Virus record (IMG/VR): IMGVR_UViG_3300049491_000850 | Span: 31,516-95,515 of that record | Source of the DNA: a virus | DNA length: 64,000 nt | Direction: 5' to 3' (one strand) | In this document: positions 1-64,000 of the stretch, piece after piece | Layout of the letters: each line of letters begins with the position of its first letter | Position numbering within the stretch: the first letter of the stretch is position 1 | Made by a program: the position numbers and the translations under genes | The notes under the pieces: generated by a model | The model's input: only the letters and a program-made list of their open reading frames with translations | What the model was told of the DNA's origin: nothing | Database searches by the model: none

Positions 1-432
1 ATTATAGCCACGCAAAACATAAAATAAACCTGCTTCACCGTATCTCAAATTAAATTTGTGATATATTCTACCAATCAAGTTCCCAAGAATATTGTACGAC
101 ATGAAGTTTAAGCTACTTTCAAATTCCGATGTTGGTGTCATGAAGAAATCAACTTGGAAATTCTGATAGAGCATCGACATCACGTTTCGAACTTTGTGTG
201 TTTCAACTACTCCTAAATCGTTACATATCTCGACAAACCAATTAGGTCGATTCAATACAATGCCAGCATCAAGAATAATATCCACATCACCATAATCGGC
301 TTTACTGTGGTAGGGTGTTGGTATTCCATATCTTTCACCGAAGTGTTTGTCCAATATGGGTTTGAGTGAAGCAAGAATTTCTTCGTACCTCTCTTTATCA
401 ACTCGTCCGGCTTTAAATAAATTACCTCCCAT
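1..432 (-). CDS. Pol-beta/PolX-superfamily nucleotidyltransferase (3' end runs off window)
   Basis: Not in ORF track. Manual translation from ATG at 432: MGGNLFKAGRVDKERYEEILASLKPILDKHFGERYGIPTPYHSKADYGDVDIILD...FQVDFF...ILGNLIGRIYHKFNLRYGEAGL. GDVD (DxD) motif plus a third acidic strand (QVDF); open to window edge. Confidence 0.7.
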   Translation of the reverse strand, partial: MGGNLFKAGRVDKERYEEILASLKPILDKHFGERYGIPTPYHSKADYGDVDIILDAGIVLNRPNWFVEICNDLGVVETHKVRNVMSMLYQNFQVDFFMTPTSEFESSLNFMSYNILGNLIGRIYHKFNLRYGEAGLFYVLRGYN

Positions 433-692
433 TACTCGTAACTTTCGTTTTTTAAAACTCCAATTAATTTTATTAAATCATCTGGTGTTATTGCTTCTTC
501 TGCTTTTGTTTGAAACTCGTCAAATAACTTTTCATAGTTATTCAATGTTGTTTCATTATCTGATACTATTTTCAAAGCATGTCTTGCTTGGAATCCACTA
601 TCTTTTATGATTTGATCATTTTTATAGTTTGCTTCTTCCGCGTAAAACTTTAACGCTTCACTCAATAACTTAATTAAACTTTCGACCTGCAT
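432..692 (-). CDS. hypothetical protein
   Basis: 86-aa ORF; its stop overlaps the downstream ATG (TAATG); tiles with neighbours. Confidence 0.65.
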   Translation of the reverse strand: MQVESLIKLLSEALKFYAEEANYKNDQIIKDSGFQARHALKIVSDNETTLNNYEKLFDEFQTKAEEAITPDDLIKLIGVLKNESYE

Positions 693-1030
693 GCTATGTC
701 AATCTTTTTTAATGCTTCTTTGAGAGGTAGGTTATACAGACCTCCCTTATCGATGTCGTCCATGATGTTTATACTCAGTAACGTATCGTGTTTTCTTTTT
801 TCATCAACTTCAAGATAAATAAATTTGTGCTCCTTTATTAAAAGAACCGACAAAGTATTGAATCTTGTGATACTTGGTCTGATGTCTTCCAAGCTATGTT
901 TATACACACTGTTCAAAATAGTGCGAAAATCGTTCTCGTATTTTTCCCTATTTTCAAGTCCCTTGACTTTCAGTTCATTCTCAAAATCTTCAAAGATTTT
1001 GCGTTTTTGTACCCTTCCTGCGTTTATCAT
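674..1030 (-). CDS. hypothetical protein
   Basis: 118-aa ORF within a co-oriented run of genes. Confidence 0.6.
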   Translation of the reverse strand: MINAGRVQKRKIFEDFENELKVKGLENREKYENDFRTILNSVYKHSLEDIRPSITRFNTLSVLLIKEHKFIYLEVDEKRKHDTLLSINIMDDIDKGGLYNLPLKEALKKIDIACRSKV

Positions 1031-1062
1031 ATTCGTCCGTTTATTGGATTATACGTAAACTA

Positions 1063-1410
1063 TCAGGATTTGTTCTTCTCTTCCAGCAATTGTTTTTGCT
1101 CTTCGATCAATTTTAACATGTCTTTTTTCTCAAATTCGTACAATTTATACTCCCGAAAGTAGGTACAATTCGGGTTTTTTGCAATATTTTTTGAGAAGTA
1201 AACACCCTGAGAATCAGAATTTTCGAACCCAACATATAGTTCGGCATCCACGCTGGCATACGAATAAACCACACCTTTCTTAAAAATAATGAAAAGCATC
1301 TTCTTTCCGGGCAAATAAATCGACTTCATGATGTTTGATGAATCGAAAAGTGCCTCATAAAACAACTCCTGTGTTTCTTCGTCTCTTAATTCCTTGCGTT
1401 CGAGTAGCAT
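1063..1410 (-). CDS. KTSC-domain protein
   Basis: SSNIMKSIY...LFIIFKKGVVYSYASV...FENSDSQGVYFSKNI matches the KTSC pattern. Confidence 0.75.
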   Translation of the reverse strand: MLLERKELRDEETQELFYEALFDSSNIMKSIYLPGKKMLFIIFKKGVVYSYASVDAELYVGFENSDSQGVYFSKNIAKNPNCTYFREYKLYEFEKKDMLKLIEEQKQLLEEKNKS

Positions 1411-1434
1411 TTGCTAAGTATTTATAGTTGAATT

Positions 1435-2202
1435 ATGGCACTACCTAAGAAAAAAACGGATTTTGTTCTTAACCCTCCAAAAGTTGGATCGGAGTATTTG
1501 AATTATGGCATGGAAAGAATTGAAGAACTTATGATCAAAACAGATAAGAGAACCAATTATTTACCAAAAACCATAGGTCTAAAAGACATCGATCAAGCAG
1601 CCTTCGATTTCGTTAAAAACAAAGATATGAAAATTATCATTGATGGGAAAGACGTGCCTGTTATATTTTTGACCAACGAAAGATGGGCAGAATTCTCGAA
1701 AACTTGGCAATATGTTGACCTTGACAAGAATCTTCTTACACCATTCATTACTATCGTAAGATCAGGTGAAGCGGAAGGTACTCGCCTTGGTAAAAGATGG
1801 AACGTTGCTCAAAGAAGATGTTTCAGATATTTGGATGTGCCTATTCTTGATGAAGGTGAAACAATAAATCTTCGTTTCAAAATTCCAGAACCGATCAATG
1901 TAGATGTTAACTTCGATATTCGTCTGTTCACGAAATATCAAAACGATCTTAATACTTTTGATGAAAAGGTTTTAAGAACTTTTGCAAGCAGACAAGCCTA
2001 TACTTGGATCAAAGGAAACCCTATGCCTATTGTTCACGAATCGTCAGGTACTCCCGGAAATTCTGTTCAAGATGTCAAAGGGGATAGAATGTATGTGAAG
2101 CAACATCAAATCAGAGTGCAAGGTTTTATTCAATCAGATAAAGATTTTCAAATTACAAAAACAACAAGACTACCGAATATTGGTATTACCAATGTCGATT
2201 AA
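1435..2202 (+). CDS. putative tail completion / sheath-stabiliser (gp15/gp3-like) protein
   Basis: DID-AFDFV, VPVIF..ERW, PFITIVR, P.NVDVNFDI..FTKY..D.N pattern typical of myophage neck/tail terminators; preceded by GTATTTATA motif. Confidence 0.55.
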   Translation: MALPKKKTDFVLNPPKVGSEYLNYGMERIEELMIKTDKRTNYLPKTIGLKDIDQAAFDFVKNKDMKIIIDGKDVPVIFLTNERWAEFSKTWQYVDLDKNLLTPFITIVRSGEAEGTRLGKRWNVAQRRCFRYLDVPILDEGETINLRFKIPEPINVDVNFDIRLFTKYQNDLNTFDEKVLRTFASRQAYTWIKGNPMPIVHESSGTPGNSVQDVKGDRMYVKQHQIRVQGFIQSDKDFQITKTTRLPNIGITNVD

Positions 2203-2325
2203 TCTTTCAATTTCATTTTTTGAAAAAATTATTTCTTGATCATCGATACCAATCATAATTTTTGGTGTTACCACACTATAATTTTCTCTAATGAGATATT
2301 CTATTATTTCGTTTTCAATACTCAC
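2170..2325 (-). CDS. possible small hypothetical protein (51 aa, GTG start)
   Basis: Manual translation MSIENEIIEYLIRENYSVVTPKIMIGIDDQEIIFSKNEIERLIDIGNTNIR; fills an otherwise empty gap but starts at the edge of a terminator. Confidence 0.3.
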   Translation of the reverse strand: MSIENEIIEYLIRENYSVVTPKIMIGIDDQEIIFSKNEIERLIDIGNTNIR

Positions 2326-2366
2326 AAAAAAGGGTTAAATTTTTACAAATCTAACCCTTTTTTTGT
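2324..2366. terminator. hairpin with A/T tails on both sides (bidirectional intrinsic terminator)
   Basis: ACAAAAAAGGGTTA...TAACCCTTTTTTTGT between convergent genes. Confidence 0.65.
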
Positions 2367-2379
2367 TCCTTTAAAATTC

Positions 2380-3177
2380 TTATACTACGCCTAGTTGTGC
2401 TAATATTCTTGGTAAGACTTGTCTTGCTGCTGCCACTAATTCACCAGCCTTGATTGAAGATAATCCACCTTCTGCTGCTGCCAATCCTGCCTGACCAGTT
2501 GCGCCAGCATGAAGTGCTCCTGTTGCACCAACACCAAAGAATGATGCAATGATTCCATAGAACACTAATTTATTTACCATTTTTCTTTTTGCTGGATCAA
2601 GTTTTTGTGTTACTGGTGCAAGTGCTTTATCAATAAGATGCTCATATGTATGGTGCATTTTATCCCCAAAATCTTTTGCTTTCTGACCAAATTGTGAAAG
2701 ATCACCACTACCAACTTTCTTACCTAAAAATGATGCTGCTGCACCAATTAATTTTGTGATTGCTGGAAGTGCCAATGCAGTACCACCAATTAATGAAAAC
2801 AATGCTTCATCTAATTCTTGGGACTCTTGAATTGGTTGTGTTGGTACAGTACCTTGGACTGTTTGAGTTGGCGATACTGGTTGCTGAGGTTGTACCGTTT
2901 GTTGAGCACTTACAGGTTGTTGTAATTGATCAGGTTGACCCGCCAATTCTAATTGACCATCCTTATCACCTGTAGTTTTAGCAGCATTTGCCAAGGCATT
3001 TGGAAGTTCTCCCATTACCTGATTTAATGCTGCCGTAACTTGTTGTTCGAATGCGGCTTCTTCATTTGGATCAATGGTTTCATTAGTCACGATACTTTCG
3101 TTCATTGACTTTTTACCGTTGTATCCGGTCAAATATTTCATTCTGCTGATATGTTCGTTCAGACTACTTTTTCTCAT
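2380..3177 (-). CDS. putative internal head / ejected protein with Gln/Pro-rich linker and hydrophobic helices
   Basis: N-terminal SLNEHISRMKYLTGY motif shared with 39779; QQPV repeats; Gly/Ala-rich apolar C-half; late motif upstream. Confidence 0.5.
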   Translation of the reverse strand: MRKSSLNEHISRMKYLTGYNGKKSMNESIVTNETIDPNEEAAFEQQVTAALNQVMGELPNALANAAKTTGDKDGQLELAGQPDQLQQPVSAQQTVQPQQPVSPTQTVQGTVPTQPIQESQELDEALFSLIGGTALALPAITKLIGAAASFLGKKVGSGDLSQFGQKAKDFGDKMHHTYEHLIDKALAPVTQKLDPAKRKMVNKLVFYGIIASFFGVGATGALHAGATGQAGLAAAEGGLSSIKAGELVAAARQVLPRILAQLGVV

Positions 3178-3203
3178 AAAAACTGCGATTTCTCTATAAA
3201 TAC

Positions 3204-3980
3204 TTAAATTGTAATGTAACTTCCGCTATTGTCAAACGTATTTCCAGAAGGATAATTAGGTTTTTCAACCGGAATCGACTGCACCGTAGCATTGACGAAC
3301 GAGTCGTATACAGGGTTAAGTAATTCTCTCAATACTATTGGTGTGTAAACTGGCACGAAACTATATTGAAGCGTATTGGGGTTAATGTTAATTTTGTGAT
3401 AAAGTTTCTCCTGTGTTGTGACAGCAGGTGCATTTTGATTAAAGAAGGAGTAAAACTTACCAGACTTTGCAGAATAAAATAAAAACTTAATATAGAAATC
3501 TCTACTAGTTCCACTCATGCTATCTAAAACAGATTGTGCAACATAGAGATTAGAAAATTCATTGTCAGCATTGAAGGTGTAACTTGCCACCAGATTACTT
3601 TTTGCAAAATCAAAACCGTTATAGTATCCAGTATGTTTTTTGCTTTGCACTTCATCTCTAAACGAATCAAATAATTGAATCACATAGAAACTGTTTTTTG
3701 CTGCAACAGTGTTGTAGTCAGTGAAACCAGTAAATTCCAACGGTGCTACTTTATTACTTGTATATATTGTACCATTCCAAAACTGAAATTGAATTATTGC
3801 AGAGGCACTTGGAAGTATTCTTCTTGTTTCAGCATCAGTAACATCATTGATTGAAGTATCTGTTTCATCTTCCACAGCTTTTGTTACATCATCATCATAA
3901 CCCAATAGGTTTCCAATTCCTTTAAGTGGAATCATTATACTCTGATCATTATCCGTTAATCTAATTGAAATCTTTTTCAT
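3204..3980 (-). CDS. putative virion structural protein
   Basis: Beta-rich Thr/Ser/Asn composition; ATG at 3980 overlaps the upstream TAA (TAATG). Confidence 0.55.
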   Translation of the reverse strand: MKKISIRLTDNDQSIMIPLKGIGNLLGYDDDVTKAVEDETDTSINDVTDAETRRILPSASAIIQFQFWNGTIYTSNKVAPLEFTGFTDYNTVAAKNSFYVIQLFDSFRDEVQSKKHTGYYNGFDFAKSNLVASYTFNADNEFSNLYVAQSVLDSMSGTSRDFYIKFLFYSAKSGKFYSFFNQNAPAVTTQEKLYHKININPNTLQYSFVPVYTPIVLRELLNPVYDSFVNATVQSIPVEKPNYPSGNTFDNSGSYITI

Positions 3981-5134
3981 TAGGTGCATCTATTACCTAA
4001 ACCACTCAAAGGAGTGTTCGGTTTAGTATTAAGTTTAGAGTTAGGGCCGAACTTGATTGCGCTGAACACACTGTTGGTATTTGCATGATCAGGATCAGGT
4101 GTCAATGGCAACGTAATTGGAGTGAATACGTAATGTCTTTTATTAACAAACGGATAATCAACTCCCGAATTAGTTATTGGATCGATATAACCGTTAGGTA
4201 GAATATCTCTCCACACATAATTACCATTTCCGTCTGGTATTAACGTTGCATATGAAGGAATAGTAAAATCGTTTTCAGTTCCACCTGAAATATTCGCAGT
4301 GATTACTTCATCACCGAAATCTCTAAGTTTGATTGGAATGAACGGATTATACTTGAACTGTAACACACCAACATCGTAAGGAAATGTTATATAGTTTGTC
4401 ATTCTTTTTTCAACCGTTTGACTGAAAGATAAGAGTTGATAATTAACAACGTCACCCATCAATACGTCACCAACATTGTAGCCAGTACTCATATTATAGA
4501 CAACATCTTCGTATGTTTCAGTTATCCAATTATAATATTTATAAGTTTCGGGCGTACCGTTTCCGTTCGTTCTTTTCTTATAGACAAAATGTAAATAAAG
4601 TTCTGTAAACGGAAATCCAAAAGAATCTCTATACCCTTCAAGACTAAAGTCAATGTTGAACCCATAATTATAATTAAAATTGAAGAAGATATTTCTCCCG
4701 AAGCCAGCCTTGAATACTTCCCCGTTTCCCAACTTAGTTGCAACAACGTAATTTCTTATATAAGAGTCTCCACTTATATGTGTATGCCCGGTTGACGGGT
4801 AACATAGGTACATGTCAAATGAATATGGTAGGTTTTTCGTATTACCACTTAATTCATCCCCAAGTCTTGGTGGAGTGAAGAAATCGGTTAACACTTTGTA
4901 TTGACGTTTTAGTCCATTAATAATAGAGATAAAATCCGCTCTGCCGTAAACACGATATGTTTCGCTCTCTTGTCTCTCTGCATCAAATAACGCTGCCACA
5001 TCAATAACTGAGGATTCATTATAGGAAAGGATTTCCATTGAAGAGTTTGTGAGTTCAATATTAATGTTCTGGTCAACATTAATAGCATCCACATTCTTCT
5101 TCGAACCCAACTGTATGATCAAATTTTCATCCAT
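3980..5134 (-). CDS. putative virion structural (baseplate-associated) protein
   Basis: FDAERQES..YRVYG and WRDILPNGYID....GVDYPFVNKRHY motifs; late motif at 5139-5147. Confidence 0.55.
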   Translation of the reverse strand: MDENLIIQLGSKKNVDAINVDQNINIELTNSSMEILSYNESSVIDVAALFDAERQESETYRVYGRADFISIINGLKRQYKVLTDFFTPPRLGDELSGNTKNLPYSFDMYLCYPSTGHTHISGDSYIRNYVVATKLGNGEVFKAGFGRNIFFNFNYNYGFNIDFSLEGYRDSFGFPFTELYLHFVYKKRTNGNGTPETYKYYNWITETYEDVVYNMSTGYNVGDVLMGDVVNYQLLSFSQTVEKRMTNYITFPYDVGVLQFKYNPFIPIKLRDFGDEVITANISGGTENDFTIPSYATLIPDGNGNYVWRDILPNGYIDPITNSGVDYPFVNKRHYVFTPITLPLTPDPDHANTNSVFSAIKFGPNSKLNTKPNTPLSGLGNRCT

Positions 5135-5170
5135 ATCCTATAAATAGTTCAAAAAATTATTGGGTTTTGC

Positions 5171-5200
5171 GCAACCTTTAATCAAAACCCCCGTATAATA
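5171..5200 (+). promoter_or_regulatory. ECF-type promoter candidate (AAC-N16-CGT)
   Basis: GCAACCTTT...CCGTATAATA with AAC at 5173 and CGT at 5192; same architecture at 50984/51003. Confidence 0.4.
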
Positions 5201-5239
5201 CAATAGAAAGCAATTAAAAACTTTAAAAAAACAAGAATT

Positions 5240-5764
5240 ATGAAAAACAAGAATTTAGTATCCCTTTTGGCAATCGCAATGATCGCCCTCTTTTCAGTAA
5301 CTTTAACAAGTTGCGGTGATGAATCGGAAGACCCTAAACCAGCAACGAAGACTGACCTGCAAAAGGTTCAGGAAGCGATTGCAGGTTCTACATGGACACT
5401 TGAGACTGCTACAGTTGAAACTGGTTCTCAAAGTTATCACTACAATGGTGATTGTGATTTTACCGTGTTCGCTGGTAACACTGCACTTGCCACTAACTCA
5501 ACTGATTTTGCATACACTTTCAGTGCTGATGGTACTAAGGTATCTTATGTTGAACAGTGTGGTTCACAAACAGGTACTAATATTCCGTACACTGTTACGC
5601 AATCAGGTAACGTTTATACTGTTACTTATAAGCACGGATCGTCAGACGTTAAATTTGAACTTCTTACTCAACTTGAGGATATTAATGACACTGAGATAAA
5701 TGTGAAACGAGTTTCCCCGCTTTATGGTGGAGCAACATACGTGAAACTTATCTTCGCAAAATAA
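5240..5764 (+). CDS. Bacteroidota-type lipoprotein (lipocalin-like fold possible)
   Basis: Basic N-terminus, hydrophobic core, lipobox LTSC, then acidic GDESED; IAGSTWTL lipocalin-like start; has its own promoter and terminator. Confidence 0.75.
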   Translation: MKNKNLVSLLAIAMIALFSVTLTSCGDESEDPKPATKTDLQKVQEAIAGSTWTLETATVETGSQSYHYNGDCDFTVFAGNTALATNSTDFAYTFSADGTKVSYVEQCGSQTGTNIPYTVTQSGNVYTVTYKHGSSDVKFELLTQLEDINDTEINVKRVSPLYGGATYVKLIFAK

Positions 5765-5782
5765 GCCCCACTTTAAATAAAC

Positions 5783-5814
5783 AAAAAAGCCTCCCGATAA
5801 AGGAGGCTTTTTTT
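5783..5814. terminator. bidirectional intrinsic terminator
   Basis: AAAAAAGCCTCC-cgataaa-GGAGGCTTTTTTT between convergent genes. Confidence 0.85.
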
Positions 5815-7999
5815 ATGCACTTATAATTCCATTCTCTAGTAAGAATCGAATGATGTCAGAAGTTTTAATACCACGATAGAAGTATGACGAACCAGAAGTC
5901 TTTTTTGGATAGTCACCTTCCAATGCGTTAGGGCCGGAAAACACAACATCACCAGAAGTAAATCCTTTTTGATCTGGAATTGATTGTACAATTTTAACCA
6001 AATCACTTTGTGGCACTTCAACAAATGTTGCTTTGTGCATATCTGATCTCAAGAAATATGATAAATCGGTTCTAAAGCCAACAACTCGATATGGATTTGT
6101 GATTGTCATATCAGTACCACTACCATAATCAGTTGACAATAATCTAGTAACGTCATACGTACCAGCAGTGTAATTAGCAATTTGTGGAAAGTATATACAA
6201 AAGTTTAACCATTCAGCACCAAAAACTGGTCTGTTTGGAAGTATTTCACCACCACCACTACCTCCTTTTCCCCAATCTGCAATTCCATTGTATGCAAACC
6301 CTTCATCAACATCAGCACTTGGATAAAATTCAGGGAATGCATCGACATCTGCTTGAGTAACCACATCTCCTACGTTACCAGCATTCCACCAGATGCTTTG
6401 AGTAATGTCATCAAATCTAATTGGTTCATTGCTAACACCTTCGTATTCCTTCATCAAACCATGATATTTTGATATTGTATATATTTTCCCACCAGTGAAC
6501 TTAAAAAATTGTTTACGCCATGCTTCATTCAATGCAAGACGATCAGCCTGATTTTTTCCGGCAACAGTTCCGGCTCTTTCAGAAGTAAATGTTTTAAGAT
6601 CAGTAACTCCCGCATAATAATTAGATACTGCATATTGAGGTATTTTTAAACGACCTCTATCACTTCTATCTCTATCAGTTCTCGATCTGCCGGGTGGATT
6701 ATTATAAAAATCTAATTCAGGTGCATAGTTAATAATGAACATTCCATAAAAATCAGTGAATATTCCTGCTGGATCATCTTCTGTTGTCGGAACGAGAACA
6801 CCAAATTCATCAACAACCATTTTATTTCTATTACATGGCAGTGTTAAAATAAAAACACCATCATCAATAATTTCACCATATTGTGTTTTAGCTAATAATT
6901 GAATATCACTCTGTGTATTGATATTGGCTGCGGTGAATATGTTAAGGTTCACAGTGGTATCAACTGAGGTGCTAACAGGACTAATTTCTGATTCTGTTAT
7001 ATTGGGATTTATCGTGTATACGTCAATTGAATATTTACCGATTCTTTTTGATGCGATACCGTTATTAAATTTTACACCTTGATTTCTCGTTGAACCATTA
7101 GCCTCTAAAGTTCTATTAATACTCATGGCAGACATTGAGTCATCTCTATCACCAAAGAAATTATCATAACCCCACACAGCATCATAGTTGTCTGTGAATC
7201 CTGCACCGAACACGGTTACAGAAGTTACGAGTGTTGCTTTGATTTTAAAATCCTGACGAGTAATACCTATTTCGAAATTATCCGAGTCACCCCAAAAAGG
7301 TCTTACGTCAACACTTACATTTTGTAAATCAATACTTGGAATGTTATCTAAGTCAGTACTGAATTTAATTTTATTTCCGTTGAACAATTGTTCAGCATAA
7401 CCTAATTGACTAACCATTGTTGCCGGAGTCATTGAGTATTGACCAATGTCAGTGATGTCAACTGACATGTGAACGGTTTGAATACCTATTGGTGCTCCAA
7501 AAATCATATAGTCACCTGATTGATTGGTGACAGTTGTGAACTTGTAGTATTTCTGATACACCTCCAAATAAGTTGGATTGGTTGTGAATTCCTCTTTGGT
7601 AGCAAAGGTTCCTACTGGAACTGCTGGTGCATACGAACCTACTATAAGGAATGGATTGTTAACTGCAACTCTTGGTAGCAAGTTATATTTCACACCATCA
7701 AGGTTTTTATCACGGGGAGACGTATAGGGATAGATCGCAGTAATCTCTGAATTAGCTGCATCTTCATCCGACAACGGGATGAAAACCGAAATCTTTGCAT
7801 TTGGGATACCGATACCTCCATTTGCTACAACTCTACCCACGATTACACCATAATCCGAATTGAAGGTTCCATAGATGTCTTTTTGACTGATTTTGAGCGA
7901 TAATATCTCAAAAAAATCAACATCGTTTTCTAGTTTAGTTGTTAAGTATTTATCTGTACCTCCTACGGTGGTTCTGATTCTGACAGACTTATTTGACAT
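5813..7999 (-). CDS. large virion structural protein with N-terminal prealbumin/carboxypeptidase-regulatory-like beta domain
   Basis: GVIVGRVVANGGIGIPNAKISVF...TTVTNQSGDYMIFGAPIG; late motif at 8017-8025. Confidence 0.55.
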   Translation of the reverse strand: MSNKSVRIRTTVGGTDKYLTTKLENDVDFFEILSLKISQKDIYGTFNSDYGVIVGRVVANGGIGIPNAKISVFIPLSDEDAANSEITAIYPYTSPRDKNLDGVKYNLLPRVAVNNPFLIVGSYAPAVPVGTFATKEEFTTNPTYLEVYQKYYKFTTVTNQSGDYMIFGAPIGIQTVHMSVDITDIGQYSMTPATMVSQLGYAEQLFNGNKIKFSTDLDNIPSIDLQNVSVDVRPFWGDSDNFEIGITRQDFKIKATLVTSVTVFGAGFTDNYDAVWGYDNFFGDRDDSMSAMSINRTLEANGSTRNQGVKFNNGIASKRIGKYSIDVYTINPNITESEISPVSTSVDTTVNLNIFTAANINTQSDIQLLAKTQYGEIIDDGVFILTLPCNRNKMVVDEFGVLVPTTEDDPAGIFTDFYGMFIINYAPELDFYNNPPGRSRTDRDRSDRGRLKIPQYAVSNYYAGVTDLKTFTSERAGTVAGKNQADRLALNEAWRKQFFKFTGGKIYTISKYHGLMKEYEGVSNEPIRFDDITQSIWWNAGNVGDVVTQADVDAFPEFYPSADVDEGFAYNGIADWGKGGSGGGEILPNRPVFGAEWLNFCIYFPQIANYTAGTYDVTRLLSTDYGSGTDMTITNPYRVVGFRTDLSYFLRSDMHKATFVEVPQSDLVKIVQSIPDQKGFTSGDVVFSGPNALEGDYPKKTSGSSYFYRGIKTSDIIRFLLENGIISA

Positions 8000-8016
8000 A
8001 GTTTGATATTATACTT

Positions 8017-8071
8017 TATAAATACAAATCTAAGAAATTAACTGATTTTGTTCGCAGAGAAAGTATTTATA
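8017..8071. promoter_or_regulatory. back-to-back phage late-promoter motifs (GTATTTATA) for divergent structural genes
   Basis: TATAAATAC at 8017-8025 (minus sense) and GTATTTATA at 8063-8071. Confidence 0.6.
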
Positions 8072-8133
8072 AAAAAATGTTGAATTCAGGACAAGGGATT
8101 TAATAACAATAAACTAAAATTCAATAACAAAAC

Positions 8134-10872
8134 ATGGCAAGTAATTTTGTATTCGTGTCTCCGGGAGTAAAATTCAAAGAAAGAGACCTTTCATTTGTTT
8201 CAAAAAACGTTGGTTTGACCACCCTTGGATTGGTTGGTGAAACTCCAAAGGGGCCTGCATTTCAGCCAATTACAATATCAAGCAAAGGCGATTTTTCGAC
8301 TAGATTCGGAAGTCAATCAGTAGAAAAATTCCCTAACGATGGAGGTCTTAAATTTCAACTTCCTTATGTTGCAAACTCATATTTAGACGAATCAGATCAA
8401 CTTGTAGTTACAAGAGTTCTTGGTCGTTCAGGTTATCAGGCAGGTACTGCTTGGGGTTTGAGAGTTAGTGCTGGTGTTGATATTTCAACTACTGGTGTAA
8501 CTTCAACAGGTTCAACCACAGAAAATTTCTCTGGTGGTGTATACTTAGGTACTACGATTACTAACGTAGGACAAACTGGCGTAATCTTCACAGGTTTCAC
8601 AAAAATAAGTTCAACTACTTTCTCAACTGTTCTTAGAGAATTCACTGTACAAACTTTGGTTGCCGGAAGCGGTAGCACAAGTGTACAATTGAGTACTATT
8701 AGTGGTTCATCACTTTCAGAATTTGAAGGTATGGTGGTAGCTATCGTAAGATCAAGAGGTAGTGTTGAAGATATTGTTGATGGTTCTCCTATCACTACTT
8801 TCCAAGCAACACAACTCCAAATGACTGCTAACGCAACAACAATTGGTGCTGGTGATATGTTCGGTAAGTTTACATTAGCAGCAGGTACTGGCACAACAGC
8901 AAGCACTGAAAGCTATGTAGTATCATTGAATCCTGATGCAAGAGAATTCATAGTAAACGTACTTGGTGACAAGCCTAAAGGCAAAAACACTAAGATTTAT
9001 GTTGAATCTGTATATCCTGACTTAATTAAGAAATTAGATGCTGATGGTGTTGTGTACGGTATTAGTACATCAATCATCAATGCAACCACAAATACATTCA
9101 CTGATTACAGAGAAGATTTCAAAACACCTGAAACTCCTTATATAGTGTCAGAATTAAGAGGTAACATAATCGAAAGATTATTCAAGTTTGTCTCTATCTC
9201 TGATGGTAATGCAGCGAACCAAGAAATTAAAATTTCATTGGCGAACATCGATCCTATCACAAAACAATTTGATATTATCGTTCGTGATTTCTATGATACT
9301 GACGATGCACTCGTAGTTCTTGAATCATTCAGAAACTGTTCAATGCAGAAAGGCTTGAACAACTACGTTGGTAACAGAGTTGGTACTATCGATGGTGAGT
9401 ACAGTATTCAAAGTAACTTTATCGTTCTTGATATTGATCCTAACGCTCCGGGCGATTCTTATCCTGCTGGATTCGAAGGTTATATCGTATTCGATTGGTC
9501 TTCATCTTCAACTGGTTCTGGAACACAAGGTATTTCACCTGAGATCGTTTACAAAAACGAATACGCAGCAACAGATAGAGTAAACAGAGTATACTTAGGT
9601 GTATCTGAAAGAGCATTTGACGGAGACAACTTGATCGGTACTGGTATCGACCAAAACTTCTTTAACTATAACGGACTTGACATCAGTTCTACTGATGACG
9701 CTCCAAGCGGTTATGTGAAAACTAAAGGTTTCCACATGGACGCAGAAGCAACTGGCGCAACCTATATGGATGGTTTAGCTGTAATCGGATCATTCGTGGT
9801 CGGTGCAGGAACATTCCAAGGTGCAGCAGATATAACTAACCCTAACAACCCTTACTTTGCTAAGAATGCAAGAAAGTTCACATTCGTTCCTTACGGTGGA
9901 TTTGATGGTTGGAATGAACACAGAGACAGAAGAACTACTACTGACCTTTACAAAAAGGGTGGTGTATATGATGGTGTACCTGTTGGTGCAACACCAAACA
10001 ACGACTTCCAAGCATGGGAAATTGCAATTGCAACTTTCAGAAATAGCGAAGACGTAACAATCAATTTGTTTGCTACTCCGGGTCTTAACTGGTCAGATAA
10101 CATCGGTATTATCAACGATACTATCGAAATGATCGAACAGGTAAGAGGTGACTCATTGTATGTAATCGATGCACCTGATCTTCCAGATGCTCCGGGCTTG
10201 GCTCAGGACATCGTTGATCTTCTTGACGATACTGATATTGACTCTAACTATAGTGCAACATTCTATCCTTGGGTTCAAATCAAAGACTCTATCAACAATC
10301 AGAATGTTTACATTCCACCTACAGGTGAAGTTGTAAGAGCAATTGCTTTCACAGATAACGTGAAGTTCCCTTGGTTCGCACCTGCTGGTTTGCAGAGAGG
10401 TGTTACTGATGCAATCAGAACAAGAAGAAAATTATCAAGTGATGAAAGAGACACATTGTATGATGGTAGAATTAACCCTATGGCGACATTCCCTGATACT
10501 GGTGTATCTATCTTCGGACAGAAAACTTTGCAAGTTGCAGAAACATCATTGAACAGAATCAACGTAAGAAGATTATTGCTTCAATTGAGAGTATTGATTT
10601 CTAACGTTGCAGTTAGATTACTTTTCGAACAAAACGATCAAACAACAATCGATGAATTCTTAGCTAAAGTTAATCCAATCTTGGAAACTGTTAAGAGAGA
10701 AAGAGGTCTTGAAGACTTTAAGGTTGTAATGGATCAATCAAATAACACTCCTGAAACAAGAGACAGAAATGAACTTTATGGTGAAATCTTCATCAAGCCT
10801 ACTAAGGCAGTTGAATTTATCGGTATTACCTTCACCATCACTCCTTCTGGTGCTTCTTTCGATAGTATTTAA
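8134..10872 (+). CDS. contractile tail sheath protein (gp18-like)
   Basis: N-terminal FVSPGV..ERDLS, G.T.KGPAF.P; C-terminal PWFAPAG..RG, RINP, FGQKT, LNRINVRRL, IFIKPTKAVEFI. Confidence 0.95.
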   Translation: MASNFVFVSPGVKFKERDLSFVSKNVGLTTLGLVGETPKGPAFQPITISSKGDFSTRFGSQSVEKFPNDGGLKFQLPYVANSYLDESDQLVVTRVLGRSGYQAGTAWGLRVSAGVDISTTGVTSTGSTTENFSGGVYLGTTITNVGQTGVIFTGFTKISSTTFSTVLREFTVQTLVAGSGSTSVQLSTISGSSLSEFEGMVVAIVRSRGSVEDIVDGSPITTFQATQLQMTANATTIGAGDMFGKFTLAAGTGTTASTESYVVSLNPDAREFIVNVLGDKPKGKNTKIYVESVYPDLIKKLDADGVVYGISTSIINATTNTFTDYREDFKTPETPYIVSELRGNIIERLFKFVSISDGNAANQEIKISLANIDPITKQFDIIVRDFYDTDDALVVLESFRNCSMQKGLNNYVGNRVGTIDGEYSIQSNFIVLDIDPNAPGDSYPAGFEGYIVFDWSSSSTGSGTQGISPEIVYKNEYAATDRVNRVYLGVSERAFDGDNLIGTGIDQNFFNYNGLDISSTDDAPSGYVKTKGFHMDAEATGATYMDGLAVIGSFVVGAGTFQGAADITNPNNPYFAKNARKFTFVPYGGFDGWNEHRDRRTTTDLYKKGGVYDGVPVGATPNNDFQAWEIAIATFRNSEDVTINLFATPGLNWSDNIGIINDTIEMIEQVRGDSLYVIDAPDLPDAPGLAQDIVDLLDDTDIDSNYSATFYPWVQIKDSINNQNVYIPPTGEVVRAIAFTDNVKFPWFAPAGLQRGVTDAIRTRRKLSSDERDTLYDGRINPMATFPDTGVSIFGQKTLQVAETSLNRINVRRLLLQLRVLISNVAVRLLFEQNDQTTIDEFLAKVNPILETVKRERGLEDFKVVMDQSNNTPETRDRNELYGEIFIKPTKAVEFIGITFTITPSGASFDSI

Positions 10873-10926
10873 TTTGAGAGTATTTATTTGAAAAGTGAAT
10901 AACATAAAAAAAATTGAATTAATAAA

Positions 10927-11415
10927 ATGGCAGAATTACTAAGAGGCATACCAGTTGACTTTGAACCTAAAAGAAAAAATAGATTCGTTTTAGAGTTCCC
11001 AACTGAACTCGGTATTGAAGTTTGGAAAGTACAATCTTGTACAGCACCTAAAATCGAAGTTAATCCTGTAGAAGTACATTGGATAAACACTGTTAACTAT
11101 GTGGCAGGTAAAGGTAAGTGGGGGGCTTGTGATATTACCTTCATCGATACCCAAGGGCCATCAACTACTACTCAATTAATGGAATGGCTTCGTCTCGAAT
11201 TCGAATCATTAACAGGTAGAATGGGTTATGCAGCAGGTTATAAGAAAACTCTTATCTTGAAAGCACTCGATCCAACAGGTGTTGAAGTTGAGAAGTGGGA
11301 AATGAGAGAGTGTATGATCACTTCATTAGACATGGGTGAATTTGCACACGATGATGACGGATTGAAAATCATCAGCATGACAGTACAACCTTTCATGTGT
11401 ATCCACAACTACTAA
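10927..11415 (+). CDS. tail tube protein (gp19-like)
   Basis: FEPKRKNRF, YVAGK..W, GYKK...L..LDPTG..VEKW; directly downstream of the sheath gene. Confidence 0.9.
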   Translation: MAELLRGIPVDFEPKRKNRFVLEFPTELGIEVWKVQSCTAPKIEVNPVEVHWINTVNYVAGKGKWGACDITFIDTQGPSTTTQLMEWLRLEFESLTGRMGYAAGYKKTLILKALDPTGVEVEKWEMRECMITSLDMGEFAHDDDGLKIISMTVQPFMCIHNY

Positions 11416-11449
11416 GCCTTTATTACCTTAGAGGGACTGTTATAGTAAC

Positions 11450-11482
11450 AAAAAAAGCCAGTATCGCTACTGGCTTTTTTTT
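11450..11482. terminator. bidirectional intrinsic terminator
   Basis: AAAAAAAGCCAGTA-tcgc-TACTGGCTTTTTTTT. Confidence 0.85.
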
Positions 11483-11503
11483 ATTTCTATTGTTGTGATC
11501 TTC

Positions 11504-11707
11504 TTATTTTGCAATGGTGTAAACCACTTCATTTGCTTTGTTGTAATTTGTAAGGATATTAGTATATCCATCGTTATTACGAAGATCAGCGATTGTTGCT
11601 CTCAAGTTTACAACTTTGAAACGTGATGCAGCAGATTTGCGTGTTACTTTTTGACCAGATTCCAACGCTGAAAGAACCTTAGCCTTTTTACTTTTTGTTT
11701 TTGACAT
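11504..11707 (-). CDS. small winged-helix DNA-binding protein
   Basis: KVLSALESG..VT...A.SRF...NLRATIADLR..GY pattern. Confidence 0.6.
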   Translation of the reverse strand: MSKTKSKKAKVLSALESGQKVTRKSAASRFKVVNLRATIADLRNNDGYTNILTNYNKANEVVYTIAK

Positions 11708-11740
11708 AAGAATTGTTGTTAATTATTAATGTTAGAACTG

Positions 11741-11771
11741 TAAAGTTAGCAACTTTTTTGATTCTACCAAA
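11741..11771 (-). promoter_or_regulatory. Bacteroidota sigma-A-type promoter (TTTG-N19-TAACTTTA)
   Basis: Near match to -33 TTTG / -7 TAnnTTTG consensus with 19-nt spacing, upstream of 11707. Confidence 0.45.
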
Positions 11772-12533
11772 TTATCTTTCCAATTGTTCTGGTGTATAGT
11801 CGGTTAATCTTGACCAGTCAGCATCAAAAATCTCGTCAGCAAAGCCATAGTCAATAGCCTCATTTGCAGTAAGATATACATCTTCTTCCTTGTCCATACG
11901 GCTACGGAGCCACTTTCTTATGTAAATTTGTGTCTTTTGAGCCAATTTTCCATGTTGTTTCATAGACTTGGCGTAGATGTCAAGCATTATCTTCTCGGCA
12001 GTACGCTCGAATTTCACAGCCGAACGAACCTGCTTCACCGTGCCCTCCATTCCAAAGGTTCCATCGTGGAACATAAAATATGAATTTGGCATCATCACAC
12101 GTTTATTTCCTGCTTGAAAAATTAGCGATGACATTGAACGGGCATGTGTGTAATTGATAATCGTAACGGGCCATGGGAACGATCTGATTGCATCATAGAT
12201 TGCCATCCCTTCCGACCAATCACCACCTCTGGTTTTCATATGAATAACAAGTGGCTTCATTGGATTTCTTCTCATACACATATTGATATTACGGATGAAT
12301 CTATTTGCCATCACGTATTCAACACCGGGTTCAGTTGCAGCATCAACACCGCCTCCCATTGTGTATCCTTCAATTCCAAAAAGGTAGATATGATTTGAAA
12401 TTAAATCGATGTCATTCTCTAAAACGTAGTAGAGCGGATCATCTTGTCTGATCTTTAATTTGTGGTCAAGTTTATAGTTTCTCTCCGTCTTTCTTCTTTT
12501 TGGTTTAGTTGTTGGTGTACTAGTACCTTTCAT
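11772..12533 (-). CDS. clpP: ClpP-family serine protease
   Basis: GGDW..GMAIYDAI, ARSMSSLI (catalytic Ser), R.M.PNS.FMFH (His), D.YL.A.EA..YG.AD. Confidence 0.85.
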   Translation of the reverse strand: MKGTSTPTTKPKRRKTERNYKLDHKLKIRQDDPLYYVLENDIDLISNHIYLFGIEGYTMGGGVDAATEPGVEYVMANRFIRNINMCMRRNPMKPLVIHMKTRGGDWSEGMAIYDAIRSFPWPVTIINYTHARSMSSLIFQAGNKRVMMPNSYFMFHDGTFGMEGTVKQVRSAVKFERTAEKIMLDIYAKSMKQHGKLAQKTQIYIRKWLRSRMDKEEDVYLTANEAIDYGFADEIFDADWSRLTDYTPEQLER

Positions 12534-12537
12534 TAAC

Positions 12538-13368
12538 TTAAAACATTTTGGACATCATCATATTTATTTCCAGACTGTAGTCGTTGCATTCTATGACCTT
12601 GTAGTTATCGTTAACTTCATTGAACCATACGATGTAACAACCGTCTATCTTTATTCCCGTGTTCCTCTCTAAAATCCTCTTATACGTTGTCAACTGTAAC
12701 GAGTATATTTCGAATTCACAATCATGAAGGTGAGAAACAACTCTCTTCATTTTTTGATTGTATTTGTTTACTTTATTAAGTTCTTTGTTCGTCTTCCAAT
12801 CCCACACCTGAAAGCATTGCTTCTTCACATTCCAGAAGAGAATATCCATCATCCCGGAAAGTTCCCATTCTTCATCGAAGACAACGAACTCGGTTTTGAT
12901 CGGTATTAACTTACCGAAACTATCGGCATAAAAATTATCAACGTATGTTTTAACAATCTTAAATTCCTCTTCGATTGTTGTCAATCCTTGTTTAGCAAGG
13001 ATGTCAATATTCTTTTGTCCCAATTGTGCCAGTACTCGTTCATTGTCGTACTTGTACACTTTGTTGTTGTACAGTAATTCGGCATAATTGTGCACGGCTG
13101 ATCCTTTGATCTGAGACTTTATATTCAATGCCTTCCAATAATCAAGAACTTCTTCTTGAGTCATGTTCAGTTCATCTTTCTTTCTATCTGACCAGTAATT
13201 ACTGTCAAATTCTTCCACATATTTATGCAGAATAGTCGTTACTGAAATTAGGTTCTTATCACCTACGTAATACTTATGTATATCATCATGGAACTTGATA
13301 CGATTAAATTTCGTAAATATTTCCATAGGAATTGGTATTCCCGACAAGTCACCACGTATTTCACCCAT
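12538..13368 (-). CDS. PD-(D/E)XK exonuclease (lambda-exo/Cas4-like family)
   Basis: SVTTIL, GSAVH, E..V.D...LSG.MD, WDWKT, YSLQL..Y. Confidence 0.8.
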   Translation of the reverse strand: MGEIRGDLSGIPIPMEIFTKFNRIKFHDDIHKYYVGDKNLISVTTILHKYVEEFDSNYWSDRKKDELNMTQEEVLDYWKALNIKSQIKGSAVHNYAELLYNNKVYKYDNERVLAQLGQKNIDILAKQGLTTIEEEFKIVKTYVDNFYADSFGKLIPIKTEFVVFDEEWELSGMMDILFWNVKKQCFQVWDWKTNKELNKVNKYNQKMKRVVSHLHDCEFEIYSLQLTTYKRILERNTGIKIDGCYIVWFNEVNDNYKVIECNDYSLEINMMMSKMF

Positions 13369-13377
13369 AGCGTGAAA

Positions 13378-13665
13378 TTAGTGATTATGAATAGCATATC
13401 CAAATTTTACACTAATATTTGAGTCTTTTTCGGAGTAGCTTTCTACCTTAGAAACTTCCCATTTTTCCACAACACAACCATCCTTTTGAACACCTTCAAC
13501 CGTGAAACTCAATGGTTTATCTTTTACAATGTCACATGGACTAACCAGTCTAAATTTAAATGGTTCCCAACCATGTCGTCCACTATTACTAAATTTAATT
13601 GTTGGATTTTTCTCAAATACAATTTCATGCATTTTTCCGATAGAATATGATAGGTAGTATTTCAT
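13378..13665 (-). CDS. small tail-tube-like paralogue
   Basis: GCVVEKWE and terminal IHNH mirror the tube protein's GVEVEKWE and IHNY. Confidence 0.4.
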   Translation of the reverse strand: MKYYLSYSIGKMHEIVFEKNPTIKFSNSGRHGWEPFKFRLVSPCDIVKDKPLSFTVEGVQKDGCVVEKWEVSKVESYSEKDSNISVKFGYAIHNH

Positions 13666-14552
13666 TAGTTTATTCGAATATTAGGTTGAAGTATTTTAGA
13701 AAAATCTATCTTTTGCAATTGAACTATAATACCTGCTTTATCGGCAGCGAGACCACTATACCCATGAATATGTTGGAGTATTGCATCACGAATAATCTCC
13801 ATTGCTTGAACAGCAAGGTCTCCACGCATGGTAGGGTGTGACTGTTCAAAGATTCTATTGATTTCGTCCTGATCTAAACCGTTTGTTTTGAATTTTGGTG
13901 TACCATCATGTGATAAGAATGCGATCTTATCAGCCATTTGCACCATAGTACTTTGAGTCTTCTTATTCTCCAATTGGAAGAAGTCCATCTGGATGAATGC
14001 AGGGTTCTCTTTATTCAAAGCAAGTACGTTGTCGATCTGGTGTTTACCACATCTGAGTACAACTTGCTTTTCTTTAAGCATTATGTCGGTATTATCACGT
14101 CCAACAAGAGCAATATCCTTTGCTGTTGGGAATACACCTGCTGCATCGGGATACGAAGACGGATTAGCCTCCGGTGTTATTGTTGAAATGTTGGTTGTGG
14201 ATAATGCAGTGAAGTATCCATCGTATTTAACCTTCTGAGGTTGTGAAATAACACTTCCCATCCAATGTCTACCTCTTTGTGGGTATCGCGTATCCTCAAT
14301 GAATATACGAACCACTTCACCTACTTGAGGAATTACCCAAAAGAACTTCGGTAACATCGGCATAGCCAATGGAAGTTGTTGATTTGGTGTTTTGTTGTCA
14401 AAGTCAGGAATTTTAACACGAATACGACCACCTTCATTAGGATCATCGATACTAACTACCTCACCATAGTAGATATTTCTAACAAGATTTTCTTTGTTAG
14501 TTTCCTTTCGGTAAGGACTGCTGGTCTGTAAATGTTTTTTCTCGTAAGACAT
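13665..14552 (-). CDS. baseplate central spike / gp5-VgrG OB-fold protein
   Basis: GEVVSIDDPNEGGRIRVKI, P.VGEVV.IF, W.GS; C-terminal HIH metal-binding apex motif. Confidence 0.8.
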   Translation of the reverse strand: MSYEKKHLQTSSPYRKETNKENLVRNIYYGEVVSIDDPNEGGRIRVKIPDFDNKTPNQQLPLAMPMLPKFFWVIPQVGEVVRIFIEDTRYPQRGRHWMGSVISQPQKVKYDGYFTALSTTNISTITPEANPSSYPDAAGVFPTAKDIALVGRDNTDIMLKEKQVVLRCGKHQIDNVLALNKENPAFIQMDFFQLENKKTQSTMVQMADKIAFLSHDGTPKFKTNGLDQDEINRIFEQSHPTMRGDLAVQAMEIIRDAILQHIHGYSGLAADKAGIIVQLQKIDFSKILQPNIRIN

Positions 14553-14740
14553 TACTTAATTATATTTTTTAGATTGTCAACATATTTTTGTTCGACATCA
14601 TACATTCTTGATTGAAGATTATTATACTGTTCTTCGAGTACTTTTGTTGCATCAAGTATTTGAAGCATCTCACGCTTAATCTCTTCGTGTTCTGCCTGTA
14701 AATTTTTTGATATATCGATATAGACTTGTTGTTCTTCCAT
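14552..14740 (-). CDS. small coiled-coil hypothetical protein
   Basis: 62 aa; start/stop overlaps on both sides. Confidence 0.65.
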   Translation of the reverse strand: MEEQQVYIDISKNLQAEHEEIKREMLQILDATKVLEEQYNNLQSRMYDVEQKYVDNLKNIIK

Positions 14741-15150
14741 TATTGTATTACCGCGTATCCTGTTGTTAAGGTGATGGTTGAACCAATTACTGTCACAGGG
14801 CCGCCACTGTTCGCACCAGCAGCACTCAAAGTTGTTCCCGGTGGAATTGCTACTGTTATTTTTGCGTCTTCCTGAAATCCTCTAATGATCTCTTCGACAG
14901 CAATACGCCACATTAATTCATCAGGGTTTACCGCGCCACTCGGTAATGCCCCAACAGGAATACCAGCCTCTGGTTTTCTTTGTATGATTCTACTTGCAAT
15001 CTTTGTCGGTGATAATCCGGTTCTTCTTTGTGCACCAACTAAAATCAATGGGGTTGGTATTGAAGCCGATGAACTATTGTTCTGAATCTTCAAGATTTTC
15101 TTTATACCACCAAGGATAGAAGTTAATTTACCAAAATCTATTGCTGCCAT
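14740..15150 (-). CDS. hypothetical, probably baseplate-associated
   Basis: RTGLSP, IPPG...A.GAN.GGPV; translationally coupled within the spike operon. Confidence 0.55.
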   Translation of the reverse strand: MAAIDFGKLTSILGGIKKILKIQNNSSSASIPTPLILVGAQRRTGLSPTKIASRIIQRKPEAGIPVGALPSGAVNPDELMWRIAVEEIIRGFQEDAKITVAIPPGTTLSAAGANSGGPVTVIGSTITLTTGYAVIQ

Positions 15151-15153
15151 TTC

Positions 15154-16455
15154 TTACGTAAATAAACTTTGTATAATGCGAATGAACGCGGAAATCTTTT
15201 CTTTCAATAATAAACTCGCAACTGGAATGATCAACTTAACCAATTCCGTTTTCAATAGATTGAAAATGAATTCATTTAATAATGCACCTGCTGAATCAGC
15301 TAAACACTTCACAAAATTCTTCTGTGAGTTAATATCGTCAGTTGTATTACTAGGCGTGTTCGGATTGTCATTGTTCTTAAATCCGTTAAGGATCATGATC
15401 AACGCTCTAATCTGAGGTGTTGCCGTCAATGCGAATACAATCGCATTTAATATCGTTTTGATTAGTCTCTTAAAGAAACCATCTCTTACTGCATTTTTAT
15501 TTTTTGGATTAACTTGTTCTGGATTTTTACCGAAACTATTCTCCATTACCTTATTGTAGTTGTTACCTACGAACACGGGATCAGTACTACCAGTGTTTTG
15601 AGAAATCAAATCCAAGATGTCATCTAAAAATAATGAACTATCAATAATAGAACATCCCACATCTACAGCTACTATTCCGTTTGACTTATCCTTTGCCAAT
15701 CTTTGAATAGAGGCAATTTCTTCATCACTCAATCCAGCAACATCAGCACCATCGATCAATTGTTGAATCAATTGTCTTACCTTCTCTTCCTCTACCATGT
15801 TATTCAAAGGTTTCTTACTTGCCTTTGAAGCAGTGCCGTAGATAACATCCATAACTGCCGTAGTGAATTCTTTCTCATTGATAATAGTCATACCATCAAT
15901 CAAACCAGTTGTAAAACCACCGATAGTATCACCGGGATTGGTTGGTTTAAATGTCATCGTATCGGTGACATCATCGTAATTCATTTTGAGATTTCCGAAA
16001 ATATTATCGCTACCCGGTGTAAGCATTGCGTTATACGCTACTTTATCAAAACCGTTAGGATTGTCTGCATAGGTTAATGAACCAGCAGCCGAAGACGGAT
16101 CGGTTTTTAACTTACCGAACATATCTAATTTCTTTGCCGGAACGGTATAGCCAGCATTAAATCCTGCTGGCAATACTTGGTTCGAGTTGGGTGTATTTGA
16201 TTGTTTCTTTAACGCACCTTTTAACTGTGGTTCTACACTACGGATGAACTTGGTCATAATATTACCAGTCGCTCTCTGTAATGCTTCACTACCTATCGTT
16301 GCTGTAAGTAAATCCAGCATGAACGGAATAGGTTCGTTCTTTGTGTTGACCGAAGGGAACGTAAAATTCGAATCAGGTAGTTTCGCAGTCTTCCCGATGG
16401 AAGTTAAAACACTGATTTCGGTAACAATTGATTTTTTGTCATTTACGATACCCAT
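15154..16455 (-). CDS. hypothetical, probable virion protein
   Basis: 433-aa ORF in the operon downstream of the late motif at 16871. Confidence 0.6.
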   Translation of the reverse strand: MGIVNDKKSIVTEISVLTSIGKTAKLPDSNFTFPSVNTKNEPIPFMLDLLTATIGSEALQRATGNIMTKFIRSVEPQLKGALKKQSNTPNSNQVLPAGFNAGYTVPAKKLDMFGKLKTDPSSAAGSLTYADNPNGFDKVAYNAMLTPGSDNIFGNLKMNYDDVTDTMTFKPTNPGDTIGGFTTGLIDGMTIINEKEFTTAVMDVIYGTASKASKKPLNNMVEEEKVRQLIQQLIDGADVAGLSDEEIASIQRLAKDKSNGIVAVDVGCSIIDSSLFLDDILDLISQNTGSTDPVFVGNNYNKVMENSFGKNPEQVNPKNKNAVRDGFFKRLIKTILNAIVFALTATPQIRALIMILNGFKNNDNPNTPSNTTDDINSQKNFVKCLADSAGALLNEFIFNLLKTELVKLIIPVASLLLKEKISAFIRIIQSLFT

Positions 16456-16460
16456 TTCTT

Positions 16461-16856
16461 TTAGATATTAACTTCGCCTCTTTCTCTTGCTTCCTCAATC
16501 AATTTTCTAAGGTTGTTTTTTGCCTCTTCTGAAAGAGTTTCACCTTCGTCACTGCTTGATTGATTTTTAGATTGATTTCCTGCTGAGTTAGATTTGTCTT
16601 TAACGAACACGATGTCGCTCAATACTTTCATCAAAGCAATTTTTTGATCTTGGTTTCTCGCCAATGCGTTAATAAGACTTACGATTTCTTTACCAGTCGC
16701 AGCTATTTCACCCTGTTCTTTAACCTTTGAATTCCAAACGTTAAACAACGCAACAATGGTTGATCTGATTTGGTGAGCATCATTGTACGTTTCCTGCATC
16801 AAGTCCTTGACGCTCTTTTCGTTCAATTCAATGCTTTTGCGCTTAATTCTTGCCAT
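16461..16856 (-). CDS. hypothetical helical protein
   Basis: 131 aa; late motif TATAAATAG at 16871-16879. Confidence 0.6.
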   Translation of the reverse strand: MARIKRKSIELNEKSVKDLMQETYNDAHQIRSTIVALFNVWNSKVKEQGEIAATGKEIVSLINALARNQDQKIALMKVLSDIVFVKDKSNSAGNQSKNQSSSDEGETLSEEAKNNLRKLIEEARERGEVNI

Positions 16857-16891
16857 ACTATTAGTTTTTCTATAAATAGTTGACCCGAAAA

Positions 16892-17791
16892 TTAATTCTC
16901 ATTGAAAAACCCGCTCTTTTCAAGGAAATAGAGTTCCCTGAATTGCTTCATGGACGATCTGATCTCCTTTGTAGATAGATTGGTTTGTTCTTTAAGATAT
17001 AAAAGAATCTTATTTTTGGTGAAATTATTGGAGACTTTTCGATTGTACTTTCCTACCACACTATCTTCTAAGAAGAGGATATTCCAGTTCGCCATGACAT
17101 TAATGATTGCTTCACCAACAATAGTTTCATTCTTTTTCAATGTCTTATCAGTGTCAATCTTAACCCGGAGACTCTTAATGATTTTCTCAATCAACTCCTG
17201 CAATTCAAGTTCGTCACTATAATCCATTTCATACATATACTCGTCCTTCTTTTCAATTTCCTCATGGAAATCTTCAAAGGCTAGGTTCTGTACTTTTTCA
17301 CGATAACTTGTCTTACCATGATCTTTAAAGAAATTTCGAACAATCGTCTGACAATAGCTGAACGCTTTTGATTCAAAGATTCGATAGTTACATTTACTGT
17401 TACCAGTAGCTAAATAACCAGCTAAACCTTTCTTCGCATCCTCAATGAAAAAATATCTACCTTCATGCAAAGGGCACTTTGTCCACTTTACATCTTCTTC
17501 TGCTTTCTTATCTCTATACTCAACAATAAACGGACGATACTTCACCATCTGTTCCACTAAGTGAGACATTGCATAAAATTCCAAATCAACACTTTCGTAG
17601 TTACCTATATGTATTGGATAACGTCTCAAAATTGATTCCACCATTCTTCTGAATGGCTTCTCCAAAACTGTACGGTATAACATATTGCGTTCGGCAGCAG
17701 AATCGGACATCACATATTTCAATGATGCATCTTCTTCTCTATCTCCAAAATATAATTTTACTGTATCAACACTCTTCTTCTTTCTTGGCAT
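16892..17791 (-). CDS. putative phage sigma factor for late transcription (gp55-like)
   Basis: YF...EE.A...Y, M.ESI.RRY and KAFSY.QTIVRN resemble sigma region 2 of T4 gp55-type proteins. Confidence 0.5.
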   Translation of the reverse strand: MPRKKKSVDTVKLYFGDREEDASLKYVMSDSAAERNMLYRTVLEKPFRRMVESILRRYPIHIGNYESVDLEFYAMSHLVEQMVKYRPFIVEYRDKKAEEDVKWTKCPLHEGRYFFIEDAKKGLAGYLATGNSKCNYRIFESKAFSYCQTIVRNFFKDHGKTSYREKVQNLAFEDFHEEIEKKDEYMYEMDYSDELELQELIEKIIKSLRVKIDTDKTLKKNETIVGEAIINVMANWNILFLEDSVVGKYNRKVSNNFTKNKILLYLKEQTNLSTKEIRSSMKQFRELYFLEKSGFFNEN

Positions 17792-17813
17792 ACCATATTG
17801 TAGAAACTTTAAG

Positions 17814-18638
17814 TTATTCTGCTACAGTTTCTACAAGCGATGCTTTGCGGGTTGTGTCAATTACTCTATCAGCGAAAAAATGTGATTCTTTCTTTGCAGT
17901 TTCAAACCAAAATCTTCTGTCATCATTTGTTAATACTGCACCAAGACCCATGAACAAACTTCCATCACGATTAATGACGTGCTTGTATCCGAATTTAGGG
18001 ATGGTATAGATTTTATTTCCGTTATTTAAGAATCTTAGAATAAACTCGTATGTGAATGACAATACGATGTTTGACTTTAATCCACCAACAGCAACGAAGT
18101 CGCTTTTCTTGAAAATCGCTCCACCAAGTGTATAGTATGAGAAATCACCTAACGACTTCGCATTCAAATAGCCCAACACACCATTTTCACCAACATATCC
18201 TTTTGACCAGATATTTTGATTTACTAATTGAAGTGGTGAGTTATTCTTATCGTCAACATCAATAGTGATTGGAAGGAATAACGATACGTCTGTAAGTCCA
18301 TCAATGTACTTATCTACATTTCTGAAATAGAATGTACTATATTCATCATCAAATTCTAAGACTGAGAAGAAATCGGTGGTACTGTTTTTCACACCGAAGT
18401 TTACCTGACCACAAAAGTCAGTTTTTTCTTCATTCTTAATTGTAGTTACTTTCTCGCCAAAATTCTTTTCGGCAAGATATGCTAATAGACCACCTTCTTC
18501 TGCTCTGTGTGTATACACGATAAGCAAACTAGGGTTTGATCCAACCTGCATTAATACTGATTGGACAGCAAGGTCTAAATATTTCTTTGTGTTTTCACCG
18601 AACTCATGGATCGGCAATATTACTGTTACTTTACTCAT
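17814..18638 (-). CDS. glycosyltransferase family 2 (GT-A)
   Basis: VTVILP, AVQSVL.Q, NFG, FSVLEFDDEY. Confidence 0.8.
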   Translation of the reverse strand: MSKVTVILPIHEFGENTKKYLDLAVQSVLMQVGSNPSLLIVYTHRAEEGGLLAYLAEKNFGEKVTTIKNEEKTDFCGQVNFGVKNSTTDFFSVLEFDDEYSTFYFRNVDKYIDGLTDVSLFLPITIDVDDKNNSPLQLVNQNIWSKGYVGENGVLGYLNAKSLGDFSYYTLGGAIFKKSDFVAVGGLKSNIVLSFTYEFILRFLNNGNKIYTIPKFGYKHVINRDGSLFMGLGAVLTNDDRRFWFETAKKESHFFADRVIDTTRKASLVETVAE

Positions 18639-18663
18639 TTCTTATTTAAGTTTTCGTTTGATA

Positions 18664-19803
18664 TTATGCTTCAACTGCTGGTGTTTCAACTGCTACTGGT
18701 TCAGCCGCATCTTGTTGTTCTAAGGCTTCAAGTGTTCTTGCTAACGCTTCTTTTCTTTCAGCGAAATATTCTCCGTAGATTGCTGTTAATTGTTCGCCAG
18801 AAATTTCTGGTGTATAAGGATCAGCAAGTTTCTTCATTTCAGCATAGATGTTATCACCGATTTCATCATCAAGAAATTTTCTTAATGTATCGGCAATCAA
18901 TACTGGCAATTGGAAGAAGTCATCAGTCCATACTCCACAGTTCTCAACTGGTTTGCCATCAGCACCAATTAAATATTCAGGAGTAATGTCAGGAATCAAT
19001 GAAATAGGAATCGTACCTACCTTCATACATTCTAATGGGAACAAAGCATGACTTGAAATTCTATCAATCCAAAGTGCAGCGAAGTTTTTACCTAGCTTAT
19101 CAGCAAAGTCTTTTCTTCTCAAATGCTTTGGTGGTTTAGATTCAGTTACCATTGGTTCGAAGTTAACCCATCTGTATTGTGGGTATTTCGACAAGAACAA
19201 TTTAACGATCTTATCTAATTCTCTTTCATTTCTAACCAAGATTGAAATCACTGGTTGCTTCAACGGATACTTATCTGTGAAGTATGCTGGCACAGAAACA
19301 TTGTAATGTTTAATTCTGAATTTCCCTTTACCGAAAAACTCGTCAACAAATCTTACCATTGTCTTACTAGTTGTAAGAACATTACTGATCTTAAAGTTTG
19401 ACCAGTCATAACCCGGTAACAATGCCTTGGTTGTGTTGTCAACCGATTGAAACAATACTACACGCATACATGGAAGTTCTTTAGTTTGCTCCATTACGTT
19501 TGTAAAGATTTCAGGGATAACCAATAAATCTTCCGGTGATACTGTTAATTTGTTAGACTCCATTGAAACGTGTTCAAGGGCAGTTAATTCAGGTTCAATG
19601 AAATCAGGTTTCTCAAACTTTGCAGTTTCAGTCAACATGATCACAGTGTAACCCAAGTTCTTCAATACTGTTCCATGAAAATATAATTCATAGATAGATG
19701 CAGCAGGAACTCCATGCACATCAGGTACGAAAAACATGATCTTATTTTTCTTAGCATCGATATTTGCAATCGATAATTTTAATTTATCAACATTACTACT
19801 CAT
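18664..19803 (-). CDS. glycosyltransferase (GT-B fold)
   Basis: LLVIPE, HALFPLECMKVG donor-binding motif. Confidence 0.65.
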   Translation of the reverse strand: MSSNVDKLKLSIANIDAKKNKIMFFVPDVHGVPAASIYELYFHGTVLKNLGYTVIMLTETAKFEKPDFIEPELTALEHVSMESNKLTVSPEDLLVIPEIFTNVMEQTKELPCMRVVLFQSVDNTTKALLPGYDWSNFKISNVLTTSKTMVRFVDEFFGKGKFRIKHYNVSVPAYFTDKYPLKQPVISILVRNERELDKIVKLFLSKYPQYRWVNFEPMVTESKPPKHLRRKDFADKLGKNFAALWIDRISSHALFPLECMKVGTIPISLIPDITPEYLIGADGKPVENCGVWTDDFFQLPVLIADTLRKFLDDEIGDNIYAEMKKLADPYTPEISGEQLTAIYGEYFAERKEALARTLEALEQQDAAEPVAVETPAVEA

Positions 19804-19806
19804 TTC

Positions 19807-20592
19807 TTATTTGTTTAAATTTAATTTATAGTCGATGAATCCTTGGAATGCCTTTGCAGGTACTGATCCTTCTTCATCTGCCTCAGAACCTGTCAATCCG
19901 AACACTGTTCCAATGTCACTAGTGTAATCAGCATCGCTTCCAATGTTATATTCACGAGTCAACTTAATCGTTACTTTTCCTTCTGGCTTATTGTCAAGCA
20001 TATCAGGATTTGTGGTCATTACCCAATCAAACTTCTCCCATGCTTCTTCATCAGAGTAAACGAACACAATGTTCTTTATCTCAATTCTCATTTTACTCAA
20101 AAAGAATAAAGTTGAAGGGATTGCTGCTTTCTTAGTTCTACAGTACAGATATACTTCGAAGTTATCAGCAAAGAGTTTCAAGAATGTGTTAAGATCAACA
20201 TCGGCATTTTGGTACAACTTAGGTGCACTACCGTGGATTTGATAACAATAATCCTCATAAAGAAATTTCTCAAACATTTCATCACCAGACAAAACTTTTG
20301 TCTCAGTATTAAATGCAAAATCATCCACACCAGCACGACCTGTTGCTTCATCGACAACATATTCCTTTGGCGAAATCTTTTGCAGAGTTTCGTTTGTAAG
20401 GAATTCATCAGTTACGAATTGTTCAACGATTTCAGTTTCTTTGAATTCGTAGTGGTTTCTTAAATTATAGGTGTTGAATGGTTCAGTAATCTTTCCATTG
20501 TCACCAAATTCATCATCATAGTAGCGATCAAACGCTAACCATTTTGCTCTCAATATTTCATCAATATCGATTCCTAATCTCGGTTTACTCAT
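19807..20592 (-). CDS. HAD-superfamily 5'(3')-deoxyribonucleotidase-like protein
   Basis: Motif I GIDIDEILR; YN in C-terminus; motif IV reads VMTTNP instead of DD. Confidence 0.6.
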   Translation of the reverse strand: MSKPRLGIDIDEILRAKWLAFDRYYDDEFGDNGKITEPFNTYNLRNHYEFKETEIVEQFVTDEFLTNETLQKISPKEYVVDEATGRAGVDDFAFNTETKVLSGDEMFEKFLYEDYCYQIHGSAPKLYQNADVDLNTFLKLFADNFEVYLYCRTKKAAIPSTLFFLSKMRIEIKNIVFVYSDEEAWEKFDWVMTTNPDMLDNKPEGKVTIKLTREYNIGSDADYTSDIGTVFGLTGSEADEEGSVPAKAFQGFIDYKLNLNK

Positions 20593-20993
20593 TGTTCTTT
20601 TTTCTTTTTATTATGTGATATAGGTACGATGATCACGTTATCGTTTTCAATAACAGTCGTCAGTACATTATTTATTTCATTTAATCCTTCATGCATATAT
20701 AGTGGATCGATAAACACTTTAAAATCTCTATCCTCAGTATCAATGTGTTTTATAAATTCACCAAGTTTCATTGTCGGTGCTTCTCTTACTGGTGGCACGA
20801 ATACCAATCCTTCGCTCATACGTTCATCGTAATCAACACTCTCAGGATAATAATCATACATCAATCTAAAGTCACACTTGAATTCTTTACTAAGTTTCAA
20901 GAGGAAAGCATCGATCTCTTTGCTTATTTTTGGTTCTCTTAATTTTTTATCAACATCAGTCATTTTACGTTTGTACTCGTCATCAAGATTCAT
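20589..20993 (-). CDS. hypothetical protein
   Basis: 134 aa; coupled overlaps with neighbours. Confidence 0.6.
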   Translation of the reverse strand: MNLDDEYKRKMTDVDKKLREPKISKEIDAFLLKLSKEFKCDFRLMYDYYPESVDYDERMSEGLVFVPPVREAPTMKLGEFIKHIDTEDRDFKVFIDPLYMHEGLNEINNVLTTVIENDNVIIVPISHNKKKKEQ

Positions 20994-21277
20994 TACTCCC
21001 CCTTCTTATTTTCAATAAAATGATCAATATGTTCAGTGAGAACGTCCAACTTTATTCTATATTCACGATACACTTCTGCATCGACAATAAACTTTGGATT
21101 CAATGATTCAATTACTGTTCCACCACCTCTTCTTGGTATGACGAATGTTGTTGCTTCTATTTTGTCAACAACGTCTTTCGGAAAAAGTGAAGCAGCAACA
21201 TGTTGGACATGTTCATCTGCCTCACGTCCTTCTAACGTTTCAACATCAACATACAGCACTAAAATTAATTTATCCAT
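20993..21277 (-). CDS. hypothetical protein
   Basis: 94 aa; overlaps the phoH stop. Confidence 0.6.
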   Translation of the reverse strand: MDKLILVLYVDVETLEGREADEHVQHVAASLFPKDVVDKIEATTFVIPRRGGGTVIESLNPKFIVDAEVYREYRIKLDVLTEHIDHFIENKKGE

Positions 21278-22076
21278 GTAACCTTACTCTACTATTTTGT
21301 ACTACAGGAACAGTATTATAATGTTCCTTAAATTTTGATTCGATTGTCTTGATAATAGGATTACGACAATTTTCATCATTTTCATCCATCGAAATACAAC
21401 CCATGTCAGGCACTTCATTGAAAATCTTCAATAAGACTTCAAGTGAACTATCTTGTTTATTTCTCAAGTCAATTTGATTGGTATCTCCAAGACAAATGAT
21501 TTTTGAATTTTCTCCGATACGCGTTAATAATGTTCTTGCATTATCAACACTTACGTTTTGAGTTTCATCAAGAATAATGATTGCATTATCTAAGTTTGTT
21601 CCTCTTATATATGCTAATGGCAAAAAGTGAATGATACTACTATCAAACAAACCATCAACATTTGAATTCGAGAATAACTTCTTTGCATTACTCTTGAAAC
21701 TTTCCATGTAAGGGTCAACCTTCTCTCTCAAATCACCTTTCAAGAATCCAAGTTCTTCGTTCTTTAATACAGTGACCGATTTAACAAGTAGAATTTTCTG
21801 GTAGAAATTACTTCTCTCCTTTAATAAAGAGAGTGCCATATAAATAGCACAAATTGTCTTTCCACTTCCCGCAGGGCCGGCACAAATCGTGATCTGATTG
21901 TCCTTTATGGACTTCAACAACTTCTTTTGACTGTCATTTTTCGCACTCAAGTTTACCTTTTCGACAATCATATTGCCGATTAAGTCCTTCTGTCGTTCGT
22001 TTATCTCCGATTTGGTGATCTCGAATGATTGCGTACCGTTCTTCTTTTTTGTTGTGGCAACTTTAGTTTTACCCAT
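21270..22076 (-). CDS. phoH: PhoH-family ATPase
   Basis: GPAGSGKT, LGFLKGDLREK, PLAYIRG, IILDETQN, LTRIG, GDTNQID. Confidence 0.93.
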   Translation of the reverse strand: MGKTKVATTKKKNGTQSFEITKSEINERQKDLIGNMIVEKVNLSAKNDSQKKLLKSIKDNQITICAGPAGSGKTICAIYMALSLLKERSNFYQKILLVKSVTVLKNEELGFLKGDLREKVDPYMESFKSNAKKLFSNSNVDGLFDSSIIHFLPLAYIRGTNLDNAIIILDETQNVSVDNARTLLTRIGENSKIICLGDTNQIDLRNKQDSSLEVLLKIFNEVPDMGCISMDENDENCRNPIIKTIESKFKEHYNTVPVVQNSRVRLHG

Positions 22077-22192
22077 TAAAAACCATTAGAAAGTTTAAAT
22101 AATTTTTTCCCCTGTATATAGTTATACGGAAAACTTAATTAAATCTTGAATTAAAAATTAAATTTTAGTATTTATTATAAAAAAGTATAACT

Positions 22193-23326
22193 ATGAGTGA
22201 AAATAAAGATGTAAAAGGAGCAATGAGTGAATTCTATAAAAAGAAGGAACAGACTCCAAGTCAAAATGAAAATAGTAGTGTGGTAGTCCTATCAAATAAC
22301 AACCCAACTGCTTCATTACCAAAGTATGACGCTGGTTCTTACAATAGAAATGTTACCGATCAAATGGATGATCAAGACTTGGTTGTTGGATTTGACACGG
22401 TTAGACTTCCATCGAAAGGTGTATTCTATAGAAATAAGGTATCCGAAGTCGTAGTTGAATATTTAACATCAAAAGATGAAGATATTCTTACAACACCTGC
22501 TCTTATTGAGAACAATACTTTAATTGACGTTCTTTTAAAGAACAAAATCAAAACCAAAGGTATTGAAGTTGAAGAAATGTTGGGTGGTGATAAGAATGCC
22601 ATTCTTGTATTCTTGAGAGCATCGTCATACGGTAAAAACTATGATGTTGTTGTTACCGATCCATTCGGTGGTAACTCTTTCAGAGCAACCGTAGACCTTA
22701 CTAAGTTGAAATATAAGGAGATCGATATTCTCCCGGACGAAAATCTACATTTCACGGTTGAACTACCAATGCGTAAGAAATTTGTTAAGTTCAAATTGAT
22801 CACGGACAATGACTTAAAGAGAATCTTCAAACAAGCAGAAACCAAGAAAGAAGCAACTGGTCAACCATTCTTAGAATTACTTAGTATGCGTTTGAAAGCA
22901 GCTATTGTGAGTGTCGATGGTAAGACTGATCGTACATACATCTCCAAGTTTGTAGATGCTATGCCAGCACTTGATTCATTAACGCTTAGACGTAAAATTG
23001 ATGAAGTTACACCGGACGTAGACTATAAATATGAGTTCGTTTCACCTGCCGGGTATCCATTCGAAGCATCCATATCGTTAGGAGTCGAGTTTTTTTTGCC
23101 CAAAAATTTAGCGGGGAAGTACAAAGAGATGGTAATGCAGGAAATCTACATCCTGACCAAACATGCCAACTTCTCCGCAGAATATGTAGAAAATCTTCCT
23201 ACATGGAAGAGACGCTATTACATAGATTTGCTCGAACGAGAAGTAGACGAAGTAAAGAAACAACAAGAGGCGCAAAGTCGAAAATCGCGATCATCGCCTT
23301 CCAGATCAGCACCAAGACGCAGATAA
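22193..23326 (+). CDS. tail assembly chaperone / baseplate hub assembly protein (gp26-like) fused in frame to a gp51/GT-like C-terminal segment
   Basis: LPSKGVFY, LT.KDEDILT, GDKNAILVFLR..SYG..Y; T8 run at 23090-23097; C-terminal LP.WKRRYYI segment; immediately upstream of the tape measure gene. Confidence 0.75.
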   Translation: MSENKDVKGAMSEFYKKKEQTPSQNENSSVVVLSNNNPTASLPKYDAGSYNRNVTDQMDDQDLVVGFDTVRLPSKGVFYRNKVSEVVVEYLTSKDEDILTTPALIENNTLIDVLLKNKIKTKGIEVEEMLGGDKNAILVFLRASSYGKNYDVVVTDPFGGNSFRATVDLTKLKYKEIDILPDENLHFTVELPMRKKFVKFKLITDNDLKRIFKQAETKKEATGQPFLELLSMRLKAAIVSVDGKTDRTYISKFVDAMPALDSLTLRRKIDEVTPDVDYKYEFVSPAGYPFEASISLGVEFFLPKNLAGKYKEMVMQEIYILTKHANFSAEYVENLPTWKRRYYIDLLEREVDEVKKQQEAQSRKSRSSPSRSAPRRR

Positions 23327-23330
23327 TGAA

Positions 23331-23357
23331 AGAATCCAGTTTAAAGACTGGATTTTT
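23331..23357 (+). terminator. intrinsic terminator
   Basis: AATCCAGT-ttaaag-ACTGGATT followed by T run. Confidence 0.7.
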
Positions 23358-23391
23358 CGTTTTTACCTATTTATGAATAGAATAATCCATC

Positions 23392-25881
23392 ATGGCAAAA
23401 AAGGTAGGAAAAAGCGAAGTCGATAAGCTGGTAGAAGAACGTACCCGTAACTACAACCTATTGGTTGACCTTCAAAAAAAGGAGTACGAAAGTCTTACCC
23501 AAATTTTTAACATTGAATCCCAAAGACAAAAATTATTACTTGAAACTCTAAAACTAGAGAACGATAGAAATACTCGATTTGCCGAACTTAAAAAACTACA
23601 AGAAGATGCTGCCAAGGGTGTTGTTAGTGTTAGTAAAACTACGTTAACCGCACTTGAAAAACAATTAAAGAGAGAACAGGAAAAAATCGTTAAACTAAAA
23701 ACTCAAGAGAAGATTTTGAGAGTAATGAGTAGCATTAAATTACCTGACTTCGGTTCTTTAGGTTCTCTAGGTCTTGATGATAAAGACATCCGTAACACAG
23801 TTATGGAATTAGGTAAGGGTGTCCAAAGCAGTCAACAAATACGTGATGCATTTTATGATGCAGCACCAAAGGCAGCACAATTAGGTGCAAGCATGAAAGA
23901 CCTTTATGCAACTCAAAAAGCATACACAGATGAATCAGGTCGTGCAGTTGCATTGACTGCTCAACAATTAGTCAATATCACTGAGATAGGAAAAGGTACA
24001 ACTCTTGGGGTTGAAGCGGCAGGACAACTTGCAGCACAATTCGAATTGCTTGGTATGAACACGGAAAGAACAAAAGATGTTGTTCAAAGTATCGTAGACT
24101 CTTCTGAAAGAATGGGTGTAAACGTAAATAAGGTTTTGAAAACAATGTCATCTAATTTCAAGACATTGAATACATATGCATTCAAGGATGGCGTAAAAGG
24201 TATGGCGAAGATGGCTCAGTACGCTGAGAAATTTAAAATATCAATTGACGATTCTCTTAGTAGTGCTGACATGGCAAGAAATCTTGATGGTGCAGTTCAA
24301 ATGGCTGCAACATTGAATACTCTTGGTGGTAAGTTTGCACAATCTGATCCATTCGAATTATTCCACTTATCAAGAAATGATCCAGCTAAATATACACAGA
24401 AAATTAATGAGATGACCAAAGGTATGGCACAACTTGTTAAGACTGGTGATCAATTCGAATTTAAAATTACTCCTGTTGACTTAGACAGAATTAGTGTCGC
24501 AGCAGAAGCTACTGGTCAGAAGTTTGAAACAATGGTTGAACAAGCACAACGTATGGCTGAGATTCAACAGATGAATAAACAGTTAATGGGCACAGCATTC
24601 TCTGCTCAAGATCGTGAATTAATTCAAGGTCTTGCGAAACTTGATTCAAAGTCTGGTATATACAAAGTATTAGGACAAGACATATCTAAACTTTCTGCAC
24701 AACAAGTTGAATCTTTAAAAGTTCAACAAACTACTTTGAAAGATCGTGCAGAAGCAGTTCAAACATTTAACGAGAAATTTGAAAATACAATTAACTCTAT
24801 GAAGTTAACATTGTTACCAATTCTTGATGGTATCAATGCTGTCTTCGACACAATACATCCATACTTAAAAGGTATTGCTGATTTTATGGCTAACCAACCT
24901 AAGTGGGTTAAGTCAGGTTTAGGATTTGCAGGTGCTTTACTTGCAGGTGGTATGTTATTAGGAAAAGCAGCATCAGCATTTAAGTCAATTCCTTTCTTAG
25001 GAAAACTTATAGGTAGTGGTGCAGCTAAAGGAGTGGGTGGTGCAGTAGGTGGAGCAGCAAAAGGTGCTGGTGGCGCACTTGGTGGTGCGGTAGGTAAAGG
25101 TGGAGGATTAGCAGGTGGTGCTGGAATTGGTTTAGCATCGGCTGGTATCGGTGCAGGTATTGCAGTGGCAGCAGCAGGTATTTCTAAACTCGCTGATTCA
25201 ATGGCTAAGTTAGATAAAGATCAGGTTGAAGCACTTGAAACAATAGCAGTCACATTGGCAGTATCGTTTCCACTTGCAGCTATAGGTATTGGTATTCTTG
25301 CAGCAGTGGCTGCGCCAGCAGCTATACCGTTGTTAGCATTAGGTGCAGCAATCTTCGCGATTGGTGCAGGTATTGGTGTGGCTTCGGCTGGTATTGGATA
25401 TATGGCAACTGGTTTTGGAACTCTTCTTCAACAAGCAAGTCCTGAAAAAGTATTTGCTCTTGCAGCAGGTGTATCGGCATTAGGTGCTTCAATGGCAGCG
25501 TTGGCTGGTGGAAGTATTTTAGCTTTATTCTCTGGTGGTGGAGCGTTTGCAATGTTGGGATTACTTTCTACTCGTGCTGATGCATTTGAAAGAATAGGTA
25601 ATGCCATGAAAAACATTGCTGTTGTTCTTAACTCTGATGGTGAAGGTTTATCCAAACTTAAAGAAACTCTTGATTCTATTCAAAATATAAATTCAGGTGG
25701 TGGAATGCTTGGCGAGTTGAAGTCTCTTTTCAAAGAAGGTATTAAAGTTAAGTTTGATGAAAAGAATGTTTCAATGAGTGTTAATGTTTCTCTTGAAGTT
25801 GATTCTGAGGTTATAGCTAGAAAGACTGCTAAGAAGATAGTTGTATTACACAAGGACTATCAGGACGGTAAGGCAGGTTAA
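23392..25881 (+). CDS. tape measure protein
   Basis: 829 aa, helical/coiled-coil, Gly/Ala-rich hydrophobic region, downstream of the chaperone. Confidence 0.8.
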   Translation: MAKKVGKSEVDKLVEERTRNYNLLVDLQKKEYESLTQIFNIESQRQKLLLETLKLENDRNTRFAELKKLQEDAAKGVVSVSKTTLTALEKQLKREQEKIVKLKTQEKILRVMSSIKLPDFGSLGSLGLDDKDIRNTVMELGKGVQSSQQIRDAFYDAAPKAAQLGASMKDLYATQKAYTDESGRAVALTAQQLVNITEIGKGTTLGVEAAGQLAAQFELLGMNTERTKDVVQSIVDSSERMGVNVNKVLKTMSSNFKTLNTYAFKDGVKGMAKMAQYAEKFKISIDDSLSSADMARNLDGAVQMAATLNTLGGKFAQSDPFELFHLSRNDPAKYTQKINEMTKGMAQLVKTGDQFEFKITPVDLDRISVAAEATGQKFETMVEQAQRMAEIQQMNKQLMGTAFSAQDRELIQGLAKLDSKSGIYKVLGQDISKLSAQQVESLKVQQTTLKDRAEAVQTFNEKFENTINSMKLTLLPILDGINAVFDTIHPYLKGIADFMANQPKWVKSGLGFAGALLAGGMLLGKAASAFKSIPFLGKLIGSGAAKGVGGAVGGAAKGAGGALGGAVGKGGGLAGGAGIGLASAGIGAGIAVAAAGISKLADSMAKLDKDQVEALETIAVTLAVSFPLAAIGIGILAAVAAPAAIPLLALGAAIFAIGAGIGVASAGIGYMATGFGTLLQQASPEKVFALAAGVSALGASMAALAGGSILALFSGGGAFAMLGLLSTRADAFERIGNAMKNIAVVLNSDGEGLSKLKETLDSIQNINSGGGMLGELKSLFKEGIKVKFDEKNVSMSVNVSLEVDSEVIARKTAKKIVVLHKDYQDGKAG

Positions 25882-25919
25882 AACCCCTTAATAGTTATTA
25901 ATTAATATTAAGTTTAAAT

Positions 25920-26240
25920 ATCAATAGGAATTCTGTGGTTGAGATTAGTACATAAGAGGACTATACCCTAATCTTTACGATTGAGTTTAGTCTTATGTAC
26001 TATTGATTTAACATCAATGAGGTCTGAGTATATCGACCAGTACCTTTACATCATAGGTTGAGTAAAGTCTCTTGCTAATTACGATAATCTCCTATTTATC
26101 GCTATTCTCCCTCCAAGATTTAAGAGCAGGTGGCAACTGTGAATAGAACCCCGCACAGTAGTTGCCTTTTATACTTTCTTAACGCTGTCGTATTATTTAA
26201 GCCGACCATCAAGAAATGCAATAATAGCGATAAAACCGAA
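25920..26240. other. structured non-coding element (ncRNA or origin candidate)
   Basis: 444-bp ORF-free gap with two perfect 12-bp inverted-repeat pairs and nested stems (see findings). Confidence 0.45.
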
Positions 26241-26325
26241 GAAAACAAATAAAGTTTCGAATACGCCCCTTAACTACTTGAAAATTAGGTGGAAAAGATA
26301 ATCAAAAACACGTATTTATGATGGA

Positions 26326-29250
26326 ATGGGAAACATTAGAACAAATCCGCAGTACGAACAAATAAGAACGTTTTTAGAGACTAGAAACCTCTTTACGCCT
26401 GAGAATCCGTATGAACTCAACAGTCCAAAACTGGTTAGAGCAATCAATAGCATAGTTGGATTAGTTCCCGGAAAATCTTTTGACCTTAGCAATACTGTTA
26501 TCGGTCGATTGATGGGGCCTAACACTCCAATCGCAGCCATTGGACTTCAACAATACAGTAAGCATCTTGCTCAAAGTGTTGTTAGTAACGTCATGTCCGA
26601 TTCAATCCCATCGGTGAACTTTACAAATCTTTTTGATGGTGATCCAACAACAAGATTACTTACAAAGAAAGAAGATTATCGTATCACGAGAGATGAAACT
26701 AAAACTTCTATCGGAAGACTTCTTGAAGACATTACAAATCAACAACCAAAACTATCATCAACTATTTTTACTGGTCGTGGTAGTTTAGCACCATTCGATA
26801 AATTTCCAAATCAGTTTGATTACATCCGTAACACAGGTAAGGGACAATTAAATCAGTACTACGCAAGTATTGATAAAAACTTATATATTCAATCAAGCGA
26901 AGATTTTCTTCAAGTAGCAGAAAATCAAGGCTACAAAATAAATAAAGTAACAAAGGCATTATTAAATAAATCATACTTCCCAACAAACGATCCTGCAAAC
27001 TTTCCAGATGGACAAGCAGCTTCTGATGACGTTCGTTCTGAGATGGTTTTATTTAGAGAAGATAATCCAGCACAAAGTGTTTCTGAATATGCTAGTGCTG
27101 CTGTTACTGATGCAATGGGTAGAACGAAAAAATCGTTAACACCTAATCTTGCACAGAACTTACCGAATCAAGAACGTGCTGATGATTTTGAATTCGATGA
27201 AAATAGTTTCGGATTCACAGATGATATTGATAATCAAATTGTGTGGGGTCGTGACACAGAACTTCAATCGAAGTATGGTGTGAGATCAGGAGCACTTCTT
27301 TATACTAAAGGTTTGTTACAAGCAAGAGGTTCGAGAGGTTACTTCGATCAAACAAAGAAAAAATTCACTGATCCAAAAGGTCAGTTAATGTATAACGGTT
27401 CACCGTTGACCAGAGAACTTGATGGAACTGTAAACAGAAACAGACAAAGTACAATTCTTGATCCATACGATAGATATGCGAAAGCAATTAGATTTACTGG
27501 TAATTCATTTTATGATGCACCAGCAGAATCTGTCATCAACAGAGCAGTAATACCTAAGTTCCATCCAATCATCGATACGAGTAGTAAGGTTAACAATAGA
27601 AATCTTATGTTCAGTATTGAAAACCTTGCATACATTTTGAATGATAAAGGTTATCTTGGTGATTCACTTGGAACAAAAGTTCCTGAAAGTGAAGTTGGTT
27701 ATAACAAAGGTAGATTAATGTGGTTTGCTCCTTACGATGTTGAAGTAAGTGAAACTGCTGCTGCAAAATATGAATCAACACAATTTATTGGACGTAGTGA
27801 ACCAGTATACTCTTACCAGTCTTCTGAAAGAAGTGCACGTCTTAGTTTTAAATTGATTATTGACTATCCACCACAAGTTGATGGAAAATCACATGGTGAC
27901 AACGCCAAGTTCTTTGCGTTCGGTGGTAAGTTCAATGAGAATGCATTGAAGAACGTTGATATTGATAAAGAAGTAGCTTCGTTATCCGAACTGGAAACCA
28001 GACTGGCTTCAATTCAACCAACAGAAACATTATTGCCACCTGATAATTTACAGGCTGGTGATAAAGCGATATTCTTTTTCCATAACGATGGACGAAGTGT
28101 AGAACAAGACATTACTCTTGGCTATGAAGATGGTATTGATAACCCCGGAGAAGAAAATGATGATTCATTGAATGCACCTTTCGTTGCTGCGGTTAATACT
28201 ATTGTTACTCAAATTTTAACACCTGAGACTTACAAGTATTACAACATAAGTTTTCTTGGTCGTGCTAGTAGACTTTACTACAATGAGGCAAAAGAAAAGG
28301 GTTACAACAAACAATTAGGTTTGGATAGAGCAAGTAGTTTATTGAAGTATGTGGAAACTAAATTTGTTGCTGCAAATAAAGGATTGACTTTTGCAAAAGC
28401 AGGAATCAAGACTAACATTGCAACGATTGGTTCTGACAGTGGTTCAACAGAAGGTAAACTCGAAAAAAATATTTCATTGCTTAAAGTAAAGCAGGAAAGA
28501 AATGCCGTTGTTAGATTAACACCGAACGGAACACTTGAAAAGAAGACCGTAGCATTAACTCCTAGCCAACTTCAAGATAAAGCAACATTAGAACAACAGA
28601 TTCACGATAAGAAGGATTTAATTGCGATAGCAACAAAAGCACAATCCAACGAACGTATCTTCACCGAGAGAAATATCGGTGATAGAGCATTCAGAGGATT
28701 TGAAGCAATGAAGAAGATTACGTTATCTCCTGTATTCCACTCACAGACACCGGAAGACTTCCATAGAAGATTAACGTTCTTGCATCAGTGCACAAGACAA
28801 GGTAATGCCGTGGTCAATAAAGCAACAGAAGAAACTGGCGTATCGGTTCCAAGAAACTCCGTGTTCGGTAGACCACCAATCTGCGTATTACGTTTAGGTG
28901 ATATGTATCACAGTAAGGTAGTTATTGAAACCGTTGACTTTGATTTCACTGAATCGATTTGGGATGTGAATCCAGAAGGTATGGGTATGCAGTTCATGAT
29001 TGCCAACATTGATATTTCAATGAAGATCATCGGTGGTCAATCACTCAAAGGTGCTATCGATGTTATCCAGAACGCAGAATCGTTCAACTACTATGCAAAT
29101 TCAACTTACTATGGTGATGGTGTTTACAAGTCAGCGAGAAAAGTAGAAGACGCACAAGTCCAAGGTGACAAGACCTTGATAAACGCTAAACAGCAAGCAC
29201 GTTTCGGTAAGAACACGGATGGCGATTCTGGTGCTTACGTTCCACTTTAA
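26326..29250 (+). CDS. baseplate hub / tube-initiator-like protein with inserted OmpA-like domain
   Basis: MWFAPYD, F.GRSEPVYSY..SER...LSFKLIID, FHSQTPE.F..RLTFL.QC.RQG, FGRPPICVLRLGD; central GRAS...YNKQLGLDRA..L OmpA-C-like segment. Confidence 0.65.
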   Translation: MGNIRTNPQYEQIRTFLETRNLFTPENPYELNSPKLVRAINSIVGLVPGKSFDLSNTVIGRLMGPNTPIAAIGLQQYSKHLAQSVVSNVMSDSIPSVNFTNLFDGDPTTRLLTKKEDYRITRDETKTSIGRLLEDITNQQPKLSSTIFTGRGSLAPFDKFPNQFDYIRNTGKGQLNQYYASIDKNLYIQSSEDFLQVAENQGYKINKVTKALLNKSYFPTNDPANFPDGQAASDDVRSEMVLFREDNPAQSVSEYASAAVTDAMGRTKKSLTPNLAQNLPNQERADDFEFDENSFGFTDDIDNQIVWGRDTELQSKYGVRSGALLYTKGLLQARGSRGYFDQTKKKFTDPKGQLMYNGSPLTRELDGTVNRNRQSTILDPYDRYAKAIRFTGNSFYDAPAESVINRAVIPKFHPIIDTSSKVNNRNLMFSIENLAYILNDKGYLGDSLGTKVPESEVGYNKGRLMWFAPYDVEVSETAAAKYESTQFIGRSEPVYSYQSSERSARLSFKLIIDYPPQVDGKSHGDNAKFFAFGGKFNENALKNVDIDKEVASLSELETRLASIQPTETLLPPDNLQAGDKAIFFFHNDGRSVEQDITLGYEDGIDNPGEENDDSLNAPFVAAVNTIVTQILTPETYKYYNISFLGRASRLYYNEAKEKGYNKQLGLDRASSLLKYVETKFVAANKGLTFAKAGIKTNIATIGSDSGSTEGKLEKNISLLKVKQERNAVVRLTPNGTLEKKTVALTPSQLQDKATLEQQIHDKKDLIAIATKAQSNERIFTERNIGDRAFRGFEAMKKITLSPVFHSQTPEDFHRRLTFLHQCTRQGNAVVNKATEETGVSVPRNSVFGRPPICVLRLGDMYHSKVVIETVDFDFTESIWDVNPEGMGMQFMIANIDISMKIIGGQSLKGAIDVIQNAESFNYYANSTYYGDGVYKSARKVEDAQVQGDKTLINAKQQARFGKNTDGDSGAYVPL

Positions 29251-29262
29251 AAGATTTGAATT

Positions 29263-29577
29263 ATGGCAAGACAAGATTACGATAGATACGAGATTATGAA
29301 GAACACGGACGGGACAATCGACTGGTTGCCGTTCGTTAAAATTTCTGACAGTCCTTCCGACCTTAGTGAGGTATGGGTTTTGGGTCGTAGTAGATTGGAT
29401 AAGTTAGCGTTACGTTATTACAACAATCCTTTTTACGATTTTTTCATCCTTTACGCCAATCCGCAATATGCTGACCAGTTCGACATCCCGGACGGGGCAT
29501 TGATCAGAATTCCATTTCCAATAGATCGTGTCAAAATGGAATACGAAACTTTTTTGAGAAATTTTAAGGAAAGTTAA
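29263..29577 (+). CDS. baseplate wedge LysM-like protein (gp53-like)
   Basis: RLDKLA.RYY..P.Y...ILYANP...IPDG..IRIP. Confidence 0.8.
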   Translation: MARQDYDRYEIMKNTDGTIDWLPFVKISDSPSDLSEVWVLGRSRLDKLALRYYNNPFYDFFILYANPQYADQFDIPDGALIRIPFPIDRVKMEYETFLRNFKES

Positions 29578-29587
29578 GGTTTTTCGA

Positions 29588-29595
29588 TATATTTG
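29588..29595 (+). promoter_or_regulatory. Bacteroidota -7 promoter element TATATTTG
   Basis: Exact TAnnTTTG ending 6 nt before ATG 29602; -33 element not convincing. Confidence 0.35.
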
Positions 29596-29601
29596 CTTTA
29601 T

Positions 29602-30312
29602 ATGAAAAATTTATCGGTCGTTTTCAGCAGTCATTTCACTGATGCTGAAAATGAAAAATTTATAGCCCATCTTAAAGCAACGGCAGGTGTTAACATTCAT
29701 GTTGAATGCGTGAAGAATATGAATGAGTATTCTTTACCACAGGCATATAACCTTGCGTGGAAGAAATTGGATGACTTAGGTAGAGGGCAAGACATTATTG
29801 TTTTTTGTCACAACGATTTAACAATTCGTACAGAGAATTGGGGTAAGAAATTACTCGGATTGTTTAAGACGTTTTCTGATTATGATATTCTTGGAATTGC
29901 AGGAACAACTGAACTAAACGCACACGGTTGCTGGTGGTTAGATAATGGTGGGAAAGAAATGAACCGTACCAAGATGTTCGGTCGTGTTTGGCACACAAAT
30001 GGAATCCGGGAATGGGAGAGTGTTTACTCTGAAAATATTCATGGTGTACAACCAGTAGTAATTGTCGATGGATTATTCATTGCCGTAAATGGTGAGACTG
30101 TAGTTAAGCGTTTCAACGAAGACTTCAAAGGGTTTCACTTCTACGATATTACATTTAGTTTCGACAACTATATTGAAGGATGTAACATTGGCGTTATTGA
30201 CAAAATTTCAGTGCTTCACCAATCTGTTGGTCAAACAAACCAAAGTTGGGAATTGAACAGACAGCAATTCGCATCAACTTATGCCGAAGAATTGCCTGTT
30301 CAACATGATTAA
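29602..30312 (+). CDS. glycosyltransferase-like (GT-A fold)
   Basis: SLPQAYN, IVFCHND, GIAG, VDGLFI, F.E.F.GFHFYD. Confidence 0.8.
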   Translation: MKNLSVVFSSHFTDAENEKFIAHLKATAGVNIHVECVKNMNEYSLPQAYNLAWKKLDDLGRGQDIIVFCHNDLTIRTENWGKKLLGLFKTFSDYDILGIAGTTELNAHGCWWLDNGGKEMNRTKMFGRVWHTNGIREWESVYSENIHGVQPVVIVDGLFIAVNGETVVKRFNEDFKGFHFYDITFSFDNYIEGCNIGVIDKISVLHQSVGQTNQSWELNRQQFASTYAEELPVQHD

Positions 30313-30958
30313 CATTGACAAACTACATGAAGACTTTGACGATACATTACCGATCTCGGTGATTGTACCTATGAGTGATAAGAGAAGCCATTTTTTTAAC
30401 AATATGGTTTATCCACTTCTTGAAGCAAATAGACCTGCTGAGATTATTGTAAACAATAATTTTGGTGGTGCACCAAAAAAGAGAAATGAAGGATTTGAGA
30501 AATCAACCCAACCGTTTCTCTTTTTCTGTGATGACGACATCCTTCTTCCGAAGAATTATCTTGAAAGACTATACAAGTTATTACTTGCCAATCCTAATAA
30601 AGCATATGCTTACACCGGGTATCATGGTATCGTAATGCATCCGAACAGTCATCCAATGAGAGGAAATTTTAATATTCCATCAATTCCTTTCAATGGCGAT
30701 AACTTGAGACACGGAAATTATATTTCAACCATGTCTCTTGTTCGTAGAGACTTGTTTCCAAAATTTGATGAATCTTTGAAAAGATTACAAGATTGGGATG
30801 TTTGGTTAACAATGCTTGGGAATGGTCATGAAGGGATTTTGTTGGAAGGTGCGGAAAATATGTTTTATGCGTATTACTTAGATGAAGGAATTACATCAAA
30901 CGGAAATAATGAACGTGAAGCATTGATGGCAGTTGCACAAAAACATAAATTGTACTAA
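30305..30958 (+). CDS. glycosyltransferase family 2
   Basis: ISVIVP, KRNEG, FFCDDD, FDESLKRLQDWDVW. Confidence 0.85.
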   Translation: MINIDKLHEDFDDTLPISVIVPMSDKRSHFFNNMVYPLLEANRPAEIIVNNNFGGAPKKRNEGFEKSTQPFLFFCDDDILLPKNYLERLYKLLLANPNKAYAYTGYHGIVMHPNSHPMRGNFNIPSIPFNGDNLRHGNYISTMSLVRRDLFPKFDESLKRLQDWDVWLTMLGNGHEGILLEGAENMFYAYYLDEGITSNGNNEREALMAVAQKHKLY

Positions 30959-32100
30959 TGAAACGAGAAAAAACCAACATCAAGAAGATAATAAAGGCAA
31001 AAATAAATCTAAGTGAAAAGAAAAGCACTGGAAAACCGATATTAACTCAAAAGAGACCGCAGGTAATTACTGCGCGAGAAAGAATTATGGAAGAGTACAG
31101 AGAGACCCCAATCAAAAAACACAGTAAACAAGATACTGCATATCACCTTGGAAGTCCAAATGTGAATAATACTGATGAAAATGGTAAACCGATACCATTA
31201 AAAAGTTATAGTAAGCAAGAAACTGCTTATGCACTGAGTAATCCAAATTCCAAAAAGCCAGAACCAATTGCACAAATACCGAAAATAAAGAAACCACATG
31301 TAGACATTCCTGTTGTGTTAAAAGATTATGGCACTTACGTTAAAAAAGAAGATGTTGAAGTTGATTTGGTAATTTGTGTTTGTTCTGTTGAAAGATATGA
31401 TAAGGTTAAAAGACTTTTAGATCAGATTTATAGCCAAGAAACCAAGTACACTTTTCAATTTAATTTAATGGATGATGGTTCTTTTGATGAAAGATATAAA
31501 GAATTACCACAATTGTTTCCGAAACTTAATTATATAAGAAATGTAGTAAACGGTGGAAAAATGAATTACTGGCGAACAGTCAACAGACTATGGAGTATCG
31601 CTAGTAAAAAGAATTCACATGCATTTATGCAAATTGATGATGACTTCATACTATGTGAAAATTTCATTGACAGAGCAATGGATGAATTCTTCAAGAAGAA
31701 AGAAGAGAACAATCAATTCATGGTATTCACTTATCATGTTTATGGATATGATCGCAATAAACCACCTGCTGATTGGTGGTATAATGGTGTATCAATAGCA
31801 ATTGACGGAGGAACAATATTCGATAGTCGATTTGCAAGTCTTTGGAATTTCAATGTCAACATTGGAGAGAGATATATTGCAGAACATACAAGTACTTTTG
31901 TTTGGGACACTATTGTTCAATACATAAGAGATTTTGGTGTTCGTGTTTATCGTTTCCCAAAGTCACTAGCATGGCATGATGGTAATTTTGATTCGAAACT
32001 ACATTTCGAGACAAGAAAAATAAAGAAATCGTATACGAAGAATTTTATCGATGGCGATGATAAGTATGACCTTGATAAAGAATTTAATGAAGTCGCATGA
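30958..32100 (+). CDS. glycosyltransferase family 2 with basic, repeat-containing N-terminal extension
   Basis: MDDGS, QIDDD; N-terminal ~130 aa rich in Lys/Pro. Confidence 0.75.
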   Translation: MKREKTNIKKIIKAKINLSEKKSTGKPILTQKRPQVITARERIMEEYRETPIKKHSKQDTAYHLGSPNVNNTDENGKPIPLKSYSKQETAYALSNPNSKKPEPIAQIPKIKKPHVDIPVVLKDYGTYVKKEDVEVDLVICVCSVERYDKVKRLLDQIYSQETKYTFQFNLMDDGSFDERYKELPQLFPKLNYIRNVVNGGKMNYWRTVNRLWSIASKKNSHAFMQIDDDFILCENFIDRAMDEFFKKKEENNQFMVFTYHVYGYDRNKPPADWWYNGVSIAIDGGTIFDSRFASLWNFNVNIGERYIAEHTSTFVWDTIVQYIRDFGVRVYRFPKSLAWHDGNFDSKLHFETRKIKKSYTKNFIDGDDKYDLDKEFNEVA

Positions 32101-32825
32101 GTATAAGTGTAATACTAAACGTATATAAGAGACCAGATAAATTGGAAGAACAGATTCGTGCAATAAAGGCACAATCAATTCCTATTAAAAGTGAAGATAT
32201 TCACGTTTGGTATAATAAAAGTGATGTCCCACAGGTCTTACCACAAGATAAGGCAATTAAGACTTATCAAAGTAGTTGGAATACAAAGTTTCATGGAAGA
32301 TTTACAATTCCACTTCTTTGCAGAACGAAATACATCGCAATTTTTGATGATGATATTCTTCCATACAAAGATTGGTTGAAGAATTGTGTTGAATCAATTG
32401 AAAAGAAGGAAGGAATTTATGGGGCAAGTGGTGTTCTGCTTAATACACCACAGTCATATCGTAATCATGTGAAGTACGGTTGGAATGGCACTCATAGTGA
32501 CACAATCAATCAAGTCGATTTAGTAGGACATTGCTGGTTCTTCAAACAAGAATGGTCAAAATATTTATGGTACGAAGACCCTGCATCATGGGACAATGGT
32601 GAAGACATTATGTTTTCATACTTGGCACAGAAGTATGGTAAGATTGATACGTTCGTTCCTCCACATCCTGAAAGTAACAGGAATGTGTGGGGTTGTGTTC
32701 CAGAACATGGTGCATCGGTCGGTAGTGATAAAAATGCATCTTGGTTAATGGGGTCTCACCTTCCGTTAAGAGATTCAATTGTTGTTGAATGTATTAAAAG
32801 AGGTTGGAAAATAGTAAAATCATGA
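32097..32825 (+). CDS. glycosyltransferase (GT-A)
   Basis: ISVILNVYKR, IFDDD, GEDI.FS. Confidence 0.8.
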   Translation: MSISVILNVYKRPDKLEEQIRAIKAQSIPIKSEDIHVWYNKSDVPQVLPQDKAIKTYQSSWNTKFHGRFTIPLLCRTKYIAIFDDDILPYKDWLKNCVESIEKKEGIYGASGVLLNTPQSYRNHVKYGWNGTHSDTINQVDLVGHCWFFKQEWSKYLWYEDPASWDNGEDIMFSYLAQKYGKIDTFVPPHPESNRNVWGCVPEHGASVGSDKNASWLMGSHLPLRDSIVVECIKRGWKIVKS

Positions 32826-33460
32826 AGATAGTATTTTGTCATAATGTTTATAATCGATATGGTACTCTCTATAAAACGTTAGTCGTTGAAAAGAAGATGT
32901 ACCCTGAATCAGAATCAATCGTGGCATACAATGATGCAACACCTCCAATTGAAATGGAGAAACTTGCAAAATATGTTTTCTTTAAAGGAAAAACCCATAA
33001 GATTGGCTGTGCAAATGGATGTATAATTTCAATTCAGGAAGCGTTAAAGTTGAATCCAGATGTTATCGTGTTTTCCCATGATGATGTGTTTATTGAAGAT
33101 CAAAAAGTTTTTGATAAGCGTGTTGAAAGTATTGTGAAGGGTGAATACGATGTTATTTGCAGAATGCCGGGTAATGAATTGTATGGTGATAACTATTATC
33201 TGATGGAATGTTTTTTCATGTCAGGTAAAGCAGCAAAACAATGTTTCGGAAACTTATTGTTATATAGTAACGAGAATGAAATTGCAAAAGACCTTCGTGG
33301 TTCAATTTCACCGGAGGTATTTCTATATGACGCATTACAACATAATAATTTAAAAAAACTGATTATTGAGTATGAACATAAACTTGAGGGGTATAATGAA
33401 ACCCTACAAAGTTTAATGGGATTTCATCACCTCAATGCAGGTAAACGTGGATGGGTATGA
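32822..33460 (+). CDS. putative glycosyltransferase (GT-A)
   Basis: IVFSHDD; ATGA overlap with upstream gene. Confidence 0.55.
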   Translation: MKIVFCHNVYNRYGTLYKTLVVEKKMYPESESIVAYNDATPPIEMEKLAKYVFFKGKTHKIGCANGCIISIQEALKLNPDVIVFSHDDVFIEDQKVFDKRVESIVKGEYDVICRMPGNELYGDNYYLMECFFMSGKAAKQCFGNLLLYSNENEIAKDLRGSISPEVFLYDALQHNNLKKLIIEYEHKLEGYNETLQSLMGFHHLNAGKRGWV

Positions 33461-34095
33461 CACCAGAACAAGAAAAAGCCGATTTTATAAACACCTACTT
33501 CTCAAGTATGCAGAAATTATTTGGGATAACTATGGATGACTTCTTACAATACTATAGCGAAGCAAAGTATAGTGGTTATCCAGAAGAACCGGGTGGTTCC
33601 GCATGGAAGAGTGAGGGTAAATTTATTTACGTTATGATAAGACACGTAAAACCTAAGAATGTTCTTGAGATTGGTAACTATCTCGGAAGAGGAACAACTA
33701 ATCACATACTCCAAGCGATGGATATGAATGGTGAAGGTAAAGTAACTTTGCTTGATATTGTTGAAAGACTTGAATATTCAAAACTCCATACACAGAATTT
33801 TACAAGAGTTCTCGATGACTCGTTGAAGTTTTTGGATAAGCCTCTTGATTTCGACATGATCGTTCAGGATGGTAATCACGAGTATGAACATGTTAAGACC
33901 GAACTTGAATTGATGGAGAAACATGCACAGAATGATTTCTGGATGTGGGGTCATGATTATTTTACTGTTAGACCACCACAGTGTGAGATTGCAAGATCAT
34001 GGGCAGATGCCAAGGTAACTAAGTTCAATCAAAGAACAATGTTGAAAGACAGTATTAGTAATTGTGGGTTTATCGTATCAAAATTTGAGAAGTGA
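33457..34095 (+). CDS. class I SAM-dependent methyltransferase (Methyltransf_24-like)
   Basis: KP..VLEIG..G, D.I.QDGNH.YE.V, HDY. Confidence 0.8.
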   Translation: MTPEQEKADFINTYFSSMQKLFGITMDDFLQYYSEAKYSGYPEEPGGSAWKSEGKFIYVMIRHVKPKNVLEIGNYLGRGTTNHILQAMDMNGEGKVTLLDIVERLEYSKLHTQNFTRVLDDSLKFLDKPLDFDMIVQDGNHEYEHVKTELELMEKHAQNDFWMWGHDYFTVRPPQCEIARSWADAKVTKFNQRTMLKDSISNCGFIVSKFEK

Positions 34096-34817
34096 TGAAA
34101 ACATTCAAAGGAGACTTCGACATGTTTGTCAACAAAATAAAAAATGATGAACATTTTGCATTATCACGATGGGGTGATGGAGAATTAATGATTCTCGAAA
34201 ATAAACCTATTGATTTATTACATAAAGGGGATGGTGAATTTAAGTATGATCCTAAAAGTACTGTTCATGTAATGGAGCGTGAGTCTTTATTGAATTCATA
34301 TAAGTACAAGCACAAGGATTATTATATTGGAGTTGCCTGTCAATGTTGTGTTGGAAAGGAAAAGTTTGAATACATGAAAAAACTTTCTGAACAACTGGAA
34401 GAGAATTTAACTTGGGCAAACATCTTCGTAAATTCAAACTATCAATATTTCTTATCGGAATTGTTGCCTGTGTTGAAGAATAAGAAAGTAATACTTGTTG
34501 CAAATGCTAAAAGCAAACCAGAGAATCTTCCTTTTAAGGTAGAAAAATTTTATCCCATCGGTGCGGATGCGTGGGTTAAGAGTAGTGCATTAATTCAACA
34601 ACTATTAATGGACATTGGTGAATTTAATATGAATGATTACGTATATCTCTTTGCAGCAGGGCCGCTGGCAAACGTGATGACATATGAATTTTGGAAATAC
34701 AATAAAAATAACACCTACATTGACATTGGGTCAACACTCGATAAGATGTTAGGATTAACGGTCACCAGAGGTTATCTTCAAGGTGCACCCACATTAAATA
34801 AAACGTGTATATGGTAA
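34095..34817 (+). CDS. GT-D fold (DUF1792-like) glycosyltransferase
   Basis: FALSRWGDGE, AAGPLA, YIDIGS. Confidence 0.7.
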   Translation: MKTFKGDFDMFVNKIKNDEHFALSRWGDGELMILENKPIDLLHKGDGEFKYDPKSTVHVMERESLLNSYKYKHKDYYIGVACQCCVGKEKFEYMKKLSEQLEENLTWANIFVNSNYQYFLSELLPVLKNKKVILVANAKSKPENLPFKVEKFYPIGADAWVKSSALIQQLLMDIGEFNMNDYVYLFAAGPLANVMTYEFWKYNKNNTYIDIGSTLDKMLGLTVTRGYLQGAPTLNKTCIW

Positions 34818-35458
34818 ATTTAGATAAATACAAAAACGATGGTTGGGGTCTTTCTCGTAAAGAATTTGAAATATTGGTTGAATACCTAAATGCAAAAAGA
34901 AATTTAGTATTTGGTGGTGTATTAAATGTTGTTGAATTCGGATCAGGAAGATCAACAGAATTTTTAATTGATGCGATGGAAGGTCTCGATTATAAGGTAA
35001 ACATTTTTTCTTTTGATGATTCGAAAGAATACGCTTTCAAAGGAACACATCCAAACTTACAGTTAAATATCGTTCCTCTGGTAGAGTGTACTGACGACAT
35101 CTTCAATAAAATGTTCAAAGAAAAGAAATACGATAGTAATTTAATGCCGTTGAAGCATACCCCACTTCATACTCGTCAGAAAAATACATTCTATAAGATT
35201 GAAGATTCTATGTTGCCCGAAAAAATTGATTTGATGATTGTGGACGGCCCTCATGGGAATGGACGTAGCCTTGCATTCTTACGTTGTTTTGATCGTTTAC
35301 GTTTTGGATCAATGATATTGATTGATGATGCATCACATTATCCATTTCATCATCATCTTGGATTATTAAGAAATAATCTTGTAATACACGAGCAACATCT
35401 CAAAGGAGATAAATGGGAAACCGGAGGTGACTTCGTTTTCACAAGTATTGTAGACTAA
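34811..35458 (+). CDS. SAM-dependent methyltransferase
   Basis: VVEFGSGRST, DLMIVDGP, ILIDD. Confidence 0.75.
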   Translation: MVNLDKYKNDGWGLSRKEFEILVEYLNAKRNLVFGGVLNVVEFGSGRSTEFLIDAMEGLDYKVNIFSFDDSKEYAFKGTHPNLQLNIVPLVECTDDIFNKMFKEKKYDSNLMPLKHTPLHTRQKNTFYKIEDSMLPEKIDLMIVDGPHGNGRSLAFLRCFDRLRFGSMILIDDASHYPFHHHLGLLRNNLVIHEQHLKGDKWETGGDFVFTSIVD

Positions 35459-35464
35459 AAAATT

Positions 35465-36079
35465 ATGTACAATCCCGAAGAATATTGGAAAAAAGAATTA
35501 GGTGGTGGTGATAGCTGGAAAAACCATGCTCGAACATCACCTGCGTTAAGAAAATCAATCGATAGAACAAGAACATTGATCGTTCCTGAAATGCTTAAAC
35601 GCAAAAAAGGAAATGGTGGTGTACTTGATGCTGGTTGTGGTTCTGGTTACGCAATAAAAACATTTCAGGAGTCAGGTGCTTGGGACAAATACTACGGGGT
35701 AGATTTTCAACAACATCGAATTGACTTTTGTAAGGAAACATACGGCATGAGTGACATAGAGTTCCATTGCACGAACTTAAACACTCTGCCGATACCCGAC
35801 AAATCGATTGCATCAATATATACTGGTGCGGTTTTAATGCATATACCCATTGAAAATAAAATCAAAGTAATTCAAGAGTTCAAAAGAATACTTACTGATG
35901 ATGGTTTTTACTTTGGTCATGAGGTTATTAGTAATGCTCATGAAATTGAAGATGGTGGAGCACACGTAATCAATACTAATTTGAATTGGTTGAAAAAACA
36001 ATTTGATCCATTTGATGTCGAAGTGGTGACTTTACATTACGATGATTACGATTTCCAAATAATTTACGCACACAAATGA
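35465..36079 (+). CDS. class I SAM-dependent methyltransferase
   Basis: VLDAGCGSG, GVDF, LP.PD.S, VLMHIP, E.KRIL. Confidence 0.85.
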   Translation: MYNPEEYWKKELGGGDSWKNHARTSPALRKSIDRTRTLIVPEMLKRKKGNGGVLDAGCGSGYAIKTFQESGAWDKYYGVDFQQHRIDFCKETYGMSDIEFHCTNLNTLPIPDKSIASIYTGAVLMHIPIENKIKVIQEFKRILTDDGFYFGHEVISNAHEIEDGGAHVINTNLNWLKKQFDPFDVEVVTLHYDDYDFQIIYAHK

Positions 36080-37041
36080 AAATAGCTTTTCACTGTAACC
36101 AATTATCATTACGTGGCACGGAAGTGGCAATGTTTGATTACGCTCACTTTAATGAAAACATATTGGGTAATGAAAGTATTGTGCTTGCAAAGAATCCTGA
36201 GATATGGATGTACTCCGATAAGCCAGCGATTGAAAAATTTAAGAAAAGATTCAAGGTTTGCTTCTACGATACTGCAAGTGACATCGAAAAAATATTGGAC
36301 GATAATAATATCGATGTTTTTTATGCACAAAAGGCAGGATTTGCGGATGGAGTTGTTTCAACAAAAAGAAAAACAGTAATCCATGCTGTATTTCAACAGT
36401 ATGAACCACATGGTGATGTGTATGCATTCATTTCTGAATGGTTATCGAATCTATATGGAAAGAAACACGACTTTGTACCGTATATTGTTGACTTACCTGA
36501 TCATGACAAGGACATGAGAGAGGAATTGGGGATACCGTCAGATGCTTACGTCTTTGGAAGACATGGGGGATACGAAACTTTCGATATTCCGTTTGTAAAG
36601 GACTTCATAAGACAATTTGTAAATAGAGTCGATAATTTTTAATTATTATTTATTAATAACGAGAAGTTTATTGATCATCCACGAGTTATTTTTCTTGAAC
36701 CGACTGCTGATCTAATTAAAAAGACTGAATTTATTAACACATGTACTGCAATGTTACATGCGAGATTTAAAGGAGAAACATTTGGACTTGCAGTTGCTGA
36801 ATTCTCGTTGAGAAATAAACCTGTAATCACTTATGCTGGTTCTCATGATAGAGCACATGAGATGATGCTTGAAAGAGATGCATTTTACTATAAAAATCCG
36901 ACTGAACTAAATTTGATCTTTCATAATCTTGAACAATATTTTGGAAAACAGAATTTATCTCGTGATTGGAATAAGTATCGTAATTATTCACCGGAGAAGG
37001 TGATGGAAAAATTTAAAAAAGTGTTTTTAGATGGCAAGTAA
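36076..37041 (+). pseudogene. GT-B glycosyltransferase interrupted by a single in-frame TAA (36640-36642)
   Basis: ORFs 36076-36642 and 36751-37041 are in the same frame and the gap after the stop is open (F*LLFINNEKFIDHPRVIFLE...FINTCTAMLHAR..GETFGLAVAEF). Confidence 0.75.
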
Positions 37042-37879
37042 TATAAACAGTCCCTTGGATAAGAAATATGTATTTCCACCACCCGGAATAATGAACAAAG
37101 CAGTAGCTAAATTTGCAACTCATGTGGTTTTGTTTGGACAAGACAAATGGATAATGAGAAATCTTATGAACGCGTATCCACACGTTGAAAAGATTTATGT
37201 TGCGTACAGTGAGAAACCTTGGAACTACAATCCAAATGCACGTAATCAATATAAGAATTCGTTTGATATTAATCTCATTCGTAATTCTGAGTTTGCTGAT
37301 AAGGTTGTTATTATTGAAGGTGTATGGGACACAGAAGAACAACAACGTAATGCATGTGCAGAACAAGCAGCAAAGGATGGGATGGATTATCTAATCATCC
37401 ACGATGCGGATGAATTCTATTTTGATAAAGACTTTAGAAATTTGAAAAAAGTGATTGAAGAGAATCCTGATTTCGATTACTATAAAGTAGCGTGGCATTG
37501 TTTCTGGAAAAGTTTTAATTATGTTTTACTTGATGCGCAGGGAGATGATATTACTGGCTATCCTGAGTTCTGTATTAATCTAAAAAAGGGTGTGAGATTC
37601 GCTTCAAAGAGAAGACCGAATAGACCATACCATAAAATAATTACGAAGGATAATGGCGTATGTTATCATGGTTCCTATGTCTTGACAAACGAAGAATTAC
37701 TTGAAAAGATCAATACTTGGGGTCATACGAACGACTTCAATAAGGATCAGTGGTATAAGGAAAAATGGTTAAAATGGACAGAGGAAAGTACTGATCTTCA
37801 TCTAGTTAGTCCTAGTGCATGGTCAAAAGCAAAACGCTTTACAGGTGAACTTCCAGAGGTAATTGCTAATATGAAATAA
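37031..37879 (+). CDS. glycosyltransferase family 2-like
   Basis: E.QQRN, IIHDADEF, H.SYV....K...WGH. Confidence 0.75.
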   Translation: MASNINSPLDKKYVFPPPGIMNKAVAKFATHVVLFGQDKWIMRNLMNAYPHVEKIYVAYSEKPWNYNPNARNQYKNSFDINLIRNSEFADKVVIIEGVWDTEEQQRNACAEQAAKDGMDYLIIHDADEFYFDKDFRNLKKVIEENPDFDYYKVAWHCFWKSFNYVLLDAQGDDITGYPEFCINLKKGVRFASKRRPNRPYHKIITKDNGVCYHGSYVLTNEELLEKINTWGHTNDFNKDQWYKEKWLKWTEESTDLHLVSPSAWSKAKRFTGELPEVIANMK

Positions 37880-37898
37880 AAGAACTAAAATTGCGATA

Positions 37899-38924
37899 AT
37901 GATATTGATTGTCTTTGGTACTAGACCAGAATTCCTAAAAGTAAAACCTTTAATCGAAACTCTTTCTAAATTAAACTTAGAGTTCTACACTGTGTTTACA
38001 TCACAACATAAAGATATTGTGCCAAAGGATTTTCCTGTTGGCTTGAGATTACCTGATATTGAGGCGGGTGGAAATAGACTTTCATCTGTGTTGGCACAGA
38101 CAGTATATAATTTATCAGAAGTTCTTGATAAGAACGACCAAATAAAATATGTACTTGTACAAGGTGACACGACTACAGCACTGGCTGGTGCACTTGCTGC
38201 TATAAATGCACAGAGAAAAGTAATTCATCTTGAGGCAGGATTGAGAACGTATGATTACGAGAATCCATATCCAGAAGAATTTAATCGTCAGTTGATTTCA
38301 AAATTAACCGACATACATCTTTGTCCAACAAAAGAAAATTATGATAATCTTATTTCTGAAAAGGGAGTTGAAGGTAAAAAATTTATTGTAGGAAATACGA
38401 TTCTCGATTCACTGGTTCCTTTAAAGGGAAAGGTTGAATATGGAAATACTATTTTGGTTACGTTACATAGAAGAGAGAATCACGATAAGATTGATGTGTG
38501 GTTTCGTGAGATCAATCGTCTTGCAAAGATTTATGAAGATTATAAATTCATTCTTCCTCTTCATCCAAATCCAAATGTTCAGAAACATAAGGACATATTA
38601 ACACATGTTGAGGTTGTTCCACCGATGGAACATAAAGATTTTCTTGAAAAATTGGTTAAGTGTCGTATGGTGATCAGTGATAGCGGTGGTATTCAAGAAG
38701 AATGCTCATTCTTTAAAAAGAAGGTAATAGTATGTCGAAAAATAACGGAAAGACCTGAATCCGTGGGCACTACAAGTATTTTGTGTGCCGATCCAGAAAA
38801 ACTCGTATCTTTGTTCACATTAAACAATTACAAGTTCGATGTAACCGAATTTGACTGCCCTTACGGTGACGGAACTGCAACAACACAAATCATAGATATT
38901 TTTCAACGTGAAATCTATAGCTAA
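37899..38924 (+). CDS. wecB: UDP-N-acetylglucosamine 2-epimerase
   Basis: FGTRPE, QH, VQGDTT, HLEAGLRT, PEE.NR, VGNT..D, TLHRREN, SDSGGIQEE, TERPE, PYGDG. Confidence 0.95.
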   Translation: MILIVFGTRPEFLKVKPLIETLSKLNLEFYTVFTSQHKDIVPKDFPVGLRLPDIEAGGNRLSSVLAQTVYNLSEVLDKNDQIKYVLVQGDTTTALAGALAAINAQRKVIHLEAGLRTYDYENPYPEEFNRQLISKLTDIHLCPTKENYDNLISEKGVEGKKFIVGNTILDSLVPLKGKVEYGNTILVTLHRRENHDKIDVWFREINRLAKIYEDYKFILPLHPNPNVQKHKDILTHVEVVPPMEHKDFLEKLVKCRMVISDSGGIQEECSFFKKKVIVCRKITERPESVGTTSILCADPEKLVSLFTLNNYKFDVTEFDCPYGDGTATTQIIDIFQREIYS

Positions 38925-39567
38925 CATAATTTACGAACAAGAACTAAGCAACTATTCGAAGGTTGAATGGGTGAATTATGTTCATTATAATCATCCATCA
39001 ATGCAAATTCATCTTCATTGTGATTTGACATTGCCAACCCTTGTGATTGGATGGAATTTATTCAAAACAAAGTTTCCACATTTAAAACCAAATATTCTTA
39101 CCAAAGAATATGGTAGAATTCGTTGGGAGTTTAGCATGGAAGAAAGAATCACGGATCACTTCAATGGTATCGCAAACTTCATGAAAGTTTCTCCACGACA
39201 GTACGTTGAAAGCTACAAGTATAAAAATATTGATCCAGTTAGAGATAATCTTCTCGATGAAGATGAATTGATAAAACATCTGATTGTTTTTTCAAATCTC
39301 TTTAGTTCGAATGCCTATCAATATAAGGATGAAATGATCTATCTATATTCTCGTACAACCTTTGAAATTACGGGGTTGCATTTGAACGCATATAGGTATT
39401 TTGGTTTTGATACTGAAAAGATTACCAACTATATTTTCGACCGTGTTCGTCAGAGTTCAAAAAACATAGCCACACTGGACACGGATGGTCTCGTTTATCA
39501 GTCATTTTACAAGCAATTCCCCGAATTTGACCAATTAAAGCGTTCTATCGTGCTTTTTTTATCGTAG
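38908..39567 (+). CDS. hypothetical protein
   Basis: 219-aa ORF, LPTLVIGW motif, GTG start overlapping wecB. Confidence 0.6.
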   Translation: MKSIANIIYEQELSNYSKVEWVNYVHYNHPSMQIHLHCDLTLPTLVIGWNLFKTKFPHLKPNILTKEYGRIRWEFSMEERITDHFNGIANFMKVSPRQYVESYKYKNIDPVRDNLLDEDELIKHLIVFSNLFSSNAYQYKDEMIYLYSRTTFEITGLHLNAYRYFGFDTEKITNYIFDRVRQSSKNIATLDTDGLVYQSFYKQFPEFDQLKRSIVLFLS

Positions 39568-39595
39568 TTCTGTATTTATAAGAAACTTCGGTAAC

Positions 39596-39763
39596 ATGAG
39601 TAACAAAAAGCAAACAGCCATTGATCGTTTTCTTAATAGCGAACCTGTCGGACAAACAAAACAACGTAAAGTTGTTCTTGATTCAAGAGAAGGTTTGATT
39701 GAAAGAATCGACAAAATCCTTGTAACAAAGGAAGGCAAACAATTATTGAGAGAACAGTATTAA
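39596..39763 (+). CDS. small protein (55 aa), probably head-associated
   Basis: Below track cut-off. MSNKKQTAIDRFLNSEPVGQTKQRKVVLDSREGLIERIDKILVTKEGKQLLREQY; late motif at 39572-39580 directly upstream. Confidence 0.7.
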   Translation: MSNKKQTAIDRFLNSEPVGQTKQRKVVLDSREGLIERIDKILVTKEGKQLLREQY

Positions 39764-39778
39764 TCGGTTGAACGGTAT

Positions 39779-40528
39779 ATGAGTCACAAAAAATCATTAA
39801 GAGAGCATCTTGAGCGTATGAAGTATGTCTCTGGTTATGCAATTAACGAAACTCCAAAATACAAGTCGTTGGTTGGTGGTTCTGAATTTGACACTTTACC
39901 TGAATACTTGAAAGAAGCACCGTCAGGTGGAACAGGAGCACCAGACGCTGGTCTTCCTCCACTACCTGATGCAACTGCTGGCGCACCCGCACCAGACGCT
40001 TCGGGAGCACCTGCTGGTGCAATGCCAGCAGCACCACCAGATGCAGCACCAGTGAACGGTACAGGCGCACCCACACCTCCACCGGAGAATGTGAACGTAG
40101 ACATTTCGACAACAGCACCTGCGGAACAACCACCTTCTGAGCAACCTATGCCAGAACCAGTGGAAACTCCTGAGATGTTGCAAAAGAAAGCAATGGAACT
40201 TCAATTGGATGCACTTAAAAAGATGTCATTTAAGATTGACGATTTAGGTAGTGCGGTTGATAGTTTAAACCAAAGAATGGAAATCTATTCCGATGAAGTC
40301 GAAGAAGTTAGAGAACCTAGCGACATGGAAAAATTCGAGAATAGAAAAATCGATAGCAGTCCCTATTATTATAACTTGAACGATTTGTGGAAAGGCGACA
40401 ACTTTAAAGCAAGAATGGATCAGTTTTCTAAAGGGTATGTAAAAACCGAAGACGGTTATGTAGCTGATTTCGATGATCTTCCTAAACTAGCACCACACGA
40501 AGTAAAAGCAAGTTTTGACGATTTTTAA
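39779..40528 (+). CDS. putative head scaffold / internal protein with Pro/Ala-rich linker
   Basis: N-terminal SLREHLERMKYVSGY, PAPDA repeats, coiled coil, S.PY..NL.D.W. Confidence 0.55.
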   Translation: MSHKKSLREHLERMKYVSGYAINETPKYKSLVGGSEFDTLPEYLKEAPSGGTGAPDAGLPPLPDATAGAPAPDASGAPAGAMPAAPPDAAPVNGTGAPTPPPENVNVDISTTAPAEQPPSEQPMPEPVETPEMLQKKAMELQLDALKKMSFKIDDLGSAVDSLNQRMEIYSDEVEEVREPSDMEKFENRKIDSSPYYYNLNDLWKGDNFKARMDQFSKGYVKTEDGYVADFDDLPKLAPHEVKASFDDF

Positions 40529-40578
40529 CATCGCCCAAAGGGTGAAGGTTCTGGTCTGACGATACCGTATTCGTCCAA

Positions 40579-40601
40579 CGCATCTACGGGATGCGTTTTT
40601 T
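40579..40601 (+). terminator. intrinsic terminator
   Basis: ACGCATC-tacgg-GATGCGT followed by T run. Confidence 0.65.
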
Positions 40602-40750
40602 AATATTAACAGAATAGGAGTGTATCAGACTACGGTTATTTTACATTCTGCTAATACTGCCAAAATTGGAGTAATTAGTTTCGAGGCACGATATGACAAG
40701 TTTTGTATCGTGCCTTGCGTTTTTCCAAGTATTTATAGAAAAAATAAGCG

Positions 40751-42151
40751 GTGTCAGTATACAGATCATATTTCCAGAAAAACAACACTCTCATTCAGAA
40801 TAATGAGTTGAACGTTTCCCAAAATCCAGTTGGTGAAATCTCATACGGTTCTATGCAAAGAACTGTAAGTAGAATCATTTTCAAAACTGATCTTGAACTG
40901 TTGGCAGAAAAGATTCTTGCCGAAGGTATTGATCCTAATAAGATTGTATCACACACTCTTCATTTTACGAACACGGTTTCTGAGAAACCGAAAGAAGTTG
41001 GCGAATATTCATATTCTCGTGAAATTGAAAGAGCAAGTAGTTTTGACCTTGAATTGTTTACTCTTCTTGAAGATTGGGACGAAGGTCGTGGTTATTTTTT
41101 TAGCTACAACGATGATGAATTAATTCGTGTTCCAAAAGGTGCAAGTAACTGGTATTTTAGACAGACTGCAATTCCTTGGTCTGAGGCTGGTGGATTTACT
41201 ACTGGCACTACAGGTATGACAGGTTCATCCGTGGTCATCGGAACACAACACTTTGAAAAGGGTAATGAAAATATTAATATTGATGTAACAGACTATATAA
41301 ACAGTTTGTTATTTGTAAGTGGAACAACCGACTTTGGTCTTGGATTAAAAATGACTGATCTTCTTGAAGGTCTTCAATTATTAAAGAGAAGAGCAGTTGC
41401 TTTCCATATGAAAAACACCAATACGTTTTACGAACCGTACATTGAGACGGTTATCGAAGACGGTATTTCTGATGATCGTAATTTCTTCATTATGGATAAG
41501 GACAATGAATTGTACTTATATAGTAATGCAGGTGACGTAACGATTTCAGGTGTAACGATTTATGATTTTAACGGAGACGTTTATCAGGTCATTCCAGCAT
41601 CCGGTGTAACCAGAGTAAAAACAGGAATATACAAAGCGACTGTGCAAGTGGACTCTGCTGATTATCCCGATGCGGTTATTTTTAAGGACGTTTGGACTAT
41701 TTTCCAGAACGGAAAAGAAAAAAAGATTTCTTATGATTTCTATTTGGTTAATTCGGAAAGTTTTTATAGTTTTGGTTTGTCTAACAGATTAAACCCCGAT
41801 AACTTTCACTTTTCCTACTTTGGAATAAACTCTGGCGAATCCATCAAAAGAGGAAACAAACGTAGAATCGAAGTCATTATCAAGCAGTTATATAAAAACC
41901 TTGATAGTAATTTACCATTAAATCTTGAGTATCGCTTGTTCATCAAGCAAAGTAACGATGTCGAAATCGACATTATACCTTATACCAAGGTTGACCGCAC
42001 TGTAGCTGGATATGAGTTCACCCTAGATACTTCATGGTTAATTCCACAAGATTATTATTTAGATGTGAAAATTTCTGACGGCACAGTATTTAATAGTAAG
42101 ACACCTATCGGATTCACAATTGTTTCAGATGATGCCTTTACCAAAAGTTAA
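40751..42151 (+). CDS. virion structural protein (DNRLRE-like beta domain)
   Basis: SRIIFK.D, L.EDWDEG.G, ASNW, W...GG, Q.F..G.E.I.IDVTD; late motif at 40729-40737. Confidence 0.55.
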   Translation: MSVYRSYFQKNNTLIQNNELNVSQNPVGEISYGSMQRTVSRIIFKTDLELLAEKILAEGIDPNKIVSHTLHFTNTVSEKPKEVGEYSYSREIERASSFDLELFTLLEDWDEGRGYFFSYNDDELIRVPKGASNWYFRQTAIPWSEAGGFTTGTTGMTGSSVVIGTQHFEKGNENINIDVTDYINSLLFVSGTTDFGLGLKMTDLLEGLQLLKRRAVAFHMKNTNTFYEPYIETVIEDGISDDRNFFIMDKDNELYLYSNAGDVTISGVTIYDFNGDVYQVIPASGVTRVKTGIYKATVQVDSADYPDAVIFKDVWTIFQNGKEKKISYDFYLVNSESFYSFGLSNRLNPDNFHFSYFGINSGESIKRGNKRRIEVIIKQLYKNLDSNLPLNLEYRLFIKQSNDVEIDIIPYTKVDRTVAGYEFTLDTSWLIPQDYYLDVKISDGTVFNSKTPIGFTIVSDDAFTKS

Positions 42152-42259
42152 AATTTATTTGTTGATTTATTAAAAGTTTGTTGAAAAGTTTTTTGTTGTT
42201 GAGTTTTAGTTTGTAGTAAAAATTGTTGATATAATATAAATTTAAATGTTGATCTATCT

Positions 42260-43480
42260 ATGGAACAAGTAGAAAATGCGGCATTGGAACAAGGTTCTGA
42301 TGCAGAAGCACTTGACAGTCTCTTTAACAAGTATAAAGAACGAGACGAAAAGAAAGGTAAATTTCTTTCAAAAGAAGAATTACTCGCGAAATATTTTAAC
42401 CCGCGCAAGGACACCGAAATTTTTAGAGCGTTACCAAAACGCCAAGGTGAGGAACTAATCGAAGAAGGTTATTTCCACAAAGTCCAAGCAGGTGAGTACA
42501 CGTCAAACACGACTGCTGTATATTGCCCTGCGAAAAATAACCCTAAGACACAAGCTGTTGACAAAGACGGCAAATTAGTTGTTGATCAAAATGGTCAGCC
42601 AACTATGCTTGCACAATATTGTCCTTTGTGTGCTAAGGCTGCTGCTATCAAAGCAAAGCAAAACAAGTCTATCATTGGTAAGAAAGAGAAAGACATTACC
42701 GATCCTGCGGAATTAGCGATCTTTAAGAAGAACAAAGAATTGTTCACTCACTCTAGTAAGTTCGAAGCGAAACTTTATTATATCGTTCGCGGTATTGATA
42801 GAGGCGCAGAAAAAGATGGCGTGAAATTCTGGAGATTCAAACATAACTTCAAGAGCCAAGGTGTTCATGACAAGTTGTGGAAACCAATCATCCAAGCATT
42901 CTACAAGCAAACAGGCAAACTTTACAATGATGTGAAGGAAGGCGTTGATCTTATGATCACTGTTTCTGATAATGAATTTGCTGGAAGAAAGTTCCGCGAT
43001 GTGACTGCAATCACTCCACGTATTCCTCAGTCACCACTTCATACTGATCCGCTTATAGCGAAGCAGTTGTTGGACGACAAGGCAACATGGAGAGAAGTGT
43101 TCAAGCCTAAGAAAGCACCGGGCATTGATGAACTTACGTATTTGAAACTTGCTGCCGAAGAAAGAGCAGTTGGTCAACAATACGACATGCGTAATACACC
43201 GTATTACGATGAAAAAATTAAGAGATGGATTTTCCCAAATCACCCTGATCTTGAAGAAGTAGCCAATACGAAGAATCGTAATTTGGATGCTGATCAATCA
43301 CAGGAGTATGACATCCCGGATGAAGGGTACGTTGCAGCAGCAACATCTGTCGTGAGTCAGAACAATGCTGACATTACTCAAATGAGTACTGCTGCCCCTA
43401 CTGAAACTAAGTCTGAACTTGGTGCGGTAGATTTAGGTTCACCTGCTAGTGCAGGAGCCTATGATGATCTTCCTTTCTAA
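42260..43480 (+). CDS. single-stranded DNA-binding protein (gp32-like)
   Basis: FH, CP...CPLC, V.GIDR....GVKFW.F, G.DL.IT; acidic tail ending DDLPF. Confidence 0.8.
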   Translation: MEQVENAALEQGSDAEALDSLFNKYKERDEKKGKFLSKEELLAKYFNPRKDTEIFRALPKRQGEELIEEGYFHKVQAGEYTSNTTAVYCPAKNNPKTQAVDKDGKLVVDQNGQPTMLAQYCPLCAKAAAIKAKQNKSIIGKKEKDITDPAELAIFKKNKELFTHSSKFEAKLYYIVRGIDRGAEKDGVKFWRFKHNFKSQGVHDKLWKPIIQAFYKQTGKLYNDVKEGVDLMITVSDNEFAGRKFRDVTAITPRIPQSPLHTDPLIAKQLLDDKATWREVFKPKKAPGIDELTYLKLAAEERAVGQQYDMRNTPYYDEKIKRWIFPNHPDLEEVANTKNRNLDADQSQEYDIPDEGYVAAATSVVSQNNADITQMSTAAPTETKSELGAVDLGSPASAGAYDDLPF

Positions 43481-43501
43481 GACAAAGCAAAGATCATGAT
43501 T

Positions 43502-43532
43502 AAGGAGAAGCGATTTAGTTCGCTTCTCTTTT
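43502..43532 (+). terminator. intrinsic terminator
   Basis: GAGAAGCGA-tttagt-TCGCTTCTC followed by TTTT. Confidence 0.7.
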
Positions 43533-43559
43533 AATAACCTTATTCCAATACTTTATGGG

Positions 43560-44654
43560 ATGCCAGAATTACCAAAAAAATTACCAATACAGAAGAAGTC
43601 TTTTTCATTAGACGACTTCAAGAAAAAAACAGGCAGCATTGATGTGCCTGATAAGAAAACAGAATTCATACCGCTATCTTCTGCCTTCAAAAAAGGAACA
43701 GGATTACCGGGAATACCGAAAGGTTATACAACATTATTCAGAGGTTTTTCAAACACTGGAAAATCAACTGCATTGTGTGAAACATTAGTAGCTGCTCAAA
43801 AGCTAGGAATACTTCCAATTATCATTGATACAGAAAACAACCTTGGACGTGAACGTTTGAAGGCAATGGGTTTTGATTGGGATGGTGGATTTTATATTGA
43901 GATCGATAACGAATTTTTATTAGAGAAATTCGGTAAAGCTAAAGAACCAAAGAAGATGGAAGCATCTATTGAAGATTTAGCTGATGCAATTCACTTCTAT
44001 CTTGATAAGCAAGAATCAGGTGAACTACCATTCGATATTTTATTTGCGATTGACTCGTTAGGTACATTAGATTGTGACATGACAGTAAGAGCGAAGTTAA
44101 ATGAGACTGGTCAGAACAACATGTGGAATGCTGGTGCGTTCGAAAGAGCGTTCAAATCAATTTTGAATTACCGTATTCCTAATTCTCGTAAAACAACGAA
44201 GCAATACACAAACACTTTGATTGGTGTTCAGAAGATTTGGTTAGAATCCAATCCTGTTGGTCAACCAACGGTGAGACACAAAGGTGGTGATGCATTCTTA
44301 TTTGGTGCGAGATTGATTATCCATCACGGTGGAAAGAAAAGCCAAGGTATCAAATACATTAGTGCGATCTCTAAGGGAACTGAAATCTCTTTTGGTATTC
44401 AAACCAATATTGAATCAGTGAAGACTCAAATTGATGGCGACTATGGTGGTATATCGATCCAAGGTGACATTATTTCAACTCCGCATGGTTTCATTGGCAC
44501 ATCGCCAGAAGAGATCGCTGAGTATAAGAAGAATCACTTATCTTATTTCAGAGATAAGTTAGGTTCCGACTTGAAAGAGAGTGACATCGAAACCAAAGTA
44601 GATATTTCTGCTATGGACGATGATGAAGCAAAAGCAATTTTTAACGAAATGTAA
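43560..44654 (+). CDS. recA: RecA/UvsX-like recombinase
   Basis: GIPKG, Walker A GFSNTGKST, IIDTE, AIDSLG, KGG.A. Confidence 0.85.
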   Translation: MPELPKKLPIQKKSFSLDDFKKKTGSIDVPDKKTEFIPLSSAFKKGTGLPGIPKGYTTLFRGFSNTGKSTALCETLVAAQKLGILPIIIDTENNLGRERLKAMGFDWDGGFYIEIDNEFLLEKFGKAKEPKKMEASIEDLADAIHFYLDKQESGELPFDILFAIDSLGTLDCDMTVRAKLNETGQNNMWNAGAFERAFKSILNYRIPNSRKTTKQYTNTLIGVQKIWLESNPVGQPTVRHKGGDAFLFGARLIIHHGGKKSQGIKYISAISKGTEISFGIQTNIESVKTQIDGDYGGISIQGDIISTPHGFIGTSPEEIAEYKKNHLSYFRDKLGSDLKESDIETKVDISAMDDDEAKAIFNEM

Positions 44655-44660
44655 TTTTTT

Positions 44661-44692
44661 CCGGGGCGTGAGCAATTGCGTCCCGGTTTTTT
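44661..44692 (+). terminator. intrinsic terminator
   Basis: CCGGGGCG...CGTCCCGG followed by T6. Confidence 0.7.
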
Positions 44693-44697
44693 AACTT

Positions 44698-45750
44698 ATG
44701 GATACTAAAACATTACTCGTAGATGGTTCGTATCTCTTGAAGAGATCGTATCATGGAGCAAAAGGTAGTTACACAAAGTCAGGATACATGGGCGGTGTAT
44801 ACGGCTTTCTAACGATGGTTAGAAAGTTTATTAAAGACCATAAGATAAATAAAGTAGTACTTGTTTGGGATGGTGAGAATGGAGGAATAGCACGTCACCG
44901 CATTGATCACATGTACAAGTCTAATCGAAAAGATAAGTCATGGTACACGCAGATTCAATTGAGTGATGCTGAGATTCGAGCAGAGAAAGAAAAAGATCAA
45001 TCCATACTTCTTCAACGTAAGAAGGTTCAGATGTACGCAGAAGAACTTTTTTTGAGACAAATAGAAGTGTTCGAGATTGAAGCTGATGATATTATTGCAG
45101 CATACTGTCATAAGAACCATAAGAAAGAAGAAATTATCCTTTACACCAACGACAAGGACTTTTTACAATTACTTACGTTAGATATTTCGATCTATCTTGA
45201 AAGCGAGAAGTCTATTGTGGAGTCTGGAAACTTTTTCCAGTTCTTTCCATACTTCTATAAGAACGCACTTACTATGAAAATATTGTGCGGAGATAAAGCA
45301 GACAAGATTGAAGGAATAAAGGGACTACAGGAGACAACTTTGTTGGAACACTTCCCTGAATTGATCGATAGTGAAGTGAGTGTACGCCACATCTGTAAGC
45401 GTTCAGTCGAAATTAATGAAGAAAGAAAAACAAGAAAATTAAAGCCATTGTTAGCATTGGCTAATATAACCAAAAATGTTGAAAGGTTAAAAACTAATCA
45501 CAGTTTAATGAATTTGTTTGAACCGTTTCTGAGCACAGAAGCGTACCAAGCAATTGATGATCTGGAAGTTCCCTTATCAGACGAAAATAGAGGTGGCGAT
45601 GGTTTGTATAAAATGATGATGGAAGATGATTTCCTCTCACTTTACTCCAACTACGGAAACTACGCAAGTTATGTTCAACCATTCTATCAAGTCATTTCCA
45701 GAGAAAAAGATTTGTTAAAAAAATATAACAAGATTCATTTGAATAGTTGA
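44698..45750 (+). CDS. 5'-3' exonuclease / flap endonuclease (T4 RNase H-like)
   Basis: LLVDG, VWDG, YK.NR, EADDIIA, DKDF.QL, GDKAD.I.GI.G. Confidence 0.9.
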   Translation: MDTKTLLVDGSYLLKRSYHGAKGSYTKSGYMGGVYGFLTMVRKFIKDHKINKVVLVWDGENGGIARHRIDHMYKSNRKDKSWYTQIQLSDAEIRAEKEKDQSILLQRKKVQMYAEELFLRQIEVFEIEADDIIAAYCHKNHKKEEIILYTNDKDFLQLLTLDISIYLESEKSIVESGNFFQFFPYFYKNALTMKILCGDKADKIEGIKGLQETTLLEHFPELIDSEVSVRHICKRSVEINEERKTRKLKPLLALANITKNVERLKTNHSLMNLFEPFLSTEAYQAIDDLEVPLSDENRGGDGLYKMMMEDDFLSLYSNYGNYASYVQPFYQVISREKDLLKKYNKIHLNS

Positions 45751-45796
45751 TGGAATTACTTATAATTGCTTTGTACAACGATCAACCGACACCTAT

Positions 45797-46465
45797 ATGT
45801 CAGAAGTAAAAAAAGGAGAAAATCATTTTAAATTTGGACTCTATCTAAGAGGGGAAAAAATTTATGAAAAAATATTTAGTGCAGACATTTACAACCCTGT
45901 AGTACGTTACTCCGTTGATATTCGTGAGAGAATTCCATCGATTATTGAAAACATTCAGAACGTATTGAAAGCAACTGAGTTAACGTTTGAAGATTCTTAT
46001 GGTGTAAACACCAAGAATTATTACAGACACATTTGCAAGATTAACCGCATGCATCCGATCAAATTATTCGTTCCAACGAATTATTCTAAAGATCGCGATG
46101 GACAACAGAAAACGAAATTCCAAGGGAAGGGAACTGAGTTTAAATTTGGTGTATACATCAATTCAAACCCAATTGTTGAACGTAACTTTTACGTAGATAA
46201 TTACAATCCCGATGCGCGTTTCTCAAACGAACTTCCAGAAGTACTAAATGATATTGTTGACTACCTTACCTCTTATTTAAAGAGCAGCGATGTCAACCAC
46301 ATGTGGAACGACTACGATTTGATAATGACCTACGAATTGAACATTCAACAAGTACGGGAATTATCTAAAGATAGACGTGAAGAGTTTCTTAAAAGAAAAT
46401 CTGATCCTGCCTTTGTTGAAAAGGTAAGATTAGACTTCAATAAAGGGAACGAATTCACATCTTAA
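45797..46465 (+). CDS. hypothetical protein with internal domain duplication
   Basis: FKFGLYL...IYEKIF.AD.YNP..R.S repeated as FKFGVYI...IVERNF.VD.YNP..R.S. Confidence 0.65.
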   Translation: MSEVKKGENHFKFGLYLRGEKIYEKIFSADIYNPVVRYSVDIRERIPSIIENIQNVLKATELTFEDSYGVNTKNYYRHICKINRMHPIKLFVPTNYSKDRDGQQKTKFQGKGTEFKFGVYINSNPIVERNFYVDNYNPDARFSNELPEVLNDIVDYLTSYLKSSDVNHMWNDYDLIMTYELNIQQVRELSKDRREEFLKRKSDPAFVEKVRLDFNKGNEFTS

Positions 46466-46478
46466 ATAGTCATGGAAC

Positions 46479-48086
46479 ATGTCCGACAAGACAACCAATC
46501 ATCGTGATGACCTTGGGTACTTAGGTGCATCCTTTCAGCAAAAAGTATTATGGCAATTATTAATTGCTCCCGATTTTGCTGAACAAATCATCCCCAACTT
46601 AACCGCAGGGTACTTCGATAATCAAATTCATAAGTTCATTATGAATATGATTAAGAAGTACTTTGAGGACAACAATTTACCTTCAACTCTTCGTAACAGA
46701 TCAATCTTTGAATATATCAAAGGCACGAACAAATCCGAAACGGATAAAGAACTTGCCTTTGGTATATTGAATCAGATCATCAACTACGATAAGAGCGTTA
46801 TGGATGGAAGAATCCTTAACGATGGTGACATAGTTCAAAAAACAATCTGGTTGTTCGTTAAGCAGCAAGAATCAAAGAAGCTGGCAAACGATATTTTTGA
46901 TAAAATCAAAACAGGTGCATTAGAAGAGAATGTTCACTTCTTCGAAGAATCATTTCAAAACATTTTGAAGTTAGGTATTCGTCATGATGAAGGTGAAGAT
47001 GTATTCTACAACATAGAGGACGCGTTGCGCGAAGATTATCGTGAAGTTACTCCAACAGGTATCAAAGCGATGGATCAGGCACTTGCTGGTGGTCTTGGTA
47101 AAGGTGAGATGGGTATTGCATTGATGGCTTATGGTGTTGGTAAAACAACATTCTTAACCAAAGCAGCAAATACTGCATACAACTTAGGTAGAAATGTTCT
47201 CCAAATCTTTTTTGAAGATAACGAAGGTGACATCAAAAGAAAACACTATACACTGTGGACAAAAATTCCTTTATCTCAATTAACTGAGAGAAGAGAAGAA
47301 GCAATTAAAATGGTTAACGATCATAAAATTGCACACAGAGAAAGTGGTATTGGTGGACGATTGGTTTTAAAGAAGTGGAAGAGCACAGACGGTGCACCAA
47401 CAATTCCAAACATCGAAAGATGGATTAAGAATTACGAAAAAACGAATGGAATAAAATTCGATATTCTTTTTCTTGATTATTTGGATTGCTGTGAATCCCA
47501 CAAACCTACTCATGGTGATAAGAACGAAAGTGAACTTATTATTGTGAAGGCATTTGAACAAATGTGTTCTGATTTAAATATTCCATGCTGGACTGCGATA
47601 CAAGGTAATAGAAGTGCTGTACGATCAGAATACGTACATGGTGATCAAATGGGTGGTAACATCAAAAGAGCACAAAAAACACATTTCTTATTTTCTGCTG
47701 CGAAATCACAAGAACAGAAAATGGATAATCTTGCGAATCTTCAAATCATTAAATCACGTATGACCAAAGATGGTCAGATGTATGAAAACGCAATTTATAA
47801 TAACGATACACTTGAAATTAGATGTATTGAAGGTATGCGTCCAAGTACTCCAAATGATAAGGCATCGCACAAATCAAACAACAAAAAAGATCAACCATTA
47901 GAGAATTTAAGTTTCTTCAATAACATGGTTGCAAGCTATGTGGATAATGAAGTTCGTGAGAAAGTAAAAAATTCAGAGGCTGCTGATACTCAAGCAGATG
48001 CAGGTGGTGCGTTGTCTGATTTGATTGATAATCAAATAGATAAAAAGCCCGAAAATATTTCTGCTGAAACCGTAAATTTAATGTAA
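46479..48086 (+). CDS. dnaB: replicative DNA helicase (DnaB/gp41-like)
   Basis: PTGI..MD....GGL.KGE, Walker A GVGKTT, QIFFE, FLDYLD, WTA.Q.NR, IIKSR. Confidence 0.9.
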   Translation: MSDKTTNHRDDLGYLGASFQQKVLWQLLIAPDFAEQIIPNLTAGYFDNQIHKFIMNMIKKYFEDNNLPSTLRNRSIFEYIKGTNKSETDKELAFGILNQIINYDKSVMDGRILNDGDIVQKTIWLFVKQQESKKLANDIFDKIKTGALEENVHFFEESFQNILKLGIRHDEGEDVFYNIEDALREDYREVTPTGIKAMDQALAGGLGKGEMGIALMAYGVGKTTFLTKAANTAYNLGRNVLQIFFEDNEGDIKRKHYTLWTKIPLSQLTERREEAIKMVNDHKIAHRESGIGGRLVLKKWKSTDGAPTIPNIERWIKNYEKTNGIKFDILFLDYLDCCESHKPTHGDKNESELIIVKAFEQMCSDLNIPCWTAIQGNRSAVRSEYVHGDQMGGNIKRAQKTHFLFSAAKSQEQKMDNLANLQIIKSRMTKDGQMYENAIYNNDTLEIRCIEGMRPSTPNDKASHKSNNKKDQPLENLSFFNNMVASYVDNEVREKVKNSEAADTQADAGGALSDLIDNQIDKKPENISAETVNLM

Positions 48087-48159
48087 GTTGCATCCTATTT
48101 ATTAGGACACTTTAAACTAACGGTAGTATAATTTTTTATAATTCTTATTAGAATAACAC

Positions 48160-49134
48160 ATGAATATTTTTGAAAAACGCGAGACGATTAAACCATACGA
48201 GTATCCAAAACTCATTAGATATACAAGAGCAATACACGAAAGTTTCTGGACACCGGAACACTTCACATACGACAGAGATGTAGCAAACTTCAAAGTAGAC
48301 TTAAACGACACTGAGCGTGACATTATTAAGAAATCAATGTTAGCAATCGGTGTAGTTGAAAATAAAGTAAAAACATTTTGGGCGAGAATTGACATGCGAT
48401 TACCGAAAACGGAAATTGCAAACGTTGGTCACACATTTGCCGGAAATGAAGTTATACATCAAGAGACCTACGAGAAACTTTTAAGTCTCTTAGGATTGGA
48501 AGATGAATTCAATCGAGTTCATGAAATTCCATGTATGCAAGGAAGAGCAGAATACCTAACAAAATATTTGAGTGGTGTTCATTCGAAGTCGAACAAAGAA
48601 TTTACGAAGTCATTGATCCTCTTTACTCTATTAGTTGAGAATGCAAGTTTGTTTTCACAGTTTCTGATTGTATCTTCTTTTAAGAAGTACAAGAACCTAT
48701 TGAGTAACTTCAACACTGTTATCGGTGCAACTGCAAGAGAAGAAAATCTTCATGCAAAGTTTGGTGAAGAACTTATCTCAATTATCAGAACTGAAAATCC
48801 TGAATGGTTTGATGAAGAAATGGAAAATAAGATCAGACGCAATGTACGTAAAGCATATAAAGCAGAAGTAGGTGTGTTGGATTGGATTTTCGAAAAAGGT
48901 GAACTTGATTTCTTGCCAAAAGCAAGCATTGAAGAATATCTTAAATATAGATTCAACAAATCATTGAGACAAATCGGATATGCCGATGAATTTGAATTGG
49001 ATGAAAAGTTATTGGAGTATTCAAATTATTTGGACGTTCAATTGACAGCAACAACATCATTCGATTTCTTTGCTGAGAAGTCAACCGACTACTCACAGAA
49101 TGCATCATTCGATGAAGAGTTGATTTGGAATTAA
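48160..49134 (+). CDS. nrdB: ribonucleotide reductase beta subunit (class Id/NrdBi-like)
   Basis: KPYEYP, FW, E...K.FW, EVIH..Y, ENASLFSQF, EE.LH, DFF. Confidence 0.93.
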   Translation: MNIFEKRETIKPYEYPKLIRYTRAIHESFWTPEHFTYDRDVANFKVDLNDTERDIIKKSMLAIGVVENKVKTFWARIDMRLPKTEIANVGHTFAGNEVIHQETYEKLLSLLGLEDEFNRVHEIPCMQGRAEYLTKYLSGVHSKSNKEFTKSLILFTLLVENASLFSQFLIVSSFKKYKNLLSNFNTVIGATAREENLHAKFGEELISIIRTENPEWFDEEMENKIRRNVRKAYKAEVGVLDWIFEKGELDFLPKASIEEYLKYRFNKSLRQIGYADEFELDEKLLEYSNYLDVQLTATTSFDFFAEKSTDYSQNASFDEELIWN

Positions 49135-49160
49135 TTAATCATTTTAAAATATAGTAAAGC

Positions 49161-50870
49161 ATGAAACTCACTTGGTTAAAAGAGGATCAAAGAGAATTTT
49201 TAGAAAGAGGCTATTTGGAAAACGGTGAAACACCGGAGGACAGATATAAAGAACTCTGCAATACAATTGAAACGTATTGTCTTAAATTATCACAAACAGT
49301 TGAATCGATTGAATACTGTAAAGGTATTGGAAAACGTTTTGAAGAATACATTGCAAAAGGATGGTGTTCATTTGCAACTCCTGTATTAATTAATTTTGGT
49401 AAGAAAGAAAATCTTGCGATCTCATGTAATAAGAGTATTCTTAGTGATTCGCTTGATGATATTTACAAAGGTATCCATGAATTAGGTATGTTGGCAAAGT
49501 ATGGTGCGGGAACGTCACAGAACTTTTCTAATTTAAGACCAATGGGTTCTGATATATCAACTGGTGGTCAATCGAACACGATTCTTGATTGGGTTGAACT
49601 GTATGCCGATATGATGTCTAAAACATCACAGAATAGAGCAAGACGTGGTTTCTTAACTGCATATCTATCTGTTGATCATCCTGAGATCATGGATTTCTTG
49701 GACATTGGTACGCATAGAGTGCCAGCAGATAAGCAACGTTTCTTCCAAACCATTACAACGGCAGTTACACTTCCTGTTGGTTGGAGAAAATCTTTGAAAG
49801 AAGGTGATAAAGAGAAGCGTACTATTTGGGGCAAGATTTTGAAGACAAGAAAAGAAGTAGGATTTCCTTACATTATTGATCTTGAAAATTCAAACGAAGC
49901 AAGACCTCAAGTCTACAAAGACAAAGGCATGGAAATTAAAACATCGAACATCTGTACCGAGATCATCGAGTACTGTGACGATAAAAAAACATTTGCATGT
50001 TGCCTTTCATCTTTGGTTGCATACTATTTCGATGAATGGGAGAATCATCCTAACTTCATTTTCGATATGAACTTGTTGTTGGATTGTGTTATCGAAGAAT
50101 ACATCGAGAAAGGAAAGAAAATGGCTGGTATGGCAAAAGCAGTTAAGTTTGCAGAAGAACATAGAGCCATTGGGTTAGGTGTACTTGCATTCCACTCTTA
50201 TTTACAGAAGAAAGGTATTGTCTTCGGTGAACTTGCATCGTTCTCTGTTAATCAGAGAATGTTTGGAAAGCTAAGAAGCGAATCTGATCGTGCATCTAAG
50301 TGGATGGCAGAGCATTTTGGTGAACCAGAAATTTTGAAAGGATACGGTTTGAGAAATACTACTCGTATTGCGCAAGCACCAACAAAATCTACGTCATATA
50401 TAATGGGTGGTATTGCGTTGAACTTCTCAGAAGGAGTTGAACCACATAAATCAAACTACACTTCAAAGAAATTGGCGAAAATTCAATCAGAGGTGAAGAA
50501 CAAGGAACTTATCGATTTGTTGGAATCAAAAGGTAAGAATAAAAAAGATGTGTGGGAAACTATTCTCGTTCACAACGGATCGGTACAGCATCTTGATTTC
50601 TTAAATGAAAGAGAAAAGGCTATTTTTAGAACTTTCTCTGAAATTTCACAAGTTGACGTGATTAAACTTGCTGGTCAAAGACAAAAATTCATTGACCAAG
50701 GGCAATCGATCAATATCATGATCCACCCGGATACACCTGCAAATGAGATAAATAAGCTACATTTGCTGGCATTTGACGAAGGTCTGAAATCATTGTACTA
50801 TCAATATTCAATTAATGCTGCACAGGAATTTAACAAGGAATTGTTAACTTGCTCAAGTTGCGAAGCATAA
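49161..50870 (+). CDS. nrdA: ribonucleotide reductase alpha subunit (no ATP cone)
   Basis: ATP..NFG, ISC, SNICTEI (NxCxE), APT.S, IDQGQS.N, KSLYY, C-terminal CSSCE. Confidence 0.95.
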   Translation: MKLTWLKEDQREFLERGYLENGETPEDRYKELCNTIETYCLKLSQTVESIEYCKGIGKRFEEYIAKGWCSFATPVLINFGKKENLAISCNKSILSDSLDDIYKGIHELGMLAKYGAGTSQNFSNLRPMGSDISTGGQSNTILDWVELYADMMSKTSQNRARRGFLTAYLSVDHPEIMDFLDIGTHRVPADKQRFFQTITTAVTLPVGWRKSLKEGDKEKRTIWGKILKTRKEVGFPYIIDLENSNEARPQVYKDKGMEIKTSNICTEIIEYCDDKKTFACCLSSLVAYYFDEWENHPNFIFDMNLLLDCVIEEYIEKGKKMAGMAKAVKFAEEHRAIGLGVLAFHSYLQKKGIVFGELASFSVNQRMFGKLRSESDRASKWMAEHFGEPEILKGYGLRNTTRIAQAPTKSTSYIMGGIALNFSEGVEPHKSNYTSKKLAKIQSEVKNKELIDLLESKGKNKKDVWETILVHNGSVQHLDFLNEREKAIFRTFSEISQVDVIKLAGQRQKFIDQGQSINIMIHPDTPANEINKLHLLAFDEGLKSLYYQYSINAAQEFNKELLTCSSCEA

Positions 50871-50902
50871 ATGTTACTACTTATTTTCTTTATATTAATG
50901 AT

Positions 50903-50929
50903 ATGGCTCCATTGTTGGAGCCATTCTTT
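50903..50929 (+). terminator. hairpin / probable terminator after nrdA
   Basis: ATGGCTCC-attgtt-GGAGCCAT followed by TCTTT. Confidence 0.5.
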
Positions 50930-50980
50930 ATTCCCTTCTAGGGTAATAAAAAAAATATTTCGTAAATTTTTGGAGTTTTT

Positions 50981-51133
50981 TATAACCTTTTATAGAAAAT
51001 AGCGTATTTATCTTTACGTCCGAAAATAAATCGAAATATTTTTGAGTAGGACTTGACAAAGAGAAAACTATTTGTACCTTTGTCTTCCCGTCACAGAATA
51101 CCGAGACGGAAAACAGACGTTCTTTAAAATATT
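50981..51133 (+). promoter_or_regulatory. stacked promoters plus boxA-like antitermination element
   Basis: AAC(50984)-N16-CGT(51003); late motif GTATTTAT at 51004-51011; TTG(51053)-N19-TACCTTTG(51075-51082); CGTTCTTTAAAAT at 51118-51130. Confidence 0.6.
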
Positions 51134-51141
51134 AAAAAAAT

Positions 51142-51910
51142 ATGGGCTGCTTGAAGTCCATTAAAAGATAAAACCAGTAATGGTGATAAAGGGGGTGTGG
51201 TATAAACGCCATGTTCTCGATCTCCTTCCGCAAGGAAGTGGATACAATCAAGCAAGCATTGCAGTTGGATTTTTTATAGTGAGGGGCTTACGTCTGTAGC
51301 TATGGAGGGTTCGAGTTCCATCAACGGGGTGGAAATAAGTATGGAAACATATGATTGTAAAATGCAGGTTATTTGTGCACCTCCGGGTGTGCGAATCATG
51401 TCGGTCTGAAATCTCGCAAGGACGTAAGGCTGAGACCAGTTATTTCACTGACTTTCTCATAAAACGAATGGTTGGGGTGATGATGGTGACCGCAAGTCAC
51501 AGAGAGTTGTTTGGTATTGGCTATCCAAAAGATAGTTAGCCGAGTCTCAGCCACAACTTTCAGAAGTCCGAAAATATACTTCAAACGTATATCCCTTTTA
51601 AGGATACAACAACTTGTAAAAAAGAGCAAGTGCTGAGACGATTAGACAGAAAGTCGCATACTACCGTTGCAATATACGGTAATGGTCACCTCTCAAGGGT
51701 GGTCAGTTGATAGGACTTGTTGCGGTGGGGAGGCATCCTCGTTGTAGCGATGGACTAACTGAAAATGTCTGGTCGAAACGAATGGTTTCCGAACCGTAAG
51801 GGGAAGGAACTTGCGATTGTAGTGTACTTGCCGAAAGGTGAGTGGATAAGAAGAGAACCGAAAGGATAATGCTTCGAAAGTGCTACTGGAATGCTGTAAT
51901 CTCAGGCGTT
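51142..51910 (+). ncRNA. large ornate non-coding RNA, GOLLD-like (GOLLD/ROOL class)
   Basis: ~770 nt with no credible ORF; many GNRA-capped hairpins; long-range helices GGCTGAGAC(51428)/GTCTCAGCC(51544) and CTGAG(51633)/CTCAG(51901); tRNA just downstream. Family assignment rests on size and context. Confidence 0.6.
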
Positions 51911-51980
51911 TATCTTTCACACCATGTTGAGGAATCGATGGGGTGTTGAGAGAGAACTTCGATGATGAATCGAAGAATAT

Positions 51981-52052
51981 GGGGATGTAGTTTAACTTTT
52001 AAAACACACGACTTCGGGTTGTGTGATGGGGGTGAAAATCCCTCCAACCCCA
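51981..52052 (+). tRNA. non-canonical tRNA-Arg(TCG) or tRNA-like RNA
   Basis: Cloverleaf: acceptor GGGGATG/CAACCCC (one A-A mismatch), D stem GTTT/AAAC, anticodon stem CACGA/TTGTG with loop CTTCGGG, T stem GGGGG/CCCTC with loop TGAAAAT; no encoded CCA. Confidence 0.7.
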
Positions 52053-52055
52053 CTT

Positions 52056-52332
52056 AACTGGCTATTTATCGGGTTACTTCAAACTTTCTTTATACGAAAA
52101 CTTAACCACCTGATTATGCTTTCCAGTTTTTATTTTAAGATAGACGATCTTAAAAAACAACATTAAAGATATTGTGGCTACAGTGTAAGTTACTTCTCGC
52201 TCTTCGGAGCAACAAAATGGTAATTTGAACAAACACTAACACTAATTTCCACAACCTCATTTCTGGCTATTGATTCAGTTACTTCTACAATTTACAATTT
52301 AAATGTTCAACCACTGACTCGCGTTTCCAGAA
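52056..52332 (+). ncRNA. array of three structured RNA repeats (units 52056-52128, 52172-52254, 52261-52332)
   Basis: Each unit: closing stem-TGG CTA..inner stem-GT TACTTC..variable loop..CAC-inner stem..TTT CCA-closing stem; stems differ in sequence but keep pairing. Confidence 0.7.
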
Positions 52333-52381
52333 TTTTTTTATTAAAACCATTCTGATTTTAAAACCTGTAACTTTTAAAACT

Positions 52382-54544
52382 ATGAAAACAAAAACCCTAT
52401 CTCCAATCACTGCGGCAGAGACTGTCTTTACGAAGGCACAGATCGCATTCCAAAGAGGCTTCCTTTTGGGAACACCAAACAAGCCCATCGGTAAATTGCT
52501 GACCAAGCAAGAGAAATTTAGCATCCAAGCAGAATTAATGCAGTTCGGATACATTCTATCCGAAGAAGCACTTGTCGTTGTAACCATTGACTGGTTCAAA
52601 GATGTAATTCCTTTCTTGAGAAAGAATTTAGGTGTAGGCGACTACACACCATTCTATAAGAACTTCCCACAACAAGTGATGGAACTTAGCCATGCTGAGT
52701 TGTATTGGAATGCAATCATCCATTACTGGTCAAGTGGTACTTGGGAACCAACTTATCTGTTGAAAGAAAGAGGCTTTGCCTTTGAAAACACTAAGTTCAC
52801 AACTATCAAGTTGGGAACCGAAGAGGATTTCCAAAAAATCTTTACAAATCTTGTATCGATCAATCAGTCTATCACTGAAAACGATAAGTCTATAATCGAA
52901 TGGTTCATCCAGAACTATGCGCAAGGTATTGTCATGCCTAAAGTTGTTCCTTTCAAGGAAACACTTTGTATGCTTGCCGGACACGGCTTACCAGTTCCTG
53001 TACAAACAGCAACTGACGTATTGAGAATAGCAACCTATTTCTCAGGTGGTGATATTTCATTGCCAGCAGTACCGAAAGTTACTATTGACGAAGTTAAGGA
53101 AAATAGAAAGGCAACTTTCTTCCGTAACTTGAGAGATTCACAAATCGAAGCAAGAGATAAGTTTAAGTTCAAGAACTTGCCTAGAGCAAGAAGAAAGTAT
53201 TTGCTTTCATTGCTTGAATCGATCAATATTGATCTCGGTGAAATGAAGTTGAAACTCGAAAGATGGTTACGTCTTGGAGAAGTACTTCACGTAGGTGAAT
53301 ATAAGACTCGTTTTCCTAAAGCGTATCAAGCATTCAACGTGCTTAGAAATGACGTGCAATCAGTACAGACTTTCGAGTCTAAAATTGATGCTGCATTTCA
53401 AAAGGTATTTGAAACTAACGATGATGAATCATTAGATTTCGCCTTGATGCTTCTTTCTAAGAGACCGGGTATTTTCGCGAGAAAATTAGACTGGTTATTG
53501 AGAAATTTCGAGAATTCTGCCGTGCTAGAAACCTTCAAGAAAATCTCTATGAAGGTGAGTAAGAAAGTATTGTGGGAACTTTACAATCACTTCTTAAACC
53601 GTGATACAACCAACGCAAGATCGGTTATGATCAAGGGTAAGAAGTCAATAAAGAGAACTCTTCCAGAGTTACCTCCAATGAATAAGGTTTTGATCAATAA
53701 GATTCAAAACGTGATCTTATCGTGCATCGCTGAACACTTTAGCCAACTTGAAAAACTTGGTGATGTGTGGATTGATGAACAGTTGAAGAACATTCCTCTT
53801 CCTTCTGGAATGAGAAGTGTGAACACGGCAGTGAAGACTTACGTGAGAGGAACTAGAATTCCGTTCAACGCAGATGCTAAGGTTGTGAGACCTTATATCC
53901 ACTGGTTCGATCAACATGGAGATGAAGATTTGGATTTGAGTGTAGGATTCTACAATGCAAATTTGAAGGGTGTTGAACACATCTCATATACTAATCTTAG
54001 AAGTCAAAGATTGAACTCGGTTCACTCTGGTGATGTAAGACGTAGAGCAGGTGCGTGTGCTGAATACGTTGATATTGACATCGCTGCTTGTGCAAAGAAC
54101 GGTGTTAGATATGCAATGGTTCAAGTGCATAACTTCCAAAATAGACCAATGCATACAATGAAAGATTGTGTGTTCGGTTTGATGGAAAGAGAATTCCCGG
54201 AAGCAAACAGTATCTTCGTACCGAAGACAATCACTAATGCAGTTAAGGTAGCGAACGAAAGTTCAACCGTCTGCATCGTGCTCTTGGATTTAGTTGAGAG
54301 AAACTATATTTGGGTTGATTGTGAACTTGAATCGAGAGAGTTGGCTAACCTTGAAAGCACTTCAAATATGACCGCTCAATTGATCAAGGGATTGATTAAC
54401 AACTCACATTTGTCAGTGTATGATTTATTGTATCTTCATGCCGAAAGCAGAGGAACAATAGTTAGAAATAAGGAATTTGCTCAGACCGTGTTCGAGTATG
54501 ATGACTTCGTAACAAGCTACGAAAAGGCTGCAACCTTTATGTAA
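52382..54544 (+). CDS. ROT/TROVE-like helical-repeat protein with C-terminal TerD domain (Prok-RING_4-type architecture, RING finger absent)
   Basis: FY.NFP, TATDVLR.A...SGGD.SL, RW.RLGE.LH.GEY, RPG.FAR.LD.LLR, RGTR; TerD signatures DLDLS, HSGD, EYVDID. Confidence 0.75.
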   Translation: MKTKTLSPITAAETVFTKAQIAFQRGFLLGTPNKPIGKLLTKQEKFSIQAELMQFGYILSEEALVVVTIDWFKDVIPFLRKNLGVGDYTPFYKNFPQQVMELSHAELYWNAIIHYWSSGTWEPTYLLKERGFAFENTKFTTIKLGTEEDFQKIFTNLVSINQSITENDKSIIEWFIQNYAQGIVMPKVVPFKETLCMLAGHGLPVPVQTATDVLRIATYFSGGDISLPAVPKVTIDEVKENRKATFFRNLRDSQIEARDKFKFKNLPRARRKYLLSLLESINIDLGEMKLKLERWLRLGEVLHVGEYKTRFPKAYQAFNVLRNDVQSVQTFESKIDAAFQKVFETNDDESLDFALMLLSKRPGIFARKLDWLLRNFENSAVLETFKKISMKVSKKVLWELYNHFLNRDTTNARSVMIKGKKSIKRTLPELPPMNKVLINKIQNVILSCIAEHFSQLEKLGDVWIDEQLKNIPLPSGMRSVNTAVKTYVRGTRIPFNADAKVVRPYIHWFDQHGDEDLDLSVGFYNANLKGVEHISYTNLRSQRLNSVHSGDVRRRAGACAEYVDIDIAACAKNGVRYAMVQVHNFQNRPMHTMKDCVFGLMEREFPEANSIFVPKTITNAVKVANESSTVCIVLLDLVERNYIWVDCELESRELANLESTSNMTAQLIKGLINNSHLSVYDLLYLHAESRGTIVRNKEFAQTVFEYDDFVTSYEKAATFM

Positions 54545-54619
54545 TATTCAAGTCCGTTTTATGGGCTGGTGCACCTGACCATAATTAAGGGTAGAGTATC
54601 CCCGTGACCTCTGATAATT

Positions 54620-54652
54620 AACCCCACAGATTAACTTCTGTGGGGTTTTTTT
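54620..54652 (+). terminator. intrinsic terminator closing the ncRNA-TROVE/TerD unit
   Basis: AACCCCACAGA-ttaact-TCTGTGGGGTT followed by T run. Confidence 0.85.
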
Positions 54653-54788
54653 ATTTTCAAAATCGATCAAATATTAATTAAGTTTTAAAGGCTATTCTCG
54701 TATTTATCTGTAATAGAAGCGTCCAATAATTTACGAATTATTGTAACTCATTGGACGGTCATCAACTTACGATAAACAAGAGACATAA

Positions 54789-55748
54789 ATGCCATTTTTC
54801 ACAAGACCTGACCTTTCCGACATTCAGTTTAAACAGATGTCTGGATCGACACTTACAATGTCAGGAGCAACTGATTTTATTGGACAATTAAAGTCAAAGG
54901 GTGTTGAAATTGATGCGACCATAGTAGGATCACCATCTGGTGTCACTGGTCACGTTTTAACATACATTGGCGGTAAAATAAAACTTGCTCCTTCTGGAAG
55001 TGGTACTAGTGATTCTTCTTTCGATAGCAATAGAACAACGACCAGAGTAGGCATTCCTGCCGTAAACGTAGGTGGTGCAACTGTAAAGCAATTCCTTGAA
55101 GGATATTTCTTCCCTTCTGTTCCCCCAACACTTTCAATTGTTGGTGGTACAACAAGATATTTTGGTAATAACGCTTCATTCGTTCTTAACTGGACTGTAA
55201 CAAGAAGAACATTACCGATTACATCAATCACCGTGAACGGTTTATCTGTTCCGTCTGGATTCTTTAGCGGATTACCTCAAAATGGAAGTTTAAGTAGTGG
55301 TACGACTGCAACAATTGCAACACCGAACACGAACCAGAACTATATTTTGAACACAACTACTGCTTCTGAAAACGTAAACGCAGTAACTACTATGAGTTTC
55401 AGTCATAAGAGATATTTCTATGGTGAGAATCAAGATTTACTCGACAACGGTCTATTCAGTGATGCTGGTAGAAGCACAAACGTAAACTTAAATGACGTAG
55501 GTGGTAAGTCAGAATTTGCCGGATCAAAAGCAAAAGGAACGTTCTCAATCACATTGAGCAATCAGTTCTTCTACTATATCTATCCAACATCATTTGGCGC
55601 AGCAGCGTTCACGATCAATGGTTTGTCAAACAACGATTTCAGTTTTGCTGACTTCTCGTTTACCAATCCATTTGGATTCGTGACTACGTTCAGAATGTAT
55701 AGAACAAATAACTTATTAAACGGCACATTTAATATTGCCGTAGCATAA
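54789..55748 (+). CDS. virion fibre/adaptor protein
   Basis: Thr/Ser/Gly-rich beta protein; late motif at 54700-54707; first gene of the fibre operon. Confidence 0.6.
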   Translation: MPFFTRPDLSDIQFKQMSGSTLTMSGATDFIGQLKSKGVEIDATIVGSPSGVTGHVLTYIGGKIKLAPSGSGTSDSSFDSNRTTTRVGIPAVNVGGATVKQFLEGYFFPSVPPTLSIVGGTTRYFGNNASFVLNWTVTRRTLPITSITVNGLSVPSGFFSGLPQNGSLSSGTTATIATPNTNQNYILNTTTASENVNAVTTMSFSHKRYFYGENQDLLDNGLFSDAGRSTNVNLNDVGGKSEFAGSKAKGTFSITLSNQFFYYIYPTSFGAAAFTINGLSNNDFSFADFSFTNPFGFVTTFRMYRTNNLLNGTFNIAVA

Positions 55749-55761
55749 AAATAGAAAGAGA

Positions 55762-58305
55762 ATGCAAAAATTACTTGGAACCGTAATAGCCTCACCTGTA
55801 GTACCGGGAGATTCAAGTGTCGATACATACCCATCGCACTATCCTTTCCTTGGTATGGGTGGTTATAGAGAAGTATTAACCATTGCCGATAGAGACGCAA
55901 TACCTGTTCACGTTTTAGGAAATCTTGACTTTACAGGTACTTCATCTATGGGTTCTGGTCATAGACGTTTGGGTATGCTCGTTTATGTTTCAGAAGTCAA
56001 TACAACATATCAATTAAATATTCCTTACTTGACATGGACTGGTTTGACTAACGTCAACAAGGTTGCTGCTCTCGCAAACAATACTAATTGGATTGAATTT
56101 GCATCTGGAAGTGGTGGTGGAGATGCCATCAAAAAGAGATACAATCAGAACGGACACGGATTTTCTATTGGTCAAGTAGTTGCCTACAACGGTACGAGTT
56201 TCGTATTGAAGTCAGCAGCACAAGCAGATTCTAATGAGACCCTTGGTCTTGTAAGTAGAATTGATGACGTAGATAATTTCACAATTACATACTCAGGTTT
56301 CTTTGATGCATCAACTGTATCGGGATTGAGTGCAAGTACCGTGTACTATGTGTCATCGTTCGTGGCAGGTGATATTTCATCAAGTGCACCAACTGCACTT
56401 GGAGACGAAGTAAGACCGATCTTGATCACACAAACTCCGACAACGGGTATTGTGGTTCAGTATCGTGGAAATGTGATTGTAGAAGTTAGTGGTAGTAGTG
56501 GAACGACAATAAATGTTATCGGCCCTGCGGAGGATGGAACTTACGAAGACGGTTTATTTACAGACTTCGTACCAACAACTCCAACAGGAACAGCAGTTGA
56601 CAGATTCAATGAAGTATTAAAAGCATTGGCTCCATCACCAGCACCTGATTTAAGTAGCATAATGTTGGATTTCACATATCCTTCTGCAAATTTATCATTT
56701 GGTATTACAAAACCAATTTCGGGTTACACTAATGTGAGTGCAGCAGCAGGTAATACTGCTCTTGACATCAATGGTGCGTATATCGTTGGTGGAACTAGAA
56801 GAGGTGCAACAAGATTTGCAATCAGTGGTAACTTAAATTCAAGTGTTCCACTTACAACATCATATCCAGCAGGTGCGTTTGGTGAAGGCAATATAGGAAG
56901 ATTAGAAATGCATGTTAACGGTGTATTGGCTCAAATAATATCTCTATCAGGTACTACAGCAGCGACATCAACATCAAGATTTAATTTAAGTGCTGTGTCG
57001 CCTGTAACATTTGCAAACAATGATCCATTCAATTTCTTTAAATATAGAACTGGAACATTTGCAGTACCACAGGCAGGGATGGCGTTTGGTTTTAACTACA
57101 TGAGAATACTTCATGTAAAACCAAGTGGTACAATTCAAACAAATTACTTGGAATGGATTTATGATCCACAAGGTAACATACTTATTTTGGGTGGTAATAA
57201 CCTTAGCGGATTATCACTTACTGGTAGTAAATATATTTCTGGTGTAAGATACAATACTGGTGGAACTGTTACATATAATGTGACCTTATCACACGGATAT
57301 AAAAACGTCTATCCTAATGGTAATGCAATTACATATCCATCAAGAACAAACTTGAGTGATGCGGGAATAATTTCAAAAACAGGTACTGGCTTGACTTCTG
57401 ATATATCGGCATCAAGAACATTTCCTGCATTGAATACTGCTGTGGTTAATCCACAAGATTCAATACTTAACCTTGCATCTGCACACGTATTACAAAATAA
57501 TATATTAGGTACACTTGGGACTTTAGGTAAAATTGAAACCAACGTATCTATTGTCCATCCGGTAAAGACAACAGCGACTGGTGGTGTTGCATCGTTAAAT
57601 GGATTTTTACAGTACACAACTGTTCAAGTTGGTAATGTGAAGACTGAAAACTTTACTGGTGAAATAAACAGATTGCAAGATAGAGATTATACTGCATTGA
57701 CATATGCTAACATCGATGGTGGAACGTATGTATGGGATGGAACACAAAGTTTAGTTGGTGCAAATGCACAACATAACACTGGCTTATTGATATTCAATGG
57801 TGAATTGATATATCCTAATGCTGCATATTTAAATGCGACATATGGTATAAACGCAGGAAATTTCGGAGCGGTAACAAATGCTCTTCCGAGTAATCCTAAC
57901 TATTCAACTGCATCTGGTATCAGAGTATTTGATAGAAAATTCAAATCAACGAATGCTGTAACTCAGTCAACGTTGACACTTGAGTTCCTACATACTGGCT
58001 CGAACAGTAGTTTCTTAACTGATGGTGGAACTGGTGGAGTTGCTACTGGTAACTTCATCAAGATTGAATGTATGATCAAGAGAGCAGGTGGTGCAACACA
58101 TGGATGGTTTAATCCATTTGCATCATCAGGAAATCCAGAAGGTATTGCAAACACTGCGATCTCTTCAATTGCAGGTGGTACTTCCGTATCATGTACATTA
58201 TCTACAACACCAAGAATTGGTAATGGAGATATATTGATCGTAAGAGTTTATGCTGCAAGTGGATGGACAAATAGAATAAGTAATATTAACGTAGTTAACA
58301 TATAA
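55762..58305 (+). CDS. tail/capsid fibre protein (modular)
   Basis: GGYREV.TIADRDAIP...RRLGMLVYV N-module; GHGF module; ~600-aa C-module paralogous to the next gene. Confidence 0.7.
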   Translation: MQKLLGTVIASPVVPGDSSVDTYPSHYPFLGMGGYREVLTIADRDAIPVHVLGNLDFTGTSSMGSGHRRLGMLVYVSEVNTTYQLNIPYLTWTGLTNVNKVAALANNTNWIEFASGSGGGDAIKKRYNQNGHGFSIGQVVAYNGTSFVLKSAAQADSNETLGLVSRIDDVDNFTITYSGFFDASTVSGLSASTVYYVSSFVAGDISSSAPTALGDEVRPILITQTPTTGIVVQYRGNVIVEVSGSSGTTINVIGPAEDGTYEDGLFTDFVPTTPTGTAVDRFNEVLKALAPSPAPDLSSIMLDFTYPSANLSFGITKPISGYTNVSAAAGNTALDINGAYIVGGTRRGATRFAISGNLNSSVPLTTSYPAGAFGEGNIGRLEMHVNGVLAQIISLSGTTAATSTSRFNLSAVSPVTFANNDPFNFFKYRTGTFAVPQAGMAFGFNYMRILHVKPSGTIQTNYLEWIYDPQGNILILGGNNLSGLSLTGSKYISGVRYNTGGTVTYNVTLSHGYKNVYPNGNAITYPSRTNLSDAGIISKTGTGLTSDISASRTFPALNTAVVNPQDSILNLASAHVLQNNILGTLGTLGKIETNVSIVHPVKTTATGGVASLNGFLQYTTVQVGNVKTENFTGEINRLQDRDYTALTYANIDGGTYVWDGTQSLVGANAQHNTGLLIFNGELIYPNAAYLNATYGINAGNFGAVTNALPSNPNYSTASGIRVFDRKFKSTNAVTQSTLTLEFLHTGSNSSFLTDGGTGGVATGNFIKIECMIKRAGGATHGWFNPFASSGNPEGIANTAISSIAGGTSVSCTLSTTPRIGNGDILIVRVYAASGWTNRISNINVVNI

Positions 58306-58308
58306 GAC

Positions 58309-61300
58309 ATGCCATTAAATACATTAAATACAGGCGCAATTTCGTTTAAGAAATTAGTTGGTAAAGCACACACTCAACAAGGGTTTGCTTTCACAGAAGA
58401 AAGTATTGCCTCAACGGTTAGTTCTTCTATCTCAAGTGTATTTGCTGATAGAATTAATCCAATTCCGGCAACGAGTGGATTGACTGCACTATATGCTACT
58501 GACGGAACTGTTCAAAAAATAAGATTCGAAGTTGAAATTATTCCTGATACTTTGATCGGTACGAACCGTTCACAAGGTTATAGATTAAAATTACCTTCTG
58601 TAATAAACGGATGGAATGCCAATGGTGCGTTATATCCAACATTCAGTGCAGGTACAAAAGTTCATACTTCACTTGGTAAACTTCAAATTGTTCCATCATT
58701 ATATGGTAGAACAAAATCAGATGGATCAAATGAGTATGATCCAATTTTATATCAGACAAACGGATCGACTGTGATCGCTAAATTTGATCCGATCAACTGG
58801 ATCATTGATAGCTATAACGGTATCTTGTTTGTTCAAGACCCGCCAGCAGGTTATGACGTGAGTGCATCGAGACCCGGTTTCGTTGATGCTTACTTATTCG
58901 TTGGTGATTATCTTGATCAAAAACTTGTTAGCGGTTTAACTGGTACTTCTGTTGAATGGAGTGACATTTTAAATAAACCATTGACTTTTCCACCTTCTGC
59001 ACACGTTCATCCAATATCTGGTGTGACTGGTTTGCAAGGTGCGTTGGATAATAAAATTTCGATTTCTGAAAAGGGTGTAGCTGGTGGAGTTACTCCACTT
59101 GATATAAATAATTTAGTTCCACTTATACATATTCCTTCAATTTTCAAGGAAGTGTATGTGGTTCCAACAATTGCTGCAAGAACTGCGAGATTCGTAGCGT
59201 CTGGTATTACTGGTACTACAGCAGTTACTTCTTTCGAAGGTCTAAGAGTATACGTACTTGATTGTACTGGTGCTCCTGAACTTCCAACAGGTACAACTGG
59301 TGCATGTGAATCGATTGATACAACTGGTTTCTTAAACTGGTCGGCAATTACTTCAAGTCAAACTATTGATCTTGATTGGACAAATATTGCAAACAAGCCA
59401 CCGCTTGTAAATAGAATTTTAAATGGTGGTGGATTAAATATCATACCATTTAGTGGTACTGGATATACTACAATATCAATTGACGTAGATAACGTTTACA
59501 TTGAAACACAAGTACCTTCTGGTAATGTGAGCATTATAGAACAATCTATTGATCCATCAAGATTGAAATTCCAAGGTGGCAACACTGGTACTACTGGACA
59601 ATATATTATCAGAGGTACTGGTAACACATTCAGCGTTGGTAATTTACCACTCACTGGTGTAAGTACTGTATCAACGTCAAGTGGTGTAACAAATATTGGT
59701 ACATCACAAAATCCAATATTGATTGCACAAGTTGATGCTGGTGATAATACTATTGAAGCAACTGCATTCGGATTAAGAGTGAAGAACTCGTCAATTGGTT
59801 CCAATAAAATCAATTTTGGTTCTGCGCCATTCCAGTTTAATGCGGACAACTTATTGTTGAACTCTGGAACAACATTCTCAGGTAGTTCAACAGACGTAGG
59901 AACTGCGATTGAAGAATTGCAGGGAATGATCAATCAGAATTATGTATTGACAATTACTGGTGCTACAAACATCGGTACTGGTCAAGGACATGTATATGTT
60001 ACTGGCTCAACAGGTCAAACATTACAGTTCAAAAAGATAAAACAAGGAAATAAAATTTCTGTAACTCAAACTGGTACAGATATAACAATTGCGGTGACAG
60101 GTATTTCAGCAACAACAGGGACGACAACTATCGGCCCTGCTGAGGATGGAACTTACACCGATGGATTGTTCATAGATTTCGTACCAACAACTCCAATAGG
60201 AACTGCTGTGGATAGATTTAACGAAGTATTGAAAGCATTAGCACCACCACCTGCTCCTGATTTAAGTCAGGCGACTGGAAGTGGTACGTTCGTAGCTGGT
60301 AAGTTATCATTCGGTTCATCGAAGGTGATTGCTGGTTTCACAAACGTAGGAACTAATGCTGGTAATGCTGCTGTAGACATAAACGGTAACTATGCGATCT
60401 CTGGAACGAGATTAGGATTAACTGCAACTCCAATCACTGGTGTATTGAACTCAAGTGTTGTTGGTGGTGGTGGAGGTATCCCGTATGCGAACACTGCATT
60501 CGGTGATGGTCACCTTGGCAAGTTAATTATGTATAAGAATGGTCTTGTACATAGCACATTGATCTTATCAGGTACAACTGGTGCAACAAGTAACAGTAGA
60601 ATGGCTGTAACTGCTGTTCAACCAGTAAAATTCCCAAGTGGACAACCATTGGCAGTGTTTACCTATAGAACAGGTACTTTCAGTATCCCGGTATCCGCAA
60701 TGACTAATGGTTACAACTATATTAGAATCGTGCACAGTGGTGCAACGTTCAGTAGACAGACAAACTTTACTGAATGGGTATATGATCCAGATGCATCGAC
60801 AATTGCATTGATTGCACCTTCTGGTTTGACAAATTTAACTCTTGGTGGTAGCAAGTTTATCTCCGGTGTAAATTATCACACTAGTGGTAGTGTAAAATAT
60901 CAAGGTACATTCTCGAATGTATATAAGAACGTGTTCAGTAACTCTGCAACAGCTATTGATTTCCATACAAGAGAAAATCTTGCTGCAATGACATTAATGG
61001 ATGTTACTGGTGCTGGTATTGTACCACGTTTGGCAAGTGCTTTACAAACATTGCCTGACTTGGATATTGCAGCATCAAATCCACAGAACACAAATATTAC
61101 CGTGCTCGGTACATTACCTATAAACGTATCATTGTTACTTGGTAACGTTGGTACTTTAGGTAGAGTAAGATCAAGCGTGGCAGTATTACATCCATTTGCA
61201 GCACAAGGTTTCAGTGGTGCACAATCGACCTTAACTGGTTTCTTGTTTAACACAGTGAACCAAGTAACAAACTTGAATAACGAAACCTTCGATGGTGAAG

Positions 61301-61941
61301 TAGATAGATTAGAAGCAAGAGACTATAGCGTATTGACATATGCTAACGTAGACGGTGGAACTTATGCATGGAGTCCTACACAAAACTTGATTAGTGGTAA
61401 TGCTCAACACAACACTGGCTTGTTAGTATTTAACGGAGAATTGTTGTATCCGAATGCAGCGTATTTAACCTCAACATATGGTATTACGACTGGTAACTTC
61501 GGTGCAGTAACAAATGCTCCGGTTGGTAACCCTAACTATACAGCAGCAGCAGGTGGCAGAAGTCACTATAGAAAGTTTAAGTCAGCAAACGGTAGTACAC
61601 AGTCAACATTGACATTTACTATTGCACACACTGGTGTACTTGCAGACTTCTTGACTAATGGTGGTACAGGTGGTGTACCTGCAAGTAATCAAATCAAGTT
61701 TGAGTTCTTGATCATGAGAAGCGGTGGAGCAATTCACGGATGGGCAAACCCTTTCGCACCGTCTGGTAATCCAGAAGGTATTGCAAACACTTCATCATCG
61801 CACAGTGCAGGAGTGACCACGGTATCATGTACATTGGCGACAACTCCAAGAGTAGCGATTAATGATATTGTTGTTGTGAGAATACTTACATCAAGTGTTT
61901 ATAGCAACAGAATATCAAATGAAGCAATAACAAACATTTAA
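58309..61941 (+). CDS. tail/capsid fibre protein (modular)
   Basis: W.DI.NKP repeats, HVHP.S.V.GLQ.ALD fibre repeat; N-module paralogous to 61959; C-module paralogous to 55762. Confidence 0.75.
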   Translation: MPLNTLNTGAISFKKLVGKAHTQQGFAFTEESIASTVSSSISSVFADRINPIPATSGLTALYATDGTVQKIRFEVEIIPDTLIGTNRSQGYRLKLPSVINGWNANGALYPTFSAGTKVHTSLGKLQIVPSLYGRTKSDGSNEYDPILYQTNGSTVIAKFDPINWIIDSYNGILFVQDPPAGYDVSASRPGFVDAYLFVGDYLDQKLVSGLTGTSVEWSDILNKPLTFPPSAHVHPISGVTGLQGALDNKISISEKGVAGGVTPLDINNLVPLIHIPSIFKEVYVVPTIAARTARFVASGITGTTAVTSFEGLRVYVLDCTGAPELPTGTTGACESIDTTGFLNWSAITSSQTIDLDWTNIANKPPLVNRILNGGGLNIIPFSGTGYTTISIDVDNVYIETQVPSGNVSIIEQSIDPSRLKFQGGNTGTTGQYIIRGTGNTFSVGNLPLTGVSTVSTSSGVTNIGTSQNPILIAQVDAGDNTIEATAFGLRVKNSSIGSNKINFGSAPFQFNADNLLLNSGTTFSGSSTDVGTAIEELQGMINQNYVLTITGATNIGTGQGHVYVTGSTGQTLQFKKIKQGNKISVTQTGTDITIAVTGISATTGTTTIGPAEDGTYTDGLFIDFVPTTPIGTAVDRFNEVLKALAPPPAPDLSQATGSGTFVAGKLSFGSSKVIAGFTNVGTNAGNAAVDINGNYAISGTRLGLTATPITGVLNSSVVGGGGGIPYANTAFGDGHLGKLIMYKNGLVHSTLILSGTTGATSNSRMAVTAVQPVKFPSGQPLAVFTYRTGTFSIPVSAMTNGYNYIRIVHSGATFSRQTNFTEWVYDPDASTIALIAPSGLTNLTLGGSKFISGVNYHTSGSVKYQGTFSNVYKNVFSNSATAIDFHTRENLAAMTLMDVTGAGIVPRLASALQTLPDLDIAASNPQNTNITVLGTLPINVSLLLGNVGTLGRVRSSVAVLHPFAAQGFSGAQSTLTGFLFNTVNQVTNLNNETFDGEVDRLEARDYSVLTYANVDGGTYAWSPTQNLISGNAQHNTGLLVFNGELLYPNAAYLTSTYGITTGNFGAVTNAPVGNPNYTAAAGGRSHYRKFKSANGSTQSTLTFTIAHTGVLADFLTNGGTGGVPASNQIKFEFLIMRSGGAIHGWANPFAPSGNPEGIANTSSSHSAGVTTVSCTLATTPRVAINDIVVVRILTSSVYSNRISNEAITNI

Positions 61942-61958
61942 TAAATAGAGATATATAA

Positions 61959-64000
61959 ATGGCACTAACAACATTAAATACTGGATCGATTTCGTTTAAA
62001 AAATTGAGTGGTAAGGTACATACTCAGCAGAATTTTGCTGTGACAGAAGAAGGTATTTCTACTAACGTACAATCTTCTTTTTCAACCGTGTTCGCTCAAC
62101 CGATTGTGAAACTTCCGGTTACACAATCTGGTTTAACATCATTGTATGCAACAAATGGTATTGTTGAAAGAGTTAAGTTCCAAATCGATCTTATTCCTGA
62201 TACACAGATTGCCGTAGGTAAGTCACAGGGTTATAGATTAAAACTACCATCTGATTACAATACCTTCGGTGAACTTTATCCTGAGTTTAGTGCCGGAACA
62301 TATTTATACACTGCTCTTGGTAAACTTCAAATTGTACCTTCACTTTATGGTACATTGAAGCCAGACGGTTCAACTGAATACGATCCAATCTTATATCAAA
62401 CTAACGGTTCAACAGTAATTGCTAAGTTTGATCCGATCAACTGGTACTTCGATCCATACAGTGGAATCTTGTTTGTTCAAGACCCTCCTGCTGGTTATGA
62501 CTCAAGTGCAGCAAGACCCGGTTATCTTGAAGCATTCTTATATGTTGGAGATTATCTTGACGATATTATATTCAGTATTTCAAGTGGAAGTACTGGTACT
62601 ACTGGTCAAAATATTGGTGGTGGTGCTGGTGTATTCAAAGATACAATAAACGTATCTGGTACATCTGTATTAAGATTCAAAACACTTGTTGGTACTGGTG
62701 GAATTAATGTAACTGGTGATACTGATAACATTATTATTGGATTCAGTGGATCAACATCATCGGCAGAATCATCACAAGCAGTTTCAAAAAACTTTTTACA
62801 ATTAGGACATGGTTTTGGTGTAAGTGATGTTGTCGAATATTCTGGTGGTACTTTTATTAAGGCATTGGCATTAGACGGAAGAGATTCTGAAATAATTGGT
62901 ATTGTAAGTAAAGTAATTGACGTTGATAATTTCTCGGTAGTTGTTACTGGTTATGTAAGTGGATTAACCGGAACCAGTGGAAGCAGCACCTACTATGTGA
63001 GTTCAACTGTGGCTGGTGGTATTACGATTAATGAACCAACTTCTGATGGTAGTATTAGTAAGCCAATATTATTCACATTAGGTGCAACCGATGGAATTGT
63101 TTTGTCTTATAGAGGATTTGTAAATGTAACTGGTGTAACTGCAACAACTGAATTCAACGTTACTAACGCTGAAAATGGTTTAACACAGATTGGAAGTACA
63201 GTAGTGTTGGGTGGTGCGTTAACTGGTAATACTGATATTAATGTTAATGGATATGAATTAAAAATTACTGGTAATACTGGTAGTAGAATATTATTACAAA
63301 ATTCTGCTGATGGTGACTACGTAGGACAAAGATATGAAAATACAATTACCGTAGAAGACTATGGAATGAGATTTGAATCGTACAGTGGAAACACCAACGC
63401 TTCAAGTTTAGTTATTAACGATTTAGGTTTTTCATTCACAGGTAAAAATCTTTCGACTGGTAAAAGACATAGATTGTCAGGAAACGATGGTATAATAAAT
63501 ATTGATGGTGTTGATCCTTCGAATACATTACGTACATCGTTAAGAATATCGGCAACACAAGCGTTATTCCAAGACACTAGAACTGGAAGTACTGCTGTTG
63601 GTTTACAGTATAGTTCAAACTACGGTGCTAATTTTACTGCAAGATCACTTGTTGATAGAGGTTATGTTGATAGTGCAGTTGTTAGTGGTTCTGTACTTGC
63701 AAATAATGGTTTAACAAAATCTGGAAATAGAATTCACTTAGGTGGAAACTTAACTGGTAATACTACAATTGCGTCTCCTGATGGATATGATTTTAATGTT
63801 GATACTCAAGGGTATATTAATATCAACGCATATAGAGTAAGATTTGGTGATATTACACCAGCACAACAAATTAATTATGTAATTGATGATGGTGGATTCT
63901 TCTACGTTTCTACAACTAATTCAGTTATAAATTTAAATGATGGTGAAGTTGAAATATCACATTTAAATTCACATATAAGTGTTAATGATAACAACATTAA
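61959..64000 (+). CDS. tail/capsid fibre protein (partial, runs off window)
   Basis: Not in ORF track. ATG at 61959: MALTTLNTGSISFKKLSGKVHTQQNFAVTEE..., paralogous to the 58309 N-terminus; later GHGF module and NGLT...LGG.LTGNT repeats. Confidence 0.8.
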   Translation, partial: MALTTLNTGSISFKKLSGKVHTQQNFAVTEEGISTNVQSSFSTVFAQPIVKLPVTQSGLTSLYATNGIVERVKFQIDLIPDTQIAVGKSQGYRLKLPSDYNTFGELYPEFSAGTYLYTALGKLQIVPSLYGTLKPDGSTEYDPILYQTNGSTVIAKFDPINWYFDPYSGILFVQDPPAGYDSSAARPGYLEAFLYVGDYLDDIIFSISSGSTGTTGQNIGGGAGVFKDTINVSGTSVLRFKTLVGTGGINVTGDTDNIIIGFSGSTSSAESSQAVSKNFLQLGHGFGVSDVVEYSGGTFIKALALDGRDSEIIGIVSKVIDVDNFSVVVTGYVSGLTGTSGSSTYYVSSTVAGGITINEPTSDGSISKPILFTLGATDGIVLSYRGFVNVTGVTATTEFNVTNAENGLTQIGSTVVLGGALTGNTDINVNGYELKITGNTGSRILLQNSADGDYVGQRYENTITVEDYGMRFESYSGNTNASSLVINDLGFSFTGKNLSTGKRHRLSGNDGIINIDGVDPSNTLRTSLRISATQALFQDTRTGSTAVGLQYSSNYGANFTARSLVDRGYVDSAVVSGSVLANNGLTKSGNRIHLGGNLTGNTTIASPDGYDFNVDTQGYININAYRVRFGDITPAQQINYVIDDGGFFYVSTTNSVINLNDGEVEISHLNSHISVNDNNI

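Follow-up and report, generated by a model that had tools for sequence, protein, structure and literature searches.

GOLLD RNA, whose discovery is reportedly due to Weinberg et al. in 2009, is among the few natural RNAs that build a large cage unaided. ROOL, the other cage-forming giant RNA associated with phages, resembles the RNA described here in its large size, in its phage and tRNA-island setting and, probably, in self-assembly, and differs from it in that fold and sequence are unrelated. GOLLD from env-38 is a 14-mer, as seen by cryo-EM (Kretsch et al. 2025, PMC12286853), with a linker that is disordered and inside the cage (PMC12286853), and the 3′ domain of S. agalactiae GOLLD is mainly a decamer (PMC12286853, PMC12990946).

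The subject here is a 64,000-nt stretch of viral DNA (the window), taken from an IMG/VR virus record of 95.5 kb whose completeness is ~30% by CheckV and which carries one GOLLD only. The reading that best explains the locus overall, and that we hold with considerable confidence, is of a GOLLD RNA gene of a large tailed phage, provided with a Nus-type leader and specifying an RNA that would form a shell. Current understanding of GOLLD is left unchanged by it. What the locus adds is a divergent GOLLD subfamily, from phages probably infecting Flavobacteria, and, if its hairpins are mapped by position onto a solved structure, a natural variant without one of the hairpins that join half-shells.

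Family assignment and setting

When the entire window was compared with all 4,227 Rfam families (cmscan), the above-cut-off matches were GOLLD and one tRNA. The GOLLD match (RF02032; 51502-51908, + strand) takes in model positions 1-416 with 156.2 bits (E 1.8e-43), only 6 bits over the curated gathering cut-off of 150 bits, and places the RNA in the family. The original prediction had left a choice between a GOLLD member and a new relative; it is the former that was found, the match being to the full model, and the latter falls away. Neither ROOL nor OLE, the other two models that it had named for comparison, gives a match at E up to 1 within 50800-52400, where Rfam models yield nothing else of note at that threshold.

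The Rfam model represents the conserved 3′ half of GOLLD only, so the 5′ half required separate evidence. A search of about 250 loci with a sequence profile (nhmmer) built from the 5′ half recovers only the five close relatives. Direct alignment (A8) reveals an ordered series of 5′ motifs common to the window and six canonical GOLLD loci, beginning with a first hairpin GGCnG...GUC, then AAAUAAAC and a GNRA hairpin, and continuing through GAUAAAG, ACAAGC, GAGGG..AAC..CUGUAG and AAUAAG. Because this is the canonical 5′ element series, both halves are assigned to GOLLD, and 51142-51911 (+ strand) is a full-length RNA of the known family. Likenesses to described members comprise the full-length 3′-domain match, a long-range covarying helix and conserved core blocks (both dealt with below), a variable linker past the first 3′-domain hairpin, the 5′ junction motifs, a length of ~0.8 kb, phage origin and the nearness of tRNAs; the 5′ domain is ~60 nt shorter than the 420 nt of its env-38 counterpart. 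The family itself is common in IMG/VR, its 3′ core motif occurring in >120 viral contigs.

Relatives of the whole RNA, at ~72% identity, are present in five viral contigs (L244, L027, L255, L243 and L253, the last being of 362 kb). A sixth relative, L258, is truncated, has a 5′ domain identical to that of L244, and was the one new copy to come from a metagenome scan with the 5′ motif. Similarity sets in sharply at 51142, the first base of the first stem, with a conserved leader before it from 51119, and ends at 51913, the predicted ends (51142-51910) being accurate to a few bases.

The RNA lies in a gap, 50871-52381, between the gene for the ribonucleotide reductase large subunit (49161-50870, Pfam) and a gene for a 720-aa protein (52382-54544). 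No ORF in the gap exceeds 77 aa on either strand; 51142-51910 had been predicted to be gene-free, and is so by the same measure. The predicted richness in G/C is likewise borne out, the G+C content being 0.43-0.45, compared with 0.30-0.32 for the adjoining spacer and 0.32-0.40 for coding sequence. The reductase operon ends in a hairpin followed by a T-run, of terminator-like form, at 50903-50924. Among the other genes are those for a tail sheath, a DnaB-like helicase, a 5′-3′ exonuclease and both reductase subunits; the association with a phage and proximity to a tRNA that had been foreseen are matched by the viral nature of the record and by a tRNA-Arg gene 3′ of the RNA (Table 1).

With regard to the host, an 8.8-kb contig (L260) assigned to a Flavobacterium MAG encodes a reductase large subunit with 80% identity to that of the window, and a contig from the bin of a Lacinutrix MAG encodes one with 66% identity. 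The first of these contigs probably represents phage DNA that was sorted into the bin of its host, and so a hint of the host rather than a host gene; as a clue it may be weakened by the contig itself being phage DNA. From these matches to MAG-binned contigs together with the promoter words considered below, the host is probably a member of the Flavobacteriales. A host that is probably from the Bacteroidota would set this GOLLD apart from those of Lactobacillales or Actinobacteria.

Table 1. Features of the GOLLD locus, in window coordinates
Feature	Position	Strand	Basis and remarks
Putative Bacteroidota-type promoter, TTG-N19-TAnnTTTG (TTGACA...TACCTTTG)	51053-51082	+	Kept in 7/7 related loci
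Leader hairpin CCGTC...GACGG, boxB-like position	51088-51109	+	Between promoter and BoxA; read from sequence
BoxA-like word GTTCTTTAAAA	51119-51129	+	Exact match to GYTCTTTAANA
GOLLD 5′ domain, ~360 nt, with a minimum of 12 helices and several GCAA/GNRA loops	51142-51501	+	~72% identity to five contigs; RNAalifold
Extra 30-nt hairpin GTGCACC-TCCG-GGTGTGC, window lineage only	51373-51402	+	In 0 relatives (alignment A3)
GOLLD 3′ domain (conserved half)	51502-51911	+	Rfam RF02032, model 1-416; covarying pairs
Pseudoknot helix, 5′ strand GUCUCAGC	51544-51551	+	Partner 51632-51639; invariant
Variable linker, two small hairpins, no embedded tRNA	51563-51631	+	Aligned to unpaired A/U-rich linker of Rfam model
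Pseudoknot helix, 3′ strand GCUGAGAC	51632-51639	+	Partner 51544-51551
Sole apical hairpin left on P19-P21 arm, GGAGG-CAU-CCUC	51727-51741	+	Second, 19-nt hairpin missing here
tRNA-Arg (anticodon TCG)	51981-52053	+	ARAGORN; Rfam tRNA 52 bits (51981-52052)
Three tandem small RNA units, ~75-90 nt each	52056-52332		Conserved in relatives

Leader, transcription and neighbouring tRNAs

The promoter-like words TTG-N19-TAnnTTTG, which we take to be the Bacteroidota form, stand 37 nt upstream of a BoxA-like word and are constant in 7 related loci, the two free bases varying from CC to AG (alignment A5); TAnnTTTG words also precede Flavobacterium rRNA leaders. The hairpin between promoter and BoxA is a variable element, as the same site has a different hairpin in L253, none in L244 and a tRNA in L027. 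The tRNA so placed in L027 (3335-3408) scores 40.9 bits with Rfam, and the same contig has, 3 nt past the 3′ end of its GOLLD (about 4180-4260), a degenerate sequence that resembles a tRNA and is recognised by neither tool. Upstream of the promoter, at 50981-51030, six related loci share another conserved block of non-coding sequence, TTTTTTATAACCTTTTATAG...CGTATTTATC.TTAC (A5).

The BoxA-like word agrees in full with the published consensus GYTCTTTAANA (PMC5725501), and GTTCTTT is invariant in 7/7 relatives. Well beyond these, 69 of 102 other viral GOLLD loci have G[CT]TCTTT[AG]A in the sense orientation (55 distinct sequences in the count). The words cluster at a distance of 740-860 nt ahead of the 3′ motif, where the RNA has its 5′ edge, and there reach a density of 0.67/kb in the other GOLLD loci, as against 0.008/kb and a single occurrence on the opposite strand and a background rate of 0.085/kb. 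In Flavobacterium, rRNA leaders and spacers have GTTCATTGACA, in one case GTTCTTTAACA, downstream of TAnnTTTG promoters; the former, slightly unlike the BoxA of the window, is the form in most of the operons for rRNA that were looked at in the probable host genus, where the strict BoxA word is present in 1 of 7 rRNA loci and the relaxed GTTCATTGA is usual. In a betaproteobacterial genome GCTCTTTAAAA and GCTCTTTAACA come before and after the 16S gene.

The parallel is with the leader of an rRNA operon, such as E. coli rrn, in which, as would be the case here, promoter, optional hairpin and BoxA precede a long, untranslated and highly structured RNA sharing its transcript with tRNA, and to whose BoxA consensus the window conforms without exception (PMC5725501). 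The present locus differs in carrying a phage RNA where the operon carries rRNA, and neither a boxC nor a spacer BoxA was identified. The locus lends further independent support to an rRNA-style BoxA leader on GOLLD genes, and offers a testable handle on their synthesis. A literature search whose scope did not take in the 2009 discovery paper found no paper stating a link between GOLLD and BoxA, and the motif is absent from the supplements of PMC12286853.

By analogy, GOLLD is likely made as rRNA is, with Nus-factor antitermination. Host RNA polymerase would start at the Bacteroidota-type promoter, and BoxA in the leader would, as in rRNA operons, recruit NusB/NusE and other Nus factors, which would let the long untranslated transcript escape Rho termination and assist its folding. 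Transcription would continue into tRNA-Arg and the three small RNAs, with processing of the tRNA probably helping to define the 3′ end of GOLLD. A bolder version, which is worth stating even if we think it unlikely, has GOLLD operons as mimics of rRNA operons in a fuller sense, a family-wide BoxA loading the host Nus complex both to counter Rho and to chaperone folding into the cage, with the abundant BoxA-bearing RNA conceivably diverting NusB/NusE from the synthesis of host rRNA, and with an altered or open shell in the case of the copy lacking P21b (see below).

Fragments of the RNA are present in RNA libraries. Contigs of four metatranscriptome runs from four studies (soil, freshwater, sediment) match 51149-51912 only, of the 1.5 kb tested, these contigs being assembled ones that may include DNA and that carry neither strand nor end information. 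One of 271 nt has 0 mismatches, and another spans a window-specific insertion. They do not cover 50900-51148 and 51913-52400, an absence that proves nothing, and they would fit an abundant, stable RNA.

Continuity with the sequence downstream suggests a different reading, in which this is a GOLLD-derived cis element, a structured leader or processing scaffold for an operon of tRNA and small RNAs that protects the downstream RNAs or times their release, and not the source of a free particle. It draws on the finding of no terminator-like site on the + strand in 51913-52382, and so of none between GOLLD and the tRNA-Arg that starts 68 nt 3′ of it, on the way tRNAs abut GOLLD in relatives (upstream in L027, downstream in L244 and L253), and on an RNA contig of a relative that passes from the GOLLD 3′ end straight into tRNA-like sequence (loose end 51912). 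However, which tRNA adjoins GOLLD, and where it lies, changes from locus to locus while GOLLD is constant, and solved GOLLD RNAs self-assemble alone (PMC12286853); that the RNA-library contigs cover GOLLD, and not the tRNA or the small RNAs, also counts against it, if weakly. On balance a cis-acting element seems improbable.

With GOLLD as a particle-forming RNA, the preferred reading, the solved structures suggest that the 5′ and 3′ halves would fold as separate domains and that copies of the RNA would associate by kissing-loop and A-minor interactions to make a hollow, multimeric shell; by the same analogy the RNA of the window would be a self-assembling cage. As for its role in infection, the constant tRNA neighbourhood makes a connection with tRNA or with translation the foremost guess.

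Fold, divergence and copy-specific hairpins

Conservation of the fold by compensatory change is seen in both halves. RNAalifold gives 80 pairs in the 5′ half, of which 27 have double changes that keep pairing, and the corresponding figure for the 3′ half is 30/123. When partners are slid by 1-3 columns as a control, 1-7 double-change pairs result, and 0/500 shuffles match the observed double changes in either half. Homologues, and covarying pairs among them, the lack of which would have told against the original prediction, are both at hand. All four of its GNRA-type hairpins are where it had put them: in CTTCC-GCAA-GGAAG (helix 5) relatives show double changes at 4 pairs, ACTTGCC-GAAA-GGTGAGT and CC-GAAA-GG match conserved hairpins of the Rfam GOLLD consensus, and CC-GTAA-GG caps a hairpin, near 51791-51802, that is extended by 11-12 nt in comparison with relatives.

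The long-range helix of the Rfam model, 51640-48/51766-74, has 9/9 pairs in all six sequences, with differing letters. A further helix, 51544-51551/51632-51639, has 8/8 pairs in six sequences, including one G-C to C-G swap in L243. As it crosses the basal helix 51502-10/51553-61, it forms a pseudoknot, and from this single covarying event it appears to be one that closes off the variable linker, whose length differs among relatives.

Two other long-range helices had been proposed, and these are the exceptions in an interpretation that is otherwise supported. For the 9-bp helix 51428-36/51544-52, the complement is present in this sequence; the helix finds no support in relatives, where 5-8 of the 9 positions pair, the 5′ side drifting and the 3′ side being fixed. 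At least one 9-bp complement arises by chance in 51% of dinucleotide shuffles (mean 0.93), and the 51428-36 strand is also within a local covarying hairpin (helix 13). The closure of the 3′ domain by CTGAG/CTCAG (51633-38/51900-05) loses one pair, uncompensated, in L243 and in L253.

In the 3′ core, the blocks UAC..GAAA..GUGGAUAAGA..GAA..AUAAU and the GUAAUCUCAG loop have high posterior probability (cmscan) and are invariant in relatives. Differences from the family lie in the P19-P21 arm, which aligns poorly to the Rfam model and whose outer helix does not align, in the absence from this arm of a second apical hairpin, and in two insertions of this copy's own, at 51373-51402 and about 51791-51802. 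The hairpin formed by the first insertion recurs in RNA-library data of an independent sample, on a contig with 4 mismatches (X12 record 1, 51309-51459).

Possession of both apical hairpins on the P19-P21 arm is a peripheral, non-defining feature of the consensus, and the window copy has one of them. The other, of 19 nt, is carried by 5/5 relatives and is absent from the window copy (alignment A4, columns 254-272); in relatives it aligns to Rfam model positions 249-262. As the model still passes its cut-off, the missing hairpin makes this a variant with membership intact. Going by residue numbers in env-38 (L21a at 656-657; 3′ domain start 421; Kretsch et al. 2025, PMC12286853), the hairpin retained would by position be P21a and the one missing P21b, by that mapping one contact joining the env-38 half-shells, in which case the RNA of the window might assemble differently. 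A contig from the RNA library of run X12, with 1 mismatch in 128 bases (51756-51883), carries further upstream the P19-P21 arm of the relatives (window 51733-51756). Since so nearly identical a contig keeps the hairpin, its loss is recent, specific to the strain or an assembly error.

The loss of a P19-P21 hairpin and a score of 156.2 bits against a cut-off of 150 might be taken as marks of a decaying, non-functional copy. The five full relatives, however, likewise come out just over the cut-off with Rfam GOLLD (158-174 bits), which makes the narrow margin a trait of the subfamily, and the GOLLD of the window belongs to a divergent one that is just past the cut-off. Pairing, moreover, is retained in 94-97% of cells in the alignment of relatives, with many compensatory changes, the 3′ core sequence blocks are intact and matching RNA-library contigs exist, all of which leaves decay with very little probability. 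Hardly more credence is due to a separate new RNA family having only its 3′ module in common with GOLLD, as might be argued from the 5′-half sequence profile having 0 matches in about 115 other GOLLD loci and from blastn of 50900-52100 having none in 50,697 phage records, given that the Rfam model is matched end to end, that the 5′ junction motifs follow the canonical GOLLD order, and that BoxA leader and overall length are the same.

Downstream small RNAs and the 720-aa gene

The small RNA units that follow the tRNA have UGGCUA..GUUACUUC..UUUCCA in common, and their terminal stems differ from unit to unit. In 26 of 80 viral loci with homologues of the 720-aa gene (down to about 42% identity; L361-L393) the motif occurs directly before or after the homologue on the same strand, and it occurs in 0 of about 115 GOLLD loci. 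On these counts the small RNAs look as if they belong with the 720-aa gene, in a protein-plus-small-RNA module, and not with the GOLLD RNA.

The 720-aa protein has no Pfam domain, falls in PHROG 33734 and has >1,100 homologues, many of them on contigs of 300-550 kb. Its AlphaFold model (mean pLDDT 79.6) consists of a helical repeat region and a C-terminal TerD fold, the latter with Z 14.7. A TROVE/Ro60 reading of the protein meets with 0 sequence matches in Pfam and PDB and 0 Ro60 by Foldseek; with VIA-align, Ro60 of Thermus phage phiLo and Rsr of D. radiodurans match about 300 residues of the model, at Z of only 6.3-6.7.

The idea of the 720-aa gene as a general partner of GOLLD was rejected, as a homologue is near 0 of about 115 other GOLLDs, and as, of the 80 homologue loci, GOLLD is within 4 kb only in three known relatives and in one other (L366). 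The last, on a 310-kb viral contig, is the sole pairing of the two outside the close relatives; there a homologue with 44% identity to the 720-aa gene is followed, ~2.4 kb further downstream, by a GOLLD 3′ core (8483-8679).
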